NCBI GenBank assembly: GCA_040905715.1
Contig: JBBDRA010000003.1
Location: 199,075-263,074 of the forward strand
Direction: 5' to 3'
Source: Minisyncoccota bacterium
GTDB lineage: Bacteria; Patescibacteriota; Minisyncoccia; Phycocordibacterales; CSBR16-193
DNA length: 64,000 nt
Under the pieces are notes generated by a model, which worked only from the letters and a program-made list of their open reading frames with translations, was not told the origin of the DNA and made no database searches. This document shows positions 1 to 64,000 of this stretch, piece after piece. Position 1 is the stretch's first letter, and each line of letters opens with the position of its first letter. The position numbers and the translations under genes were made by a program.

Positions 1-2
1 AT

Positions 3-590
3 CAAATGCAGCAGATCGGTTTCTCAAGCGCGAATGATCAGGATAAAGAAAATTACGATCATGCAAAAACTAAAGTAATGGAGAGCTTGAAGGAGTCGTT
101 CAAACCTGAGTTTTTGAATCGACTTGATGATATTGTCATGTTCGATATTCTTAGTCGCCAGGCAATACGGGGCATCGTGCGCAACCAGGTTGATATAGTG
201 AAAGATCGACTTGCTGAAAAAGAGATTACCTTGAAGGTTTCTAACAAGGTTATATCGTATCTTGCAGACGAGGGGTACGACCCACAGTACGGTGCGCGCC
301 CGCTTAAGCGCTTGATTCAAAGCAAGATCCTAACACCTGTTGCGTCGATGATGGTCTCACAAGGGGTGATGCGCGGTGGATCGGTCAAGGTTGATCTGGA
401 CGATAAAGGAGAATTTTCCTTCGATGTAAAGAAAGGGAAAAAAGGAAGCTTTATACGAGATAAAATTGAGATTGAAGATCAAAGCGCCTCAGAAAAGCCT
501 CAACAGAAAAAGACAACAACAAAGACATCTGCCAACACAAAGTCAAAACCAAAGCAAAAGAGGAAGGAGCCAGTGGGAGCGAAGAAGTAA
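3..590 (+). CDS. Clp-family AAA+ chaperone (ClpB/ClpC-like), C-terminal fragment; gene begins upstream of the window
   Basis: C-terminal small-domain motifs of ClpA/B/C D2 (EFLNRLDDIV, GARPLKRLIQ), then a K-rich tail and stop. Confidence 0.8.
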   Translation, partial: QMQQIGFSSANDQDKENYDHAKTKVMESLKESFKPEFLNRLDDIVMFDILSRQAIRGIVRNQVDIVKDRLAEKEITLKVSNKVISYLADEGYDPQYGARPLKRLIQSKILTPVASMMVSQGVMRGGSVKVDLDDKGEFSFDVKKGKKGSFIRDKIEIEDQSASEKPQQKKTTTKTSANTKSKPKQKRKEPVGAKK

Positions 591-603
591 AAAATACAAA
601 AAA

Positions 604-632
604 CAGCCCAAAGCAAATGGGCTGTTTTTTGT
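604..632 (+). terminator. rho-independent terminator after the clp fragment
   Basis: hairpin cagccca...tgggctg followed by a T-run. Confidence 0.7.
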
Positions 633-683
633 TGAACAACACGAGGAATTGAGTTAGAATGACCGTTCGTTGCCAGTTAGAAT

Positions 684-766
684 GCGTCGGTGGCAGAGCG
701 GTCAAATGCACGAGGCTGTAAACCTCGCGACTTCGGTCTTCGCAGGTTCGAATCCTGCCCGGCGCA
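684..766 (+). tRNA. tRNA-Tyr (anticodon GTA), class II long variable arm, no encoded CCA
   Basis: acceptor GCGTCGG/CCGGCGC; anticodon stem CGAGG/CCTCG with loop CTGTAAA; T-arm GCAGG-TTCGAAT-CCTGC. Confidence 0.9.
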
Positions 767-774
767 CAAAATTA

Positions 775-807
775 AAAACGACACTATTTATTTTAGTGTC
801 GTTTTTA
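775..807 (+). terminator. hairpin terminator downstream of tRNA-Tyr
   Basis: aaaacgacact...agtgtcgtttt with T-run. Confidence 0.6.
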
Positions 808-809
808 AT

Positions 810-1215
810 TTATAGTGGTGACAGGATTCGAACCGTAGGCGCCTAAAAACAAGGAGCCGTGCGACTATGTTTTTAGTGCGTTTCGACCGAAGGGAGAGGC
901 GAATCCTGCCCAGGAAAATTATTTGTGACCGAATCCCTATGTTTTCTAACTAGAGCGCCGGGAGATGAGCGAATTTCTTCGCTCGCGTCAGGATTCGAAG
1001 CGCCGGAACATATCGCGTAGCGATGTGAGGCGCCGGCAAGGAGTCTTAGTATTTTCGAAGCGAAGCGCACGAAAATACTTAGAACTCGCGGGGCCGAATC
1101 CTGCCCAGAAAAAATATTCTTAACTGAATCCAGCACACCCACACCCTTTTATCTCTCTCCCGAGGTTAAACCTCGGGAAACTCGGTTCGATTTAAGAGAA
1201 GGTAGATCCTGCCAC
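810..1215. repeat. degenerate tandem units carrying tRNA-Tyr 3'-end-like segments in direct and inverted orientation
   Basis: cgaatcctgcccag at 899-912 and 1097-1110 matches tRNA-Tyr 749-762; inverted ggattcgaa at 824-834 and 991-1000; the ~190-bp units align (caggattcgaa.cg / ggcgcc..caaggag / g.cgaatcctgcccag.aaaa.tatt); a further T-loop-like ggttcga...atcctgcc lies at 1184-1213. Confidence 0.6.
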
Positions 1216-1287
1216 ACACTCTTGCCCTTTCACTCCTGTTCCATTAGAGTTAACCTAGTTCTTTTGAACAAGAAAGGAGATGATTCG

Positions 1288-1926
1288 ATGGAACAGCAGC
1301 ATACCAGAAATTGGGTAATGAAATTTCTTCAGCAGAAGAAAGATCGTTTAAATTCAATCGTCGGCCAGTCGTGGAGAAGTATCACCGGATGGTTTTCCCG
1401 AGAGCAGAAGGGCCACGTCATTGATCCGTCAATCGCGCTGGCACACTTGAAGGGTTCTGTTCTCATAGACACGTTGCACGTGTCTGTCAGTGATTCAACA
1501 GATACGTTGCATGCAGATGCTGACCCGGGACAAAAAAGTGGATCGTATCACGTTGAGCTCGAAGGCAGGTTTACTCCTTCTCTCGAACAGTGTTCAGACG
1601 AGGGTATAACCGGCGATAAGGTGCTTCCTGAATCGGTGATGCTTGAAGTGATCACGCAGGCTGTTATGGCTGCGGTGGTTGATCATCTCGATCTCGAAGG
1701 TGGGAAGGTTATTAAGCCGCGACACGCTGATATCGATTGGTCCGGCGAGGTGCCCGCTGACTTTCGGTTCATCGTGACCATTCCGTCGATCGAGTTATCA
1801 CCGGATAACACAGAGGTGTTTGCCAAAAATATCATCGGAGAAGTGAGTGGCGCACGTGTCGTTACTGTGTCGTTGTTCACCTTTGCGATCATTGAGCAGC
1901 AGAAAAGTTCCACAAAAGTTTCATAG
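1288..1926 (+). CDS. hypothetical protein
   Basis: ORF with SD aaaggaga 7 nt upstream of the ATG; no recognisable family. Confidence 0.6.
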   Translation: MEQQHTRNWVMKFLQQKKDRLNSIVGQSWRSITGWFSREQKGHVIDPSIALAHLKGSVLIDTLHVSVSDSTDTLHADADPGQKSGSYHVELEGRFTPSLEQCSDEGITGDKVLPESVMLEVITQAVMAAVVDHLDLEGGKVIKPRHADIDWSGEVPADFRFIVTIPSIELSPDNTEVFAKNIIGEVSGARVVTVSLFTFAIIEQQKSSTKVS

Positions 1927-2017
1927 CCCCGTCACACTTTTTGGTAAGTAATCAGAAGTGTGGTGGGGCTTTTTCATTGTGCTTACTGCTTTTGTAAAAA
2001 TTTGCTACAGTTGCTCT

Positions 2018-3166
2018 ATGCAACCACGAGAATATAACTCAAACGCACTTCGTACCTGGATCGATGTTGATACCAAGGTACTTGAACACAACTACAATCT
2101 TTTTAGGGAGGTTCTCTCTAAAGAGACAACGTTGTGTGCGGTCGTTAAGTCAAACGCGTACGGGCACAGTCTCGTTGATTATGCTAAGCAGATGGAAGGG
2201 TTTGGCGTGGATTGGCTTGCGGTCGACACGCTTGTGGAAGGTCTTCGACTGCGCGAAGAAGGTATCACTGCACCGATATTGGTTCTGGGGTATACGCTGC
2301 CTGATATGTTCACAAAGGCAGCAGACAATGATATATCCATAATGATCTCCGGGTTTGAATCGCTCGGCCACGCGCTTCGGTATGCGGGCAAGAAACCTCT
2401 TAAGATTCATATTAAATGCGACACCGGAATGCATCGGCAAGGATTCTTGGAGGGTCAGATAAAAAAGGCGGTGCGAGACATTCGCAAAGCAGAGAATCCG
2501 AAGGTTGTGATTGAGGGCGTCTTCACACATTTTGCGGATGCCAAAAATCCATCCGAGCCGCGCCGGACGCAAGAACAAATAGAGATCTTCGAGAGGGTCA
2601 GACAAGAGTTCGTTGACGCAGGGCACTCACCTATTGTTCACGCTGCCGCTACGTCGACTACTGTTATCTTCCCTGAAGCACATTATGACATGGTGCGTGT
2701 CGGCATCGGTCTCTATGGCTTGTGGCCCTCTGTCGCTACCAAGCAGTATGCGCAAGAATGGCTTCCACTCCAACCCGTGCTTTCCTGGAAAAGTGTTGTA
2801 AGCGAGGTGAAGGCGGTCCCTGCCGGTTCGCAGTTCGGATACGGTTTTACCGAAAGCGTTGCTCGGGATTCAAAGATCGCGGTCATTCCGATCGGCTACT
2901 GGCACGGGTATCCACGCTCGCTTTCATCGATCGGTCATATGTTGATCCGTGGCAAGCGTGCCAAAGTGCTCGGCACCGTTTCGATGGATATAACGGTAGT
3001 TGATGTTACTGACATTAAGGGAGTTAAGGCAGGGGATGAAGTAATGCTTATTGGAAAAGACGGCAAAGACGACATTACTGCCGATGAGCTCGCCGGTATG
3101 ACCGGCACGATCAACTACGAGATCGTTACTCGTATCAATCCATTAATTAAGAGGTTTTACGTTTAG
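2018..3166 (+). CDS. alr: alanine racemase
   Basis: PLP-lysine motif AVVKSNAYGHS; full-length similarity to the Alr family; ATG at 2018 preferred over the upstream alternative start at 1958. Confidence 0.9.
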   Translation: MQPREYNSNALRTWIDVDTKVLEHNYNLFREVLSKETTLCAVVKSNAYGHSLVDYAKQMEGFGVDWLAVDTLVEGLRLREEGITAPILVLGYTLPDMFTKAADNDISIMISGFESLGHALRYAGKKPLKIHIKCDTGMHRQGFLEGQIKKAVRDIRKAENPKVVIEGVFTHFADAKNPSEPRRTQEQIEIFERVRQEFVDAGHSPIVHAAATSTTVIFPEAHYDMVRVGIGLYGLWPSVATKQYAQEWLPLQPVLSWKSVVSEVKAVPAGSQFGYGFTESVARDSKIAVIPIGYWHGYPRSLSSIGHMLIRGKRAKVLGTVSMDITVVDVTDIKGVKAGDEVMLIGKDGKDDITADELAGMTGTINYEIVTRINPLIKRFYV

Positions 3167-3287
3167 TATAAATTGTGACACGGCGTGTTGTACGAGTTAT
3201 CAAATACACACATGTATTTGATAAGTACGTTGATTTTGGTAGTGTTGCGGTGGGAAGACGGTAAAAACCTTTTTAAGGAGAAAACTC

Positions 3288-3545
3288 GTGCGTTGGAAAA
3301 AACGATTGCTGACGTTGGCAAAGTGTTGTTGGCTCGATAAACAAATCGCCACTCATTGGTTTGGTTGGGAAATGGATCCCGGTGATGCTGGAGCAAAGCC
3401 GGGAATTAATGCGTATCATTTTCACGTCCCGCCTGATCACAATATTGTGAACCTCACCGACTACTGGCCGCCGGCGAGATCACAAGCTGTAAAGGAGCGG
3501 GAACGAGCAATCAGGCGGGTGTTGAAACATCGGTTTATGCCATAA
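3288..3545 (+). CDS. hypothetical small protein (GTG start)
   Basis: SD aaggag 7 nt before the GTG; followed by a terminator. Confidence 0.45.
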   Translation: MRWKKRLLTLAKCCWLDKQIATHWFGWEMDPGDAGAKPGINAYHFHVPPDHNIVNLTDYWPPARSQAVKERERAIRRVLKHRFMP

Positions 3546-3589
3546 ATGTGCAAAATCAGGCATGATGTTCGTATGCAAGAAAAGCTCAA

Positions 3590-3626
3590 GCAGAAGGTAA
3601 CCGCACCTTCTGCTTTTTTTATTTTT
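3590..3626 (+). terminator. rho-independent terminator
   Basis: gcagaaggt...accttctgc plus a T7 run. Confidence 0.7.
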
Positions 3627-3643
3627 GTGGCACACTTGGTCGT

Positions 3644-4954
3644 ATGCGACAAAACATAGTACATCCGGGCGCAGATGAATTAAGTTACGAGATACGAGAG
3701 ATTGTTGAAGTAGCAAACCAGCTTCAGGCTGCCGGTCAGACGATCTACTGGGAGAACATAGGTGACCCGGTCGCCAAAGGTGAGAAGATCCCCGACTGGA
3801 TCAAGGAGAAGATCATCGAGGTCATCAAAACAGATGACAGTAGTTTTGGCTATTCTCCCACAAAGGGTGATGTAGGTGCGCGTGAGTACATAGCCCACGA
3901 GCGCAACATCGAAGGGGGGATACAGATCACCGCCGATGATATCCTGTTCTTCAATGGGCTTGGTGACGCTATTTCTAAAATATACGAATACGTTCATCCG
4001 GATGTTCGCGTCATCGGCCCAAACCCGGCCTACCCGACTCATTCCTCTGCTGAGGCAGCCCACGCCGGCTCTCATCATCTGACCTACCGTCTTGATCCCT
4101 ATAACAACTGGTATCCGGATCTGGAGGATCTGCGAAGTAAGGTGGAAAAAGATACGTCTATTGGCGGGATCATCCTGATCAATCCGGACAACCCGACGGG
4201 TATGGTGTATTCACAAGAAGTGATCGCCGGACTAGTGGATATTGCCCGTGAATTCAACTTGTTCATTATCTCCGATGAGATCTACTCGAACATTTTTTAT
4301 GGAGGTGTTGAGCATAAGAAATTAGCACAAGTGATCGGTGACGTGCCGGCGATCGCAATGCGCGGTATCTCAAAGGAGTTTCCATGGCCTGGTGCGCGGT
4401 GCGGTTGGGTCGAGTTTTATAATCGGGACAAGGATGAAACATTTAATCGGTACTGCCGTTCACTGGTCGACGCCAAGATGCTTGAGGTGTGTTCAACCAC
4501 GTTGCCGCAGAAAATGATCCCAAAGGTAATGGGAGACGAGCGGTATTATCCATATTTGGCTGAGCGTAATAAACAGTATGAAAAGAGAGCGCAGCAACTG
4601 TATGACGCGCTGGCAGATATCGAAGGTCTGGTGGTGAACAAAGCCAACGGCGCATTTTATATGACAGTAATGTTCAAGAAAGGGGTACTCACCGGCACTG
4701 AGATGATCCCGATCGAAAATGAGGATGCGAGGGGGATCGTTGCACCATATCTCAAAAATGGTCACGAGGCGGACAAACGCTTTGTTTATAACCTACTCGC
4801 TTCGACCGGTATTTGTGTCGTGCCGCTTTCGACCGGGTTCAATTCAGACCTCTTTGGTTTCCGGATCACGCTCCTCGAACGAGATGATGATACATTCGAG
4901 TATATAGTGGGTACCTTAAAAGACGCTATAGAGAAATATATTCAGAAAGCTTGA
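3644..4954 (+). CDS. class I/II PLP-dependent aminotransferase (alanine/aspartate aminotransferase-like)
   Basis: NPDNPTG motif, SKEF..PG.R motif, length 436 aa. Confidence 0.85.
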   Translation: MRQNIVHPGADELSYEIREIVEVANQLQAAGQTIYWENIGDPVAKGEKIPDWIKEKIIEVIKTDDSSFGYSPTKGDVGAREYIAHERNIEGGIQITADDILFFNGLGDAISKIYEYVHPDVRVIGPNPAYPTHSSAEAAHAGSHHLTYRLDPYNNWYPDLEDLRSKVEKDTSIGGIILINPDNPTGMVYSQEVIAGLVDIAREFNLFIISDEIYSNIFYGGVEHKKLAQVIGDVPAIAMRGISKEFPWPGARCGWVEFYNRDKDETFNRYCRSLVDAKMLEVCSTTLPQKMIPKVMGDERYYPYLAERNKQYEKRAQQLYDALADIEGLVVNKANGAFYMTVMFKKGVLTGTEMIPIENEDARGIVAPYLKNGHEADKRFVYNLLASTGICVVPLSTGFNSDLFGFRITLLERDDDTFEYIVGTLKDAIEKYIQKA

Positions 4955-5049
4955 TTTTCTGCTACTTTTCTTGTAATCTAGTTCAATACTTCATGTTTAT
5001 GCCCGTGGTGGCTTAATAGGCCTAATATGTAGCGCCTTATAATCAAATT

Positions 5050-5208
5050 ATGTCACAAGATAACCTAATAAAACTCCAGTGTGGAGACTGCAAACAGATC
5101 AACTATTGGTCTCGTAAGAATAAGAAGCTTGATCAGAACAAGATCACGCTTCAGAAGCACTGCAAGTGGTGCCGAAAGCACGCGGAGCACAAAGAGATGA
5201 AGAAATAG
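5050..5208 (+). CDS. rpmG: 50S ribosomal protein L33
   Basis: 52-aa ORF MSQDNLIKLQCGDCKQINY...CKWCRKHAEHKE with two CxxC pairs typical of L33; absent from the ORF track because it is under 60 aa. Confidence 0.85.
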   Translation: MSQDNLIKLQCGDCKQINYWSRKNKKLDQNKITLQKHCKWCRKHAEHKEMKK

Positions 5209-5231
5209 AAGGGGACAACCCATAAAAAAAG

Positions 5232-5260
5232 AAAAGCCCTTTATCAGGGCTTTTCTTTTT
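5232..5260 (+). terminator. rho-independent terminator after rpmG
   Basis: aaaagccct ttatc agggctttt followed by T-run. Confidence 0.7.
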
Positions 5261-5280
5261 GCTATAGTAACAGCGATCAA

Positions 5281-6948
5281 TTAGGGGCGTAGCTCACCTG
5301 GTAGAGCGTCGGTCTCCAAAACCGAAGGTAGCAGGTTCAAGTCCTGTCGCCCCTGCAATTTAGGATTTTTAGCGTAGATTTCACTCAAATCCCTTTTATC
5401 CTCGCCGTATTTAGGTGGTTCTAACCTATCGTGAATAGCGTCCACTGCTTTCTTCATTGATTTCATAGGAAATAGCAGATTATCCCAATCAATTCGCAGT
5501 ATTTTGTCTTTAAGGATTAGGTTCGAACCTAATGTAGCGAATATTTCTTTTTTCGTTTCCAAATTGTTACTTTCTCTAGCTTCGGCAAAGAGGGAAGACG
5601 CCTTTTCAGCAAAACTAAATCCACGTTCTGCTATCTCAAGCCAGTTATCTACACGCTTGTCTGTGCCCTTGAGAAGTTCTTGATATTTATCCTTCTCTTC
5701 AAGTAGTTTTTGTTTTCGCTCACGAAACTCTTCCTCACTAAGTTCATCATTGGCACGCATATCAATCAGGTTATCTAACCTGCGTACGCATGATTCATAT
5801 CCTCGCCTCTGTGAGCTGTAAATGAGTTCTCGGTCATCTACCTCCTTTGAGTTCATTTCCTTGAGCCGTGCCAGTGCCCAGTCTTTGAAATCAGTGGGTA
5901 TTTCTACAGATTCCAATTCTTTTGCTATTTGCTTTTCAAGCTCCTTTTCTTCAATCGGGGACTGACTGCAATTTGGGTCCTTTCGTTTCGTGCAGTGATA
6001 ATAGGTGTAATAGTGTGAGTTGCCATTCTTTTGGTGCTTCACTTTCTCCTCAGCTGTAATCATGGCTCCACACTCACCACATTTTAGAGGACCACGGTAG
6101 GCAATAGTATGTCGTTTTGGTCGTGTTGTATTTTCTCTGCCTAGCATTTGCTGTACTCGCTCATACTCTTCTCGAGTCACCAGAGGCTCATGTTTCCCCT
6201 TATAGGTATTACCGTCGTGCTCAATAACTCCCATATAGAAAGGATTAGTAAGTATCCTGTAGGCAGTACTTCTAGCGACTGGTTTGTTGCCACCTCGCTT
6301 TGTTTTACGAGTTCGCAGACCCCATTCATTATTTGCTATATCTAAAATCTGAGTCGGACGATAATTGCCTGTTAGCATTAAATCCCAAATCTTACGGATA
6401 AGGTTGAACCGCTCTGGGTCCTTGATGATGGTTTTTTCAGATTTGTCATTTAGGTAACCAATTGGCGGTAGGCTAGTAGCCCATCCTCTTTTTAGTCTAC
6501 CTAAGTTGCCTCGTTTTACATTTTTACTTAAATCAAGAACGAATTGGTTTGCTACTCCACTTTCCACATTAAATAGCAGTACATTATCTCCAGGGAGGTA
6601 TTCTCTGTCTACTGTTTGTATGCTCTGGAGTACGTTGCTTTGCAAGAGCCAGCTTAATCTACCACTGTCTACTGGATTGCGAGAGAGGCGGTTGATTTGC
6701 CAGCAAAGTATGCCGTCCGCTTCACCGTCCTCAACTCGTTGCAACATCTCCTCAAAAACAGGGCGATTGTTTGGAGTTTTTGCTGATTTCGATTCCGTAA
6801 GGTGTTCAATAATTTCAATGTTGAGATTATGAGCAAGTTCCGTGAGGCGGTTTGTTTGGTCCTCTATAGATTGTATCTGTCGGTCCTCACTCTCAGAGGA
6901 TTTCCGAGCATATAAAAAGTATCGTTTTTTGTTCGTATCTTTGCTCAT
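5281..6948 (-). CDS. large serine recombinase (resolvase N-terminal domain, recombinase domain, Zn-ribbon)
   Basis: N-terminal YFLYARKSSESEDRQ catalytic-serine motif; C-terminal CxxC..C zinc ribbon; coiled-coil; ATG at 6948 preferred (the listed 6984 start is TTG); the last 24 codons run antisense across tRNA-Trp. Confidence 0.9.
   Translation of the reverse strand: MSKDTNKKRYFLYARKSSESEDRQIQSIEDQTNRLTELAHNLNIEIIEHLTESKSAKTPNNRPVFEEMLQRVEDGEADGILCWQINRLSRNPVDSGRLSWLLQSNVLQSIQTVDREYLPGDNVLLFNVESGVANQFVLDLSKNVKRGNLGRLKRGWATSLPPIGYLNDKSEKTIIKDPERFNLIRKIWDLMLTGNYRPTQILDIANNEWGLRTRKTKRGGNKPVARSTAYRILTNPFYMGVIEHDGNTYKGKHEPLVTREEYERVQQMLGRENTTRPKRHTIAYRGPLKCGECGAMITAEEKVKHQKNGNSHYYTYYHCTKRKDPNCSQSPIEEKELEKQIAKELESVEIPTDFKDWALARLKEMNSKEVDDRELIYSSQRRGYESCVRRLDNLIDMRANDELSEEEFRERKQKLLEEKDKYQELLKGTDKRVDNWLEIAERGFSFAEKASSLFAEARESNNLETKKEIFATLGSNLILKDKILRIDWDNLLFPMKSMKKAVDAIHDRLEPPKYGEDKRDLSEIYAKNPKLQGRQDLNLLPSVLETDALPGELRP
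5283..5355 (+). tRNA. tRNA-Trp (anticodon CCA)
   Basis: AGGGGCG acceptor; anticodon loop CTCCAAA; T-arm GCAGG-TTCAAGT-CCTGT; close to the canonical bacterial tRNA-Trp. Confidence 0.9.
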
Positions 6949-6985
6949 ATAAAAACCCGAAAGGGACGGTCTGTGTTGAACCAAC

Positions 6986-7100
6986 TACACGTGGCAATCA
7001 CAGGGATAGACACGATAGCGGAGCAGACCGCCCCTCTCGGGCTACTATAGTATCTATCCCCGTGCATACACCTACGCATAGTTGGTTCAACAATTACATT
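6986..7100. promoter_or_regulatory. long imperfect palindrome between the recombinase start and the upstream gene
   Basis: tgttgaaccaacta ... tagttggttcaaca is a 14-bp perfect inverted repeat about 68 nt apart, with inner partial IRs (gggatagaca / tatctatcccc). Confidence 0.4.
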
Positions 7101-7103
7101 ATA

Positions 7104-8369
7104 TCATCTTTTCTCAAGTGAGGACCGAGTAATAAGCTCAAATCTATCAAGTGCTTCGTCCACAAAAGCAATGCCATTGGAGTAGGGTAAGTTCTTGGTT
7201 AGTTCTGATGCTTCACGTATCTTCTTTGTGAGACGTTCAGGATGACTTGGACTCCAGCAGCTGGCTACCAATTTACGGAGTTCTTTTACGCCACGGTCTT
7301 TAATAATACATGTCAGACCATAGGAAATAAAAGCCCGATTCATACTGTGCACCTCTCCTTTTTTTCTTGCTTCCTCAGCTATGTGAAGAAGCAGCTTAAA
7401 GTCGTCCGTGGGACCAATGAGTGCAAGTTGATTTTCTGGTCTTTGTACAAGTGTATGCCATGATTTAAGTAGTATTGTTTTGCTTAAGTTATCAGAAAAC
7501 AAATCCCTGAACGCCACATAGGTTTTTGGTTTTCTGTCCAAAACAGCGTTTATGTCTCGCTGAACCGCCTGCGTCTTTTTTATACGATATTCGAATCGAA
7601 ATACCTCTTGATTCTCGAGTCCGTACTTTTCAACGATACTTCTTTCACCCACAATTTTCCCTTTGTCTTTACGTTTCACTTTGGGTCGCATTGCGTCAGC
7701 TATTTTGTCGTAGAAAACACGTTCAACGGTTCCAGAATAGATATGAAGGACCTGCCCACCATTCTTGTTCTCTTTAGTGGTTATATCCACAGTTTTATTT
7801 ATATCTACTTGTTGTAACTCTGCGAGTATGTCTTGCAATCGTATATCTCGCGGAAGTATTACATTCTTACAGAAGTGGACACCTGACACACGAGCGTTCG
7901 CAATTACATTTGCTTCAACGATTATCCCAACACTTGAGAGTGATTTCTGAAGAACAGTAAGAGCTTCCCCTAGGTTCTTGTCAGACACTTCTTGCAAGCT
8001 GTTACCGTATAGGAGTTTGGGAAGTGAGAACTCTGCTATAAGTACATACAGAACCTCTTTGCGTTCTTTATCAAGCGTCTCCAGAACATCTACTTTTGGT
8101 AGATAGGTGTCTTGTGCTGGGGCTTTTAAAACGAAACGACGAAGGTAGTGTCGGTTTGATTGCTTTTCTGTGTCAGAAAGCTCGGTGTATTCTCTGCGAA
8201 CTATTTCTGGTAGAAACCGTTGTTTGTAACCAATTTTGAACTTGCCTGGTCCGTATATCTTTATGATGACAGTATCCATAGTATTTTTGTTGTTGGCGGT
8301 GTTTTTCAAGGAAACCTCTTTAATCAGGTAGATTCTCTGAGGTATGACAAACACTCTCTTTGGCTTCAT
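7104..8369 (-). CDS. hypothetical protein (island; possible replication/mobilisation function)
   Basis: long ORF with no recognisable motif; start uncertain (ATG at 8369 or 8279; the listed 8387 is TTG). Confidence 0.5.
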   Translation of the reverse strand: MKPKRVFVIPQRIYLIKEVSLKNTANNKNTMDTVIIKIYGPGKFKIGYKQRFLPEIVRREYTELSDTEKQSNRHYLRRFVLKAPAQDTYLPKVDVLETLDKERKEVLYVLIAEFSLPKLLYGNSLQEVSDKNLGEALTVLQKSLSSVGIIVEANVIANARVSGVHFCKNVILPRDIRLQDILAELQQVDINKTVDITTKENKNGGQVLHIYSGTVERVFYDKIADAMRPKVKRKDKGKIVGERSIVEKYGLENQEVFRFEYRIKKTQAVQRDINAVLDRKPKTYVAFRDLFSDNLSKTILLKSWHTLVQRPENQLALIGPTDDFKLLLHIAEEARKKGEVHSMNRAFISYGLTCIIKDRGVKELRKLVASCWSPSHPERLTKKIREASELTKNLPYSNGIAFVDEALDRFELITRSSLEKR

Positions 8370-8502
8370 GCTTAGAAGTAATCTCAATCAAACGGATGAG
8401 ACGTGAGCCTTTATCAAGAGCCTCGGCTTTGCTGATGTCTTTACCGAAATGTTTTCGATAGAGTGCCTGAAACTCGATTATGTGTTCATCCGTTAGTTGC
8501 AT
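8320..8502 (-). CDS. small hypothetical helical protein (possible regulator)
   Basis: 60-aa ORF with ATG start; overlaps the 5' end of the next ORF if that ORF starts at 8369. Confidence 0.35.
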   Translation of the reverse strand: MQLTDEHIIEFQALYRKHFGKDISKAEALDKGSRLIRLIEITSKHEAKESVCHTSENLPD

Positions 8503-8504
8503 GA

Positions 8505-8771
8505 CTAATCAGAGTAGAGCTTGTTTTTAAGAGCTTTCAGGTTGTCAAAGTACGACCGCGCCTTGACTTCTAATTGGTTAGAAAAATACTTATTGGCATG
8601 CTCCTCAATTTCTTTATCTCGTTTGAATACAAAAAGGACCTTACGAGAGTTTGTTTTCTCTAGTCCCTGAAGTTGGTAACCGCTAGACAGTAGTGCTGCC
8701 GAGGCTCCGAGGTCATACGTTGTGAAGACTGATGATGAGTCCTCGCGGAATGAGACTGCTTCTTGGTTCAT
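8505..8771 (-). CDS. small conserved hypothetical protein of the island
   Basis: 88-aa ORF with ATG start; resembles small proteins often linked to recombinases (DUF5659-like, low confidence). Confidence 0.45.
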   Translation of the reverse strand: MNQEAVSFREDSSSVFTTYDLGASAALLSSGYQLQGLEKTNSRKVLFVFKRDKEIEEHANKYFSNQLEVKARSYFDNLKALKNKLYSD

Positions 8772-8879
8772 GGTAATGATTTCTAAACTCCGAGTAATGC
8801 GGGTTTCTCTAAAGAAAAACCCAGTGCCTATAGTGGCAAACTGGGTTACTCAGATATGAAATCTACGCGAAATCTACGG

Positions 8880-10154
8880 TCAGGACCTCTTTTGTTTTCT
8901 ACGCCATTCTATTGCTAAACGCCTATTACGCTCCCTTTTACATTCGTCACTTTTACATATCTTTTGAGGTTTACCACCTCGTCTTAATGTTGGTGGGTAT
9001 TCATTGCCGCAAATCTCACATCTTGAGATTTCAAGAGGAACAGAGTGCATTGAAAGCATAGGGACTATCGCAGGTGAGGTGATTTTCTTTCCAGTAAGGC
9101 ATTCATAGTAAAAAGCTAAATATTGCACGAGTTCTAGATACCAGTTAGACAATCTGACCGCATTAGCGACTCCGTGTTTTACACCCAGCTTTTTCATTCG
9201 TACTGAATCTTTCTGAGAGATTTTTAAAATAGCGGGGGATTCGTGGGCTTTTATAAGAAGAGGATTCAAAAGGAAAGCCTGATGCAACAATGTTTCTATC
9301 CAATGAGGAATGTGCTCCTCTGTAACATTCGGGTTTTGCTTTTTAATCAAGTCAGCATAATGCTTACCTGTAATGGCTGAATAGTGACTCATAAAATCAT
9401 TCATGAGCTTGCTTCTTATTGGACCATTTCCACGACTTTTCCATATTGTTCTTGCTGCATCTTCAAAAAAACAATCCTGTAAATCTCTAATGTCGAGAAG
9501 TAGAGTTGCTACTTCATCCCAGTGTTTGCTCCCTTGCATTATCGTTTCCTTGTTAAGGTCGAGAAGCTCCTGCCAAGTTGTAAGTATTGCGTTAGAGTTT
9601 TGCTTAGGGTACTCAAGCGTCTTTTCCTTCCATCTTTCTATCTGGACGAGCGAATGTAACTGGTATGTAGCATAGTAGCTGTCACCTTTGTGCTTTGCGA
9701 GGGGCGTTATTAAGTTATTTTCTTCATACCAGCGTAAGTGTTTTTCGGGGATAATGAATCCCCTATGTCTATACAAGCCCCTAAGAGTATCCACGGTATG
9801 TAAGCGTTCAACGACTATTGTGGAGCTTCTGTGTTCGACTCTTTTTTTAAGAGATGTTGGGGTGTAAACAATTCTCTTCTGAATCTCCTTTGCCTCTTTC
9901 TCATTTTTTGTTGGTCTATAGGTTCGTATATTTTCACTAAGAATACCCCACATTTTTAGCCCCAGTTCCCTAGAAGTAGCAGCTTTAACCTCTTCTAGTC
10001 GTGCTGCATGTTCAAGTGATAACTTGTCCAACGTGTCTTTGTTTATAGTGAAATACGGACAATGCGTCTTTGACCTTTTGAAAGAGTTTTCTTGCTCTTT
10101 TACCCACTTATTATAAGAAGCGATAATCGCTCTTTTGGTTCTTTTTTCTGCCAT
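8880..10154 (-). CDS. hypothetical protein with C-terminal zinc ribbon
   Basis: 424 aa; C-terminal CEICGNEY...CKSDEC; basic termini. Confidence 0.6.
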   Translation of the reverse strand: MAEKRTKRAIIASYNKWVKEQENSFKRSKTHCPYFTINKDTLDKLSLEHAARLEEVKAATSRELGLKMWGILSENIRTYRPTKNEKEAKEIQKRIVYTPTSLKKRVEHRSSTIVVERLHTVDTLRGLYRHRGFIIPEKHLRWYEENNLITPLAKHKGDSYYATYQLHSLVQIERWKEKTLEYPKQNSNAILTTWQELLDLNKETIMQGSKHWDEVATLLLDIRDLQDCFFEDAARTIWKSRGNGPIRSKLMNDFMSHYSAITGKHYADLIKKQNPNVTEEHIPHWIETLLHQAFLLNPLLIKAHESPAILKISQKDSVRMKKLGVKHGVANAVRLSNWYLELVQYLAFYYECLTGKKITSPAIVPMLSMHSVPLEISRCEICGNEYPPTLRRGGKPQKICKSDECKRERNRRLAIEWRRKQKRS

Positions 10155-10292
10155 AGTAATTGTAATATGGTTCCCATACTAGCATCTTTATATACTTTCG
10201 AAATCTTGAAGTGTATGGTTTAATAAACCTACACAACTGAATATTGTTACGACCTAACCCTTAGGAATTGCTCTTGAGGCATGGTCCAAAAA

Positions 10293-10338
10293 CGCTACGA
10301 ACATAGAAAACCCGTCATCAGGGCGTTCGTAGCGTTGC
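10293..10338. promoter_or_regulatory. 12-bp inverted repeat in the divergent intergenic region of the island
   Basis: aacgctacgaac ...22 nt... gttcgtagcgtt. Confidence 0.35.
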
Positions 10339-10434
10339 CAGGGGAAACTCTGGTAGAGGTAACCGAAAGGTGCCTTCCTGGTGGCGGGCTTTGTGTATCT
10401 GCCGCCAGGCGTTACTAACTATTACTATTTTCGT

Positions 10435-11112
10435 ATGGAAGAACAAAATAAAAAATGGTATCAGAAGCCAGTTGGCATAATTGCTTTATTGGTCCTATTT
10501 TTTCCTGTAGGACTTTATTTAATGTGGAAGTACGCTGAGTGGGATAGGAATGTAAAGTGGGTTGTTACGGGGGGTGTTTTAGTGGTTATTATGATTGGTA
10601 CTGTCGCAGGTGAAGTAGACGAACAATCAACCTTGTCAGAGGGAGAAAACCAGGAAGAAAATAAATCGGTTGATGAATCTAACCTCACAACAGAAGAAAA
10701 AGTAACGCGGGCGGCTGAGGAAATCGTAGGTAATCACGACAGTGTCGAGGTAATGGTGTCTGAAGGAGATGCGTTTCTTATATTTGAGGAAGAAACTTTT
10801 TATACCATCGAATCGGCTGTTAGAGACACATATGAGTATTTTGTGAAATGGGGAGAGGAAGCACTTGCCTATGATGAAATCGGTTTTGTTTCTGTTGAGG
10901 CAAAAACGCAATTTACTGATGAAAAAGGTAGAACATCTATGGGCACAATTATTCGTGTCCAGATGAATGAAGAAAACTTTAATGAATTTGAGTGGAAGAA
11001 TCTTGATTTTAGACCTATTCACAATCAGATAGACGAGTACGGGACGTTGTTTGTCCATCCACAGGTCTGGAGAGAGGTAGACATGAACGAAGATGCATAC
11101 CTATCTTTGTAA
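10435..11112 (+). CDS. membrane-anchored hypothetical protein
   Basis: ATG at 10435 (the listed 10381 start is GTG); one N-terminal TM segment, acidic linker. Confidence 0.55.
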   Translation: MEEQNKKWYQKPVGIIALLVLFFPVGLYLMWKYAEWDRNVKWVVTGGVLVVIMIGTVAGEVDEQSTLSEGENQEENKSVDESNLTTEEKVTRAAEEIVGNHDSVEVMVSEGDAFLIFEEETFYTIESAVRDTYEYFVKWGEEALAYDEIGFVSVEAKTQFTDEKGRTSMGTIIRVQMNEENFNEFEWKNLDFRPIHNQIDEYGTLFVHPQVWREVDMNEDAYLSL

Positions 11113-11142
11113 AAAAGCAAATAGCTCTAGATATAGCTAGTT

Positions 11143-12324
11143 ATGAAAAATCTACTTAAAAAATATTGGGCACTGCCAAAGATATATCAATTTTGTATCG
11201 CTGCCGTGGTATTCGTGTGCCTTTTCTTGGTTTTACCCAATGTTATTGCGTATATTTTTGCCGCTGCCGTTTCTTACGATTTGATTGATAAGAAGGTTTG
11301 GAAATATAGTGCAGTATCATTTCTTGCAGTTGTTGCTTTTTCTTCGGGCGTTCTGTGGATTGACGGGAAAACAGATTCACAACCAGTTGAAAGTAGTAGT
11401 GTTACTCAATCTGTAGACAGTGCAGAGCATAGCGAATCTAACCAAAAAGCAAAAACTACAAACGAAAGTGCTACTACAAGCCAAAATAATGTAGCGGAAG
11501 TAGAAGCGAGCCAAGGAGAAAGTAGTCAGCAGGATAATGGAGATGAAGCAGAAACTGATATTACGGGTCAAGAAGAAAATAATGAACAGGATGACAAAGA
11601 CGAGGACTCACAAATTGAAACTGAATCCAATCAAGTTAATGAAGGAAATGACGAAATCAGTCAAGATTCTCTAGCTGAAAATGATAGTGTCGATGAACCA
11701 TACGAAGTTGTCGATGTCGTTGATGGGGACACGGTAAAGCTGAGTATTGATGATGAAGTGGAAACTATTCGTCTGATTGGTATCGATACACCCGAGACTG
11801 TGCATCCGTCTGAGCCAGTTGAGTGTTTTGGGAAGGAAGCGTCAAACAAGGCAAAGGAGCTGCTTTCTGGGAAAACAGTTGTGCTAGAGGCGGATGAGTC
11901 ACAAGGGACAAGAGACGCTTACGGTAGATTGCTTGGGTACGTTATTCTGCCTGGCGGCAGGAACTTCAACAAACTGATGATTGAACAAGGGTATGCGTAC
12001 GAATATACGTACTCTACACCGTATAAGTATCAGGACGCATTCAAGACGGCGGAACAAAATGCTCGAACAAGTGAAGTTGGTTTATGGGCTGATGGGGCGT
12101 GTGATGATTGGGAAGAGAAATCCGAACAAGAGGACCAAACGAGCGATAGTACAACGTCAGAAGGTAACTGGTATGTGAGCTCACATCATTCATCGAAGTA
12201 CTACTACTGCGAAGAGAGTGACGGCTGGAAGTCCCTTTCAGAAAGCTACTTAAAGGTCTATGAAAGCGAATCGGCACTGCTTGCTGACTTCCCAAACCAT
12301 ACCTTGCACGAGAGTTGTGAGTAA
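11143..12324 (+). CDS. membrane-anchored thermonuclease (staphylococcal nuclease homolog)
   Basis: motifs DGDTVKL, IRLIGIDTPE, DAYGRLLGYV, EQGYAYEY, GLWA align with S. aureus nuclease A; N-terminal TM; long acidic low-complexity linker. Confidence 0.85.
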   Translation: MKNLLKKYWALPKIYQFCIAAVVFVCLFLVLPNVIAYIFAAAVSYDLIDKKVWKYSAVSFLAVVAFSSGVLWIDGKTDSQPVESSSVTQSVDSAEHSESNQKAKTTNESATTSQNNVAEVEASQGESSQQDNGDEAETDITGQEENNEQDDKDEDSQIETESNQVNEGNDEISQDSLAENDSVDEPYEVVDVVDGDTVKLSIDDEVETIRLIGIDTPETVHPSEPVECFGKEASNKAKELLSGKTVVLEADESQGTRDAYGRLLGYVILPGGRNFNKLMIEQGYAYEYTYSTPYKYQDAFKTAEQNARTSEVGLWADGACDDWEEKSEQEDQTSDSTTSEGNWYVSSHHSSKYYYCEESDGWKSLSESYLKVYESESALLADFPNHTLHESCE

Positions 12325-12367
12325 CATTACCTATTGACAACATCTCACATTGTATTATTTTATCACT

Positions 12368-13060
12368 ATGAAAAGATTTTTAATTCTTACATCTCTCTGC
12401 GTAGCTTTCGTGTTCTCGGCGGTAGTACCTAACGTCGTTTCAGCAGATGTGTGGGTAGATGGGTACTATCGGAGTAACGGCACCTATGTTAATGGACATT
12501 ACCGAAGTAGCCCAGACGGTAACCCTTACAACAACTGGAGTTATCCTGGTAACACCAACCCATATACAGGAGAAACTGCTGACGGAAACGCGAATACTTA
12601 TTTAGATAACTACTACGACAATAGTAGTGGTTATGATAGTTACAACTGGAGTTACGATTCGTATGACTATGATTATGATAGTTATGACTCATATGATTAT
12701 GACTACGACAGCTATGACTCGTATGATTACAGTGATTCTTCGTATGACACTTACGACTACAGTTCTACCTACGACTCAACACCTAACTGCCCAATAAACT
12801 CCTATTACAGCAGTATTGATGATGCGTGCACGTGCTATTCTGGTTACGCTGCGCAAAATGGTTCTTGCGTGAGAGCAAGTTCAATTTGCAAAGACGAGTA
12901 TGGTTATAACGCTCGATACAACTCTTTAAGTAACTCGTGTGAATGTAGATATGGTTATATTTTCAGTGGGGGTGAGTGTGTAAGTAAAGACCAAGCCTGT
13001 GAGGACCAATTTGGATACGGGTATGACTATAATTCACTTAGCGGATATTGCGAGAAATAG
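12368..13060 (+). CDS. secreted protein with D/S/Y tandem repeats and a Cys-rich C-terminal region
   Basis: signal peptide MKRFLILTSLCVAFVFSAVVPNVVSA; (DSYDSYDYDY)n; C-terminal repeated C.C..GY...C modules. Confidence 0.6.
   Translation: MKRFLILTSLCVAFVFSAVVPNVVSADVWVDGYYRSNGTYVNGHYRSSPDGNPYNNWSYPGNTNPYTGETADGNANTYLDNYYDNSSGYDSYNWSYDSYDYDYDSYDSYDYDYDSYDSYDYSDSSYDTYDYSSTYDSTPNCPINSYYSSIDDACTCYSGYAAQNGSCVRASSICKDEYGYNARYNSLSNSCECRYGYIFSGGECVSKDQACEDQFGYGYDYNSLSGYCEK
12650..12780 (+). repeat. ~30-nt coding tandem repeat (about 4 copies)
   Basis: gactc(a/g)tatgattatgactacgacagctat units. Confidence 0.6.
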
Positions 13061-13069
13061 CAATTTACT

Positions 13070-13261
13070 ATGCCTAAAACCAACACTTCTACTGACTGTA
13101 AGTATTGTGGGGCTGAAAATAGCTCAATAAACTCTTTCTGTATTAAATGCGGTAGGAAAATTGAAACAGAAGAACTGACAAAATCTTCAGTTACTGGATG
13201 GTCTCTGGGCATCCTTTTGGGTGGAGTGTTTATAGCGTTATCTATAATACTTTATGGCTAA
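13070..13261 (+). CDS. zinc-ribbon membrane protein (paralog 1)
   Basis: N-terminal CKYCG...CIKCG; C-terminal TM helix. Confidence 0.55.
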   Translation: MPKTNTSTDCKYCGAENSSINSFCIKCGRKIETEELTKSSVTGWSLGILLGGVFIALSIILYG

Positions 13262-13263
13262 AT

Positions 13264-13698
13264 ATGAAAATACTTAAGATTATTACAATTATTGCAAATG
13301 TTCTCGCTCTCTTTGTTTTGTTAGTCTTATTAGACGGTGGAGATTTGAGTGGCGGTGGCTTCCTTTTCTTTCTGATTATTTTTGTACTTAACACTATATT
13401 TGTTATTCGCTTTCGAAAAATGAATACGAATAAAGGATGGATTGGTTTATTTTTGGAGCGGAAAGCGATGGAGGAAAAACGAAAAATAAGAGATTTAGAG
13501 GGAGGGTCCGAAAAGCAGGATGATACAGTTAAAGAAAAGCGGGAAGACGAGAAAAGGGAACAAGATTCTGAGCAGGTAGAGCAAGTAGACAGTTCACAGA
13601 GTACTGCGGGCGATGTAAAGTACTGTGGTCAATGTGGGGCTAAATCGGATATTGATGATATGTACTGTGAGCAGTGCGGAACTAAACACGAGATATAA
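13264..13698 (+). CDS. membrane protein with C-terminal zinc ribbon (paralog 2)
   Basis: ATG at 13264; 2 TM segments; CGQCG...CEQCG at the C-terminus. Confidence 0.55.
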   Translation: MKILKIITIIANVLALFVLLVLLDGGDLSGGGFLFFLIIFVLNTIFVIRFRKMNTNKGWIGLFLERKAMEEKRKIRDLEGGSEKQDDTVKEKREDEKREQDSEQVEQVDSSQSTAGDVKYCGQCGAKSDIDDMYCEQCGTKHEI

Positions 13699-13706
13699 AC
13701 ATTACT

Positions 13707-14402
13707 ATGAAATGCAGAGAGTGCGAAAAAGAGGTAAAAGATAGTGCAGTTTTTTGCTCTGATTGCGGATGCAAATTAAGTGGTCCTAAAGAATATAATT
13801 CTCCAGTAAATATCAATTACTATGCAAGTGACTGGAGGCAAACGAATACGTTATCAGTAGCTACTTTGGCTTATGTCGACCTTCTAGTGAAAGAAGATGG
13901 GTTATACATCATACAACTTCCTCGTTATCGTAGCGGTGTAATACTTGCATCCTTAGTCGGTTTATTAATCGCTAATTTTTTTGGTTTTTTGATTGGTTCG
14001 ACAATAGCTCACTCAGTGAATAAAGGTAAGCGTAGAGAGTTAAGGAAGAAATGGTTAAATAAAAATAATCAATTGGCTACCGATAGTTTTAAGGAGTACG
14101 TACTTTTACATATTCCACAATCAAACCTTGATGCTTCTCTTAAACTCAGGAGACGCAAGGTGGTCATTGAGTACGGTGGAAATAAGGTAGTTGCAAAGAA
14201 AAACAAAAAAGAAGTCAACAACTTACAGCGTGCTATAAATGGAGAAAAAGTTCCAATGCCGATTAGAGATGAGCAGCAGGCACAGGAAATACAAGAAGAT
14301 GAAGCAACGAAGAAAAAACAAGCAATTATTGTTTTATCAATTGTTGTAGGATTGTTTGCTTTTTTGTTGGGAGGTATCTTATTAGTAACTCTACTTATTT
14401 AA
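13707..14402 (+). CDS. zinc-ribbon membrane protein (paralog 3)
   Basis: N-terminal CRECEK...CSDCG; TM segments. Confidence 0.6.
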   Translation: MKCRECEKEVKDSAVFCSDCGCKLSGPKEYNSPVNINYYASDWRQTNTLSVATLAYVDLLVKEDGLYIIQLPRYRSGVILASLVGLLIANFFGFLIGSTIAHSVNKGKRRELRKKWLNKNNQLATDSFKEYVLLHIPQSNLDASLKLRRRKVVIEYGGNKVVAKKNKKEVNNLQRAINGEKVPMPIRDEQQAQEIQEDEATKKKQAIIVLSIVVGLFAFLLGGILLVTLLI

Positions 14403-14409
14403 CTAATAT

Positions 14410-15117
14410 ATGAATTGTTCGAACTGTAACAAGGAAATAAAAGAGGGTGCTAACTTCTGCTCTGCTTGTGGTACCGAGGCGGTTAATAATCCTGGTGGTG
14501 CAGTGAAAGTGCTAGGAGAAACAGATGAAAGGTCTCAGCTTGAAAGAAGTAAATATAATAAAGCTCGACTGCTTTGGATTCTTGTTCCGATTGCCTCTAT
14601 GTTCGTCTTAGCTATTCTTTGGGGTATTGTCTCATTTCTTGAGGAGGTTGCTCCGTCTTTAAGAGTTCTAGTGGAATTATTTAATGTTTTTGTTCCAATC
14701 TTTTTTGCTCTTGCTCTGATATTTATTCCAATTGGAATTGTAGTGGCTATTAGAATCACGAACAAAATAAAGAGATTGGGTGTTGAATATGACTCACGCT
14801 CTGGTAAAGGCGATGCGTCTATTGTTCCTGATGAAGTTAAGAAAGGTCTAAACTGGGGTCCAGGACTTGGTATTATATGGGGAGCTTACTTCAACATATG
14901 GAGCTCTCTTCTTGTGCTTATTCCATTAGTTAATCTAATCTGGTTTATCGTTGCTTTGGTTGAAGGAAACGAATGGATGTGGAGGAATAATAAATGGGTT
15001 TCCGTAGAGGAGTTTCAGGATTCACGTAGAAGATGGAATATAGCTGGTGCTACAGTACTGATAATCTCTCTTTCTCCATATCTGCTAGTCATACTGATAG
15101 CCTTAGCATCTGCTTAA
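14410..15117 (+). CDS. zinc-ribbon multi-pass membrane protein (paralog 4)
   Basis: N-terminal CSNCNK...CSACG; at least 5 TM segments. Confidence 0.6.
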   Translation: MNCSNCNKEIKEGANFCSACGTEAVNNPGGAVKVLGETDERSQLERSKYNKARLLWILVPIASMFVLAILWGIVSFLEEVAPSLRVLVELFNVFVPIFFALALIFIPIGIVVAIRITNKIKRLGVEYDSRSGKGDASIVPDEVKKGLNWGPGLGIIWGAYFNIWSSLLVLIPLVNLIWFIVALVEGNEWMWRNNKWVSVEEFQDSRRRWNIAGATVLIISLSPYLLVILIALASA

Positions 15118-15128
15118 TACGTTACCCT

Positions 15129-15296
15129 ATGAAACAGCACACAAAGTATTTTTTATTGTCTGGAACACTGGTCTTTATAGTTATCCAAGCAATAGGTAAC
15201 TATTCAACCTATAGTTTTTTATTGGCAGGTCTATGGCTTGGCTTTTGGGTTGGTGTTGATGTGAAAAATAGATACGAGAACTTCTTAAGTGAGTAA
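15129..15296 (+). CDS. small membrane protein
   Basis: 55-aa hydrophobic ORF starting ATG 15129. Confidence 0.4.
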   Translation: MKQHTKYFLLSGTLVFIVIQAIGNYSTYSFLLAGLWLGFWVGVDVKNRYENFLSE

Positions 15297-15313
15297 TAAA
15301 ATAACTTTTTTAT

Positions 15314-15493
15314 ATGCTAAATGGTTGGGCGATAATAATTGCAGTTGTTGCGGGTTTGTTTGCAGGAGCGATTACTAATGCCTTGCTTCAATTCATATTT
15401 GATTCTAACGAGGATTACTCTGGTAGTGCTTTTTTAGTAGGATGGCTTGTTTTGATGTCGATACTCTTTTTTTGGCGTATTATGTTTCACTAA
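15314..15493 (+). CDS. small membrane protein
   Basis: 59-aa hydrophobic ORF not in the track. Confidence 0.35.
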   Translation: MLNGWAIIIAVVAGLFAGAITNALLQFIFDSNEDYSGSAFLVGWLVLMSILFFWRIMFH

Positions 15494-15612
15494 GTGGCAA
15501 AAAATCTTTTAGGAGTCTTCAACCATCTCATGTGATTCAACCGAGAGCAGAAAACAATGATGAAAGGAGTGGCGGGGTATATAGTATTTTTGTTTTGATG
15601 GTTTGAGCAAAC

Positions 15613-16578
15613 ATGACGGAAAAGAATAGCATAACTAAAAGACAGCACTACGTCCCTCAGTTTTACCTGAAGAGGTTTGTAAACCCTGATGGTAAGCTAA
15701 ACATTCTTGATTGTGAAAGACGTAAAGTCGTTGCTTCAAGAGCACCCAGAAGTGTCTGTAAAGAGGATTACTTCTATGCTCTTAATGGTGAATTGGATGA
15801 AGTCAGCCAGTCTTTGGAGGAAGGGCTTCAGAAGATAGAAACTGATATTGCGAATGGTTATGACGATGTAGCAAAAAGGGTCTCTGATTTCAAAGAGATA
15901 ACGCACGATGATAAAATGCTCGTCGCGACTTTTATGTCCTTGCAGTACTTACGTGGACTTTATATGAGAAAGCAAACGAAAAGAATGGACGAGGACTTTA
16001 TCAAGAAAATCACTAGGCTACGGTATGGCTCTGGCAATATACATACATCGCTTGATAGGCTTGAAAATGAAACTGGAGAAAAACTATCAGAGAAAGAAAG
16101 GGAAGAGTTAATCGAGTTCGCTAAAAGCGGTGATTATAGAGTTGAAACAAATAACGCGTCCCACTTGCAGCTATTATCTCAGATTGAGGGTTTCAGAAAT
16201 CTGTTTTACGGGAAAAGATGGACTGTTTATGTTTCAAAATCCAGTAAGAAGTTCGTTACGTCTGATAATCCTGTGGCTGAAATGTTTCCAGAATGGACCG
16301 GTAGGTTTTTCTACGGACCATCTTTTTTTCAAAGAACTCACTATTTTGCAATGACTCCAGACATACTAATTGTTGCAGGTGATGTTTTGCGTGGTGAGAA
16401 AAGAGTAAAACGAAAAACACTTTTTGATAGCAGGGAGGGAAACGCTAAAATCCTCACGCTGAACTTCACTGTCTCTAGACACGCCATTGCTTATGCGTAT
16501 GCTAACGATAAGACCTTATTACAGGATATCGTGGACGGTGTTAATCTGTACGATAGGCAGCAAAGTAAAAAAGCATAA
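15613..16578 (+). CDS. DUF4238-family protein (candidate anti-phage defense protein)
   Basis: N-terminal HYVPQFYLKRF motif characteristic of DUF4238; 321 aa. Confidence 0.7.
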   Translation: MTEKNSITKRQHYVPQFYLKRFVNPDGKLNILDCERRKVVASRAPRSVCKEDYFYALNGELDEVSQSLEEGLQKIETDIANGYDDVAKRVSDFKEITHDDKMLVATFMSLQYLRGLYMRKQTKRMDEDFIKKITRLRYGSGNIHTSLDRLENETGEKLSEKEREELIEFAKSGDYRVETNNASHLQLLSQIEGFRNLFYGKRWTVYVSKSSKKFVTSDNPVAEMFPEWTGRFFYGPSFFQRTHYFAMTPDILIVAGDVLRGEKRVKRKTLFDSREGNAKILTLNFTVSRHAIAYAYANDKTLLQDIVDGVNLYDRQQSKKA

Positions 16579-16581
16579 AAT

Positions 16582-17079
16582 ATGTCACCAATAGTTCAAA
16601 TTGAGATTACTGCATCTGCTGTAGCTTGGTATGCAGCAATAGTCGCAACTCTGGTAGGAATTGCTCAGATTGTGGCTGTATGGAGGGACAGAAAGCATGT
16701 CAAAATAAAAATAGAGAAAGGAATAAGGATTATGGGTCCCGATGGTCCTGGTCCGTATGAAGAGAATACAGACTACGTTGCTATTCGTATTATTAATGCA
16801 GGGCGTAGAGAAGTTAGCATTCTCACCGCAGGTGCTAGTTTGTTAAAAGGGGGACAGCTTATCCCTACCGATATACTGAAGGCGGGAACGGTAACTCTAG
16901 GTGAAGGAAAACGATACGATGCTTTTGTAAAACAAGAGCAGTTAGATTTTTCTCAAATTGCTTATTTTTACGTAACAGATGCCACGGATTCAACTTATAA
17001 GAAACCAATCGCGAATCCCTTTAGACGTTTATATTGGTTTGTTAGAAGAAATGTTCAGATTTTTACAGGTTGTTTGTAG
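16582..17079 (+). CDS. small membrane-anchored protein, translationally coupled to the DUF4238 gene
   Basis: start 4 nt after the upstream stop; N-terminal TM (AWYAAIVATLVGIAQIVAVW). Confidence 0.55.
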   Translation: MSPIVQIEITASAVAWYAAIVATLVGIAQIVAVWRDRKHVKIKIEKGIRIMGPDGPGPYEENTDYVAIRIINAGRREVSILTAGASLLKGGQLIPTDILKAGTVTLGEGKRYDAFVKQEQLDFSQIAYFYVTDATDSTYKKPIANPFRRLYWFVRRNVQIFTGCL

Positions 17080-17186
17080 AAAAACTCACTCTCTCCTTCA
17101 AGCAAACAGGTTCTAACGTCGTCCATAAGTCCCTGCATCGTGAAATTAAAACCCCGACGAGGGGTTTTAATTTTGCGAAATTCAGA

Positions 17187-17205
17187 GGCGGCGACAGGAC
17201 TTGAA
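17187..17205 (-). repeat. inverted partial copy of the tRNA-Trp T-arm/acceptor region
   Basis: reverse complement ttcaagtcctgtcgccgcc matches the tRNA-Trp 3' region over 16 nt; lies 112 nt left of the right-hand 22-bp direct repeat. Confidence 0.5.
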
Positions 17206-17316
17206 AGACGGAGGCGGTACACAAGACGACCGTAGGGAGTGCTTGTCGCCGAGTCCGGGGAGAAAGCACTTAGTGAATGAAGACCGAAGGGATGAGTGAG
17301 CTTAGTGACTTGACCC

Positions 17317-17338
17317 CAAGTCCTGTCGCCCCTGCAAT
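17317..17338 (+). repeat. right-hand copy of the 22-bp direct repeat (attR-like)
   Basis: identical to 5338-5359. Confidence 0.7.
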
Positions 17339-17414
17339 AGTTGACAAGAAACATACATATGTTATTTCTATATATAGAAGACATATAGCTAGCCGGCCAG
17401 CTAGTATCGTCTTC

Positions 17415-17450
17415 AGGCCAGGTCCTACGGGATCCTGGCCTTTTTATTTT
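17415..17450 (+). terminator. rho-independent terminator
   Basis: aggccagg tcc...gga tcctggcct plus a T-run. Confidence 0.6.
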
Positions 17451-17487
17451 TCCACAACACAGAGTTTGACCTCTGATTAGACCGCTC

Positions 17488-17518
17488 TAAACACTAAACC
17501 CCCGGTCCTTAGTGTTTA
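17488..17518. repeat. palindromic repeat element taaacactaa...ttagtgttta (copy 1)
   Basis: 10-bp arms share sequence with the perfect 32-nt palindrome at 44595-44626. Confidence 0.4.
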
Positions 17519-17691
17519 GAATGAGTCTCGTACGCGGGCCTGAACTTTTTATTTTGTCACACACAGAGGCCAGACATCAGTAAGTAATCCATTGACGAGT
17601 TTTTGATGCTGTAGTTAAATAGAAATAGCGGATCAGTTCATTGTTTTTCTTCATTTCGTTTGACGCTTAGCGTCAGAAAGGAGGATACCCG

Positions 17692-17985
17692 ATGCGGTAT
17701 CTGATCCTGATAGCAGCGGTGGCACTGATGAGTGTCCCCGCGCTCGCGAATGCGCCTCCGGAGAATGTCGAGAGCGATACTTTTTATTTGATCAGCCTCG
17801 ACGTCATCCCGACGGCGGACATCGGCGAGCTTATGCCGGCAATGGCAGAAAAGCGGGATCGATTGTCTCCAACGCCTGTTTCCAGGATCGCGCCGGCATT
17901 CGCCAAGAGCATGAATGATTCGTGTCCGAAGGGAGGTGCGCCGGCGATTGCCGGCATGAGTACGCGTTCCCCACGCGGAGCGTAG
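17692..17985 (+). CDS. small secreted hypothetical protein
   Basis: SD gaaaggagga; signal peptide MRYLILIAAVALMSVPALA. Confidence 0.6.
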   Translation: MRYLILIAAVALMSVPALANAPPENVESDTFYLISLDVIPTADIGELMPAMAEKRDRLSPTPVSRIAPAFAKSMNDSCPKGGAPAIAGMSTRSPRGA

Positions 17986-18020
17986 CAACCTCACGGATGA
18001 GGATACCAAGAAAAGCACGG

Positions 18021-18047
18021 CCCCGGTTCGAGTGAACCGGGGTTTTA
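18021..18047 (+). terminator. rho-independent terminator
   Basis: ccccggttc gagtg aaccgggg plus TTTT. Confidence 0.6.
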
Positions 18048-18197
18048 TCGTGTAAGACTTCTGTTGTGATCTTGCAGTGGGTTCTTAAAACGTGTGGTGC
18101 CAGGTAGGTGGCGCGTTACGTATTTTGGGGATAAGTTATTTTGAGTCGGCATTAGCGTGATATACTTTAATTAGTATTAATAATTCACTATTTTTGT

Positions 18198-18392
18198 ATG
18201 GCTAAAAAAGTATATTATTACGTAGTTTCGATGGTCTTTTTTGTAGTTATGTTGCTTCACTTGGCCCGCATTGTTTACAGCTGGGATGCTGTGGTTGGCG
18301 GGGCAGTCATTCCTCTATGGGTCAGTTGGGCGGCCGTTGTGATAGCCGGGTATCTCTGTGCTCGCGGTTGGATGTTTGCAAAAAATGCTTAA
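18198..18392 (+). CDS. small membrane protein
   Basis: 64 aa, two hydrophobic helices. Confidence 0.5.
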   Translation: MAKKVYYYVVSMVFFVVMLLHLARIVYSWDAVVGGAVIPLWVSWAAVVIAGYLCARGWMFAKNA

Positions 18393-18403
18393 ATTATTGA
18401 TCT

Positions 18404-18808
18404 ATGGATACTATGAATGATCAAGATATACAACAAGAACAAGTTCAATCTACTACTCAAGACTCACATCTGAACACAGCGGGTCCTGAACAACAAGATA
18501 GAAAATCTACTGAGGAAGATAACGAATTACTCATGGGTATCTTGGCGTATCTGGGACCCCTTTTCCTTGTGCCGCTTTTGGCAGCGAAGGAAAATGATTT
18601 TGCTCAGTATCACGCTAAACAAGGTGCTGCATTATTTATTGGTGCTGTGGCGATCATGATGATAGCCTGGTTTCCGATCATCGGTTGGTTGATCGGTTTC
18701 GTCGCCTGGATCGCGTGGGTTGTGTTAACGATCATCGGTATCATGAATGTTGTACAGAAAAAGAAGAAGTCATTGCCGATCGTCGGCGGACTAGCGAAGC
18801 ATTTCTAG
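18404..18808 (+). CDS. DUF4870-like membrane protein
   Basis: ILAYLGPLFLVPLL...KENDFAQYHAKQG motif resembles DUF4870; N-terminal polar extension. Confidence 0.5.
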   Translation: MDTMNDQDIQQEQVQSTTQDSHLNTAGPEQQDRKSTEEDNELLMGILAYLGPLFLVPLLAAKENDFAQYHAKQGAALFIGAVAIMMIAWFPIIGWLIGFVAWIAWVVLTIIGIMNVVQKKKKSLPIVGGLAKHF

Positions 18809-18879
18809 TTCGAATTTTTAAACATAAGACCTTGCCTCTAGTTTGACACCCTTAGCAGTGATGCTGCGCAGGGTGTTTT

Positions 18880-19776
18880 TTATTGTAGAAATTTTTTTAC
18901 TGCTGCATGAATCTGCTTATCTTCATCAGGTCGGAACCACTGGATTCGGCTGTCCCGTTTAAACCAGGAACGTTGACGTTTGGCATACTGACCTATCGCT
19001 GTTGTAAGCTGGTCAACCATCTCTCCTTTTGAAAGATCTCCCTGGAGGTAGTAAGCGAGATATCGGTACTCGAGCCCGAGTTGTATCATTCGCTCGAATG
19101 GTAAACCGTTTTCATGAAGGTTTTTTGCTTCATTGATCATGCCGGCGTGTAAGCGCTTTTCAAGACGACTTTGTATTCGCTCTCGTAGTTCGTTCATTTC
19201 AAGCGTAAGACCTATTTCAAGCACGTCATACGGTGATGCGTTAGTTGAAAGGGGTGGCACTTTCCCCACATGCTCAACTACCTCAAGCGCGCGTATAAGT
19301 CGTCGTTTGTTATCCGGCTCGATAGTCGCTGCTCGCTGGGAGTCTTTTTCTTGAAGTTCGGCAAAAAGCTCCTCGGTGTTTTTCTGTTCGAGCGTTGCGC
19401 GAAGTTCTTCGTCGGGCGGAACTTCAGGAAACGCAACATTGTCAACAACTGCTTGGATATAAAAACCGGTTCCGCCAACTAGAATTGGAAGTTTATCTCT
19501 GGAGTGAATACTAGCAATAGTGTCTTGCGCTATCTTCTTATACTCCGTAACAGTTATCTGCTCGTCTGGCTCGGCAATGTCGAGTAAGTAGTGAGGGACA
19601 CCTTTCATCTCTTCGCGGGTGATCTTGCCTGTGCCGATATCAAGTCCGCGGTAGATCTGTCGCGAGTCGGCGGACACTACTTCGCCGTCGAATGCACGAG
19701 CGAGCTCAACCGCGAGGTCGCTTTTACCGGTCGCGGTCGGACCGAGTATGACGAGGAGTTTTTGTTTTTCGTTCAT
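18880..19776 (-). CDS. miaA: tRNA dimethylallyltransferase
   Basis: P-loop GPTATGKS; DSRQIYRGLDIGTGK; ATG at 19776 taken because the longer listed ORF runs into tRNA-Leu. Confidence 0.9.
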   Translation of the reverse strand: MNEKQKLLVILGPTATGKSDLAVELARAFDGEVVSADSRQIYRGLDIGTGKITREEMKGVPHYLLDIAEPDEQITVTEYKKIAQDTIASIHSRDKLPILVGGTGFYIQAVVDNVAFPEVPPDEELRATLEQKNTEELFAELQEKDSQRAATIEPDNKRRLIRALEVVEHVGKVPPLSTNASPYDVLEIGLTLEMNELRERIQSRLEKRLHAGMINEAKNLHENGLPFERMIQLGLEYRYLAYYLQGDLSKGEMVDQLTTAIGQYAKRQRSWFKRDSRIQWFRPDEDKQIHAAVKKFLQ

Positions 19777-19779
19777 CTG

Positions 19780-19861
19780 TGCCGGAGGTGGGACTTGAAC
19801 CCACATCCCTTGCGAGACACGATTTTGAGTCGTGCGCGTATACCAATTCCGCCACTCCGGC
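19780..19861 (-). tRNA. tRNA-Leu (anticodon CAA), class II
   Basis: minus-strand GCCGGAG...CTCCGGC acceptor; anticodon loop CTCAAAA; long variable arm; T-arm GTGGG-TTCAAGT-CCCAC. Confidence 0.88.
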
Positions 19862-19984
19862 AATCATCGTCAGCGTACTATAAAACAAGGGGTATTTCAA
19901 TTTACATGTGGTTCTGTGGACTGGGTTCGTGTGTTATACTGCAGCTATATCTAATTTCTAAAGCCTAGGACCTAACGCTAAACT

Positions 19985-21421
19985 ATGACCGGTTTTTATC
20001 AAGATTCTATATTTTGGGTTGAGGTGGATAAGATCCAACCAAACCCGTATCAACCCCGCAAAGAGTTCAACCAAGAGGAGCTACAGAGTTTGGCGGATTC
20101 AATTCGACAGTACGGGGTGCTTCAAGCGCTGGTTGTAACCAGAACTGAATACCAGAAAGAAGACGGCGGATTAGCTGTGCAGTACGAGCTTATTTCCGGT
20201 GAACGACGGTTGCGAGCAGCAAAGCTTGGCGGCGTAAAGCAGGTGCCGGTGATGATCCGAACCGGGGAGGACAGCACGCAGATGAAACTCGAACTCGCTA
20301 TTATTGAAAACATTCAGCGTGAAGAACTGAATGTGGTGGATCGGGCGCGAGCCTTTCAAAAACTAGTAGATGAATTCAGCTTTTCTCACGCCAAGATCGC
20401 GCAGAAGGTAGGTAAGAGTCGTGAGTACATCACTAACAACTTACGCGTGCTTTCGCTACCGGATAACATTCTTGATGACCTGAGTGCTGGTAAACTATCT
20501 GAGGGTCATGCACGACCATTGATGGCGCTTAAGGACAAGCCGGAGGAACAGGCGGTTTTACATAAAGAGATCATGTACAAGAAGATGAGTGTTCGCGAGG
20601 CCGAGCGAGTAGCACGAAAGATAGCGCACGAAAATACTCGCAAAAAAAGCGCTAATTACAATTCTGAGGTCGCCAGTTTAGAAAAGGAGTTTTCCCAGTC
20701 ACTTGGAACCAGGGTGCATATTGAAAAGCGCGATCAGGGAGGCAAGCTTACCATCGATTATTTTTCAGACGAAGATCTTCAGCAGTTGCTCGAGTTGTTC
20801 AAGCAGCATGGTGGATCAAAAAGCCCGACTGAGATGATGGAAAAATTCATTGCATCCAAGCAGGAGAAAAAGCAAGAGAGAGAGCAAACACAAAACCAAG
20901 GAAGCATTCAGGAGGAAAAACAAACAGTCGAAGGTTCGGTGTTGCAACAAACACCGGAAGAAAATCAGAATGAAAACCCGAGAGATGAAAAAGTTACACC
21001 AGATGAAAGTGATGGGACTATGTCTACAAATGTAACAGCGGGCGCGGGTACGGTTGCTTCGAGTGCTTCTGGTCAAGAGCCTGCACCGGCACCGGAAGAT
21101 CAACGTCAGGATGATTCTGTAGCGCAAGCCCAGTCTACAGATCAGTTTTCTCCAGAGTCCGTATTAACTTCAAATGAGTTACATGAACCTGTCGCAAATA
21201 AGGAGTCAAACGATACTCAAACACATGTATCGCAACCGGGTAGCGAAAGCGGTCAAGCGCAGTCTGAATCAGAGCCTGAATCAAGTCCGATAACCGCACA
21301 GTCGTTTGTGGAGGAGGAATACGGCACAGACAATGAACAGTCAAAGGATGCGCCGGAAACCCCTGAAGATGACACAACAACTGACGACGATTTGTATTCG
21401 GTTAAGAATTTTACGATATAG
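19985..21421 (+). CDS. parB: ParB/Spo0J-family partition protein with a long acidic/Q-rich C-terminal tail
   Basis: GERRLRAAKLGG motif and HTH region; low-complexity tail of ~170 aa. Confidence 0.85.
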   Translation: MTGFYQDSIFWVEVDKIQPNPYQPRKEFNQEELQSLADSIRQYGVLQALVVTRTEYQKEDGGLAVQYELISGERRLRAAKLGGVKQVPVMIRTGEDSTQMKLELAIIENIQREELNVVDRARAFQKLVDEFSFSHAKIAQKVGKSREYITNNLRVLSLPDNILDDLSAGKLSEGHARPLMALKDKPEEQAVLHKEIMYKKMSVREAERVARKIAHENTRKKSANYNSEVASLEKEFSQSLGTRVHIEKRDQGGKLTIDYFSDEDLQQLLELFKQHGGSKSPTEMMEKFIASKQEKKQEREQTQNQGSIQEEKQTVEGSVLQQTPEENQNENPRDEKVTPDESDGTMSTNVTAGAGTVASSASGQEPAPAPEDQRQDDSVAQAQSTDQFSPESVLTSNELHEPVANKESNDTQTHVSQPGSESGQAQSESEPESSPITAQSFVEEEYGTDNEQSKDAPETPEDDTTTDDDLYSVKNFTI

Positions 21422-21461
21422 CGATATAGATAGAGGCTTGCTACGCTAAGATCAATAAAAT

Positions 21462-21492
21462 AAATGGCTCACATTGCTTGTGAGCCATTTAT
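21462..21492. terminator. bidirectional hairpin between the convergent parB and topA
   Basis: aaatggctcaca ttgct tgtgagccattt flanked by T and A runs. Confidence 0.6.
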
Positions 21493-21498
21493 TTTCAC

Positions 21499-23718
21499 TT
21501 ATTTACCTTCCTGTTCTTTCTCCTTTTGCTTTTTTTCTTTCGCTTTCTGGCGTTTCTCCTTTTCTTTAAGTATTTCAAGTGCGCGATCGAGCTTTACTGT
21601 GTAGACGTCGTCATCTTTTTTAAGACTGGCGTACACATCGTTGTGCCACACGTACGGACCGAATCGGCCAATACTTGCTTTGACCGGTTCACCGGTTTTC
21701 GGATGATCGCCAAGATCGCGGGGAAGTGAAAGATACTTTTCTGCATCCTTCATGGTCAACTTTTCTAAGTCCATCTCTTTTGGAACACTGGCACGTTTCG
21801 GCTTTTCAGCTTTTTTGTCACCTTTCTCCGGTGATTCGCCAAGCTGGACGTATGGACCAAAGCGTCCGGTAAGCAGGTAAATATTTTCACCGGTCTTTGA
21901 GTGCTGGCCGATCGGCTCATCTTCTTTTATCTCCATTCCTTCAAGGGTTAGCGCGCCGTCACAATCAGGAAATGTCGAGCAGGAAAGGAACTTGCCGCCA
22001 CGTCCGAGTTTGATGACCATGGATTTGCCGCACTTGGGGCACTTGAATTTCTTGTCGGCTTTGCCAAGGTTGGTTATCTTTTCAATATCTTCTTTTGATT
22101 TAACAGTTTTAAGGAATGGCTTGTAAAACTCGTTCAGGGTGCCAACATAATCCCCGTTTCCTTCAGCAATATCATCAAGCTTCTGCTCCATTTGAGAGGT
22201 AAAGTCATCGTTAATGTACTCCATGAAGTGGCTCTCGAGAAAATCACTCACGACCATGCCGGTGTCTGTTGGTATAAGCGCCTTGCTCTCACTCAGAACA
22301 TACTCACGGTCCTGAAGTGTTTGAATAATAGAGGCATAGGTACTCGGTCGTCCGATACCTCGCTTTTCGAGCTCCTTAACGAGTCCGGCTTCTGAGTAGT
22401 GAGAGGGCGGTTGGGTTTCTTTGCCTTCAGTCGATATGTCTTTAAGATCTAACGGCTCACCGGCTTCAACTCCCGGCACCTCTGTTTCTTCGCCTCGTGC
22501 GCCCGGATCTGCTTTAAACCAGCCATCGAACGCGATCTGTGAACCGGTAACACGAAAGTCGGGCAGGTCGTTATCGACGGTGTTAGATACGATCGTGGTT
22601 CGAGTGATCTTGGCTGAAGCCATTTGCGAGGCAACCGTTCGCTGCCAGATAAGCTGATACACTTTTTGTTGGTCCGGATTATTGCCGGCTTTGTCTTTTG
22701 AGAAGGTGGTGGGACGAATCGCTTCGTGGGCTTCTTGCGCACTTTTGCTTTTCTTTGTGTAGGTGTGTGTTTCAAGGTACTCCTCACCATATTGCTTCTT
22801 TATCAGAGATGTGATCTGCGTGATCGCTTCCTTGGCAAGGTTCGTGCTGTCTGTACGCATATACGTGATGTGCCCTGCCTCGTACAGTTTCTGGGCCAGG
22901 CGCATTGTGCGCGACGGTGAGAAACCGAGCCGAGAGCTCGCTGCTTGTTGAAGGGTCGATGTGATGAACGGTGGTCGTGGCTTCCGGGTGACTGTTTGTT
23001 CTTTTACATCTTTGACGTGCCAATCTTTTTTCTTCGCAGTGGCGACGATATCCTTGGCTTTTTTCTCGTCCGTCGGTTCTTCTGAGCAGACGGCAACAAA
23101 ACCGGCCTTTTTCTTTGGTTTTAGATCAGCGGTTATTACCCAAAACGGGGTTGGGACAAATGCCTGAATCTCGCGCTCGCGCTCGGCGAGGATCCGGAGT
23201 GCAGGGGACTGAACGCGTCCGGCAGAAAGACCGTAGCGTAGTTTCTTCCAGATCAATCCGGAAAGGTCGTACCCAAAGAGTCGGTCAAGAACTCGCCGGG
23301 TTTCTTGGGCTTCCTTGAGATTGTGATCAATGTTGCGTGGATGCTTGATCGCTTCTTGAACAGCGTCCTTGGTGATCTCGTTAAAGACAATACGTTTGGC
23401 GTTCTTGATACCGGCAGCTTCTCGAACGTGCCAGGCGATCGCTTCGCCTTCTCGGTCGGGGTCAGTCGCGAGATATACATCTTTTGCTTTTGATACTGCT
23501 TCTTTGATACCCTCGACCACGTGCTCTTTTCCGGGCGTGATCTGGTAGTGAGGCTTGAAATCATTGTCGATCTCAACAGCGTCAGCGTTCTTCTTCGGCA
23601 GGTCACGAATGTGGCCAACCGATGCTTTAACGATAAAGTCACTGCCAAGATATTTCTTTATTGTCTTCTCCTTTGCCGGGGACTCAACAATAACGAGGTT
23701 CTTTTTAGTAGTTGTCAT
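21499..23718 (-). CDS. topA: DNA topoisomerase I
   Basis: N-terminal LVIVESPAKEKTI Toprim domain; C-terminal zinc ribbon; K-rich tail. Confidence 0.95.
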   Translation of the reverse strand: MTTTKKNLVIVESPAKEKTIKKYLGSDFIVKASVGHIRDLPKKNADAVEIDNDFKPHYQITPGKEHVVEGIKEAVSKAKDVYLATDPDREGEAIAWHVREAAGIKNAKRIVFNEITKDAVQEAIKHPRNIDHNLKEAQETRRVLDRLFGYDLSGLIWKKLRYGLSAGRVQSPALRILAEREREIQAFVPTPFWVITADLKPKKKAGFVAVCSEEPTDEKKAKDIVATAKKKDWHVKDVKEQTVTRKPRPPFITSTLQQAASSRLGFSPSRTMRLAQKLYEAGHITYMRTDSTNLAKEAITQITSLIKKQYGEEYLETHTYTKKSKSAQEAHEAIRPTTFSKDKAGNNPDQQKVYQLIWQRTVASQMASAKITRTTIVSNTVDNDLPDFRVTGSQIAFDGWFKADPGARGEETEVPGVEAGEPLDLKDISTEGKETQPPSHYSEAGLVKELEKRGIGRPSTYASIIQTLQDREYVLSESKALIPTDTGMVVSDFLESHFMEYINDDFTSQMEQKLDDIAEGNGDYVGTLNEFYKPFLKTVKSKEDIEKITNLGKADKKFKCPKCGKSMVIKLGRGGKFLSCSTFPDCDGALTLEGMEIKEDEPIGQHSKTGENIYLLTGRFGPYVQLGESPEKGDKKAEKPKRASVPKEMDLEKLTMKDAEKYLSLPRDLGDHPKTGEPVKASIGRFGPYVWHNDVYASLKKDDDVYTVKLDRALEILKEKEKRQKAKEKKQKEKEQEGK

Positions 23719-23838
23719 AGTGTACGTTTGTATAACAGGATAGCATAGAATGCAAGCTTGGCCAGATACTGTGACCTCAATGCTTCCGGTAAAAAAGGTT
23801 TGGAGAACCCGGATAAATTCACTAGGTATGTGAATCGT

Positions 23839-24714
23839 TCACAGACGAAAGAGTGATCCTCGCTCTTCTTTGATAACACTTTTCATCTCCAGCGCGGCAA
23901 TGGTCATGTTTGCTTTGCTGGTGCCGAGTCTGCTCAGGCGGATCACTTCATCGCGACCTCTCGGTTCAGCTAGAACCTTGAGGATGATCTGTTCGTCGCC
24001 TGAGTAATGTGACAGTTCAAGGGGCTCTTGCGTTACGGTCTCGCTTGTTAGAGCAAGTGCTTCGTGGAGGTCAACGGCCGACGTGATCGGCGTGGCTCCG
24101 TCACGGATCAGTTGGTGAGGGCCAACGCTTCCATCAGAGAATAGAGAGCCGGGTGTTGCCAGAACATCACGGTTGTACTCACCGGCTAGACGGGCAGTGA
24201 TAAGCGTGCCGGAGCGATCGCGGGCCTCAATGATCAGTATGGCATGCGAGAGACCGGCCATGATGCGATTGCGTTGCGGGAAGGCCCAGGGAGTGGACCG
24301 AAAGTCGGGTTCAAATTCAGAGACAAGTGCGCCGCCGCACTCAACGATCCGGTCGGCTAGACCGAGGTTGGAGCGGGGAGCGATCACCTTACGACCAAGT
24401 CCTGACCCCGGGACGGCTACGGTAGCGAGGCCGGCAGCTAATGCGGCTTCGTGGGCAAGCGCATCGATGCCGAGGGCAAGACCGGAAATGACTGTTACCG
24501 GCTTACCTCGAAGCGAACTGATGAGTGTGTCAACCACTTGTTTTCCATACGGAGAGTGTTTGCGAGAGCCGACCACGCACAATGTTGTATTCGTGTCCGG
24601 GGGCAGTGTCCCTTTTATGTACAACTGTTTCGGCGGGTCGGGAATCTCTTGGAGCAACAGTGGGAATTGAGCCGGCGCAAGCTTAAAAAGTTTCTCAGAG
24701 GTCATTTCCCGCAT
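23839..24714 (-). CDS. dprA: DNA processing protein DprA
   Basis: GSRKHSPYG and GLALGIDALAHEAAL motifs. Confidence 0.9.
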   Translation of the reverse strand: MREMTSEKLFKLAPAQFPLLLQEIPDPPKQLYIKGTLPPDTNTTLCVVGSRKHSPYGKQVVDTLISSLRGKPVTVISGLALGIDALAHEAALAAGLATVAVPGSGLGRKVIAPRSNLGLADRIVECGGALVSEFEPDFRSTPWAFPQRNRIMAGLSHAILIIEARDRSGTLITARLAGEYNRDVLATPGSLFSDGSVGPHQLIRDGATPITSAVDLHEALALTSETVTQEPLELSHYSGDEQIILKVLAEPRGRDEVIRLSRLGTSKANMTIAALEMKSVIKEERGSLFRL

Positions 24715-24770
24715 TGTAACACCTCGTGGTACTATACTAAATACAGAATACGATATACTGAATACTGCAT

Positions 24771-26042
24771 ATGTTAGATATACATTTCATTCGAGATAAT
24801 AAAGACCTAGTGCAAGAAGCTGCTCGTAAAAAACGGATCGATTTTGACGTAGCAAAACTTATCGAAGTAGACGATAGTCGTCGTAAGCTTCAGCAAGAGG
24901 TGGACGATCTGCGCGCGAAGCAGAACGTCGCAAGTAGCGCAATTGCGTCAATTGAGAACACCGAAGAGAAACAGCAAAAGATCGCAGAATCAAAAGAAGC
25001 AAAAGAGGCGCTCCAGAAGAAAGAAGAGGAGCTCAAAAGCGTAATGGAGGAGTGGAAGAATCTCATGATCGCTGTGCCTAATGTCCCCGACATGTCTGTG
25101 CCGGACGGCAATGACGAGAATGACAACCAGGAGGTCAAGCAGGTGGGTGAGAAGCCAACATTTTCGTTTGAACCAAAAGATCATGTTGAGTTAATGACCA
25201 ACCTCGGCATGGTTGATTTTGATAGGGGAACAAAGATCCATGGTTTTCGCGGATATGTGTTGATCGGAGATGGTGCCCTTCTCTCACACGCTATTTGGGA
25301 CTGTGCTCGTGATTTTTATCTGAAAAAGAACTTTACCTACGCACTCCCGCCTGCGATTGCAAAGAAAGAGTATTTCTATGGCACCGGACACCTTCCAACT
25401 GAGGCTGAGGATCTATATCAAACGCAAGATGACGACTATCTATCGGGCACCTCTGAGGTACCTATGATGGCGTATCACTCAGATGAAACACTTAAAAAAG
25501 AAGATTTGCCAAAACGGTATCTGGCTTTTTCTCCATGTTATCGACGTGAGGCGGGCAGCTATGGAAAGGACACCAAAGGACTGTTGCGCGTGCATGAATT
25601 TTATAAACTTGAGCAGCTTGTATTGTGTGAAGCAGATCACGAGCAATCGGTTCAATTTCATGAGGAGCTGAATCGAAACACTGAGGAGTTTCTTGAGTTG
25701 CTCGGTTTGCCGTATCGGCAAGTATTAATAAGCTCGGGAGATCTTTCCAGTGGAAAGGTGAAACAGTACGATACCGATCTTTGGATACCGTCTCAAAAAA
25801 CATACCGTGAGATATCCAGTGCATCGTATTATCACGATTTTCAATCTCGTCGATTTAATATTCGCTATGACGATGAGGGTAAGAAGCGGTATGTGCACTC
25901 ACTGAATGCCACCGCCATACCGACACCTCGCGTACTCATCTCGCTTATTGAAAATAACCAGCAGAGTGACGGGTCGGTTACGATTCCGGAAGCATTGCGT
26001 CCGTACCTCGGCGGACGTGAGGCGTTCACTCTGCGTTCATAG
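24771..26042 (+). CDS. serS: seryl-tRNA synthetase
   Basis: N-terminal coiled coil; class II motifs FSPCYRREAGSYGKDTKGLLRVHEF. Confidence 0.95.
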   Translation: MLDIHFIRDNKDLVQEAARKKRIDFDVAKLIEVDDSRRKLQQEVDDLRAKQNVASSAIASIENTEEKQQKIAESKEAKEALQKKEEELKSVMEEWKNLMIAVPNVPDMSVPDGNDENDNQEVKQVGEKPTFSFEPKDHVELMTNLGMVDFDRGTKIHGFRGYVLIGDGALLSHAIWDCARDFYLKKNFTYALPPAIAKKEYFYGTGHLPTEAEDLYQTQDDDYLSGTSEVPMMAYHSDETLKKEDLPKRYLAFSPCYRREAGSYGKDTKGLLRVHEFYKLEQLVLCEADHEQSVQFHEELNRNTEEFLELLGLPYRQVLISSGDLSSGKVKQYDTDLWIPSQKTYREISSASYYHDFQSRRFNIRYDDEGKKRYVHSLNATAIPTPRVLISLIENNQQSDGSVTIPEALRPYLGGREAFTLRS

Positions 26043-26053
26043 TATTTATTCTT

Positions 26054-27016
26054 ATGGCTCCACGACGGCGTAATGTAAAACCATACATGCGACGCCGACG
26101 GCGGCGCATAGCGCTTGTCGCCGTACTTTTTATCAGTGCTACTGTTTTAGTTTTCGGTAGTGCGTACATCGCCCGGCTCAGTTGGTGGACGGTACATGAT
26201 ATCGTTGTGCATGGAGCAGACGCGACATCGCCCAGCAAGATGAAGTTCGTCGCTGAGAAGAACTTGTCCGGCTCTTATGCCTGGATTATTCCGAAACGTA
26301 ACGCGCTGTTCTATCCGAAGTCAGCAATTCGGCAGGATCTTCTGGAAACATTCCCTCGAATCAGTGAGATAGATCTATCGCTCGATGGTTTTAGCAAGTT
26401 GGATATAACGATTCGGGAACGGCAAGCGTACGGAATGTGGTGCAACGACAAGATGTCGACAGCAACAAGCACCGATCAAGGAGACGAAGAGCACGAAGAC
26501 TGCTTCTTTCTCGATGGTCGTGGCTATATTTATGCAAGAGCAGCAACATTCTCAGATGAAGTGTACCTGACCTTCTATGGAGGCAGATTCGATCACGTGG
26601 GTGGTGGTGAGAAGAAAGAAGATTCAATCGTTGATGAAACGCATGCAAGCTCTACTTCCAGCGTTGCATCGTCTACCGATCCCATCGGCACCACTTTTCT
26701 TGCGAATGAATTTTCTGACTTAAGAGTGTTTCTTGAGCGACTTGAGCATCTAGGTCTGCGTCCACGATCTGTGTACGCGGATCTACCGCAGGATTTTCGT
26801 ATAGAACTAGATAACGGCAGCTACGTCATAATTAATCTCAAAAATGACCTCGAAAGTACCTTTGGGAATCTTCGATTACTGCTTGAAACAAGAGAGCTTG
26901 AACTTCAGGACGGTGACGGTGACTTCCGATTTTCCTCCATTGATCTTCGGTTTGGTAATCGTGTTTTTTATGAGCCACTGGAAAATGAGGATAGTGAAGA
27001 TGATTCTCCACAATAG
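26054..27016 (+). CDS. membrane-anchored protein, FtsQ/DivIB-like (POTRA-type)
   Basis: basic N-terminus, single TM, POTRA-like pattern (I.V.G......ERQAYGMW...FLDGRGYIYA). Confidence 0.45.
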   Translation: MAPRRRNVKPYMRRRRRRIALVAVLFISATVLVFGSAYIARLSWWTVHDIVVHGADATSPSKMKFVAEKNLSGSYAWIIPKRNALFYPKSAIRQDLLETFPRISEIDLSLDGFSKLDITIRERQAYGMWCNDKMSTATSTDQGDEEHEDCFFLDGRGYIYARAATFSDEVYLTFYGGRFDHVGGGEKKEDSIVDETHASSTSSVASSTDPIGTTFLANEFSDLRVFLERLEHLGLRPRSVYADLPQDFRIELDNGSYVIINLKNDLESTFGNLRLLLETRELELQDGDGDFRFSSIDLRFGNRVFYEPLENEDSEDDSPQ

Positions 27017-27066
27017 AGGTGCCGGCACTCGATTAAGCCGGAAGATCTCGTGATATACTGGTAGTA

Positions 27067-27459
27067 ATGTGGGTCCATTCTTTTCTCGTTGACTATGCAC
27101 TCTGGCACTATACGCGTGCCATCAGTGATGGTGTGCGTATTCTACGCAATTTTGTGTGGTTTTGTTTTCATTTCTTCTCTCTAGCTCTTCTTGCTCGAAC
27201 ATTATTCGCGCCGTTCGAGAAACTTGGCGAGCGGTATCCTCGCGGTTTTGATGTGCCTCAAATACTGTCTGCCTTTGTGGTAAATATTCTGATGCGTATC
27301 GTCGGGGCACTTAGCCGTCTGATTATTATAAGTGTTGGACTTCTTTGCATGGCAGGCGTAGTGCTCTTCGGAGTCATCGGTTTTATTGTCTGGATCATTT
27401 TTCCGTTTGCGGCACTTGGTGCCGGGGTGACCGGAATATTACTTATTATCGGGGTATGA
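27067..27459 (+). CDS. integral membrane protein, hypothetical
   Basis: 4 hydrophobic segments; stop overlaps the start of the next gene. Confidence 0.5.
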   Translation: MWVHSFLVDYALWHYTRAISDGVRILRNFVWFCFHFFSLALLARTLFAPFEKLGERYPRGFDVPQILSAFVVNILMRIVGALSRLIIISVGLLCMAGVVLFGVIGFIVWIIFPFAALGAGVTGILLIIGV

Positions 27460-29927
27460 ATTTTCAGGACCTTTTAAAACAGTCGAGGCGGTACGTACAC
27501 GCGATCCGATTCAACGATCTGCTGTCACTTTCGCATCGTTTGCAACTAAGCCATGTGCTTGAAGGGGCGATCGTTCTGAGCGTGTTGCTCATCGTTTTTT
27601 CGGTCGCCTCGGACATGTTTGACATCTCTCGCTTTGTCGGCTTCACGCTCCTTGCGTCAGGCTGTTGGCTTGTGTTGTTTGCTATTGATGCGTATGTCTT
27701 TTCGTACTATCTTCGAGAGTTTAGTTCATCGCCGTCTGTCACGTTCGAGCTGGCTGAAGTAGTTCTTTCAAGTGACCGCCATGATCTGACGGCAGGTCTT
27801 TTGGTGCATCCCCACGGAGATAGAATTTTGAGAAGACTTGGCCTTTCTATAGAGGACCTTGAGTCATTTTATGCTGATCGTCGAGAGACGGTGTCAACGG
27901 TAACAGTAAAGGATAGTCGGCCGATAGATGTTGCTCAGTACGCGATAGCTCTTTATAAAACAGATGAAGACCTCAGAACCTTTCTTTTTACCCGAGGAGT
28001 CACCGAGGAGGTCTTTGTGGGTGCGGTTGAGTGGGTGCACGCGGAGATAGTGGGCCGGAAGCAACGGTATCGATGGTGGAGCCTTGAGCGGCTTCGAGAG
28101 ATCCCCGGCATTGGAAAAGATTGGTCGTTCGGGAAGGCGTACCATCTTGAGCAGTATTCACGACCTGCAACATCTCTTGTGCGTGTGGGTAGCATCCTGC
28201 GCGATTACTATCGAAAAGAGGCGGACCGCCTGGAGTCTATACTGAGTCGCGGACGGAGTGCGAACGCTATATTGGTTGGAGAAGAGGGAAGCGGACTTCG
28301 AGATGCGGTGGCGGTTTTTGTTGATCGGATCTATCGTCAGACGATAACGCCCGAGCTGGAGCATTTTCGGGTGTATATCCTCAATACGGATCTTTTGATC
28401 GCTGATCATTCCTCGAAAAAGGAGTTTGAGGAGATGCTTGTCCGTATATTTGATGAAGCTTTAAAGACCGAGAATATTGTGATCGTTATTGAGCACTTGC
28501 CGACGTTCCTTGCAAACGCAGCTGAGCTGGGAAGTAATCCGGCAAGTCTTATTGAGGGGTATTTGGAAGATCCACGATTGCACGTCGTCGCAACCAGTTC
28601 GCCTGATGCATATTACGACCACCTTGAGCATGAGCCGCGGCTGAAGCGATGGTTCGACCGGGTGACAATGGAGCATGACGATCGCGAGAGGGTTATCTGG
28701 CTTTTAGAGGAGTTGGCAATGGAACGTGAGCGTCGGGATATTTTTGTAACGTATCCCGCTATACAGTCGGTGTATGATAATGCTAAACGATATTTAACCG
28801 GCGGGGTCATGCCAAACGTTGCACTTGATCTGCTCGAGGAGGTTATCTCGCTCGCACGAACCAAGCAGCAAGATCGAGTGACCAGGCGATCTGTAGACAA
28901 TGTAGTGGGAGAAAAAACCGGCGTGCCGACCGGAGAGGCAAGTAAAAATGAAAAAGAACGATTGCTTAACCTCGAAGATATTTTGCATAGTAAAATAGTT
29001 GGCCAGGATGCGGCGGTTGTTGCGGTGAGTGACGCGCTCCGGCGTTCACGAAGCGGAATAGGGAACCCCGATCGACCTCTTGGTGTATTTTTGTTCCTTG
29101 GACCTACCGGTGTCGGCAAAACAGAGACAGCCAAAGTGCTAGCGAATACGTTCTTTGATGGACACGATGACATAGTGCGCTTTGATATGACAGAATTTTC
29201 AGAGGGCGACTCGCTCTCCCGCTTGATCGGTAATGTTGGCACACAGACCACCGGCATGCTGTCGAGCGCAATAACTGACAATCCTTACAGTGTGCTCCTA
29301 CTTGATGAATTCGAAAAAACAACCAAGGATGTTCATAATTTGTTCTTGCAGATATTCGATGAAGGTGTATTTCATGACGCGTATGACAGTGAGGTGAACT
29401 GTCGTAACATGATCATTATCGCGACCTCTAATGCCGCCAGCGAGACTATTCACTCACTTATTAAGGAAAACGAGAAACTTGCACCACATAAAAATGAGAT
29501 CATCGACGGTTTGATCAGTTCTCACACATTTCGTCCTGAGTTGATCAACCGTTTTGATGAGGTGGTCCTGTTTCACCCTCTCTCACATGCTGAAACAGCC
29601 GCAGTGGCTGAACGGGAGCTGGCTAAGCTTCAGCTCAGACTTAATAAACGCGGTATAGCTTTTGAGATCACGCAAACCCTTATTGATTATCTGGTTGAGC
29701 ATGGGTACGATGAGAGATTCGGTGCACGAGCGATCCGCAGGATCATTGTTAGCGACATAGAGAAGGTAATATCTCATAAGTTACTGACGGGTGAGATAAA
29801 AAAGGGCGATACCGCAATTATTACCGAAAAAGATCTTACCTCACTGGCACAACCCGGCGTGATGCGTAAAGTAGCGGCGGGACTTAGCGGTCGTGCTTCG
29901 CACTCAGCTGCGGGGAGCGAGTTGTAG
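27456..29927 (+). CDS. atypical Clp-family AAA+ ATPase: membrane-anchored N-terminus, degenerate D1, intact D2
   Basis: D2: GPTGVGKT Walker A, LLLDEFEKT Walker B, GARAIRR sensor-2; D1-like region GEEGSGLRDAV lacks the GK(T/S); two N-terminal TM segments; ATG at 27456. Confidence 0.8.
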   Translation: MNFQDLLKQSRRYVHAIRFNDLLSLSHRLQLSHVLEGAIVLSVLLIVFSVASDMFDISRFVGFTLLASGCWLVLFAIDAYVFSYYLREFSSSPSVTFELAEVVLSSDRHDLTAGLLVHPHGDRILRRLGLSIEDLESFYADRRETVSTVTVKDSRPIDVAQYAIALYKTDEDLRTFLFTRGVTEEVFVGAVEWVHAEIVGRKQRYRWWSLERLREIPGIGKDWSFGKAYHLEQYSRPATSLVRVGSILRDYYRKEADRLESILSRGRSANAILVGEEGSGLRDAVAVFVDRIYRQTITPELEHFRVYILNTDLLIADHSSKKEFEEMLVRIFDEALKTENIVIVIEHLPTFLANAAELGSNPASLIEGYLEDPRLHVVATSSPDAYYDHLEHEPRLKRWFDRVTMEHDDRERVIWLLEELAMERERRDIFVTYPAIQSVYDNAKRYLTGGVMPNVALDLLEEVISLARTKQQDRVTRRSVDNVVGEKTGVPTGEASKNEKERLLNLEDILHSKIVGQDAAVVAVSDALRRSRSGIGNPDRPLGVFLFLGPTGVGKTETAKVLANTFFDGHDDIVRFDMTEFSEGDSLSRLIGNVGTQTTGMLSSAITDNPYSVLLLDEFEKTTKDVHNLFLQIFDEGVFHDAYDSEVNCRNMIIIATSNAASETIHSLIKENEKLAPHKNEIIDGLISSHTFRPELINRFDEVVLFHPLSHAETAAVAERELAKLQLRLNKRGIAFEITQTLIDYLVEHGYDERFGARAIRRIIVSDIEKVISHKLLTGEIKKGDTAIITEKDLTSLAQPGVMRKVAAGLSGRASHSAAGSEL

Positions 29928-29954
29928 GAATCTTGCGTATTTTGCACACTAATT

Positions 29955-29983
29955 TTGACGAATGATTGTTTTTATTCTATATT
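29955..29983 (+). promoter_or_regulatory. sigma70-like promoter (TTGACG-17-TATATT) giving a near-leaderless mRNA
   Basis: -10 ends 9 nt upstream of ATG 29993. Confidence 0.45.
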
Positions 29984-29992
29984 AATTGCTAT

Positions 29993-30469
29993 ATGGAAGA
30001 TTTTATTAAAAAACAGTTTCTTAGAGAGCGGTGGCAAGACGCTTCTGAAAAACAAACTCAACGTATTGAGGAAGAGGAAAGCGAAGCATTGAGATCGTAC
30101 CAACAGATCAAAAAAACTGTTGCAGATCTACCGGAGCATATATCGGAGGAAAATCGTGAGTTGATCAAAGAATACTTTGAGGAGCTACAGGAAAGTATTC
30201 AACGCTATGTTTCGTCTATCGACGCTTTTACCAAGGCACGGATCAGTAAAACCGACACTCAGGACATGACTCGCTTGGATGAAAGTCGGCGTCGTATGCA
30301 CGACGGCCTAATAACTGTTTTAGAAGTACTTGAACGACTACTTAAGAGGGAAGGACTTGACACATCATGGAGAAGTGTTATAGGATCTAATAGGACAAGA
30401 GTTAAAGAGTGGGCGCAGGAAGTGACTGGCCACATATCACGGGAGGCAGAAAGGAGCGTTGAAGAGTGA
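29993..30469 (+). CDS. hypothetical protein
   Basis: 158-aa ORF with ATG start; helical, charged. Confidence 0.55.
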   Translation: MEDFIKKQFLRERWQDASEKQTQRIEEEESEALRSYQQIKKTVADLPEHISEENRELIKEYFEELQESIQRYVSSIDAFTKARISKTDTQDMTRLDESRRRMHDGLITVLEVLERLLKREGLDTSWRSVIGSNRTRVKEWAQEVTGHISREAERSVEE

Positions 30470-30747
30470 CCATCCAGGAGCTCTATCAGTTCTGCAGGAG
30501 AAAAAGTGAGCTTGACCATGCGTGGCGCACTATGGCACTTGCTGCTATCGATCTCTGCTCTGCTCACAATCAAAAGGGCTGGGTTTCAGAGATAAAGAGT
30601 CAGCCGCTGCCGACCAATGGAGAACTTGAGAAGCTAAGGGTAAATTTCGAGAGCGCCAAGCAGGTACTTGTGGAGAAGTGTATTGCTCATCGGATCCCTG
30701 TGCCGGAATTCACGGCACGGGATGTCTACAACCTCGTCGCTCAATAA
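30466..30747 (+). CDS. hypothetical protein, GTG start overlapping the upstream stop (GTGA)
   Basis: the overlap suggests translational coupling. Confidence 0.5.
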   Translation: MTIQELYQFCRRKSELDHAWRTMALAAIDLCSAHNQKGWVSEIKSQPLPTNGELEKLRVNFESAKQVLVEKCIAHRIPVPEFTARDVYNLVAQ

Positions 30748-30751
30748 CCAG

Positions 30752-30783
30752 CTCCCCGAACAGTGTTTCGGGGAGTTTTTTTA
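30752..30783 (+). terminator. rho-independent terminator
   Basis: ctccccgaa...ttcggggag plus T7. Confidence 0.7.
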
Positions 30784-30913
30784 TGCTGACAAGTAATTAC
30801 TTGTACATTAAAGCGAAGAGGTATTTTGTACCTGGGTGCTCGATTGCAATATTTGACAAATATGATATAAATACTCCTGGTTTAGATTTCAGAAGTTCTT
30901 TCTAGGAGAAGAC

Positions 30914-31552
30914 ATGTTACATTCTGCTGGTGGAAATGGTGCAGGCAAAGTATCTGACCTCAGATTTTCTGAGGTGTACGATGTCGAGGTGGATTACAAT
31001 CGTCCTACCGCTGAGCTGGCGATTGACTACCATTTGCGTATCGCAACTGAGAGTGTGTTTGATGCAGTGTCTCATTCACACGATCGGCATGGCAACGTGA
31101 AGCAGCCCAAGAAAAAGTTCATTCGGATGGCTTCTGTTATGTATGAGCCTGATGGAGATCTCGACGGGGGGTTGGAAAATATGGTTATCCATAACCATCT
31201 CTGGCAAGCAAGGATGCGACCAGCCACGCTACATGAGCTCATTAGCTGGTACGCGATGGATCGGACCAGTAATCTCTTCTATCACGATGCTGAAGAAAGC
31301 GGGCTCATAGCGCTGGGCGATACGTTTGAGCAGGATGGTGATGATGAGGTGTATGCGCCGGTCATCTACGCCTTCGGTTGGCAACAGCTGTGCGACGAAG
31401 AAACAGCCGAAGAGATCGAAGGGGCTATCATGCAAGGCGAATCGTGTGCCATGGCTTTGCTGAAACGCGCCATTGTGCCATCGATCGACATCTACGGCAC
31501 AAGCGGCAAGCAGTGGGGTGAGTTTGCCGAGTTTGCTGTCGTGCTGATGTGA
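30914..31552 (+). CDS. hypothetical protein
   Basis: 212-aa ORF. Confidence 0.55.
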   Translation: MLHSAGGNGAGKVSDLRFSEVYDVEVDYNRPTAELAIDYHLRIATESVFDAVSHSHDRHGNVKQPKKKFIRMASVMYEPDGDLDGGLENMVIHNHLWQARMRPATLHELISWYAMDRTSNLFYHDAEESGLIALGDTFEQDGDDEVYAPVIYAFGWQQLCDEETAEEIEGAIMQGESCAMALLKRAIVPSIDIYGTSGKQWGEFAEFAVVLM

Positions 31553-31590
31553 TCGACCAAAGGTGTCTCTTGTGTCCTGTACAACACAAA

Positions 31591-31620
31591 AGAGCGAGTA
31601 TGAAACTCGCTCTTTTTTAT
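31591..31620 (+). terminator. rho-independent terminator
   Basis: agagcgag tatgaaa ctcgctct plus T6. Confidence 0.7.
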
Positions 31621-31676
31621 TACATGCTAGAGATAAATGAGCGGGGATGAGGTTTAGCCATGTTGGCGCAGGTATA

Positions 31677-31705
31677 TTGACATATATACAATATGATGTA
31701 TTATA
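31677..31705 (+). promoter_or_regulatory. sigma70-like promoter TTGACA-16-TATTAT
   Basis: perfect -35 hexamer. Confidence 0.5.
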
Positions 31706-31744
31706 TATTTCAGTATGTTGTTGCTTTTACATAAGGAGTTTCAG

Positions 31745-31978
31745 ATGAACATGATGTGTGAGTGCCCCGGTTGTTCGGCGAAGCGAATGGTCTTTCTAGT
31801 GATCTATCGTGAGGCCGTTGGCGAGTTCCCTTCGATCAAGAGGGGGTGGTGTCCGAATTGCGGCGAGCAGATCTTCTACTATCGAGATAGCGGTCGCGAC
31901 CGCTTTATCGGTCGTGATCAGTTGGTCGCGCTCGAAGAAAGTCGCTCGGTACAATTGGAGGCGCAGAAAGGAGAGTGA
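31745..31978 (+). CDS. small zinc-ribbon protein (cassette 1, gene A)
   Basis: SD taaggag; CECPGC ... CPNCG; 77 aa. Confidence 0.6.
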   Translation: MNMMCECPGCSAKRMVFLVIYREAVGEFPSIKRGWCPNCGEQIFYYRDSGRDRFIGRDQLVALEESRSVQLEAQKGE

Positions 31979-31980
31979 GA

Positions 31981-32058
31981 TGTCGTTCATTCGACTGACC
32001 TCGACAGGGAGAAAGATCCTGATCCTGGCGTTTCTTTTGTTTGCGGCGCTGTGTTGAA
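31981..32058 (+). CDS. 25-aa hydrophobic micropeptide (cassette 1, gene B)
   Basis: SD aaaggagag 6 nt upstream; MSFIRLTSTGRKILILAFLLFAALC; a paralog lies at 33885-33989. Confidence 0.55.
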
Positions 32059-32091
32059 ACAGGGTCGAAAGACGAAACTCCTTCTGGTTGC

Positions 32092-32131
32092 CCCCGATGG
32101 CTTGCGCGTGCAACCATCGGGGGTTTTATTT
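32092..32131 (+). terminator. strong rho-independent terminator
   Basis: cccccgatgg...ccatcggggg plus TTTTATTT. Confidence 0.75.
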
Positions 32132-32167
32132 ATCCGACAGATGATTATGTGATAGTGTTTTGATGAT

Positions 32168-33151
32168 ATGATCAGCGGTTTTTGGCAACAGCTTAATACA
32201 CCTATTATGGCACTGGCGCCGATGGCGGACGTGACCGACGCGGCATTCCGGCGCATTATCGCAAAATACGGCAAACCGGATGTGACATGGACCGAATTCG
32301 TCTCGGCCGACGGGCTTTTTTTAGGTGGGCGAGACTCGCTGATGCGTGATCTGTGGTTCGACGAATCAGAGCGGCCGATCGTGGCGCAGTTCTTTAGTCC
32401 GGATCCAAGCCGAATGAAGCAGGCGGCTGAGTTGGCAGTAGAGCTTGGATTTGACGGGATAGATCTGAATATGGGGTGTCCGGACTCGAGTGTCTGTAAG
32501 CAGGGCGCGGGCAGTGCTATGATCCGCACTCCCGAGTTGGCCCAAGATGTTGTGCGGGCAACAATGGACGGCGCCGGCGAGCTGCCTGTATCAGTCAAAA
32601 CCCGGTCCGGATATTCCTCAGACCGCGAGCTTGATGCCTGGATGAGCGCACTGATTGAAACACAGCCGGCGGCGATTACGGTTCATGCCCGAACCAAAAA
32701 GGATATGTCTAAAGTGCCGGCACGCTGGGAGCTACTGCCCCGCGTGGTTGAGTTGCGAGATCAGCATTCTCCCGATACCCGTATTCTGGGAAATGGAGAC
32801 GTGTCGAGTCTTGAGGAAGCGCATCGGCGGGTCGAGGAGACCGGCGTGGACGGAGTAATGATCGGTCGGGGAATATTCGGCAATCCGTGGTTTTTCAATA
32901 CTGACAGTGACGCGAGTACGGTTACGATCGAAGAGAAGCTTCGGGTGCTGGTGGAGCACACCAGACTTTTCGAGGAGTTGCTGGGCAACGAGAAGTCCTT
33001 TTACTTAATGAAAAAACATTTTAAGGCGTATGTATCCGGTTGGGAGGGGGCAAAAGAGCTACGAGGAAAGTTAATGGAGGCAGAGGATGCCGACGATGTG
33101 GAACAAACGATAAATACATATCTGACCCGAAAAACAGAGAAAAATACTTGA
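32168..33151 (+). CDS. dus: tRNA-dihydrouridine synthase
   Basis: ALAPMADVTDAAFRR, GIDLNMGCP, K..GAGSA motifs. Confidence 0.9.
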   Translation: MISGFWQQLNTPIMALAPMADVTDAAFRRIIAKYGKPDVTWTEFVSADGLFLGGRDSLMRDLWFDESERPIVAQFFSPDPSRMKQAAELAVELGFDGIDLNMGCPDSSVCKQGAGSAMIRTPELAQDVVRATMDGAGELPVSVKTRSGYSSDRELDAWMSALIETQPAAITVHARTKKDMSKVPARWELLPRVVELRDQHSPDTRILGNGDVSSLEEAHRRVEETGVDGVMIGRGIFGNPWFFNTDSDASTVTIEEKLRVLVEHTRLFEELLGNEKSFYLMKKHFKAYVSGWEGAKELRGKLMEAEDADDVEQTINTYLTRKTEKNT

Positions 33152-33175
33152 CAAATAATTTAATGATGTTATCTT
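33148..33175 (+). promoter_or_regulatory. sigma70-like promoter TTGACA-16-TATCTT
   Basis: perfect -35 hexamer overlapping the dus stop. Confidence 0.5.
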
Positions 33176-33241
33176 ATACCCACTGTGGTGAGATCGTCAC
33201 ACGAGTGACACACCGCAGGGTTCTTTCAGAGGAGCCTTTCT

Positions 33242-33346
33242 ATGAGGTCACCCCCGATGCAGCGTCACGAGGAGAATCTTGCTTTGAATAATTCCAGCAA
33301 CGGTGACAACAGCTCCGGCGACGGCGGCGCCTACGGCGGGCGCTGA
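33242..33346 (+). CDS. candidate 34-aa Gly/Ser/Asn-rich small protein
   Basis: GAGGAG 7 nt upstream of ATG; MRSPPMQRHEENLALNNSSNGDNSSGDGGAYGGR; about 180 nt of non-coding sequence to the terminator. Confidence 0.3.
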   Translation: MRSPPMQRHEENLALNNSSNGDNSSGDGGAYGGR

Positions 33347-33530
33347 CCCAGGCCGACGGCCGACTGTTTCCATGGTGGAGACAGTCTGAACGGGTACGCC
33401 CTTTAACCAGTGTAAAGCGCGGGAAGAGAGGTAAGCGACGAAGCACCCACACCCCGTAGTTTGGGGAGGGCTCGTTGACTGGAGGCGAAAGTCTCCTGTT
33501 GGCAAAAGAAAAAGATGCTTAGTGATTTTT

Positions 33531-33565
33531 AGGGCGGATTCTAAAATAGGATCCGCCCTTTTTCT
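33531..33565 (+). terminator. rho-independent terminator
   Basis: gggcggat...atccgccc plus TTTTT. Confidence 0.7.
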
Positions 33566-33602
33566 ATACGTCAGCGCTATCCTGCAGCTATGTCAGGAAC
33601 TA

Positions 33603-33630
33603 TTGACAAATTTTCAGGTAATCGTACAAT
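33603..33630 (+). promoter_or_regulatory. sigma70-like promoter TTGACA-16-TACAAT
   Basis: consensus hexamers. Confidence 0.5.
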
Positions 33631-33679
33631 AAAACTGTCGTTCTTTGCCTTAAGAAACCCGCAAGCGAAAGGCAGTGCT

Positions 33680-33922
33680 ATGGAAGGTTGCTAAACTCAG
33701 TGCCCGAGTTGCCACAATAACGTGATCGTTACAGACCTTGTCGACTCACCGTCGCAGGTTTCGGGGTTGCGTACGAAGGAAGGAACCTGTCCCTTCTGCG
33801 AGGAGAAGATTTACCGGGTCTTGGCAGGGAATATTGGGATCTGGTATACCCGAGAGTACATCGAAACAGCGAGGGGTATCTCCAATGATCGTTCGAAATC
33901 GCGTTCGCACGCGCATCGGTGA
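33680..33922 (+). pseudogene. decayed paralog of the small zinc-ribbon protein (cassette 2, gene A), in-frame TAA after codon 4
   Basis: ATG-GAA-GGT-TGC-TAA then in-frame TQCPSC...GTCPFCEEKIYRVLAG, homologous to GWCPNCGEQIFYYRDSG of 31745-31978. Confidence 0.45.
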
Positions 33923-33989
33923 GCCCCGGGAACACTTTCCGCGCAAGATCATTATTCTCGCGGCCCTCGTGTTCGCGGCGCTCTGCTAA
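33885..33989 (+). CDS. 34-aa hydrophobic micropeptide (cassette 2, gene B)
   Basis: MIVRNRVRTRIGEPREHFPRKIIILAALVFAALC; C-terminal 15 aa about 70% identical to cassette 1, with mostly synonymous or conservative nucleotide differences. Confidence 0.5.
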   Translation: MIVRNRVRTRIGEPREHFPRKIIILAALVFAALC

Positions 33990-34004
33990 TGGACATCTGA
34001 ACAA

Positions 34005-34029
34005 AAACCCGCTTCTCGAGCGGGTTTTC
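34005..34029 (+). terminator. rho-independent terminator
   Basis: cccgct tctcg agcggg plus TTTT. Confidence 0.65.
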
Positions 34030-34038
34030 TTATAGGTA

Positions 34039-34066
34039 TTGACAAAAATACTATATTTAGTATAAT
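34039..34066 (+). promoter_or_regulatory. sigma70 promoter TTGACA-16-TATAAT with about 150-nt structured leader
   Basis: perfect consensus hexamers; the leader contains several hairpins before ATG 34223. Confidence 0.55.
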
Positions 34067-34222
34067 CATACGCAGACAATTCACAGCGACAGGGAGTTGC
34101 TGTTTAAAATATACGTTCGTTGGAAAGGGAAGAGAGAGAGAGCTCCGTACGGTGGAATCCGTGCGTTAACCAGCCTTTACTAAAGGCAGTGAACGGAAGC
34201 ACCTACACAGTAGGAGCGTCTC

Positions 34223-34528
34223 ATGTTTGGATGCGATGAAGGTAAGCGGAAAATGCAAGGTGTTGCTTTGGCGGTCGGCCTGTTCGTGGGAATGATGATG
34301 TTCGTCATTCTTTCGGGAGGTTGCACAACCCAGGTCGGCACCGGACGCATGGTCGGATTTGAAGCCGGCGTCGGTCTGTCGCTTGGAGAGAACACGTCTC
34401 TTCAGACGACGTCCAAAGACGAAACGGAAAGCGGGCGGAACATAACCGGTCGCAGTCCGTATGCCGGCAAATCGAGCACCGATACCTCGGCTGACGGTCG
34501 GCGTCAGGCGTGGGACACCCGTTTCTAA
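34223..34528 (+). CDS. small secreted protein or lipoprotein, hypothetical
   Basis: SD aggag; hydrophobic signal-like segment ending LSGGC. Confidence 0.5.
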   Translation: MFGCDEGKRKMQGVALAVGLFVGMMMFVILSGGCTTQVGTGRMVGFEAGVGLSLGENTSLQTTSKDETESGRNITGRSPYAGKSSTDTSADGRRQAWDTRF

Positions 34529-34539
34529 GGAGGTTCAGG

Positions 34540-35040
34540 ATGAAATTTGACCTAACACCTTCTCAGAAAACGGCCGTCTGGTTTTTCGGGTTCTGGGTCG
34601 TGCTACTGCTCATCGGAGCATTTGCCGGTACTCAGGACCAGTGGGGACAGACCGCAGTGTATGTTGCCGGCGGATTCCTCTGGCTTGCGCTGATGCAGTT
34701 TCTTGCAGTGTCAGTGCTCTCGCGTATCATTCTTGGTTTCATTTTGCTGATCGCGTCACTTGGCAGTACGGTTATTTTTTCTGTGACGCTGGCGAACGCG
34801 ATCGAGCACATCGATCCGTTGATGGTGTGGAGCACAACGCTTCACCATGCTCAGGTGATCGTGATGATGCCTCGGCAGATATTCGAGGGAGCGAGTCAAT
34901 GGGTCGCAACCGGTGACCCTGACGCGTTTCGACAGACCGGTTGCGCCGGACATCATCTTTTTCTGGCACTCCTTATTGGTATCGCTGTAATAGCGATGGT
35001 AGCAAAGGGAATGTCAGGATGGGCCCGAACTTCTTCTTGA
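34540..35040 (+). CDS. integral membrane protein, hypothetical
   Basis: SD aaggagg; 4-5 TM segments. Confidence 0.55.
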   Translation: MKFDLTPSQKTAVWFFGFWVVLLLIGAFAGTQDQWGQTAVYVAGGFLWLALMQFLAVSVLSRIILGFILLIASLGSTVIFSVTLANAIEHIDPLMVWSTTLHHAQVIVMMPRQIFEGASQWVATGDPDAFRQTGCAGHHLFLALLIGIAVIAMVAKGMSGWARTSS

Positions 35041-35072
35041 ACCATTACCGCCACATCGAGCGGTGTATTGAA

Positions 35073-35107
35073 CCCCACAGGTATCGCTACCACCTGTGGG
35101 GTTTTTC
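35073..35107 (+). terminator. rho-independent terminator
   Basis: ccccacaggt...acctgtgggg plus TTTTT. Confidence 0.7.
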
Positions 35108-35127
35108 TATAGGAGGGCTGCTGACTA

Positions 35128-35236
35128 TTGACAAAATATTTGTGTGTATGATATACAAAGGTCAGTTCAGAACCTTGCCCCCCCTCAGCCGACGAAGTGT
35201 GCGCCCCCCCCAGCACACTTCGTCGGTTTTTTATTT
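35128..35236 (+). ncRNA. candidate small RNA: TTGACA promoter-like hexamer, then ~70 nt, then a strong terminator
   Basis: TTGACA at 35128; 14-bp stem ccgacgaagtgtgc/gcacacttcgtcgg with a C-rich loop and T6; no ORF. Confidence 0.25.
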
Positions 35237-35286
35237 TTAACTATTATTTAACATGGGGCACTGTCTTTCTGTTATAATACATTTCT

Positions 35287-36324
35287 ATGTCAGAATCAGC
35301 TCTCTATCGAAGATATCGCCCGCAGAAATTTTCTGATGTGATCGGTCAGGAACATGTAGTGAAAGCGATCGAAGGCGCGATCAAGAATGAAACGTTCGCT
35401 CACGCGTATCTTTTCTCCGGTACGCGCGGTACCGGCAAGACCTCTATTGCCAGGATTTTCGCCAAGGAGATCGGGGTGAGTCAAAACGATCTCTACGAGA
35501 TAGACGCCGCCTCTAATCGCGGTATCGATGATGTACGTGAACTACGTGACTCAGTGAGCGGTATGCCAATGGAGTCTCCGTATAAGGTCTACATCATAGA
35601 TGAAGTACACATGCTCACCAAGGAAGCCTTTAACGCGCTTCTTAAAACACTCGAGGAGCCGCCGAAGCATGTATTGTTTATGCTTGCTACAACCGAGCTT
35701 CATAAACTGCCGGACACCGTTGTGTCCCGCTGTCAGACATTTCACCTACGACAGCCGAACCAAACGATTCTTCGCGATGTAGTGCTACGGGTTGCGGAAG
35801 AAGAAGGCTACGAACTGGAGGGAAGTTCAGCAGATCTGATCGCGCTGTTGGGTGAGGGGAGTTTTCGTGACACGCTGGGTATGCTTCAAAAAGTGCTTTC
35901 TGCATCCGGTGGCAAGAAGATAAAGGAAGAAGAGGTGGAGCAGATAACCGGAGCCCCTCGATCCGAAACGATCAACAAGCTGATCAAGGCTATCGGCACC
36001 AAGGATCTTGCTGAGGCGCTAACGGTTATTCACGCGGCGTCCGCGCAAAATTCGGACATGCGTTTGCTCATCTCGCTACTTCTGCAAAAGCTTCGTTCGA
36101 TACTGTTGCTTCGATTCGCTGCCGGCCTTGAGGAGGATCTCAAAGATGAGCTTTCAGAAGATGATTTTGCGTTTCTCTCTGAGAAAGCAAAAGATAAAGA
36201 TTTTGTATTGACCGCTGAGACCATCCGCGAACTTCTCGACGCATTTGAGCAGACCGGTCGAGCCGCAGTGATTGAGCTTCCCTTGGAGCTTGCGTTGACC
36301 CGATTGTTGGGTGACGTTGAGTAA
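35287..36324 (+). CDS. dnaX: DNA polymerase III subunit gamma/tau (short form)
   Basis: YRPQKFSDVIGQEHV, GTRGTGKTS, SRCQ motifs; extended -10 TGtTATAAT ends 8 nt before the ATG (leaderless). Confidence 0.85.
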   Translation: MSESALYRRYRPQKFSDVIGQEHVVKAIEGAIKNETFAHAYLFSGTRGTGKTSIARIFAKEIGVSQNDLYEIDAASNRGIDDVRELRDSVSGMPMESPYKVYIIDEVHMLTKEAFNALLKTLEEPPKHVLFMLATTELHKLPDTVVSRCQTFHLRQPNQTILRDVVLRVAEEEGYELEGSSADLIALLGEGSFRDTLGMLQKVLSASGGKKIKEEEVEQITGAPRSETINKLIKAIGTKDLAEALTVIHAASAQNSDMRLLISLLLQKLRSILLLRFAAGLEEDLKDELSEDDFAFLSEKAKDKDFVLTAETIRELLDAFEQTGRAAVIELPLELALTRLLGDVE

Positions 36325-36359
36325 GAAGAGATTTTGGTGTAGTGTAGAATATAAAATAT

Positions 36360-36433
36360 TGCCCGGTCGTCTAATGGCAGGACAGCGGCTTTTGGAGCCG
36401 TTAATTGGGGTTCGAGTCCCTGCCGGGCAGCCA
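36360..36433 (+). tRNA. tRNA-Gln (anticodon TTG) with encoded CCA
   Basis: U1:A72 acceptor TGCCCGG/CCGGGCA, G73, anticodon loop TTTTGGA, T-loop TTCGAGT. Confidence 0.85.
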
Positions 36434-36665
36434 AGGAATGAAATGACGAGGATGCCCGGCAGGGCGCAGCCGAATTTGTGTTTTTTGCTAGCGAAGCGCT
36501 CCATATCCAAAAAAGCACAAATTCGCTTCGCTGTATTTTCGATAGAAAACACAAGAAGATTTGAGTTATAAATGAAAAAACGCGTCGCGCGGACTCGAAA
36601 AGGTTCTTCTGATATTTTGTGAGGAACGAAACAAAATATCGAAAACCTGTACAGAATTCGTAGAA

Positions 36666-36686
36666 TTCGAGTCCCTGCCGGGCAGC
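36666..36686 (+). repeat. 21-bp direct repeat of the tRNA-Gln 3' end
   Basis: ttcgagtccctgccgggcagc identical to 36411-36431; an inverted 12-nt copy lies at 36450-36461. Confidence 0.6.
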
Positions 36687-36746
36687 AACTGTTGTGATAC
36701 GACATATAGTAATTCAGCCGCTAAGACGGTAGCTTAGTGTGTTATA

Positions 36747-37349
36747 ATGAACACATTATCAGTAACTGACTTATTACGTATGTTAGATACGATCATAACT
36801 AAGACAAAAGACACTATTACAGCTGCGGTCAAAGGGACAGCCGATGTGCTGGGAACGCTTCGCAGCAGCGTTAAGGATCTTGTTGTAGATACGCTCAAGG
36901 ACGCCGGTGAGGTAACCGGTACGGCGATTGAGGTTGTATCAGGAGTTGTAAAGGGAGCTATCACCGGAGCATCAGAGATGGGCACTTCTGCTGTTGAGGC
37001 CTCATCCGATGTTGTAAGTGGTGCCGTGCACGGAGTTTCGGAGGCGGGCGGTGATATTATTGTCGCAGCCAAAGAGGCAACGCGCGGTGTGGTACAAGGA
37101 GCTTCGGAGGTTGGCGGTGATGTCGGTACTGCTGCTGTAAACGGTGTGCGCGGAGCCATCAAGGCAACGCAGGACATTGGCGGTGACACCGGAGAGACAG
37201 CCAAGTCGGCAGTTCTTGGTGCGGTTCGTGCCGCCGATGAGATCGGCGACGAGACCGGTAAGACTGTTCGAGACGCTCTTCTGGCAAGTGCTGAGCTGCC
37301 AAGGGATATCGTGGAAGCTGCTATCGGAAAAGAAGAAAAGGAAGAGTAA
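36747..37349 (+). CDS. tandem-repeat protein (about 11-residue periodicity, G/A/V/S/E-rich)
   Basis: repeats such as GVVKGAITGASEMG / GAVHGVSEAGGD / GVVQGASEVGGD. Confidence 0.6.
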   Translation: MNTLSVTDLLRMLDTIITKTKDTITAAVKGTADVLGTLRSSVKDLVVDTLKDAGEVTGTAIEVVSGVVKGAITGASEMGTSAVEASSDVVSGAVHGVSEAGGDIIVAAKEATRGVVQGASEVGGDVGTAAVNGVRGAIKATQDIGGDTGETAKSAVLGAVRAADEIGDETGKTVRDALLASAELPRDIVEAAIGKEEKEE

Positions 37350-37407
37350 GAAGTTTTCGTTCCTTAGTAACTTAGTCTTCTTCGCGAAGCAATAACACAT
37401 ATTCTAG

Positions 37408-37436
37408 AAAAACCGCCCGAAAGGGTGGTTTTTCTG
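37408..37436 (+). terminator. rho-independent terminator
   Basis: aaccgccc gaaa gggtggtt plus TTTTT. Confidence 0.65.
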
Positions 37437-37449
37437 TTAAAATAGCATA

Positions 37450-37857
37450 ATGGCCATACTTTCTAAAAACACCTGGAAACGTCACGCAAATCCATGGAGC
37501 GGCTGGACGCGTGTGCTCGCGATGCCTGTTATTGCTGTGGGACTCTATCTACAAAGCTACTGGATACTTGGTCTGGCGGTGGTTTGGCTTATCGTTAATC
37601 CACTTATTTTTCCAAAACCCAAAAGCACGAATAACTGGATGAGTCGGGGTGTCCTAGGAGAAGAAAAGTACTACGCCGACGGCAAAAAGCTGAAAAGAGA
37701 TCTGCCAACACTTCTGAATAGTATAAATGTACCGGTATTTATAGCCTTCATCTATTTCGGCTGGACCGGGCAACTTATTCCGCTTATTCTTTCCGGGCTC
37801 CTCGTAATGACACTTAAATTCTGGTTCATTGATCGCATGAATCTCTTGGTGAAGTAA
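37450..37857 (+). CDS. integral membrane protein, hypothetical
   Basis: 3-4 TM segments. Confidence 0.55.
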   Translation: MAILSKNTWKRHANPWSGWTRVLAMPVIAVGLYLQSYWILGLAVVWLIVNPLIFPKPKSTNNWMSRGVLGEEKYYADGKKLKRDLPTLLNSINVPVFIAFIYFGWTGQLIPLILSGLLVMTLKFWFIDRMNLLVK

Positions 37858-37910
37858 CTACGATCAAACCACATTTTGTATAATGCATATACGTGTTAGC
37901 GTGAATATAT

Positions 37911-38087
37911 ATGAATAAAAACAAACTTCACCTTGGCACGGGACTTATCTGGGGAGCTGTATTGATCGGCACTTCACTCCTCACTGAAGCAGAGCCGGGA
38001 AGAATGCTTGACTGGGAATTGATGTGGGTGATCGTCGGAGGATTCTTGTTGCAGAGCCTACTCATTAACGTCTATTTCAAAAAGTAG
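37911..38087 (+). CDS. small membrane protein (58 aa)
   Basis: TATAAT at 37879-37884; hydrophobic ORF not in the track. Confidence 0.4.
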   Translation: MNKNKLHLGTGLIWGAVLIGTSLLTEAEPGRMLDWELMWVIVGGFLLQSLLINVYFKK

Positions 38088-38097
38088 AGTACGCTTC

Positions 38098-38455
38098 ATG
38101 AAAACAACCCCGGAACACGATAAGAGAATGGCAACAATGACCTTTGCGGAAGTGTATCCGCACTACGTGGCAAAGGTAGAGCGAAAAGGCAGAACAAAAG
38201 AGGAGTTGCACCGGGTCATACACTGGCTGACCGGTTTTGATGATACAACAATACATTGATGAGAACGCAACATTTGAAACCTTCTTTGCAAATGCAACGC
38301 TCAACCCCAACGCTCACCTCATAACCGGCGTAATATGCGGCTACCGAGTAGAAGAAATTGAGAATCCGCTCACCCAAAAGGTACGTTACCTCGACAAACT
38401 CGTCGACGAGCTAGCCAAAGGCAAACCGATTGAGAAGATTCTGCGGAAAGAGTAA
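38098..38455 (+). pseudogene. DUF2200-family gene interrupted by a frameshift near 38240-38259
   Basis: 5' frame [47 protein letters not shown] then stop; 3' frame ..[60 protein letters not shown]; together they match the conserved DUF2200 layout. Confidence 0.6.
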
Positions 38456-38601
38456 CCAGTGAAAGATTGAATGTATCGTAGCGAGTCCGTAGGACGAAGC
38501 GAGATACGAGATATGTTATCTGCATGCTGGTACAAAGCCGGCTCCATCGAAAAACCTTTTTTAATTTATGTGCTAGTATTTATCAATTAGTATTATATAC
38601 A

Positions 38602-39273
38602 ATGACTATGAAATACATTGTTTTCAGTATTGTTATGGTAGCGATTATGGTGGCAGGAGTAGGGGGTTCAACGTCTACCGCTCACGCTATGAATAAAGCA
38701 GAGCTTATCGAAGCAATGGCTTCAAAAGCAGGGTTAAGTAAGGCAGACAGCAAAAAAGCTCTTGAAGGATTTCTAGATGCAGGAACTGACGCCTTAAAGA
38801 AAGGAGATAGACTCTCACTTATTGGTTTTGGTTCTTTCTCAGTATCGAAGCGAGCAGAACGTGGTGGAAGTGTGAATGAAGTAGAGTTCTTCCCTGAGGT
38901 ACGCAGTAAAGGAGCAGAAAAACGACATGCTGGTGAGACTGTTACCGGAGAAGAAATTGTAAAAATCCTGTCGGATAGATGTGCAAAAGAAAGTAAAGAA
39001 CGAGAAGGCGAAGCACGTTGCCCGGCATACGAAAAAATGCTTGACGCGCTTATTTCAGTTACCTCGGATGAACTTGTTCGGGGAGAGTTTGTCGAGTGGG
39101 GAACGGAAGAGTGGGGTGATTTTGGTACATTGCAATCGGCAATGGCTACCAGTATCAGCAAGCGATCAGCTCGTACCGGTCGAAATCCGCAAACCGGTAA
39201 AGAGATCAAAATAGCCGCAAAGAATACAGTAAAATTTAAAGCAGGCGCTGAGCTTTCTAAAGCAGTGAATTAA
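38602..39273 (+). CDS. HU/IHF-family DNA-binding domain protein with a signal peptide and a ~100-aa insertion
   Basis: signal or TM segment MKYIVFSIVMVAIMVAGVGG; MNKAELIEAMASKAGLSK...GFGSFSV and C-terminal RNPQTGKEIKIAAKNTVKFKAGAELSKAVN are HU halves split by the insertion. Confidence 0.75.
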   Translation: MTMKYIVFSIVMVAIMVAGVGGSTSTAHAMNKAELIEAMASKAGLSKADSKKALEGFLDAGTDALKKGDRLSLIGFGSFSVSKRAERGGSVNEVEFFPEVRSKGAEKRHAGETVTGEEIVKILSDRCAKESKEREGEARCPAYEKMLDALISVTSDELVRGEFVEWGTEEWGDFGTLQSAMATSISKRSARTGRNPQTGKEIKIAAKNTVKFKAGAELSKAVN

Positions 39274-39560
39274 GCCATACATTTTTGAAAGAAAAACCGG
39301 CGTATACTACGTCGGTTTTTCTGTGCATGCTTGATGAATACAAGGTTGTGTAGACTATACGTAGTAGACAAACAAGGATGCTGTTTACAACAAGAGAAAT
39401 GGGGCAAGCTATCGTTTGTGGTTGTGAGTTTCGACAGCTTGCCGGGATGTTAAAACAGGGAGTAACCGCTCCTCTTTTTTATAACGCGCTTAGCGAAGCT
39501 TGTAAAATACTATCGGTTCTGTATGGTGTACTGGTTCATGGATTAAAAAGGAGATATACC

Positions 39561-39779
39561 ATGAAAGCGCTATTTTATTTTGTATGCATGATCGCCTGTC
39601 TGATTGTGGCCGTGCTGTTGTTCTTTTCTATTCGAGCTGAAGGGTATGAGCTGTGGCAACGGTCAGCCGCAACTCTTGCAGCGCCGTTCTTCTTTTTTCT
39701 CGCGCTCTGGTTTGCATCACTCGGCCTTGTTGCGGCCGCTGAGAAATGTGCTCCGGATACGCCGGGAGGAAAGGAGTAG
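39561..39779 (+). CDS. small membrane protein
   Basis: SD aaaaggag; 2 TM segments; the longer listed ORF lacks an RBS. Confidence 0.45.
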   Translation: MKALFYFVCMIACLIVAVLLFFSIRAEGYELWQRSAATLAAPFFFFLALWFASLGLVAAAEKCAPDTPGGKE

Positions 39780-39931
39780 TTTCGTTCCGTCTGTCTCTGC
39801 CCTCTATCCGCATACCACCTGATCCCTTCGGGTGGTTTTATGTACAGTACCGGGGTGTGGTGTTGACAAAGTTATTTATTATACTTATTGTTTACTCAGT
39901 TTAAGCACATACAAACAAAAAAGGATATCCT

Positions 39932-40375
39932 GTGCCATTGAAATATAGGATCGAGTTCGTCTATAGTGATCCGAGAAGTGTCATCATTCACCTTTCCGAG
40001 AAACTCTTGTGGGCAGACGAAGACGGTCAGTGGACGATGTTTGATTTTGCCGGCGGCGGTGTAAAGGATCAGGTAGATGAGTGCCCTCGGTATCTAATCG
40101 ATCTTCTCAACATGGACGGCGTTGAGAGTGTGAGGGTCAGAGCTCATCATCTGTTGATCGAGATCGCTGAGTTGGAAACCATCATCAGTGTGCTGGGGTC
40201 GGTGCTGTACCTGCTTGCCGGCAACATTGTCGGGGGTGCCGATGATCTTGAAGAAGACGGAACACCGTTCATGCAGGTTCCTGACGAAAACGGGAACATG
40301 ATACGAACGGAAGTTGGGTTTGAAAATGCACGATTACCCTCTGTCGGCAACAACAAGGGCAGCACGACTAGCTAA
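39932..40375 (+). CDS. hypothetical protein (GTG start)
   Basis: SD aaaaagga; 147 aa. Confidence 0.5.
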   Translation: MPLKYRIEFVYSDPRSVIIHLSEKLLWADEDGQWTMFDFAGGGVKDQVDECPRYLIDLLNMDGVESVRVRAHHLLIEIAELETIISVLGSVLYLLAGNIVGGADDLEEDGTPFMQVPDENGNMIRTEVGFENARLPSVGNNKGSTTS

Positions 40376-40421
40376 GCCGCTCGCTGGACCGTTTTGATTC
40401 GTTCTCTTTCTCCCTCATCCT

Positions 40422-40450
40422 AAAGCAGCCCCATGGCTGCTTTTTTCTTT
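40422..40450 (+). terminator. rho-independent terminator
   Basis: aaagcagcc ccat ggctgcttt plus T6. Confidence 0.7.
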
Positions 40451-40649
40451 TCCACAAATTGCCGGTCTCGTTGTGTGTCACTCCTAATCCTTAATAATCC
40501 ATACTGAACGAAGCAAATCTTTGAATTGACTTTCAGGTACTTCGCTATATAGTGAGGTCGGAACTTTTAATCGTGCCAGAAACTCCGGTCTCCTTTACCG
40601 GATGCCCGGTGCGTCACCGGGTTCTTTGCATGATAGAGGAGTGTGTCCT

Positions 40650-41201
40650 ATGAAGATGTGGAATCGAACCACGATGGAATGGCGTTGTGATTTGGCATAT
40701 GCCGGCCTCGAGATAAATATCCCGGTTGATGATATGCCCGGCCGGGATGATCTTGTGCACTCGATCAGCGCCTGCAAAGCGGTATCACAGCCCGACCAAT
40801 GCGGCCGTCTAGAGCTTCAGATCAAGCGCTGTGTGATAACCCCGACCACCAAACACGAAGATATCATCGAGCGCCTGAAGGAGATATGCCAGGCAGTTCG
40901 TGAAAATGAGCACGGTTTCAATGGTGTCGGGCTTCGCGAGAAGGGTATTGAGAAAGGGAAGTACCCGATCTGGTTCACGATGAGCCGCGACCTTTCGTTC
41001 TGCGACGCGGCGATAAAACTGGTCCGCGGCATCTTTGATGGCCTCGGAGTAGAAGACAAACACCGTATGCGCCTGTCCAGCTTCAGGATCACTCAGGAGA
41101 CACTTGTTCCGGTCGATGAGGGTTGGATAACGTATGCACGTTGGCTTCGTATGTACCACCGCCTCAATGCGTTTTCATTGGATGAAGTGTGCGGAGCATA
41201 A
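40650..41201 (+). CDS. hypothetical protein
   Basis: SD gaggag before ATG 40650. Confidence 0.5.
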   Translation: MKMWNRTTMEWRCDLAYAGLEINIPVDDMPGRDDLVHSISACKAVSQPDQCGRLELQIKRCVITPTTKHEDIIERLKEICQAVRENEHGFNGVGLREKGIEKGKYPIWFTMSRDLSFCDAAIKLVRGIFDGLGVEDKHRMRLSSFRITQETLVPVDEGWITYARWLRMYHRLNAFSLDEVCGA

Positions 41202-41226
41202 CAGCACATTTCGCTCGCTACAAACA

Positions 41227-41259
41227 ACGCCAGGCAATAAACTTGCCTGGCGTTTATTT
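41227..41259 (+). terminator. hairpin terminator (weak U-tract)
   Basis: acgccaggcaa taaac ttgcctggcgt. Confidence 0.5.
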
Positions 41260-41394
41260 ATGTCCTGTGGGTATAGAGACCTCTCAGTACTTCTTTTTTC
41301 TCAGTTTCTATAGTATCGTACGGCGTGGAATACTCTCGTCGAGTACCTATTTGTTCTTCGACACTCTTTCAGTTTCTTGAAAGGAATATGTGCC

Positions 41395-42786
41395 ATGAGC
41401 CAGAACACACTGTTCGACAAGATTTGGAGCGCTCACAGCGTTCGGGTTTTGCCCACTGGGCAGACCCAGCTTTTCATCGGGCTGCATCTCATTCATGAGG
41501 TGACCAGCCCGCAGGCATTCGACATGTTGCGCAAGCGGGAGCTCACGGTTCGCTTTCCGAAGCGAACCTTTGCCACCGTGGATCACATCGTGCCGACCAC
41601 CGAGGAGGGTCGCGAGCGTCCGTTCCTGGACGTCATCGCCGATGATATGCTCACGCATATCGAGCAAAACTGCCGAGAATTTGACATTACTTTCTTCGGC
41701 CTCGGCCACGAGGGGCAAGGCATTGTCCATGTCATTGGCCCGGAGTTGGGACTGACCCAGCCCGGCTTGACCATTGCCTGCGGCGATAGCCATACCTCGA
41801 CGCACGGCGCCTTTGGTGCCATCGCGTTCGGTATCGGCACTACGCAGGTGTTCAACGTCCTGGCAACGCAGTGCCTTTTGCTCAAGAAGCCGAAGGTTCG
41901 GCAGATCAAGGTTAACGGCGAGCTGCCTCCCGGCGTGTTCGCCAAGGACATTATCCTGGCGATCATCGGGAAGCTCGGCGTGAAGGGCGGCATCGGCTAT
42001 GCCTACGAATACACCGGCTCGGCGGTTGATGGGCTGGACATGGAAGGTCGTATGACCATCTGCAATATGTCCATCGAGGGCGGTGCCACCTGCGGGTACA
42101 TCAACCCCGATCAGACGACCGTTGAGTACCTCAAGGGTCGTGCCTTTGTGCCGAAGGGCGCACGGTTCGACCAGGCCGCGAAGCAGTGGCTTGAGCTCAG
42201 CTCGGGGTCTGACGCTGTCTATGACGACGTTGTGGAGATCGACGGCAACTCGCTCTCACCGATGACCACGTGGGGTATCACCCCCGGCCAGGTCGTCGGT
42301 ATGGACGATCCGATTCCGAACGATGCCGACCCTGAGGCTCTTTCTTTCATGGGTCTCACGGTCGGCCAGAGGATCATCGGTACCAAGATCGATGTTGCCT
42401 TCATTGGCTCGTGCACCAACGGTCGCATCAGCGACCTGCGGGAAGCGGCTCGCGCCATCACTGAGCATGGTCTCACGGTGGCCTCGCATGTTACCGCCCT
42501 GGTTGTTCCCGGCTCAGAGTCGGTGCGCAAGCAGGCGGAGACAGAAGGGCTTCATGAGATCTTTCGGAACGCCGGCTTTGAATGGCGTGAAGCCGGGTGC
42601 TCGATGTGCCTGGCTATGAACCCTGACAAGCTCGAAGGGTCGCAGCGTTGTGCCGCTTCGTCAAACCGCAACTTCAAGGGCCGGCAGGGCAGTCCGACCG
42701 GACGCACCCACCTGATGTCGCCGGCGTCTGTTGTTGCCTCGGCTGCGGCCGGGGAGATCGCCTCTCTCCAGCAGCTTGTAGCCTGA
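41395..42786 (+). CDS. leuC: 3-isopropylmalate dehydratase large subunit (aconitase family)
   Basis: full-length LeuC similarity, GDSHT motif; SD aaagga; markedly GC-rich relative to its surroundings. Confidence 0.9.
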
Positions 42787-42822
42787 ATTCCCCGAAACGT
42801 TCAGATAAAAAGGAACAAAGCT

Positions 42823-43431
42823 ATGACTTCACCGGCAGATATGGCAATTACACGGATCGGGGGGAGGGCATTTCACCTTGCCGGCGCTGACGTTGACACC
42901 GACCGGATCATTCCGGCTCGGTACCTCAGGTGCGTGACCTTCGATGGCCTCGAACAGCACGTGTTCGAAGACGACCGAGCGCAGCTGAACGGACAGCATC
43001 CCTTCGATCTTTCTGAGAACATCGGCCGCAGTGTCCTCATCGTGGATGCCAATTTCGGCTGCGGCTCAAGCCGTGAGCACGCCGTCGCCGCGATCCAGCG
43101 GTGGGGTATCAAGGTTATCATCGGCCAGTCGTTCGCCGAGATCTTCCGGGGGAACGCGACGGCCAACGGTTTGGTCTGTGTCGATGTTTCTGAGCAAGAT
43201 CACGCTCGCATTCTACACGAGCTCGGCAAAAAGGATTCTGGGGTTATCATCTACCTCGACACTTTGAGGGCAGAGTTGAAGAGGTCTGCAGAATCGATGG
43301 CGATCACTATGCCTTTCGCCGATCGCGACATGCTCGTGGGCGGCACCTACGACACGACCGCAACCCTGCTCCAGGCCGGCGACCAGATCGAGGAGACCGC
43401 ATCGCGTCTTCCGTACATGGTGACTGATTAG
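42823..43431 (+). CDS. leuD: 3-isopropylmalate dehydratase small subunit
   Basis: LeuD swivel-domain motifs (GCGSSREHA, RIIPARYL). Confidence 0.9.
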   Translation: MTSPADMAITRIGGRAFHLAGADVDTDRIIPARYLRCVTFDGLEQHVFEDDRAQLNGQHPFDLSENIGRSVLIVDANFGCGSSREHAVAAIQRWGIKVIIGQSFAEIFRGNATANGLVCVDVSEQDHARILHELGKKDSGVIIYLDTLRAELKRSAESMAITMPFADRDMLVGGTYDTTATLLQAGDQIEETASRLPYMVTD

Positions 43432-43465
43432 TCTCCGTGAAGAAACTGAAAGAATCTAAACCACA

Positions 43466-43501
43466 GACCCGCTGTCCGTTACGGACACGCGGGTCTTTTT
43501 T
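43466..43501 (+). terminator. rho-independent terminator
   Basis: agacccgctgtccgt...acggacacgcgggtct plus T6. Confidence 0.7.
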
Positions 43502-43510
43502 ATCAGTGCC

Positions 43511-43542
43511 GGCGGCGCCTTGGTTCCGGCGCATGGTTGTTT
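43511..43542 (+). repeat. 32-bp perfect direct repeat, copy 1 (copy 2 at 44455-44486)
   Basis: ggcggcgccttggttccggcgcatggttgttt is identical at both positions. Confidence 0.8.
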
Positions 43543-43667
43543 TTCAAGAACATGTGCTCAGTCAAATGCTCCAGGTTGTGTTATTCCTCCTAATCTTCAA
43601 TGATCCGTTTTTGTATATGAAAACCCCCTCTCTTGAGAGAGGGGGAAGGGGTTCGGTGCGTGGAGCC

Positions 43668-44354
43668 TCAGTGTGCCAGCAGGTCGATCACGTCGTGTAT
43701 TCGGGGCAGGAATGGCGAAGAGCGCAGGAGCTTTGCCACTGCAACCGCTCCGTGGCCATAGGGTGCGCCGCCATTGATCTTGCATGAGTACTCAAGTGGC
43801 ACGCCGGAAACCTCGACTGTTATCATGTGCCAAGCATGCCAGTCCAGATTCTCTTCAGGGACGCCAAGCGCAAGCTGCTCACCCCGGTCTCTGATAGAAC
43901 GGGTGTTCTCGTTTGGAATGTTCAGGATCTCCTGAATTTTCCACAGTGTACCCGGCACACTTGTCTTGGTGCTTTGGTGACTCTCGGTGACCCATGCTTC
44001 CCAATTAAAGAACTGGGGTTCTAAGTAATCACGAAGCTGTACAAGCTGATTCAGCAGGTAGATAACCGGAAAAGCCAGGTTCGGCGCTCTCACGACCGGT
44101 ATTCTTTTGGCCGCGTTGAACAGTGGCTGTTCGTGAAGTCCTGTCGAGGCCATGATGAACGGGGCGCCTTGATCGCAGCAGAGCGCCAGAGCGTCATCCA
44201 GCTGTCTGCCTGAACCAGTATGGATACATACGGCATCATCCATTGGTCTTGGTTGCTTCGGGTCGTACTGCGACACCGAGACGTTATGTTCTTCGCATGC
44301 CGCAATGATGGCGCTGGCAAGCTTCCCGCACCCAACTATGAGAATGTGCATTTG
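43668..44354 (-). CDS. divergent dihydrodipicolinate reductase (DapB)-family protein
   Basis: N-terminal Rossmann region ILIVGCGKLA; C-terminal motifs TESHQSTKTSVPGTL (compare E.HH.K.DAPSGTA) and GAVAVAKLL; flanked by the 32-bp direct repeats. Confidence 0.65.
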   Translation of the reverse strand, partial: QMHILIVGCGKLASAIIAACEEHNVSVSQYDPKQPRPMDDAVCIHTGSGRQLDDALALCCDQGAPFIMASTGLHEQPLFNAAKRIPVVRAPNLAFPVIYLLNQLVQLRDYLEPQFFNWEAWVTESHQSTKTSVPGTLWKIQEILNIPNENTRSIRDRGEQLALGVPEENLDWHAWHMITVEVSGVPLEYSCKINGGAPYGHGAVAVAKLLRSSPFLPRIHDVIDLLAH

Positions 44355-44454
44355 TTGTCTTTCTTCTAAAAGGTACTCGATCTTCTTAATTAGCCAGCTC
44401 AAAATATAGCACGGCACCCTAGCAGGTCAACGATAGGTGGCGATTGTTGATGAT

Positions 44455-44486
44455 GGCGGCGCCTTGGTTCCGGCGCATGGTTGTTT
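44455..44486 (+). repeat. 32-bp perfect direct repeat, copy 2
   Basis: identical to 43511-43542. Confidence 0.8.
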
Positions 44487-44552
44487 CGTCGACGAGCTCG
44501 CCAAAGGCAAGGCGACGGAGAAGATCCTGCGGAAAGGGTACCGGGTTGGGTG
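44487..44552 (+). pseudogene. orphan 3' fragment of a second DUF2200 gene copy
   Basis: encodes [21 protein letters not shown], about 85% nucleotide identity to 38398-38456. Confidence 0.5.
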
Positions 44553-44594
44553 AATAGGGGTAGAAAGGAAGAAAAGAAGTAAAAGGATACAAAA

Positions 44595-44626
44595 TAAACA
44601 CTAAAGACCGGGGTCTTTAGTGTTTA
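44595..44626. repeat. perfect 32-nt palindrome taaacactaaagaccggggtctttagtgttta (copy 2 of the palindromic element)
   Basis: arms identical to 17488-17518. Confidence 0.45.
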
Positions 44627-44670
44627 GGGATGAAAACATCACTGTTCCTTGTCTGTGGTATAATTAAACT

Positions 44671-44865
44671 ATGAATTTATTTCAATCATATAGATATACA
44701 TGGTGGCAGATCGGTATTTTTAAGCTGGCGCTCTTGGGTATCGGTGTCGCTATTGGCGCGCAATGGCACGAGTTGCTTGCTGAATACTTGGTGCCGATCC
44801 TCTTGGTAGCGCTGGTCGCTACGGTCTATATTATGTACGTCTCGATCAAGCAGGTGAGGGGGTAA
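44671..44865 (+). CDS. small membrane protein
   Basis: 64 aa, 2 TM segments. Confidence 0.45.
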   Translation: MNLFQSYRYTWWQIGIFKLALLGIGVAIGAQWHELLAEYLVPILLVALVATVYIMYVSIKQVRG

Positions 44866-45061
44866 ACTTGCTTTTACCGTCTGCTCTAAGTATTGAACGA
44901 AAGCATACTAAAAGCCCGCGGTTGTGGTAGTGTTCCTTCTGCTGATCGGGTTGAAATTGCTGATCTGGCCGTGGTCTAAGTGAGGCAAGTATGGGGTTGA
45001 ACCTCATTATTTACAATGTGGGTGTAACTGCTGCGTAAGCGGGGTATGCTTTCGTGTTAAA

Positions 45062-45538
45062 ATGATACCTATGAACATTCTTAAACTAATGATCGCGATC
45101 GTAGTGCCGCTTGCGGTCGGGTTTCTCGGGTCGCTGGTGACCATGCCGGCGATCGACAGTTGGTACGTCGAGCTTGCAAAGCCGGCGCTGAATCCGCCGA
45201 GCTGGGTGTTCGGACCTGCCTGGACCGCTCTGTATGTGTTGATGGGTGTTGCGGCGTTTCTGGTCTGGAGAAAAGGGCTTGAGAGTAAGGGTGTACGGGT
45301 TGCGTTGGGACTCTTTGCAGCTCAGCTTGTACTGAACGGTATCTGGTCTTTTATTTTCTTCGGACTGCAGAATCCGATCGTTGCGCTTATTGATATCGCT
45401 GTGTTGTGGATCCTTATTGTGTTCACGATGATCGCGTTCTATCGTGTCTCACCGGTGGCAATGTGTCTGCTCGTTCCGTATCTTCTGTGGGTGAGCTTTG
45501 CTACGTACTTGAACGCGGCGATCGCTATGCTGAATTAA
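45062..45538 (+). CDS. tspO: TspO/MBR family tryptophan-rich sensory protein
   Basis: WY.EL.KP..NPPSWVFGPAWTALY motif, 5 TM segments. Confidence 0.85.
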   Translation: MIPMNILKLMIAIVVPLAVGFLGSLVTMPAIDSWYVELAKPALNPPSWVFGPAWTALYVLMGVAAFLVWRKGLESKGVRVALGLFAAQLVLNGIWSFIFFGLQNPIVALIDIAVLWILIVFTMIAFYRVSPVAMCLLVPYLLWVSFATYLNAAIAMLN

Positions 45539-45717
45539 ACCCGGGATCAGTTTTACCAACTGTTTTTGATGGGTGCGATTTTAATTAGCTCAATAGTGCC
45601 ACTCTTTCTTTTTCATCTATATCGAGGTTCAAAAAAATAACTACCTGAGTATAAAATTTCAACACAGAGGCCAGACCTCTGTGTTGGTGGGGAGAGATGT
45701 GGAGGGGGTGAACGAGT

Positions 45718-45969
45718 CTACTTCTCGTAGACCTTTCGCCACCAGTAGAAGCCTTGTTGGAGACCGAGTGCGAGACCGGCAAACCAGAGGGCGAAGGCGC
45801 CGATGCGATGAATAACGTGCCATGTTTCTATTGAGAGGCCGTAGAATGATCCTTCTGCCATAAATACCAGCAGAATAGGATACTCGATGCCGACGTGGAT
45901 CACGGTGCTGATCAGTAGGCCTAAAAACGTAAAGGCAAGGATGTATATGTATTTTTTAGCACGTTTCAT
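45718..45969 (-). CDS. small membrane protein
   Basis: 83 aa, 3 hydrophobic segments. Confidence 0.45.
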   Translation of the reverse strand: MKRAKKYIYILAFTFLGLLISTVIHVGIEYPILLVFMAEGSFYGLSIETWHVIHRIGAFALWFAGLALGLQQGFYWWRKVYEK

Positions 45970-46119
45970 TGTATTTATACTCTAGCATAGACAGTGGTTC
46001 GGTTGTGTGTGGATATACAAAAAGCCCTCGAAGTCTCATATGGTAGTCTCATGCGGTAGACAGGGTAGTTTTTATCAGATCAAAAGTATGCTAGGATATA
46101 ATTCAAATAAATATTATAT

Positions 46120-46869
46120 ATGAAAAATCGAACACGCATTATAGCAATTCTAGTACTTGTTTTCGCGGTTGGCCTTCTCGGATGGTTGTTTTTTGCCGGG
46201 GCAGGGTCTTCTGGGGGGAATCAAGTGGTTTCAGAAGAGATTCCGTCGGTTGTTGTTTTAGATTTTTATGATCCGTGGGTATCAGCATTAAAGGATCCTG
46301 ACACCGATCCATATCAGAAAGGGTTAGCAGAAGCCCCTATCCTTAGTGAAGAACTGCGAGCAAAACTTGCAGCCGCACAGGAGCGTCCGGAAGGCGAACC
46401 GGATCCGGTTCTGTGTCAGACTGGTGTACCCGGCGGTATTTCAGCCAGACCTATATTTGAAGACGATGAAAGTGCCCAGGTGCTGGTGATGGCGACGAGA
46501 CAAGAATTGCCCGGCCAGGCTGTGGTTACCCTCACGAAACTAAATAACGGATGGTATATTGATGACATTGAGTGTTCTTCAGGAGAAACTGCACCGGAGA
46601 GAGAGTTTAGTTTTGAGAGAGAGGGGTACTTGCTTAAGGATGTGCCGGCACCGCTCGATCCTCAGTATTGGCATATTGTTTTCGAACAAAACAATCAACA
46701 AGGTCACACAGCACCGCTTTTCTTCGGCGCAGAAAGCATGTGTGAAGATGAAAGCGGAGTAGAGTCGGTATGTAACCCTGATCAATTTACAGAAGCTTCA
46801 AAGGTGATGGTTAAGGGAGAAATGTCCGAGACAGGTGTTGAGGTTAAGCGCTTGGAGTTGATCGAGTAA
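46120..46869 (+). CDS. membrane-anchored hypothetical protein
   Basis: N-terminal TM; 249 aa. Confidence 0.55.
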   Translation: MKNRTRIIAILVLVFAVGLLGWLFFAGAGSSGGNQVVSEEIPSVVVLDFYDPWVSALKDPDTDPYQKGLAEAPILSEELRAKLAAAQERPEGEPDPVLCQTGVPGGISARPIFEDDESAQVLVMATRQELPGQAVVTLTKLNNGWYIDDIECSSGETAPEREFSFEREGYLLKDVPAPLDPQYWHIVFEQNNQQGHTAPLFFGAESMCEDESGVESVCNPDQFTEASKVMVKGEMSETGVEVKRLELIE

Positions 46870-46889
46870 ACTTAGGAAAATAATTTTAA

Positions 46890-46918
46890 ATAGCCCACGC
46901 GTAAGTGTGGGCTATTTA
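46890..46918 (+). terminator. hairpin terminator
   Basis: tagcccac gcgtaa gtgggcta then TTTAT. Confidence 0.5.
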
Positions 46919-47075
46919 TCTGTGTCACTATAGTAACTACATGAGGCGAGGGCTTTTGTGGTGTTACATTAATATAGTGAGATTGAGGGCTATACATAAA
47001 AATGATATAGTCAACATCAAAAGAGTACCTTCAGTCAGGTGAACTTTAGTCATTAGCATTTATTAATTGTAAATT

Positions 47076-50000
47076 ATGAGACAGCGTACATATAAAGTAT
47101 TACGAACCACATTTTCATTTATAACGATGCTTGCCATGGTGGCATCACTAACGGCGGGGTCATTTGTCCCGCAGGCGGTGCAGGCACAGGGGGAGGATGA
47201 AGGTGGAGAAAGTGGCTCGGTGACTGGAATCGAGATCACTGAAGGGGGTGATCAAGTGATCGGAGTTGATGAGGAGTCTGATGTTTTAGTTGTGACGTCT
47301 ATTGATAGCAATGGTGATCCGGTTGATGCGGATAAAAAGCTGGATCTAACTTTTGAGTCAAGTTCAGAGAATGGAGAGTTTTCTGGAGCAAATCAAACAA
47401 GTGATAACTGTTCGGGCAACTTCTCAACTGATTATACAAGTCATATATCTACAAACAGTTCTAATAAATCTTTTTGTTACAAAGACAGTACGCCTGGAAC
47501 ACACACAATAACGATAAGTGTAGACGGGGAAGACTGGGAGGCAGAGACAGAGATCACTGTTGAGGAGGCGGGAGACGGAGAAGTGGCTGGAGTTAACGAT
47601 ATTCCCGGTGATGGTGAATATGAATTTCCAAGTACAAACGAAGACAATAAAGAAAAGACTGTTCCCGGACGCGAAGGACAGGACGCTCCGTACGTTGAGT
47701 TGGTCGAGTCGCGTGTCGGTGAGGTTGAGCTCAAGTTCTTGAACAACACGAACTCACTAGCTGAGTTTGAGTATCGAATTGATGGTGAAGAAGTCTCCGG
47801 AGATGATCACCCGGTTGTTATCGGCGACGTTATCTACCCGACTGTTTCCGTTGACGGCCGAGATGAGGAAGACGAGGTGACCGAAACTGAAACGTTCGAA
47901 GCTGATGAGAAAGTGGAGGTCCGTCTAGCGCTCGGAGGTGAGCGGGACTGGGACTTTGATTGGGTGTCTTTTGAAGTTCAGAAAGACTCTGACAGCAACG
48001 AAGACGAGACACTCTCAGTGCCACAGTTGATACAGCCTGAAGACGGTTCGGTAATGCAAAATGTTGAATTTACACAAACTTGGAGTGAAGTAGATGATGC
48101 GGTTGAGTACGAATACCGAAGCTGTAATAACGATCCGGAAGAAGAATCGTGTGATCTAAAGTACGAAGACACCTATACTGATACTGAAAAAACCGTTGAC
48201 GCCGGACAACCGGACAGCGTCTTCTGGTGGCAGGTGCGCGCAGTTGATGATGAGGGAAATACGAGCGACTGGAGCGAGGCATGGAAGCTGGTTATTGAGA
48301 ATACTAATGGTGGTGGAGGATCCTCATCAGGAGATGAAGACACAGAAGACCCTGAGACAGAAGAACTTGCAGACGGCAAGCCGGGAGACAATAGTACATG
48401 GAACGGCCCTATTACCGTTGCCGGAACGTCGACTGATAACGAAGGTGTAAGCCACGTAAACATCTATATCAAAGAAGCTGGTGATGGTGATGTATATGGA
48501 GACGGCTATGGCGATCCGATCAAAACGATCTACAATGATGATAATGATAGCCCATTCGTCTGGGAGACTACTATTGAACCGGAAGAAGGCGGAACGTATG
48601 ACATAAAAGTTTCGGCAGTTGATACGTCCGGAAACGAAGAGAGTAGCGCGTACGCCTACAATGTTACGTATAACAGTGGAGATGAGACCGTGCCGGAGAT
48701 GTCTGACCTTACAATGTATGTTGAGCGGAACGGAAATTATGAAGAGTCGTCCGTTGTTAAGCCGGGCGATAACGTGCGAATTGAAGTAGACGCAACTGAC
48801 GACGGATCAGGAATTGAGGATGTAGAGTTCCGTGTTCAGTCTCAAGACAAGCAGTACGTTGCACTTACGTCTGTAGATAGCGCTGTTGAGGGTGATACGT
48901 ATCGTTTTGAGTACCAGGTGCCAACTGACGGTAAGTACATCAATACGCACAATCCGATGAACGAAGATGATGACGGTCACTTTTATTGGGTGCGGGCGAC
49001 AGATGAAGAAGGAAACTATCACCACGGTATAAGTGATGATTTCACGTTCGACAAGACTCATCCGGAGGTGTTAGTGGTCTCACCGGAAGTGGATGAGTAT
49101 GTAAGTGGAGATGTAGAATTTAAGGCTGAACTTACAGATAATTATAAACTTGCTGATTACCGCGTCATTGTTCACTACAAAGAAGGCGGGGTAAATGACA
49201 GAGTTTACTTTGGAGACTGGACACCGATCAATAATCCGGGAAGTGAGAACACAGTCACTCATAACTGGGACTCGACCGTGGAGGAGAACGGCGAATACCA
49301 CGTACGTATTTTTGCGCGAGATGAGGCGGGGAATACGGCAGAGCATCACGAAACTGAGGATCGGCACTTCCATGTGGATAATACTGACCCAGAAGGAGAG
49401 ATCGAGTATAACGGCGGGGATGTAATTGATAATGTGCGCTACTTGAAATCAATAGAGGACTTTTCATTTGAAGGAACCTTTAGTGACAACATGGAGCTTG
49501 ACCGAACCTCATACGTGGTTTGGGAGGTTGATGAGGAATTCAAAAACCGAAGCCTTTACTGTGGCAACTGGAATGAAAACGCTTCCACCAATGTTGCTCT
49601 TAGCGGTTCAAGCGACACTATTAATGAAGTTGTTAAAGATTGCGGTCCAGCGAAAGACTGGGGTAATGGAAATTACGAGATCGGACATCGTGTTCACGAC
49701 GAAGCAGGCAACTCTATCAGTCTAAACCAGCCGACAGAGAAGTTTGTAATTGACGGTAGTAAGCCGGTTGTTGAAGTTCTTGCTCCTGAAGATGGTCTCG
49801 TAACCAACTCTGATTTCGAGATCGAGATCAAGGGAAGTGATGAAGACTCAGGTCTAAAACAACTTGTTATTAATCTCACCAAGGATGGAAGCCACTACGC
49901 TTCGTGTTTGAACGAGGGCGTGGGCGGTGAGGAAGAGTACACAGCAAGCTGTGCTATAGACGTTGATGATCTTGGAAACGGATCATACGGCTTTAAAACA

Positions 50001-51347
50001 AACGTTCGTGATCGAGCTGATAACCTAAGTAATACGGAAATACAGAGTTTCGAAATTGATATTGATAAGCCAAAGGCGATTATCACCAGTCCAGAGAATG
50101 GATCGGTCATCCCGTCAGATATTGTGGTCGAAGGAGAGGCTAGTGACGATGAGACCGGAATTGATCACGTAAAGTATACAGTGACACAGATCGATGAGAT
50201 CGGAGGAAGCTATGCCGGATCGATCGAAAACGGAGTCGCCGTGTACGACAATTCAGAGAAAACCTTTGAGTTCCCGGTAGATGAACTTGAAACTGGTTTT
50301 TACAGGCTCAAGGTTCAGGCTTTTGACGAAGCAGGTAACTGGAAGTACCACTACGTTGACGTTGAGGTAGATAACACAGAAGATCCGACGACCACTATTG
50401 TAGCGCCGACCGGAATTGTGGGGGCTGTATTTACGGTAAGCGGAAAAGCAAATGCTGATTCAGACGTGGGACTTAATCGAGTATATGTGCAGCTTGTAAA
50501 TCGTCAGGACAATAATCGATATGGTGGTACTACTATTCATCTTATTGGTGAAGGAGAGAGCGCAGACTGGTCACGAGAATATAATGCAAATGAACTTGGC
50601 CTTCCAGACGGTGACTATGCAGCACACGTATCTGTAGTTGATAGAGATGGAAATACCGGTTCAGCTGGCTGGACAGAAAACTTCACAGTAGACAGTACCG
50701 CACCGTCCGGATCGTTTATTCACGAAAATCCTCAAAGCGGGATAGATACAATAGAAGTTGTGATCGAAGAGAACGGTTCGGCCGGACTTGGCCAGCAGCA
50801 GGTGGTAATGCGAAATTCTGAAGGTGTTGTTGTCGGGAACTTCTTCTACAATGTCGAGACCGAAGCTGTTCGGGTTGATGAGATGGACGACGAAGATGTA
50901 AACATTACTTACAGTGGAGATGAGGTTGCAGGCATTATCCAGATCGAATTCGATACAAATGAACTCGAGAACGGCGAGTACAATCTACGCCTTTTCACAA
51001 AGGATCAGGTTGGAAACGGTCAGTCAGCGATCTACGGAACAAGCGTGATCGATAATGGCGAGCCGGAAGCCTTGTTGCAAACCGATAATTCATTTCAAAT
51101 AACCGGTGGGTATAATCCACAGTCTGTGGGTGGTCAGAACAATGGCGAAGGACAAGTGCTTGGTATCCAAACCACCGGCGACCAGGGTCTCTCTGTTGAG
51201 GATATTCAGAAACTCAATGCGATCATTGAATCACTCTATGTTCTGCTTGGTTCACTTGACCAAATGTCAGAGGAAGACCGAGAGGAAACAAGCAAGAAGA
51301 TCAGTGATATCGTGTCTGCTCTAACTGCTATAATAGTTAACAACTAA
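47076..51347 (+). CDS. giant secreted cell-surface protein with multiple bacterial Ig-like/FN3-like domains (1423 aa)
   Basis: signal peptide; recurring V.A.D.AGN and WW.VRAVD.EGN.S.WSE motifs; acidic composition. Confidence 0.8.
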   Translation: MRQRTYKVLRTTFSFITMLAMVASLTAGSFVPQAVQAQGEDEGGESGSVTGIEITEGGDQVIGVDEESDVLVVTSIDSNGDPVDADKKLDLTFESSSENGEFSGANQTSDNCSGNFSTDYTSHISTNSSNKSFCYKDSTPGTHTITISVDGEDWEAETEITVEEAGDGEVAGVNDIPGDGEYEFPSTNEDNKEKTVPGREGQDAPYVELVESRVGEVELKFLNNTNSLAEFEYRIDGEEVSGDDHPVVIGDVIYPTVSVDGRDEEDEVTETETFEADEKVEVRLALGGERDWDFDWVSFEVQKDSDSNEDETLSVPQLIQPEDGSVMQNVEFTQTWSEVDDAVEYEYRSCNNDPEEESCDLKYEDTYTDTEKTVDAGQPDSVFWWQVRAVDDEGNTSDWSEAWKLVIENTNGGGGSSSGDEDTEDPETEELADGKPGDNSTWNGPITVAGTSTDNEGVSHVNIYIKEAGDGDVYGDGYGDPIKTIYNDDNDSPFVWETTIEPEEGGTYDIKVSAVDTSGNEESSAYAYNVTYNSGDETVPEMSDLTMYVERNGNYEESSVVKPGDNVRIEVDATDDGSGIEDVEFRVQSQDKQYVALTSVDSAVEGDTYRFEYQVPTDGKYINTHNPMNEDDDGHFYWVRATDEEGNYHHGISDDFTFDKTHPEVLVVSPEVDEYVSGDVEFKAELTDNYKLADYRVIVHYKEGGVNDRVYFGDWTPINNPGSENTVTHNWDSTVEENGEYHVRIFARDEAGNTAEHHETEDRHFHVDNTDPEGEIEYNGGDVIDNVRYLKSIEDFSFEGTFSDNMELDRTSYVVWEVDEEFKNRSLYCGNWNENASTNVALSGSSDTINEVVKDCGPAKDWGNGNYEIGHRVHDEAGNSISLNQPTEKFVIDGSKPVVEVLAPEDGLVTNSDFEIEIKGSDEDSGLKQLVINLTKDGSHYASCLNEGVGGEEEYTASCAIDVDDLGNGSYGFKTNVRDRADNLSNTEIQSFEIDIDKPKAIITSPENGSVIPSDIVVEGEASDDETGIDHVKYTVTQIDEIGGSYAGSIENGVAVYDNSEKTFEFPVDELETGFYRLKVQAFDEAGNWKYHYVDVEVDNTEDPTTTIVAPTGIVGAVFTVSGKANADSDVGLNRVYVQLVNRQDNNRYGGTTIHLIGEGESADWSREYNANELGLPDGDYAAHVSVVDRDGNTGSAGWTENFTVDSTAPSGSFIHENPQSGIDTIEVVIEENGSAGLGQQQVVMRNSEGVVVGNFFYNVETEAVRVDEMDDEDVNITYSGDEVAGIIQIEFDTNELENGEYNLRLFTKDQVGNGQSAIYGTSVIDNGEPEALLQTDNSFQITGGYNPQSVGGQNNGEGQVLGIQTTGDQGLSVEDIQKLNAIIESLYVLLGSLDQMSEEDREETSKKISDIVSALTAIIVNN

Positions 51348-51399
51348 CCGTTGCTAGAAAGAAATCCGGTAGTAAGAATAAAGGCAGTAAATGTAGAAA

Positions 51400-51436
51400 A
51401 ACAAAACCACTTACGTTGTAGGTGGTTTTGTTTTTG
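51400..51436 (+). terminator. rho-independent terminator
   Basis: aaaaccacttacgttgtaggtggtttt plus T5. Confidence 0.65.
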
Positions 51437-51526
51437 AAGGTACCTTCTTGGCGATAGTATTGATTGACAATCAGTGTAAGTGGTTGTAATTTGAACGTAG
51501 TACTTATACGTATAAAATGTATATCT

Positions 51527-51760
51527 ATGAAAAATATACTTGTATCCGGTTTTTTGGCAGTGTTCGTGTTCTCCGTCTTTGCAGTGCCGGCGCAGGCGCT
51601 CGAGAAGGACTTCGACACTATCGATAACGCACCTGAGGAAAAAGAGCGAGGCATGTCAGCCAAGCAATGGGAAAAACTAGAAAAAGTACTTCGAGATACT
51701 CCCAACGGCGACAAAGTAGTGCGTATTCTCAAGAAAAGGTTGCCGGGAATCATTAATTAA
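51527..51760 (+). CDS. small secreted hypothetical protein
   Basis: signal peptide MKNILVSGFLAVFVFSVFAVPAQA. Confidence 0.5.
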   Translation: MKNILVSGFLAVFVFSVFAVPAQALEKDFDTIDNAPEEKERGMSAKQWEKLEKVLRDTPNGDKVVRILKKRLPGIIN

Positions 51761-51848
51761 CAAGTACAGACAATTAATTTCCTTACAAAACTCCACGTAT
51801 ATGTGGTGTTTTGTTTTACATATTTTAAATTTCCTGTACCGTGTGGTG

Positions 51849-53339
51849 ATGTCTCGTAATGACGGAATACTCAGTTTTAAGGAAGTTTCTTTTGAACACG
51901 GACCGAACAATCCGATCCTCGATGAGGTGAATTTTGTAGTACGCCGCGGTTCCAAGCTGACATTGATGGGTCAGAACGGCGCAGGCAAGAGCACTATCTT
52001 TGGCTTGATCACTCAAAAATACGAGCCGGAGGAGGGGTCTATTAATTTTCACGGTAAACCCTCAATTGCCACGGCTCGCCAGGTTATTCCACGTGAGGAA
52101 CTCGACCTAACGGTTCGTGATTTCTTTCAGAACTGCTTCTCAGAAAAAATATACGCCATTGATCCGAAGATCGACGAGGTTCTTGAGGTGGTTAACCTCA
52201 AGGCACCGTACGATCGAACCATTCGCTCTTTCTCCGGCGGACAGCAGGCACGTCTCCTTCTTGCTTCTGCTTTGATCCAGGATCCGGACATTCTTCTTCT
52301 CGACGAGCCGACCAACAACCTCGATAAAGAAGGCATTGCGCACCTGACTGACTTTCTGGTCGGCTACCAGAAGACCTGCTTGGTTATCTCGCATGACGCA
52401 GACTTTCTTAACGCCTTTACTCACGGCGTGCTCTATCTTGATGTTCACACACATAACGTTGAGCAGTATGTCGGCGACTACTTCGATGTGGTTGAGGAAA
52501 TATCTGTTCGTATAGAGAAAGAAAACAGAAAGAACGCTCAGCTTGCCAAGAAAGCTCAGGAGAAGAAAGACCAGGCAAATGTTTTTGCTAATAAAGGTGG
52601 GGGCATGAGACTCGTTGCCAAGCGAATGCGTGCCGTGGCCGAGGAAATGGAGGAAGACGCTGTCGACGTACGACGAGAAGACAAAGTTATTCGGTCGTTT
52701 ACGATCCCCGCTCAGGAGGATACACCTCCGGAGATCCTCAAAATATCGTCGGTCAAAGTTATAAAAGACCACGTATCCAAAGATAAAAAAGTGGACTTGC
52801 TGGTGCGGCGGCGTGACCATGTGCAGCTGATCGGACCCAACGGTATTGGCAAGACAACACTGCTTGAGTCGCTCACTCATTCACCGCTAAAGAGTGAAGA
52901 GCAAAAAGAACCCTCACACGTTCTTTCTTCGGGTGTGAAGGTCGGGTACTATTGCCAGGATTTCTCAACGCTTGATTTTGAAAAGACACCGTATGAGACA
53001 CTTTTGGAAGTGATGGATCGCAAACACGAAGAAGAGATGCGTTCAGTTGCGGCCGGTTTTTTGATAACGCGTGATCTTATTAATACAAAAATAGGACACC
53101 TCTCGGAGGGGCAGAAAGGCCTGGTTGCGTTCGCTCGACTTGTGCTTCTTCGGCCGGGATTGCTTATTCTCGATGAGCCGACCAACCACATTAACTTCCG
53201 TCATGTGCCGGTAATCGCGAAAGCACTCGATGAGTATAACGGCGCAATGATCATTGTGAGCCACGTTCCGGAATTTATGGAGCAGATCCGTATCGACCAG
53301 GTTGTCGATCTGGAGAAACTACGCAGAAAAAACAGATAG
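51849..53339 (+). CDS. ABC-F family ATPase (two ABC domains, no TM domain)
   Basis: GQNGAGKST / LSGGQQ / LLLDEP and GPNGIGKTT / LSEGQK / LILDEPTNH. Confidence 0.85.
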   Translation: MSRNDGILSFKEVSFEHGPNNPILDEVNFVVRRGSKLTLMGQNGAGKSTIFGLITQKYEPEEGSINFHGKPSIATARQVIPREELDLTVRDFFQNCFSEKIYAIDPKIDEVLEVVNLKAPYDRTIRSFSGGQQARLLLASALIQDPDILLLDEPTNNLDKEGIAHLTDFLVGYQKTCLVISHDADFLNAFTHGVLYLDVHTHNVEQYVGDYFDVVEEISVRIEKENRKNAQLAKKAQEKKDQANVFANKGGGMRLVAKRMRAVAEEMEEDAVDVRREDKVIRSFTIPAQEDTPPEILKISSVKVIKDHVSKDKKVDLLVRRRDHVQLIGPNGIGKTTLLESLTHSPLKSEEQKEPSHVLSSGVKVGYYCQDFSTLDFEKTPYETLLEVMDRKHEEEMRSVAAGFLITRDLINTKIGHLSEGQKGLVAFARLVLLRPGLLILDEPTNHINFRHVPVIAKALDEYNGAMIIVSHVPEFMEQIRIDQVVDLEKLRRKNR

Positions 53340-53376
53340 AGAAATAAATAAAAGGCTGCGTGATATACTTATTATA

Positions 53377-54513
53377 ATGCACCGCTTTATGAACTTTCAG
53401 CAGATACGTTTCGTTTTTGTCGGTTGTCTGTTAGCCGGGGTGATCTCGCTGTCTTTTGCCGGTGTTGTTCAGGCTCAGTCGGAGCAAGAAGAGGATCTTG
53501 AGATCGTATCGGCAACAGTGACGCGTATTTTTGAAACCCGGGAGCAGGAGCTACCGGGCCTCGATCGGACGGTGACTCTTCAGACGGTCGAATTTCGAGT
53601 TACCGAGGGAGAGGCTGAAGGGAGACTCGTTGAGCTCGAACAAGATCTTGCTGTGCTGGAGCCGGGGCAGAAGGTTTTTCTTTCAGTGCTCGAGACGGAT
53701 GAAGGAGTACAGTATTCGCTCTATGAACTTGATCGTCGCACGCCGTTGCTTATCCTCGGCCTTGTTTTTGCGGCTACTGTTGTGGCGATCGGTGGATGGC
53801 AGGGAATGCGGTCGCTGGTGAGTCTGGCAATAAGTTTTTTCGCAATACTATACGTTTTGCTACCACTGCTGACACATGGATACTCTCCGGTTCTGGTCAG
53901 TATTGCAATTGGAGTAGCGATCTTGACGTTGGCCATATATATAACTCACGGTGTAAGCCGGCAGTCATCGGTCGCGTTATTCGGCACGCTTATTGCCATT
54001 ACCTTCAGTGGATTACTCGCGCACGGTGCGGTTGAATGGATCACGTTGACCGGCTTTGCCAGTGAGGCTTCGTCGTATCTTAGCGTGACAAGTGATTCGA
54101 TCACGAACTTTCGTGGATTGCTTTTAGGAGGGATAATTATCGGTATGCTGGGTGCGCTTGATGATATTGCCATTATTCAAGTTTCAATGGTCAACGAATT
54201 CAAACGGGCAAAGACGGATCTTTCGTCGTTTGAAATATTTATGCGAGCAATGCGTGTTGGGCGCGAGCACGCCGCTTCGCTCGTGAACACGCTGGTGCTG
54301 GCGTATGTGGGTGTAGCGCTTCCGCTTCTTTTATTGATCGTTGGCGCAAACGTATCGTTCGGCGTTCTTGTCAGCAGTGAGCTGTTTGCTACAGAGATCG
54401 TCCGTACCCTGGTGGGCAGTATCGGGTTAATACTCACCGTACCGATAACAACTCTTTTCGCTACTATCTGGTTAACGGGTGATGAAGAAACTGCTCACGA
54501 TCACCATCACTAG
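53377..54513 (+). CDS. YibE/F-family membrane protein
   Basis: N-terminal TM, extracytoplasmic domain, then about 6 TM segments typical of YibE/F; alternative leaderless start at 53389 right after TATAAT 53373-53378. Confidence 0.6.
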   Translation: MHRFMNFQQIRFVFVGCLLAGVISLSFAGVVQAQSEQEEDLEIVSATVTRIFETREQELPGLDRTVTLQTVEFRVTEGEAEGRLVELEQDLAVLEPGQKVFLSVLETDEGVQYSLYELDRRTPLLILGLVFAATVVAIGGWQGMRSLVSLAISFFAILYVLLPLLTHGYSPVLVSIAIGVAILTLAIYITHGVSRQSSVALFGTLIAITFSGLLAHGAVEWITLTGFASEASSYLSVTSDSITNFRGLLLGGIIIGMLGALDDIAIIQVSMVNEFKRAKTDLSSFEIFMRAMRVGREHAASLVNTLVLAYVGVALPLLLLIVGANVSFGVLVSSELFATEIVRTLVGSIGLILTVPITTLFATIWLTGDEETAHDHHH

Positions 54514-54589
54514 AGTAGATATCTGTATGTGAATAGCAGTACACATGTGTAGTGCGGTTGTGCTGCTTAATTAGTGGTACTATTTATTA

Positions 54590-55591
54590 ATGACTCAGCA
54601 CTATTCTAAAAAACACTATCCTAAAAAATCTGCGGGCAGGAAGGCAACGCGGTCTGTTATAACTGCGCGAGGCGATGAAACGCTCGGCCAGGTCGAAAAA
54701 CGACTTCATAGTGAGGTAGATTCGCTTAAGATGCTCCAGTATGTCTATGTTCTCGATGAGGAGGACAAACTTCTCGGTGTTTTCTCTATGAGAGATCTCT
54801 TTACCCGGCCGGCAAATGTACAAGCGCATGAGGTTATGTCAGATTCGCTTCTTTGGGTTCATCCGCATACAGACCAAGAAGTCGTCGCCACGAAAGCACT
54901 TAAGAACGGCATCCGAGCCATGCCTGTTATAGATAAAGACGGGGTCTTTCTCGGTGTCGTAACAGCTGACGCTATTTTTGGGATCCTATCGGAAGAGCAC
55001 AGCGAGGACTTGCTCTATATGGGAGGAGTTGAACAAGGCTACTCGGCAAGCGCGATCATAAGTGAGCGTCTCTTGGTGTTGCTGAGGGCGCGGCTGCCGT
55101 GGCTTTTGATCGGGTTGGCCGGAGGCTTGGTGGCAGCGCTGCTCGTTGAACGGTTTGAAGCGGTTCTGGAGAATTATATCGTCTTAGCATTTTTCCTGCC
55201 GCTTGTTGTGTACATGAGCGACGCGGTCGCCAATCAAACGCTTACCATACTCATTAGAGCGATGGCTTTGGACGATGCGTTTTCCCGGAGGCGGTACATT
55301 GTACGTGAGCTCGGTCTGGGTACCTCGCTCGCTTTTATTATGGGCGTGCTACTCTTCCTGGTCACTCTGGGATGGTTCGGTGATCCGATGCTTGGCCTGG
55401 TGCTCGGCGTCGCCTTGTTCCTCGCGGTCATTGTGGCTGTTTTGGTTGCGCTCGGCATGACCTTTCTTTTGGTTTCATTGAAAAAAGATCCTGCTGTTGG
55501 GAGCGGTCCGTTCGCCACGATCATCATCGACCTTGTTACTATACTGATCTATTTTACGATCGCGGCTTTGTTTCTTCCGGTTCTCGGGTGA
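54590..55591 (+). CDS. mgtE: magnesium transporter MgtE (CBS pair plus MgtE TM domain, lacks the N domain)
   Basis: PWLLIGL...FLPLVVYMSDAVANQT..IRAMALDD and GSGPFATIIIDLVTILIYF align with the MgtE TM domain. Confidence 0.8.
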   Translation: MTQHYSKKHYPKKSAGRKATRSVITARGDETLGQVEKRLHSEVDSLKMLQYVYVLDEEDKLLGVFSMRDLFTRPANVQAHEVMSDSLLWVHPHTDQEVVATKALKNGIRAMPVIDKDGVFLGVVTADAIFGILSEEHSEDLLYMGGVEQGYSASAIISERLLVLLRARLPWLLIGLAGGLVAALLVERFEAVLENYIVLAFFLPLVVYMSDAVANQTLTILIRAMALDDAFSRRRYIVRELGLGTSLAFIMGVLLFLVTLGWFGDPMLGLVLGVALFLAVIVAVLVALGMTFLLVSLKKDPAVGSGPFATIIIDLVTILIYFTIAALFLPVLG

Positions 55592-55887
55592 GGGCATAGG
55601 ATCGTTCCTTGTGTGGGGTGATAATGGTGTAGGGTAATGGTGTTTTAGTGTGGTATTCTGGATCTAGTCGCTTTTCTTCCTTTTAGGACCACTATTTCCG
55701 ATTGAGCGGTTCCGCATACTTCTCGCCGTTTATGAGCGCGCTGGTTCTCGTGGGCGCGATCGTTGTGACGTTGTCGGTGGGGGCATATCAGTTCTCGAGA
55801 ATTGAGGTATAGGAATTCTATGCACCGGTGTGCTGTAATGAGTTTAGCGGATCAAGACTCTATATAACATAGTGTCTCGTAAACAAA

Positions 55888-56823
55888 GTGCGTATGGAAC
55901 AACAGCCTCTGTCAGAACATAAAGAAAAGAATCACTACACACCCGGGTCAGTAGGCGAGCGCGTGCGCTTGTTTTTTATCGGTTTTGCTATGGGCGTCGC
56001 GGATCTAATACCGGGTATTTCCGGCGGCACGATCGCGCTTATCGCTAATGTGTATGATGAGCTTGTTGCGTCTATCAAGGTCACTACAAACACAGCGGTG
56101 AGTCTCTTTTTAAAAGGTAAATCGAGAGAGGCGGTCCGGGTGATCCCGTTCGGTTTCTTAGTGCCGCTTCTCGCAGGGCTTTTATTTGCTGTATTTTCTA
56201 TGGCAAATATCTTGTCTCGGCTTTTTGATTCGTATGCTGAATTTGTCTGGTCTTTTTTCTTCGGTCTGATCGCTGCCTCGGTCTTTGTTGTTTTCCGGCG
56301 TGTTCAGATCCGTTCAACGGGCGTGCTTATAAGCGCACTAATCGGCGCGGTTGCGTCGTATATGATCACCGGCCTTATCCCGGTGGAGACACCTGCTACA
56401 GCATTGTTGTTGTTTTTGAGCGGAGCGATCGCTATTACCGCAATGATCCTGCCCGGTATTTCCGGTTCATTTATTTTAATAATACTTGGAAAATATCAGC
56501 AGATACTTGCTGCGGTCGTCGAACGTGATGTTATGACGCTGGGTATTTTCCTCTTGGGAATACTTACGGGACTAGCCCTTTTTTCGCGCGTGATCAGCTA
56601 CTTTTTGCGGACGCATCACGATATAACTATTGCTTTGCTGACCGGATTTATTATCGGTTCGATTCGCACGGTCTGGCCATGGAAGGAGACGACGCCGATC
56701 GGTGTCGAGGTGAATGTTCTGCCGGAAGTATTTGATCTGAGTGTTGGTATTTCTATCGCGCTCGCACTTATCGGTGCAACTATTATTTTGGTGGTTGATA
56801 GGCTAGAAGTGGGGAAGAAGTAA
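55888..56823 (+). CDS. DUF368 family membrane protein
   Basis: GFAMGVADLIPGISGGTIAL signature, repeated PGISGS, 7-8 TM segments. Confidence 0.65.
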   Translation: MRMEQQPLSEHKEKNHYTPGSVGERVRLFFIGFAMGVADLIPGISGGTIALIANVYDELVASIKVTTNTAVSLFLKGKSREAVRVIPFGFLVPLLAGLLFAVFSMANILSRLFDSYAEFVWSFFFGLIAASVFVVFRRVQIRSTGVLISALIGAVASYMITGLIPVETPATALLLFLSGAIAITAMILPGISGSFILIILGKYQQILAAVVERDVMTLGIFLLGILTGLALFSRVISYFLRTHHDITIALLTGFIIGSIRTVWPWKETTPIGVEVNVLPEVFDLSVGISIALALIGATIILVVDRLEVGKK

Positions 56824-56846
56824 GAGGTTTTGATATACTGATATAT

Positions 56847-57185
56847 ATGCAAACACAACAACACAGCGATATTATAATTACTTCTACCGAGTCCCTTCCC
56901 GGCAAAGAGATCTCGGAAATTTTGGGATTGGTTCGAGGGAACACAATTCGAGCACGACATCTTGGTAGTGATATCGGTGCCTCACTTAAAAGTCTGGTCG
57001 GCGGTGAGATCAAAGGGTACGTTAAGGTTATGACCGATTCTCGAGAGAAGGCTGTTGAGCGGATGCTCGATGAGGCAAGAGTACTCGGTGCAGACGCGAT
57101 AGTAGCGACCCGCTTTACAACATCACAGGTCATGGACGGCGCGGCGGAAATAATGGTATACGGAACCGCTGTCACATTAAAGTAG
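56847..57185 (+). CDS. YbjQ/UPF0145 family protein
   Basis: 112 aa; GGEIKGYV...GADAIV pattern of the YbjQ family. Confidence 0.7.
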   Translation: MQTQQHSDIIITSTESLPGKEISEILGLVRGNTIRARHLGSDIGASLKSLVGGEIKGYVKVMTDSREKAVERMLDEARVLGADAIVATRFTTSQVMDGAAEIMVYGTAVTLK

Positions 57186-57460
57186 GCCAGAAGATCCTCC
57201 TTTATTTATGAGGTGTAACAATACGGTTCGGCCGGTGTCATAATATATAACTATGCGTACCTCGGCGTCCTGTTAAAGGTGCGCATGTTTTGGATATGGA
57301 AAAGTTTTATTCATTTTTTGCGATGGCCGTGCTCCTGGCGTCTTTGCTATTTGGAGCATACCTCGTTAAAGCTGCGTTTGAGGGCCTGTGAGAACTGGTC
57401 TAGATAGTGCGTCGTTCCGTGTATGTTTGTGTTTATAAGCTAGTAGTTCTCTATAGTAAT

Positions 57461-57916
57461 ATGCTTACCCTCGTTCCCTCGATCAGTATCAATGCATCAA
57501 AAGAGAAGGTATGGGAAACTATGCTGGATGATCTCACGTATCGTGAATGGACGAGCGAGTTTAGAGAAGGGTCGCACTACGTCGGTGACTGGAGCGAGGG
57601 AAGCAAAATACTTTTTCTAGCTCCGGACAAAACAGGCGATGTGAGTTCGGGTATGGTGAGTAAGGTCAAAGAGAGCAGACCGTGTGAATTTCTAGCGCTG
57701 GAACATCTCGGTGTTGTGGTAGATGGTAAAGAAGATCTGTCGAGTGAGGCGACACAAGGGTTGGCCGGTGCACTTGAGTGCTATACCTTGAGGGATCTTG
57801 GTGGTGGGATTACTGAGGTTGTTGTTGAAATGGATTGTGAAGAAAAGGAACAAAAGGTTCTCGAGCAAGCGTGGCTAAGGGCGCTCAAGAAGCTTAAGGA
57901 GTTATCTGAAAAATAA
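57461..57916 (+). CDS. SRPBCC (AHSA1/polyketide-cyclase-like) domain protein
   Basis: KEKVWETMLDDLTYREWTSEF helix-grip start; 151 aa. Confidence 0.5.
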   Translation: MLTLVPSISINASKEKVWETMLDDLTYREWTSEFREGSHYVGDWSEGSKILFLAPDKTGDVSSGMVSKVKESRPCEFLALEHLGVVVDGKEDLSSEATQGLAGALECYTLRDLGGGITEVVVEMDCEEKEQKVLEQAWLRALKKLKELSEK

Positions 57917-57921
57917 ATACT

Positions 57922-58335
57922 ATGAAAACAACACTTAATCCGTACATCATGTTTGACGATGCTACTGCTGACGCTATGAAATTCTATCAGTCGGTATTTG
58001 GAGGAGACCTTGAAATGCAAACGTACGGTGAAGCCGGTATGGCACAGTCTTCACCGCAGAAAGATAGGATCATTCATGCTTCGCTAACAAGTGACGTCAT
58101 TGCTATAATGGCAAGCGATATAGATCCGAAACACAGTCCGACACTGATGGTGGGGAATAATGTCGCTTTAAGTATTGTTGGTTCTGATAAAGAACTCTTA
58201 ACTGAGTATTTTTTAAAGCTTTCAATGGGAGGTACGGTTGAAATGCGACTCGAAAAACAGTTCTGGGGCGACCTGTTCGGCTCACTGGAAGACAAGTTTG
58301 GGATCCACTGGATGGTTAATATATCTGAGGAGTAA
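57922..58335 (+). CDS. VOC-family protein (PhnB-like)
   Basis: NPYIMFDD..ADAMKFY ... FGIHWMVN typical of the PhnB-like fold. Confidence 0.7.
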   Translation: MKTTLNPYIMFDDATADAMKFYQSVFGGDLEMQTYGEAGMAQSSPQKDRIIHASLTSDVIAIMASDIDPKHSPTLMVGNNVALSIVGSDKELLTEYFLKLSMGGTVEMRLEKQFWGDLFGSLEDKFGIHWMVNISEE

Positions 58336-58379
58336 GTGTTTCTCTTATACGAAAAGTAATAGATCAAGTGCTGTTGTTT

Positions 58380-58408
58380 GAACGCCTCAACGCGTTGAGG
58401 CGTTGAAC
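58380..58408. promoter_or_regulatory. near-perfect 28-nt palindrome between convergent or adjacent genes
   Basis: gaacgcctcaacgcgttgaggcgttgaac; no U-tract. Confidence 0.4.
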
Positions 58409-58431
58409 AGAGGTCTGGTATACTCAGGGTA

Positions 58432-58941
58432 ATGGAGATCAGATCAACGATGACGTCAGCCATATCAGGATCAACATTTGATGTGATATATCGAGAAGCT
58501 GATCCGGTTCAGGATCTCAAGGGCGCATCGTTGCAGGGAGTTCATGCGTATTGTTTTTATGATGACAGACTTGTTATAGTCTATGCTGAATCAAAAGGAT
58601 ACTGGACACCGCCCGGTGGCGGTATCGAAGAACGCGAATCATTTGAAGAGGCGGTAGTGCGAGAAGTGCAAGAGGAAACAAATATGAAAGTGCTTCATCA
58701 GGAGTTTATCGGATACCAGGACATCTTTGAGCCTGGTAGGGTTATTCGTCAGACTCGGTCGTTTTGTATTGTTGAACCGTATGGTGATTTTATCTCTGAC
58801 CCCGACGGTGAGATAACTGAGATAAAGCAGATAGAGCCAGGTGAGTATAAAAAGTATTTTGATTGGGGAGAGATTGGCGATCATATTTTTGACAGAGTAA
58901 TACAGTGTAAAAGTAGGTATGAGAGTAAGTATGAAAGCTAG
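58432..58941 (+). CDS. NUDIX hydrolase
   Basis: Nudix box GGGIEERESFEEAVVREVQEETNM. Confidence 0.8.
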   Translation: MEIRSTMTSAISGSTFDVIYREADPVQDLKGASLQGVHAYCFYDDRLVIVYAESKGYWTPPGGGIEERESFEEAVVREVQEETNMKVLHQEFIGYQDIFEPGRVIRQTRSFCIVEPYGDFISDPDGEITEIKQIEPGEYKKYFDWGEIGDHIFDRVIQCKSRYESKYES

Positions 58942-58974
58942 TATGAGAGCAAGGATCTATAGTTACGTCGCGGT

Positions 58975-59223
58975 ATGAACTACACTGTTTATATTCTCGA
59001 ATGCGCTGACGGGACGTTGTATACCGGATCCACTAATGATCTGGAGAAGCGGTTACATCAGCATAACCATGCAAAAGCCGGCGCTCACTACACCAAGATT
59101 CGGCGTCCGGTGACTCTTGCATACTCAGAGCGGTTCGAAACCATGAGTGAGGCACGGAAACGTGAGTGTGAACTGAAAAAACTTACGCGCGAGGAGAAAA
59201 TACTTCTGATCAGCAGTAGCTAG
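58975..59223 (+). CDS. GIY-YIG nuclease-domain protein (UPF0213-like)
   Basis: YTVYILECADGTLYTGSTNDLEKRLHQH. Confidence 0.75.
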   Translation: MNYTVYILECADGTLYTGSTNDLEKRLHQHNHAKAGAHYTKIRRPVTLAYSERFETMSEARKRECELKKLTREEKILLISSS

Positions 59224-59285
59224 CGTGGTCGTTTTACGGCTTGATATGATAGCATGAATAAAATCATGGTATAGGAAAAGTTTGT

Positions 59286-60248
59286 ATGTATTACTGGAAA
59301 CGAAGTGTGGTTGCGATAGCTATGGTGGCATTAGGGAGTGCGATCATCTTTTTTGCGTCTCAGGAAACCTCTACGGTGGAATTTTCAAGGAGCGAAAGTA
59401 GTGTAGATACCGCCAAAACCCAAGAGGCCGGTACCAGTAGCTCACAACAAGTGAGTGAAGACGAGCTGTTGCCGGACATTAGAGTGTTTGAGCCGCGAGA
59501 CGTAAAAGTTGTCGAGAAGGATGACCGAACGCTGCTTGTTTTTAGTACGATCTATTACAACCAGGGAGAGGGTCCGCTTGAGCTGGTGGCCGACCCGGAT
59601 ACAGCTGATGAAGAAGGGGATGTTGAGCGCAGTGTATTTCAGAACATTTATAATAACGAGGATGAAATACGCCAGGTACAGGTGGGTACGTTCGTGTGGC
59701 ATGGTGAGCATGGCCATTATCACTTCTCTGACTTTGTGGACTTTCGTCTTGAGCCGACTTCAAAAACAACAGATGAACATGGTGTTGCTGCTGATGATAT
59801 CTCTGCGAAAAATAAAGCTACTTTCTGCGTACGTGATGTGAGCCGGGTCTATGCCGGAGTAGAGAGTGCGCCCGATGACGCAATATATCGAGTTTGTGAC
59901 AAGGAGAAACAAGGCGTTTCAGTGGGGTGGGGCGACACCTACTTTTTTGATTATCCGGATCAGGATATTGACGTGACCGATCTGCCGGCCGGAGAATACC
60001 GTTTGGTATTTGAGGGAAATCCCGAACGGAGATTCCGAGAGTCGAATCACGAGAACAATGTAAGCTGGGCTTTGATAGAACTTGACCCTGAGTCACAGAC
60101 AGTAGATGTGCTTGAGCTTGAACCGTCAGATCCACCGGAGGTTGAGCACTTGTATCCGGAGCAGGATTTTGAGAGCGGTGCGTCAGATATTGAGTATATA
60201 AATCAATGGGAAACCGCAAAGAAGCATAGAAATACAGAAAGGGAATAG
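59286..60248 (+). CDS. membrane-anchored lysyl oxidase (LOX)-like copper amine oxidase domain protein
   Basis: WHGEHGHYH (compare the LOX copper site WHSCHQHYH); KATFCVRD, GWGDTYFFDYPDQDIDVTDLPAGEYRL, ESNHENNV align with the LOX catalytic-domain blocks, including the Lys and Tyr that form the LTQ cofactor. Confidence 0.65.
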   Translation: MYYWKRSVVAIAMVALGSAIIFFASQETSTVEFSRSESSVDTAKTQEAGTSSSQQVSEDELLPDIRVFEPRDVKVVEKDDRTLLVFSTIYYNQGEGPLELVADPDTADEEGDVERSVFQNIYNNEDEIRQVQVGTFVWHGEHGHYHFSDFVDFRLEPTSKTTDEHGVAADDISAKNKATFCVRDVSRVYAGVESAPDDAIYRVCDKEKQGVSVGWGDTYFFDYPDQDIDVTDLPAGEYRLVFEGNPERRFRESNHENNVSWALIELDPESQTVDVLELEPSDPPEVEHLYPEQDFESGASDIEYINQWETAKKHRNTERE

Positions 60249-60381
60249 TGCATCAGGCAGGATTTGCCAATAAGAATAAACTAAGCTATAGTAGTAATCC
60301 TACTGGAGCCCCTCCGTACGCGGGGTTTTCTTTTTTACACAGATAGTACGTAGAGATTAGACAAGAAGTTTAAACATTAGT

Positions 60382-62187
60382 ATGGAAATTCGAAATATAG
60401 CTATTATTGCCCACGTAGACCACGGCAAGACCACTCTGACTGATGAGATCATCAAGCAGACCGGAACCGGTAAGCAGGGAGTCTCTATGGACTCTAATGA
60501 TCTCGAAAAGGAGCGAGGAATCACTATCTACGCCAAGAACACCTCGGCGTACTATAAAGATACGAAGATCAATATTCTGGATACACCGGGTCACGCTGAC
60601 TTTGGCTCTGAGGTTGAGCGTGTACTGCGTTCGGTGGATTCAGTACTGTTGGTTGTGGATGCAGCCGAAGGTCCGATGCCGCAGACCAAATTCGTTTTGA
60701 AAAAGTCGCTTGAGTTAGGGCTCAAGCCGATTCTTGTTTTAAATAAAATAGATAAACCGGGAGCTGATGTTGAGAAAGCACATGAAGCAGTGTACGAGCT
60801 TTTCTTTGACCTTGGCGCAACCGACGAGCAGCTTGATTTTGAGACGGTGTATGCGATAGGTGTGGAGGGTGTGGCCAAACGAACCATGGAGGAGGAGGCA
60901 AAAGATCTCTCTCCGATCCTAGACCTTATCCTCGAGAAAGTAGAGCCTGCTTACAGCGACGAGAGAAAGGCAGAGCCTCTAAAGGCTCAGGTGTTTAACC
61001 TTGCGTATGATAACTTTCTTGGGCGTATGGGTATTTGCCGCGTGTATGCCGGCACAGTAAAGAAGAATCAGAGTGTGTTCGTGAAAACAGAAGGAAAAGA
61101 AACCTTTAGTGGCAAGGTGAGCAAACTCTTTACCTTCGAGGGTATTGAAAAAATGGAGGTAGATGAAGCGGTGACCGGAGACATTGTGATGATCGCCGGT
61201 ATTCCGGACATTTTTATCGGCCAGACCCTTCTTGACTCAGAAGAAGGAGAGCCGTTGCCGGCTATTGAGGTGGATGAGCCGACGCTGTCGTTCAATATGC
61301 TTGTGAACGACTCACCGTTTGGTGGAAAGGTTGGTAAGTATCTCACGTCACGCCAGATACGAGATAGGCTTGAGAAGGAGCTTGAGGTAAACGTAGGCTT
61401 ACGGGTTGATTTCTCTAATGACAATGCGTTCAAGGTCTACGGTCGAGGCGAGCTTCATCTTGCGGTACTTATCGAGAATATGCGACGCGAAGGGTTTGAG
61501 CTTTCTGTGTCTCAACCTGAGGTTATTGTTAAAGATGTCGATGGGGTAAAGAGCGAACCGTTTGAAGAGGTTACGATTCTTGTACCGGAGGGTATGTCCG
61601 GAACGGTTATCGAAAAACTTTCTAACCGACGCGGATCAATGATGGACATGAAGCAAGAGGGAACGCAGAGCAGAATAACGTTTCATGTGCCAACACGCGG
61701 TCTTCTGGGATATCGAGGCGAGTTTGTGGTAGATACCAAAGGTGAAGGGATAATGACCAGTGTGTTTCATTCATTTCAGCCGTATGCCGGAGTGATCAAC
61801 AAGACCGAGTATGGCTCAATGGTATCGATGGCCAACGGCAAAGCGCTTGCGTTTGCTCTGGCAACACTTCAGGAGCGCGGCGTACTGTATATAGACCCGG
61901 GAACAGAGGTGTACGAAGGAATGGTGATCGGCTACACCACAAAGGGTGAGGACATGGTCGTGAATCCAACTAAAGGAAAGCAGCTTACAAACATGCGTGC
62001 CTCCGGTTCAGACGGTACGGTTCAGTTGGCTCCACCGCTTAAGCTTACTCTTGAGCAGGCACTTGGAGCGATGCTTGATGATGAGTATCTAGAGGTAACA
62101 CCGGAAGCGATCCGGCTGCGTAAGCGATACCTGACCGAAAATGATCGCAAGAAGCATGGTCGGCAAACGGTTAAAGCAGGGGAATAA
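60382..62187 (+). CDS. typA: translational GTPase TypA/BipA
   Basis: AIIAHVDHGKTTL, DTPGHADF, NKIDKP; 601 aa. Confidence 0.95.
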   Translation: MEIRNIAIIAHVDHGKTTLTDEIIKQTGTGKQGVSMDSNDLEKERGITIYAKNTSAYYKDTKINILDTPGHADFGSEVERVLRSVDSVLLVVDAAEGPMPQTKFVLKKSLELGLKPILVLNKIDKPGADVEKAHEAVYELFFDLGATDEQLDFETVYAIGVEGVAKRTMEEEAKDLSPILDLILEKVEPAYSDERKAEPLKAQVFNLAYDNFLGRMGICRVYAGTVKKNQSVFVKTEGKETFSGKVSKLFTFEGIEKMEVDEAVTGDIVMIAGIPDIFIGQTLLDSEEGEPLPAIEVDEPTLSFNMLVNDSPFGGKVGKYLTSRQIRDRLEKELEVNVGLRVDFSNDNAFKVYGRGELHLAVLIENMRREGFELSVSQPEVIVKDVDGVKSEPFEEVTILVPEGMSGTVIEKLSNRRGSMMDMKQEGTQSRITFHVPTRGLLGYRGEFVVDTKGEGIMTSVFHSFQPYAGVINKTEYGSMVSMANGKALAFALATLQERGVLYIDPGTEVYEGMVIGYTTKGEDMVVNPTKGKQLTNMRASGSDGTVQLAPPLKLTLEQALGAMLDDEYLEVTPEAIRLRKRYLTENDRKKHGRQTVKAGE

Positions 62188-62194
62188 CTAATAC

Positions 62195-62221
62195 AAAAAA
62201 GCGGCTTCAGCCGCTTTTTTA
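62195..62221 (+). terminator. rho-independent terminator
   Basis: gcggct tc agccgc plus T7. Confidence 0.8.
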
Positions 62222-62237
62222 CTACCGATTCGCAATG

Positions 62238-62654
62238 TTATTTTGCCGGATGGATCGTTCGCCAAGTTTTACGCGCCAGTTTTTTTGTACGCTGAACGTT
62301 GGAAACCGCGGCAAGAGCTCGAATAACTCGAAGGGATCGGGCGATACGAAGAATGCGAAGTGAACGTGTTGCCTCAGCATTGATCGGTACAGACGAGAGC
62401 AGGTTGAGCCAGTTCTCCTTGGCGTATCTGTTCCGTCGGGTGCTTGTTGTAAAACCGACGATGAAATCCGCAAGAAATATCCAGGCGACGGCAAGATCAA
62501 AGCTCTGAAGAATAACAAGCTGGTCCGGAGGAGGTGATAGCAGCATCTCGTAGGCGAGAAACAGAAGGCTCAGTATTGCCATCACCCCGAGCGTGGATTC
62601 ATAGAGGTATCCGTGCTGGGCTTTATATATCTGGGTTCGAATGAAGGTGCTCAT
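62238..62654 (-). CDS. voltage-sensor-domain-only membrane protein (S1-S4, no pore)
   Basis: S4 RSLRILRIARSLRVIRAL with Arg every third residue; three preceding TM helices; 138 aa; 22 nt downstream of the P-type ATPase stop. Confidence 0.6.
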   Translation of the reverse strand: MSTFIRTQIYKAQHGYLYESTLGVMAILSLLFLAYEMLLSPPPDQLVILQSFDLAVAWIFLADFIVGFTTSTRRNRYAKENWLNLLSSVPINAEATRSLRILRIARSLRVIRALAAVSNVQRTKKLARKTWRTIHPAK

Positions 62655-62676
62655 AGAAGATATTCACGCAGGATCG

Positions 62677-64000
62677 TTAGCGTTTTTCGTTGTGACGCCG
62701 TGCAACCTTCCAGATCTCATCTACTACGATAACTGATAGGGCAACCGGAATGATCATGAGCCAGTACATTGCCGCGATCGGCTCGAAGCCGAGAAGGTTT
62801 GAGAGAAATGGTGTGTAGAGTGCTGAAACATGAAGAATGATAACAAGCGTGAATGCCCCCAGCAGGTACTTGTTGGCAGCCATGCTCTCCTGGAAAACAG
62901 AGTCGTAGTCTGAGCGACAAGTCCAGATCTTGGTCCACTGGAAGGCAGCCATGGTCGTTACTGCTACGGTAATAGCATACGGCAGGGTTTCATGAGAAAG
63001 AGCGAACACAAACATTCCGAGTGAACCGACAACCATTGTCCCGGCCTTGATCGACATACGCTGAAGCATAAATCCTTCCACGATCCACTTGCTTGGTTTG
63101 GGAAATGAGCGTCGAAGCAAATTCTTTTCCTTTGGTTCCATGGCAAGCGCAACATCGAGGAATCCATCGGTAACGAAGTTTAACCAGATGATCTGTGCGG
63201 CGGTGATCGGAACCGGCAGACCGACTGCTAGTGCGGTGATAATAATAAAGATCTCACCAAGACTGGTCGTAAAGAGGAAAAGTGTTACTTTCTTGATGTT
63301 CTGATGGATCGCTCGGCCTTCTTCGATAGCTGCGGCGATACTTGAGATGTTGTCATCCATCAGCACTAGGTCTGATGCCTCTTTGGCAACTTCGGTCCCT
63401 TGTTTACCCATTGCTACACCGAGATTAGCAGAGACGAGTGAAAGCGCGTCATTCACTCCGTCGCCGGTCATGGCGATCGTTTCACCGCGGGCTTTAAAGG
63501 CGGCGATGATGCGCAGTTTATGATCCGGAGAGACACGGGCAAACACACTGACATTTTCGACGCGCTCAGCAAGCTCGCTATCGCTGAGGTTGTCGATCTC
63601 TACTCCTTCCATGATACCGTCACCATCCTTGTAGATCCCCGAGGCTTTCGCGATCGCTTGAGCGGTGATCTTATGGTCGCCGGTTATCATCATCATGCGC
63701 ACGCCAGCGCCTTCAATGGTCGCAACCGATTCCGCAACATTTTCTCGTAGTGCATCTCGCATAGCATACAGACCTTCGAATGTGAGACCGGAAATATCAT
63801 CCGGGGAGAGTGAATCTTTTTCAAGAGAATGTTTGGCAAACGCAAGCACGCGATATCCGTTTCCTGACAGTTCGTTAATCTGACCGGTTATCTTCTCTCG
63901 TGCATCTTCTGTTAGCTCGATGGCATTGTCTCCTTCGAAATGTTTGTCGCATTTCTCGAGCAGGATCTCCGGCGCACCTACAACGACCATCATTTTCTCG
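62677..64000 (-). CDS. P-type cation-transporting ATPase (type II-like), C-terminal part; gene continues beyond the window end
   Basis: MTGDGVNDALSL hinge motif, ITGDHKITA, C-terminal TM bundle. Confidence 0.85.
   Translation of the reverse strand, partial: EKMMVVVGAPEILLEKCDKHFEGDNAIELTEDAREKITGQINELSGNGYRVLAFAKHSLEKDSLSPDDISGLTFEGLYAMRDALRENVAESVATIEGAGVRMMMITGDHKITAQAIAKASGIYKDGDGIMEGVEIDNLSDSELAERVENVSVFARVSPDHKLRIIAAFKARGETIAMTGDGVNDALSLVSANLGVAMGKQGTEVAKEASDLVLMDDNISSIAAAIEEGRAIHQNIKKVTLFLFTTSLGEIFIIITALAVGLPVPITAAQIIWLNFVTDGFLDVALAMEPKEKNLLRRSFPKPSKWIVEGFMLQRMSIKAGTMVVGSLGMFVFALSHETLPYAITVAVTTMAAFQWTKIWTCRSDYDSVFQESMAANKYLLGAFTLVIILHVSALYTPFLSNLLGFEPIAAMYWLMIIPVALSVIVVDEIWKVARRHNEKR

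Follow-up and report, generated by a model that had tools for sequence, protein, structure and literature searches.

A predicted membrane-anchored lysyl oxidase homologue from a Patescibacterial genome and the neighbours of its relatives

Described lysyl oxidases and copper amine oxidases

Amine oxidation with copper and an LTQ cofactor is the established chemistry of the lysyl oxidase (LOX) family and requires O2. The animal members, LOX and LOXL1-4, are secreted, extracytoplasmic enzymes with collagen and elastin as substrates, which carry SRCR domains or a pro-peptide and possess a catalytic domain with five disulfides. Overall alike in their chemistry are the TPQ copper amine oxidases (PF01179), in which copper and a self-made, tyrosine-derived quinone convert a primary amine into an aldehyde, H2O2 and NH3. 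These are unrelated in fold and family, however, and their cofactor is TPQ instead of LTQ.

Prokaryotic LOX have been portrayed as patchy in distribution, found in 'just several species' and explained by multiple horizontal gene transfers (PMC4448552, PMC6452851). The sole biochemically characterised representative is HTU-LOX from the archaeon Haloterrigena turkmenica, an active, BAPN-sensitive and Cu-dependent amine oxidase (PMC6452851). The LOX sequences of the same publication, from 2019, include 'a few samples from Parcubacteria' (PMC6452851), and Grau-Bove et al. (2015) described the 'first histidine' as absent from bacterial LOX. A literature search for reports that tie LOX to the candidate phyla radiation (CPR) or the Patescibacteria, or to sorbosone/aldose dehydrogenases of the GSDH type, returned nothing relevant.

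The protein described here is encoded on a 64-kb stretch of DNA (hereafter the window) from a genome of the Patescibacteria (Paceibacterota), which belong to the CPR. With animal LOX such as human LOXL2 (PDB 5ZE3), it has in common the PF01186 domain and the predicted fold, the HxHxH copper site, the lysine and tyrosine of LTQ, the GW/CxDxY and QxxD(I/V)T blocks, one disulfide (FC...C) and the predicted extracytoplasmic place. In contrast to the animal enzymes, it has neither SRCR domains nor a pro-peptide, retains with its two cysteines only one of the five disulfides, would be held at the membrane through an N-terminal helix and not secreted, and ends in an additional conserved tail (PxVEHxYxEQxF). 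Collagen and elastin, moreover, do not occur in the window organism. With its lack of a pro-peptide and SRCR domains, its two cysteines and its place in a Patescibacterial clade, the protein stands outside the animal LOX/LOXL subfamilies. A Pfam match to the PF01179 family was not obtained at E values up to 10. HTU-LOX, an archaeal protein from another clade, resembles the window protein in its simple architecture, in which a hydrophobic N-terminus is followed by a linker and the LOX domain.

The window gene and its predicted product

The preliminary description of this DNA had taken the open reading frame listed first in Table 1 for a LOX homologue and had named the Pfam profile as a check. 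In hmmscan, Lysyl_oxidase (PF01186) matched residues 132-270 with 53.8 bits and an E value of 2.6e-14, well above the gathering score of 20.4 bits; no other Pfam domain was found by hmmscan in the 320 residues, and no NCBIfam model matched them. The only sequence match in the PDB was human LOXL2 (5ZE3, E 2.9e-7). An AlphaFold2 model built from 92 homologues reached a pTM of 0.75 with pLDDT values above 90 across most of residues 60-290, and a Foldseek search of the PDB with this model returned E values below 1e-3 for 5ZE3 (two chains) only. That alignment (E 4.7e-10, probability 1.0) spans 247-251 columns at approximately 18% identity, with a TM score of 0.45-0.47 when normalised to the full 320 residues, and the window protein is hence predicted to adopt the LOX catalytic-domain fold. 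All 92 homologues match PF01186, and relatives bear the NCBI name 'lysyl oxidase family protein'; those among the 92 with a named source are, without exception, from metagenome-assembled genomes of Candidatus Paceibacterota, Patescibacteria or Parcubacteria. The window gene is thus confirmed as a true bacterial homologue of the animal lysyl oxidases.

Table 1. Coordinates of the LOX gene, of the segments of its product and of flanking signals in the window.
Feature	Position	Strand	Residues	Remarks and basis
LOX-family gene	59286..60248	+	320 aa	ATG at 59286, TAG at 60246-60248, span includes stop codon; ORF list, Pfam PF01186, 92 homologues
Shine-Dalgarno-like AGGA	59273..59276	+		9 nt 5' of ATG; read from sequence
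N-terminal hydrophobic segment SVVAIAMVALGSAIIFFAS	59304..59360	+	aa 7-25	follows K5 and R6; read as signal-anchor/TM helix
Low-complexity S/T/E/Q-rich linker	59361..59462	+	aa 26-59	34 residues; composition
LOX catalytic domain, predicted beta-rich fold	59463..60125	+	aa 60-280	AF2 pLDDT mostly >90, Foldseek 5ZE3
Copper-site motif WHGEHGHYH	59697..59723	+	aa 138-146	H139, H142, H144, H146; aligns with hLOXL2 WHDCHRHYH
K177, predicted LTQ lysine	59814..59816	+	aa 177	aligned to Lys of hLOXL2 GHKASFC
KATFCVRD block	59814..59837	+	aa 177-184	
C181, one half of the sole Cys pair	59826..59828	+	aa 181	aligned to Cys of hLOXL2 FCLED
C204, other half of the sole Cys pair	59895..59897	+	aa 204	aligned to Cys of hLOXL2 NYEC
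GWGDTYFFDYPDQDIDVTDLPAGEYRL segment	59925..60005	+	aa 214-240	contains GWGDTY
Y219, predicted LTQ tyrosine	59940..59942	+	aa 219	in GWGDTY; aligned to Tyr of hLOXL2 CWDMY
Conserved post-domain tail SDPPEVEHLYPEQD	60126..60167	+	aa 281-294	family consensus P-x-V-E-H-x-Y-x-E-Q-x-F
Subclade-specific C-terminal tail FESGASDIEYINQWETAKKHRNTERE	60168..60245	+	aa 295-320	common to P0002 and P0003 only
Terminator-like hairpin + T-run	60312..60335	+		between LOX stop and BipA start; consensus scan

The preliminary description had likewise assigned the copper ligands to the histidines of WHGEHGHYH, the LTQ lysine to the KATFCVRD block and the LTQ tyrosine to the GWGDTYFFDYPDQDIDVTDLPAGEYRL segment, and each of these assignments is borne out by the alignment with human LOXL2 and by conservation. 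Y219 is invariant in all 92 homologues, as are D217, W215, G214, Q226 and N92, while K177, C181 and C204 are each kept in 91. The copper histidines are nearly as constant (H144 in 90 of 92, H142 and H146 in 89 each), followed by H139 with 86 of 92. In a set of 80 genomic loci from species-representative genomes, the catalytic residues together with C181 and C204 are present in all 47 Patescibacterial loci and in at least 31 of the 33 other bacterial ones. Since these residues are conserved across both homologues and loci, the active site seems to be under purifying selection, a pattern that indicates an enzyme and not a pseudoenzyme. H139 was considered as a speciality of the Patescibacterial clade, an idea that had to be discarded because 31 of 33 non-Patescibacterial loci also carry it. 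The variable loop beside K177 was modelled at lower confidence, with a block mean pLDDT of 75 for residues 171-180.

The N-terminal anchor of the preliminary description is recovered as a single strongly hydrophobic stretch, the best 19-residue Kyte-Doolittle window of which begins at residue 7 with a mean of 2.29; an equivalent segment is found in most of the 92 homologues. A lipobox cysteine is missing from this segment, and its single A-S-Q site (an Ala-Ser junction) has a phenylalanine at position -3, which is probably unfavourable for cleavage by signal peptidase I. For these two reasons, and judged by eye, residues 7-25 are read as an uncleaved signal-anchor and not as a cleaved signal peptide, which would place the LOX domain outside the cytoplasm. 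The linker that follows lies in a region of low model confidence (pLDDT below 50 for residues 1-43 and 46-50). Beyond the catalytic domain, the conserved tail of short as well as approximately 410-aa Patescibacterial forms contributes a strand at residues 285-288 of the model (block mean pLDDT of 92 for residues 281-290), and the subclade-specific tail, which contains a conserved Ala-Lys, is predicted to be disordered (pLDDT below 50 for residues 298-320). The protein as a whole is strongly acidic, with 68 Asp and Glu versus 28 Lys and Arg residues, and contains no cysteines other than C181 and C204.

A database entry for the identical protein (P0001) starts at Met13 and comprises 308 residues. 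The upstream ATG listed in Table 1 is more likely the true start, because the AGGA element lies 9 nt before it and because the homologue P0002 (61% identity) can be aligned over its whole N-terminus, beginning with residue 1, and shows the same charged and then hydrophobic stretch. A promoter scan around the gene gave nothing that exceeded shuffle expectation, and co-transcription with the NUDIX and GIY-YIG genes upstream is possible. The terminator-like site downstream is weak evidence, as the consensus scan found four such sites in the region where 1.6 were expected.

Partner domains of the Patescibacterial relatives and possible substrates

Three architectures can be distinguished among the Patescibacterial homologues: an anchor with a short linker and the LOX domain (approximately 270-320 aa), to which the window protein belongs; an anchor with a domain of approximately 150 residues and the LOX domain (approximately 405-415 aa, 45 sequences); and an anchor with a Pfam-detectable YceG/MltG region and the LOX domain (12-13 sequences). 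The extra domain of the second type shares homology with the latter part of the N-terminal region of the third (hhalign probability 99.9%, E 1.8e-31). Where the window protein has its linker, relatives carry an MltG/YceG-N-like domain of approximately 150-240 residues, and such a domain occurs in over half of the Patescibacterial homologues. The YceG matches extend from position 1 to approximately 140 of the 275 positions of the Pfam profile, and a profile of the N-terminal regions aligned with residues 30-126 only, the LysM-like N-terminal part, of Listeria MltG (4IIW, E 1.5e-6). The domain therefore corresponds to the non-catalytic, presumably glycan-binding half of MltG. Lytic transglycosylase activity of these fusions was considered and rejected, since only the N-terminal half of the MltG family is matched. 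The window protein itself lacks an MltG/YceG-N-like domain and has its 34-residue low-complexity linker instead; the domain is also absent from the nearest relatives, P0002 and P0003.

A second recurrent partner, found with LOX in most Patescibacterial relatives, is a GSDH (PF07995) gene, located directly downstream of LOX on the same strand in approximately 24 Patescibacterial loci (gap of -31 to +79 nt) and fused to it in a single ORF of 756-910 residues in 12 more. In addition, a weaker GSDH-like gene immediately precedes LOX in two loci (L039 and L047), and GSDH is divergently adjacent in another (L053). The 30-odd non-Patescibacterial loci are all devoid of GSDH beside LOX. The GSDH of the relatives is closely homologous to PQQ aldose sugar dehydrogenases (3A9G, E 5e-80; E. 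coli YliI, 2G8S, E 2e-36; also 2ISM and 3DAS), with aligned HxGGR and HRNPQG blocks. Unfused copies each have an N-terminal hydrophobic helix of their own, while in the fusions the two domains share a single helix; therefore, both enzymes would be exposed at the outer membrane face. The pairs and fusions, for example L014 of Giovannonibacteria, L046, and L044 of Uhrbacteria, share with the window gene the LOX clade, the N-terminal anchor and the catalytic residues. They differ from it in their adjacent or fused GSDH and, in many cases, the N-terminal half of MltG/YceG, whereas the window protein, P0002 and P0003 have their own C-terminal tail instead. No GSDH HMM match was found within the window, where BipA lies downstream of LOX, and GSDH is likewise absent next to LOX in L010 (P0002), L090 (P0003) and the short forms P0010 and P0013. 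The LOX-GSDH association, with or without the MltG-type domain, is thus phylum-wide in the relatives, and the window gene stands outside it.

Further hints at a connection with the cell wall come from other LOX neighbours of the relatives, which include a divergent M23 peptidase/PG_binding_1 gene and an adjacent dcw cluster. A giant surface protein encoded beside LOX in the closest relative (1261 aa, with fn3 domains) was considered as the counterpart of a 1423-aa Ig-domain protein of the window and as a candidate substrate, and was dismissed because the two are not homologous.

In view of these data, the window protein is probably a competent, membrane-tethered, extracytoplasmic Cu/LTQ amine oxidase, inherited vertically and acting on lysine-type substrates of the envelope or of a host surface. 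Direct support comes from family membership, the conserved catalytic residues, the predicted fold, the hydrophobic anchor, the clade and the synteny, while topology, cofactor formation, activity and substrate are what we infer. The uncleaved N-terminal helix would tether the protein to the cytoplasmic membrane, and the flexible Ser/Thr/Glu-rich linker would keep the catalytic domain on the cell exterior, where H142, H144 and H146 could bind Cu(II). With O2, the enzyme would turn Y219 into a quinone that is cross-linked to K177, thus generating LTQ. The cofactor would then oxidize primary CH2-NH2 amines to aldehydes with release of NH3 and H2O2. Precedent for an oxidase of this build is provided by the Haloterrigena enzyme, which has a hydrophobic N-terminus and, after removal of this part, shows BAPN-sensitive amine oxidase activity (PMC6452851). 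The most likely substrates would be lysine-type side-chain amines, either in wall peptides or surface proteins of the cell's envelope or on the surface of a host, and envelope amines are favoured because of the MltG-N domain, the coupling to GSDH and the wall-related neighbours of the relatives. As the window gene has neither a GSDH partner nor an MltG-like domain, the link to the cell wall is borrowed from these relatives. In the wider clade, LOX would normally have as its neighbour or fusion partner a membrane-anchored aldose/sorbosone dehydrogenase of the PQQ type, and often an N-terminal wall-binding domain of the MltG type in front of it, and the window lineage would have retained the bare anchored oxidase only.

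Conceivably, the Patescibacteria possess a phylum-wide, previously undescribed cell-surface oxidation module, composed of an anchored LTQ-type LOX and a PQQ-type aldose/sorbosone dehydrogenase, joined in an operon or a fusion and often targeted by the MltG-N domain. Lysine-type amines of the wall, or of a host surface colonised by these epibionts, could first be turned into aldehydes, for covalent cross-linking or attachment, and then into acids, and the window gene might represent a stand-alone derivative that keeps the aldehyde-forming, cross-linking step. This scheme is speculative, and we consider it rather doubtful in its entirety.

The main rival reading, which is unlikely yet has to be taken seriously, assumes the same enzyme but a different purpose, namely a broad oxidation of free amines such as cadaverine, putrescine, amino sugars or amine antibiotics at the cell surface, for ammonia supply or detoxification, instead of an attack on polymer-bound lysines. 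The Haloterrigena enzyme accepts many free amines, aminoglycosides and polymyxin, and the authors suggested from this relaxed specificity a role in nitrogen availability (PMC6452851). The window gene, having no wall-targeting domain at all, would be compatible with such a role, and the aldehyde/aldose dehydrogenase downstream in the relatives fits a route from amine via aldehyde to acid equally well. However, the MltG/YceG-type domain of the majority of Patescibacterial homologues points to peptidoglycan and not to solutes, and a membrane tether would keep the enzyme at the envelope.

It is very improbable that the protein is catalytically dead and uses its LOX fold for a structural or binding task at the surface: while amine oxidase activity was not detectable in native Haloterrigena cells (PMC6452851), the presence and near-invariance across the clade of all Cu-binding and LTQ residues would be unexpected for a pseudoenzyme.

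Distribution and descent of the Patescibacterial LOX genes

In line with the published surveys (PMC4448552, PMC6452851), the preliminary description had called LOX homologues sporadic in bacteria and usually interpreted as horizontally acquired. As an account of the literature this is accurate, but it does not fit the window gene, nor the present extent of the family. Among 1.84 billion representative proteins, a profile search yielded 7,732 clusters at E values of at most 1e-3, of which 1,286 reached at most 1e-30 (clusters at 50% identity, metagenomes included). The LOX domain family is not rare, and the view of 'just several species' linked by horizontal transfer reflects older sampling.

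When each GTDB species was scanned with one genome, 226 genomes proved to encode relatives with the motif QG[VI]SVGW[GAS]D. Among these, the best approximately 50 are almost all Patescibacteria, comprising Paceibacterota and Colwell-, Giovannoni-, Adler-, Kaiser-, Terry-, Uhr-, Doudna- and Moraniibacteria; Planctomycetota, Verrucomicrobiota, Gammaproteobacteria, Truepera, Chloroflexota and Actinomycetota follow at identities of 39% or less. The phylogeny, another check named at the outset, was computed for the LOX domain by neighbour joining with 200 bootstraps and places the window gene within a Patescibacterial clade that is recovered in 199 of 200 replicates when two stray loci (L050 and L053) are ignored. 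The window gene pairs with L010 in all 200 replicates and falls inside one of the major subclades (termed ii, 169 of 200). This subclade without the window gene and L010 is found in 58 of 200 only, so that the exact place of the window gene within it is tentative. As both major subclades carry the LOX-GSDH linkage, a secondary loss of the GSDH adjacency in the window lineage would be the simplest reading, with the tree position being only partly resolved.

The surroundings of the gene tell a similar story. The order of a DUF3828-like gene, a variable cassette, LOX, BipA, an ion-channel gene and a P-type ATPase gene (both on the minus strand) and CitMHS is common to three species, the other two of which have LOX proteins 61% and 67% identical to that of the window. 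GIY-YIG and AHSA1-like genes recur close to LOX even in distant lineages. Finally, the GC content of the gene (47.8%, compared with 46.8% for the window) is ordinary, and its GC3 is also in line with the neighbourhood.

With the clade bootstrap, the synteny in three species and the ordinary GC content, the window gene is best understood as a product of vertical descent within a Patescibacteria-wide clade and not as a recent horizontal acquisition. The Patescibacteria-labelled loci L050 and L053 lie outside the main clade, and therefore some transfer of LOX does occur; yet a recent arrival of the window gene from a eukaryote or another bacterial phylum, although suggested by these two loci and by the surveys cited above, is extremely improbable in the face of the near-complete clade support, flanking synteny that persists at 61-67% protein identity, recurrent neighbours, matching base composition and the low identity to human LOXL2 over the fold alignment.

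Taken by itself, the window gene is one more prokaryotic LOX. Its small, single-domain product with two cysteines could become a convenient model system for LTQ biogenesis, given that the LOX enzymes of animals have poor solubility and that, to our knowledge, only a precursor-state structure of them exists. In the Patescibacteria, LOX forms a deep, well-supported and largely vertical clade and is not sporadic. The ties of most of its members to a dehydrogenase of the PQQ type and a wall-binding domain of the MltG type provide a testable idea for the role of bacterial LOX, namely the modification of envelope amines, and this phylum-wide link among the relatives is a more interesting lead than the window gene itself.

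Pairing of lysyl oxidase with a sugar dehydrogenase

In Patescibacteria, genes of the lysyl oxidase (LOX) family are mostly followed directly downstream by a gene for a PQQ-type aldose/sorbosone dehydrogenase (GSDH, PF07995), or both are fused in a single open reading frame (Table). The GSDH partner matches PDB entry 3A9G with an E value of 5e-80. None of the non-Patescibacterial LOX loci examined displayed such a pairing, and no account of a LOX-GSDH pair was found in the literature searched. The same gene pair occurs in TPA assemblies named 'uncultured Gammaproteobacteria' or 'uncultured Candidatus Saccharibacteria', whose loci cluster tightly within the Paceibacteria-type LOX clade; the taxonomic labels of these assemblies look unreliable.

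Table. Features of the window and of relatives carrying LOX
Feature	Location	Strand	Remark
LOOT RNA motif (Rfam RF03000)	window 10251-10376	+	75.6 bits vs gathering score 46.4
Aconitase-family genes (large and small subunit, LeuC/LeuD-like)	window 41377-43431	+	
DUF3828-like gene, then surface protein gene	window 46120-51347	+	249 aa, then 1423 aa
Post-domain tail and disordered C-terminus of LOX	window 60126-60245		
GSDH adjacent to LOX	loci L011-L018, L020-L028, L030-L036		
GSDH fused with LOX	loci L037, L038, L040-L046, L048, L049, L060		single ORF
TPA assemblies with the above names	loci L038, L040, L041, L045, L046, L048, L049; L011, L012, L016, L022, L024, L027, L030, L031		
LOX proteins with Pfam YceG match	P0033, P0036, P0063, P0072, P0074, P0076-P0080, P0082		
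Copies of the ~45-aa repeat	aa 48-95, 343-395, about 405-500		fused protein of L046:7665-10121

Additional domains in Patescibacterial LOX proteins

In many Patescibacterial LOX proteins, the LOX domain is separated from the membrane anchor by the non-catalytic N-terminal half of MltG/YceG, a peptidoglycan enzyme. About 45 other forms of ~410 aa (e.g. P0007) carry a domain of ~150 aa at this place, which hhalign identifies as a divergent piece of the same MltG/YceG region (probability 99.9%). In the fused LOX-GSDH proteins, a ~45-aa repeat with the pattern G.L.R...kVY.i....kRW......F...G..W..V occurs in about three copies that flank the LOX domain. No Pfam family matches this repeat, which may be a further wall-binding element.

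Genomic surroundings in the window

At locus L090, which encodes one of the closest relatives of the window LOX, the DUF3828-like gene has an orthologue of 69% identity immediately 5' of LOX. Hence, the ~12 kb that lie between the DUF3828-like gene and LOX in the window behave like a variable cassette. The 1423-aa surface protein encoded here contains multiple bacterial Ig-like domains and shows no homology to the 1261-aa protein with fn3 domains that is encoded beside LOX at the relative locus L001. Elsewhere in the window, the LOOT RNA motif is located just 5' of an open reading frame at 10381-11112, and the LeuC/LeuD-like stretch, with a GC content of about 58% vs about 47% for the window, is possibly a foreign island.

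Start, tail and composition of the window LOX

The database entry identical to the window protein (P0001, 308 aa) starts at Met13 (window 59322), which splits the hydrophobic anchor in half, while the open reading frame starts at 59286 and encodes 320 aa. An SD-like AGGA and the alignment of homologues favour the 320-aa form. Behind the LOX domain, the conserved tail PxVEHxYxEQxF is modeled as a confident β-strand. The C-terminus beyond it is disordered, includes a conserved Ala-Lys and is shared only with the closest relatives P0002 and P0003. No counterpart of either the tail or this C-terminus is known from animal LOX. The protein is strongly acidic (68 Asp and Glu vs 28 Lys and Arg residues). 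The MAGs holding its closest relatives bear the name 'Lejia', which may point toward an origin in a saline lake and a surface proteome of the halophile type.
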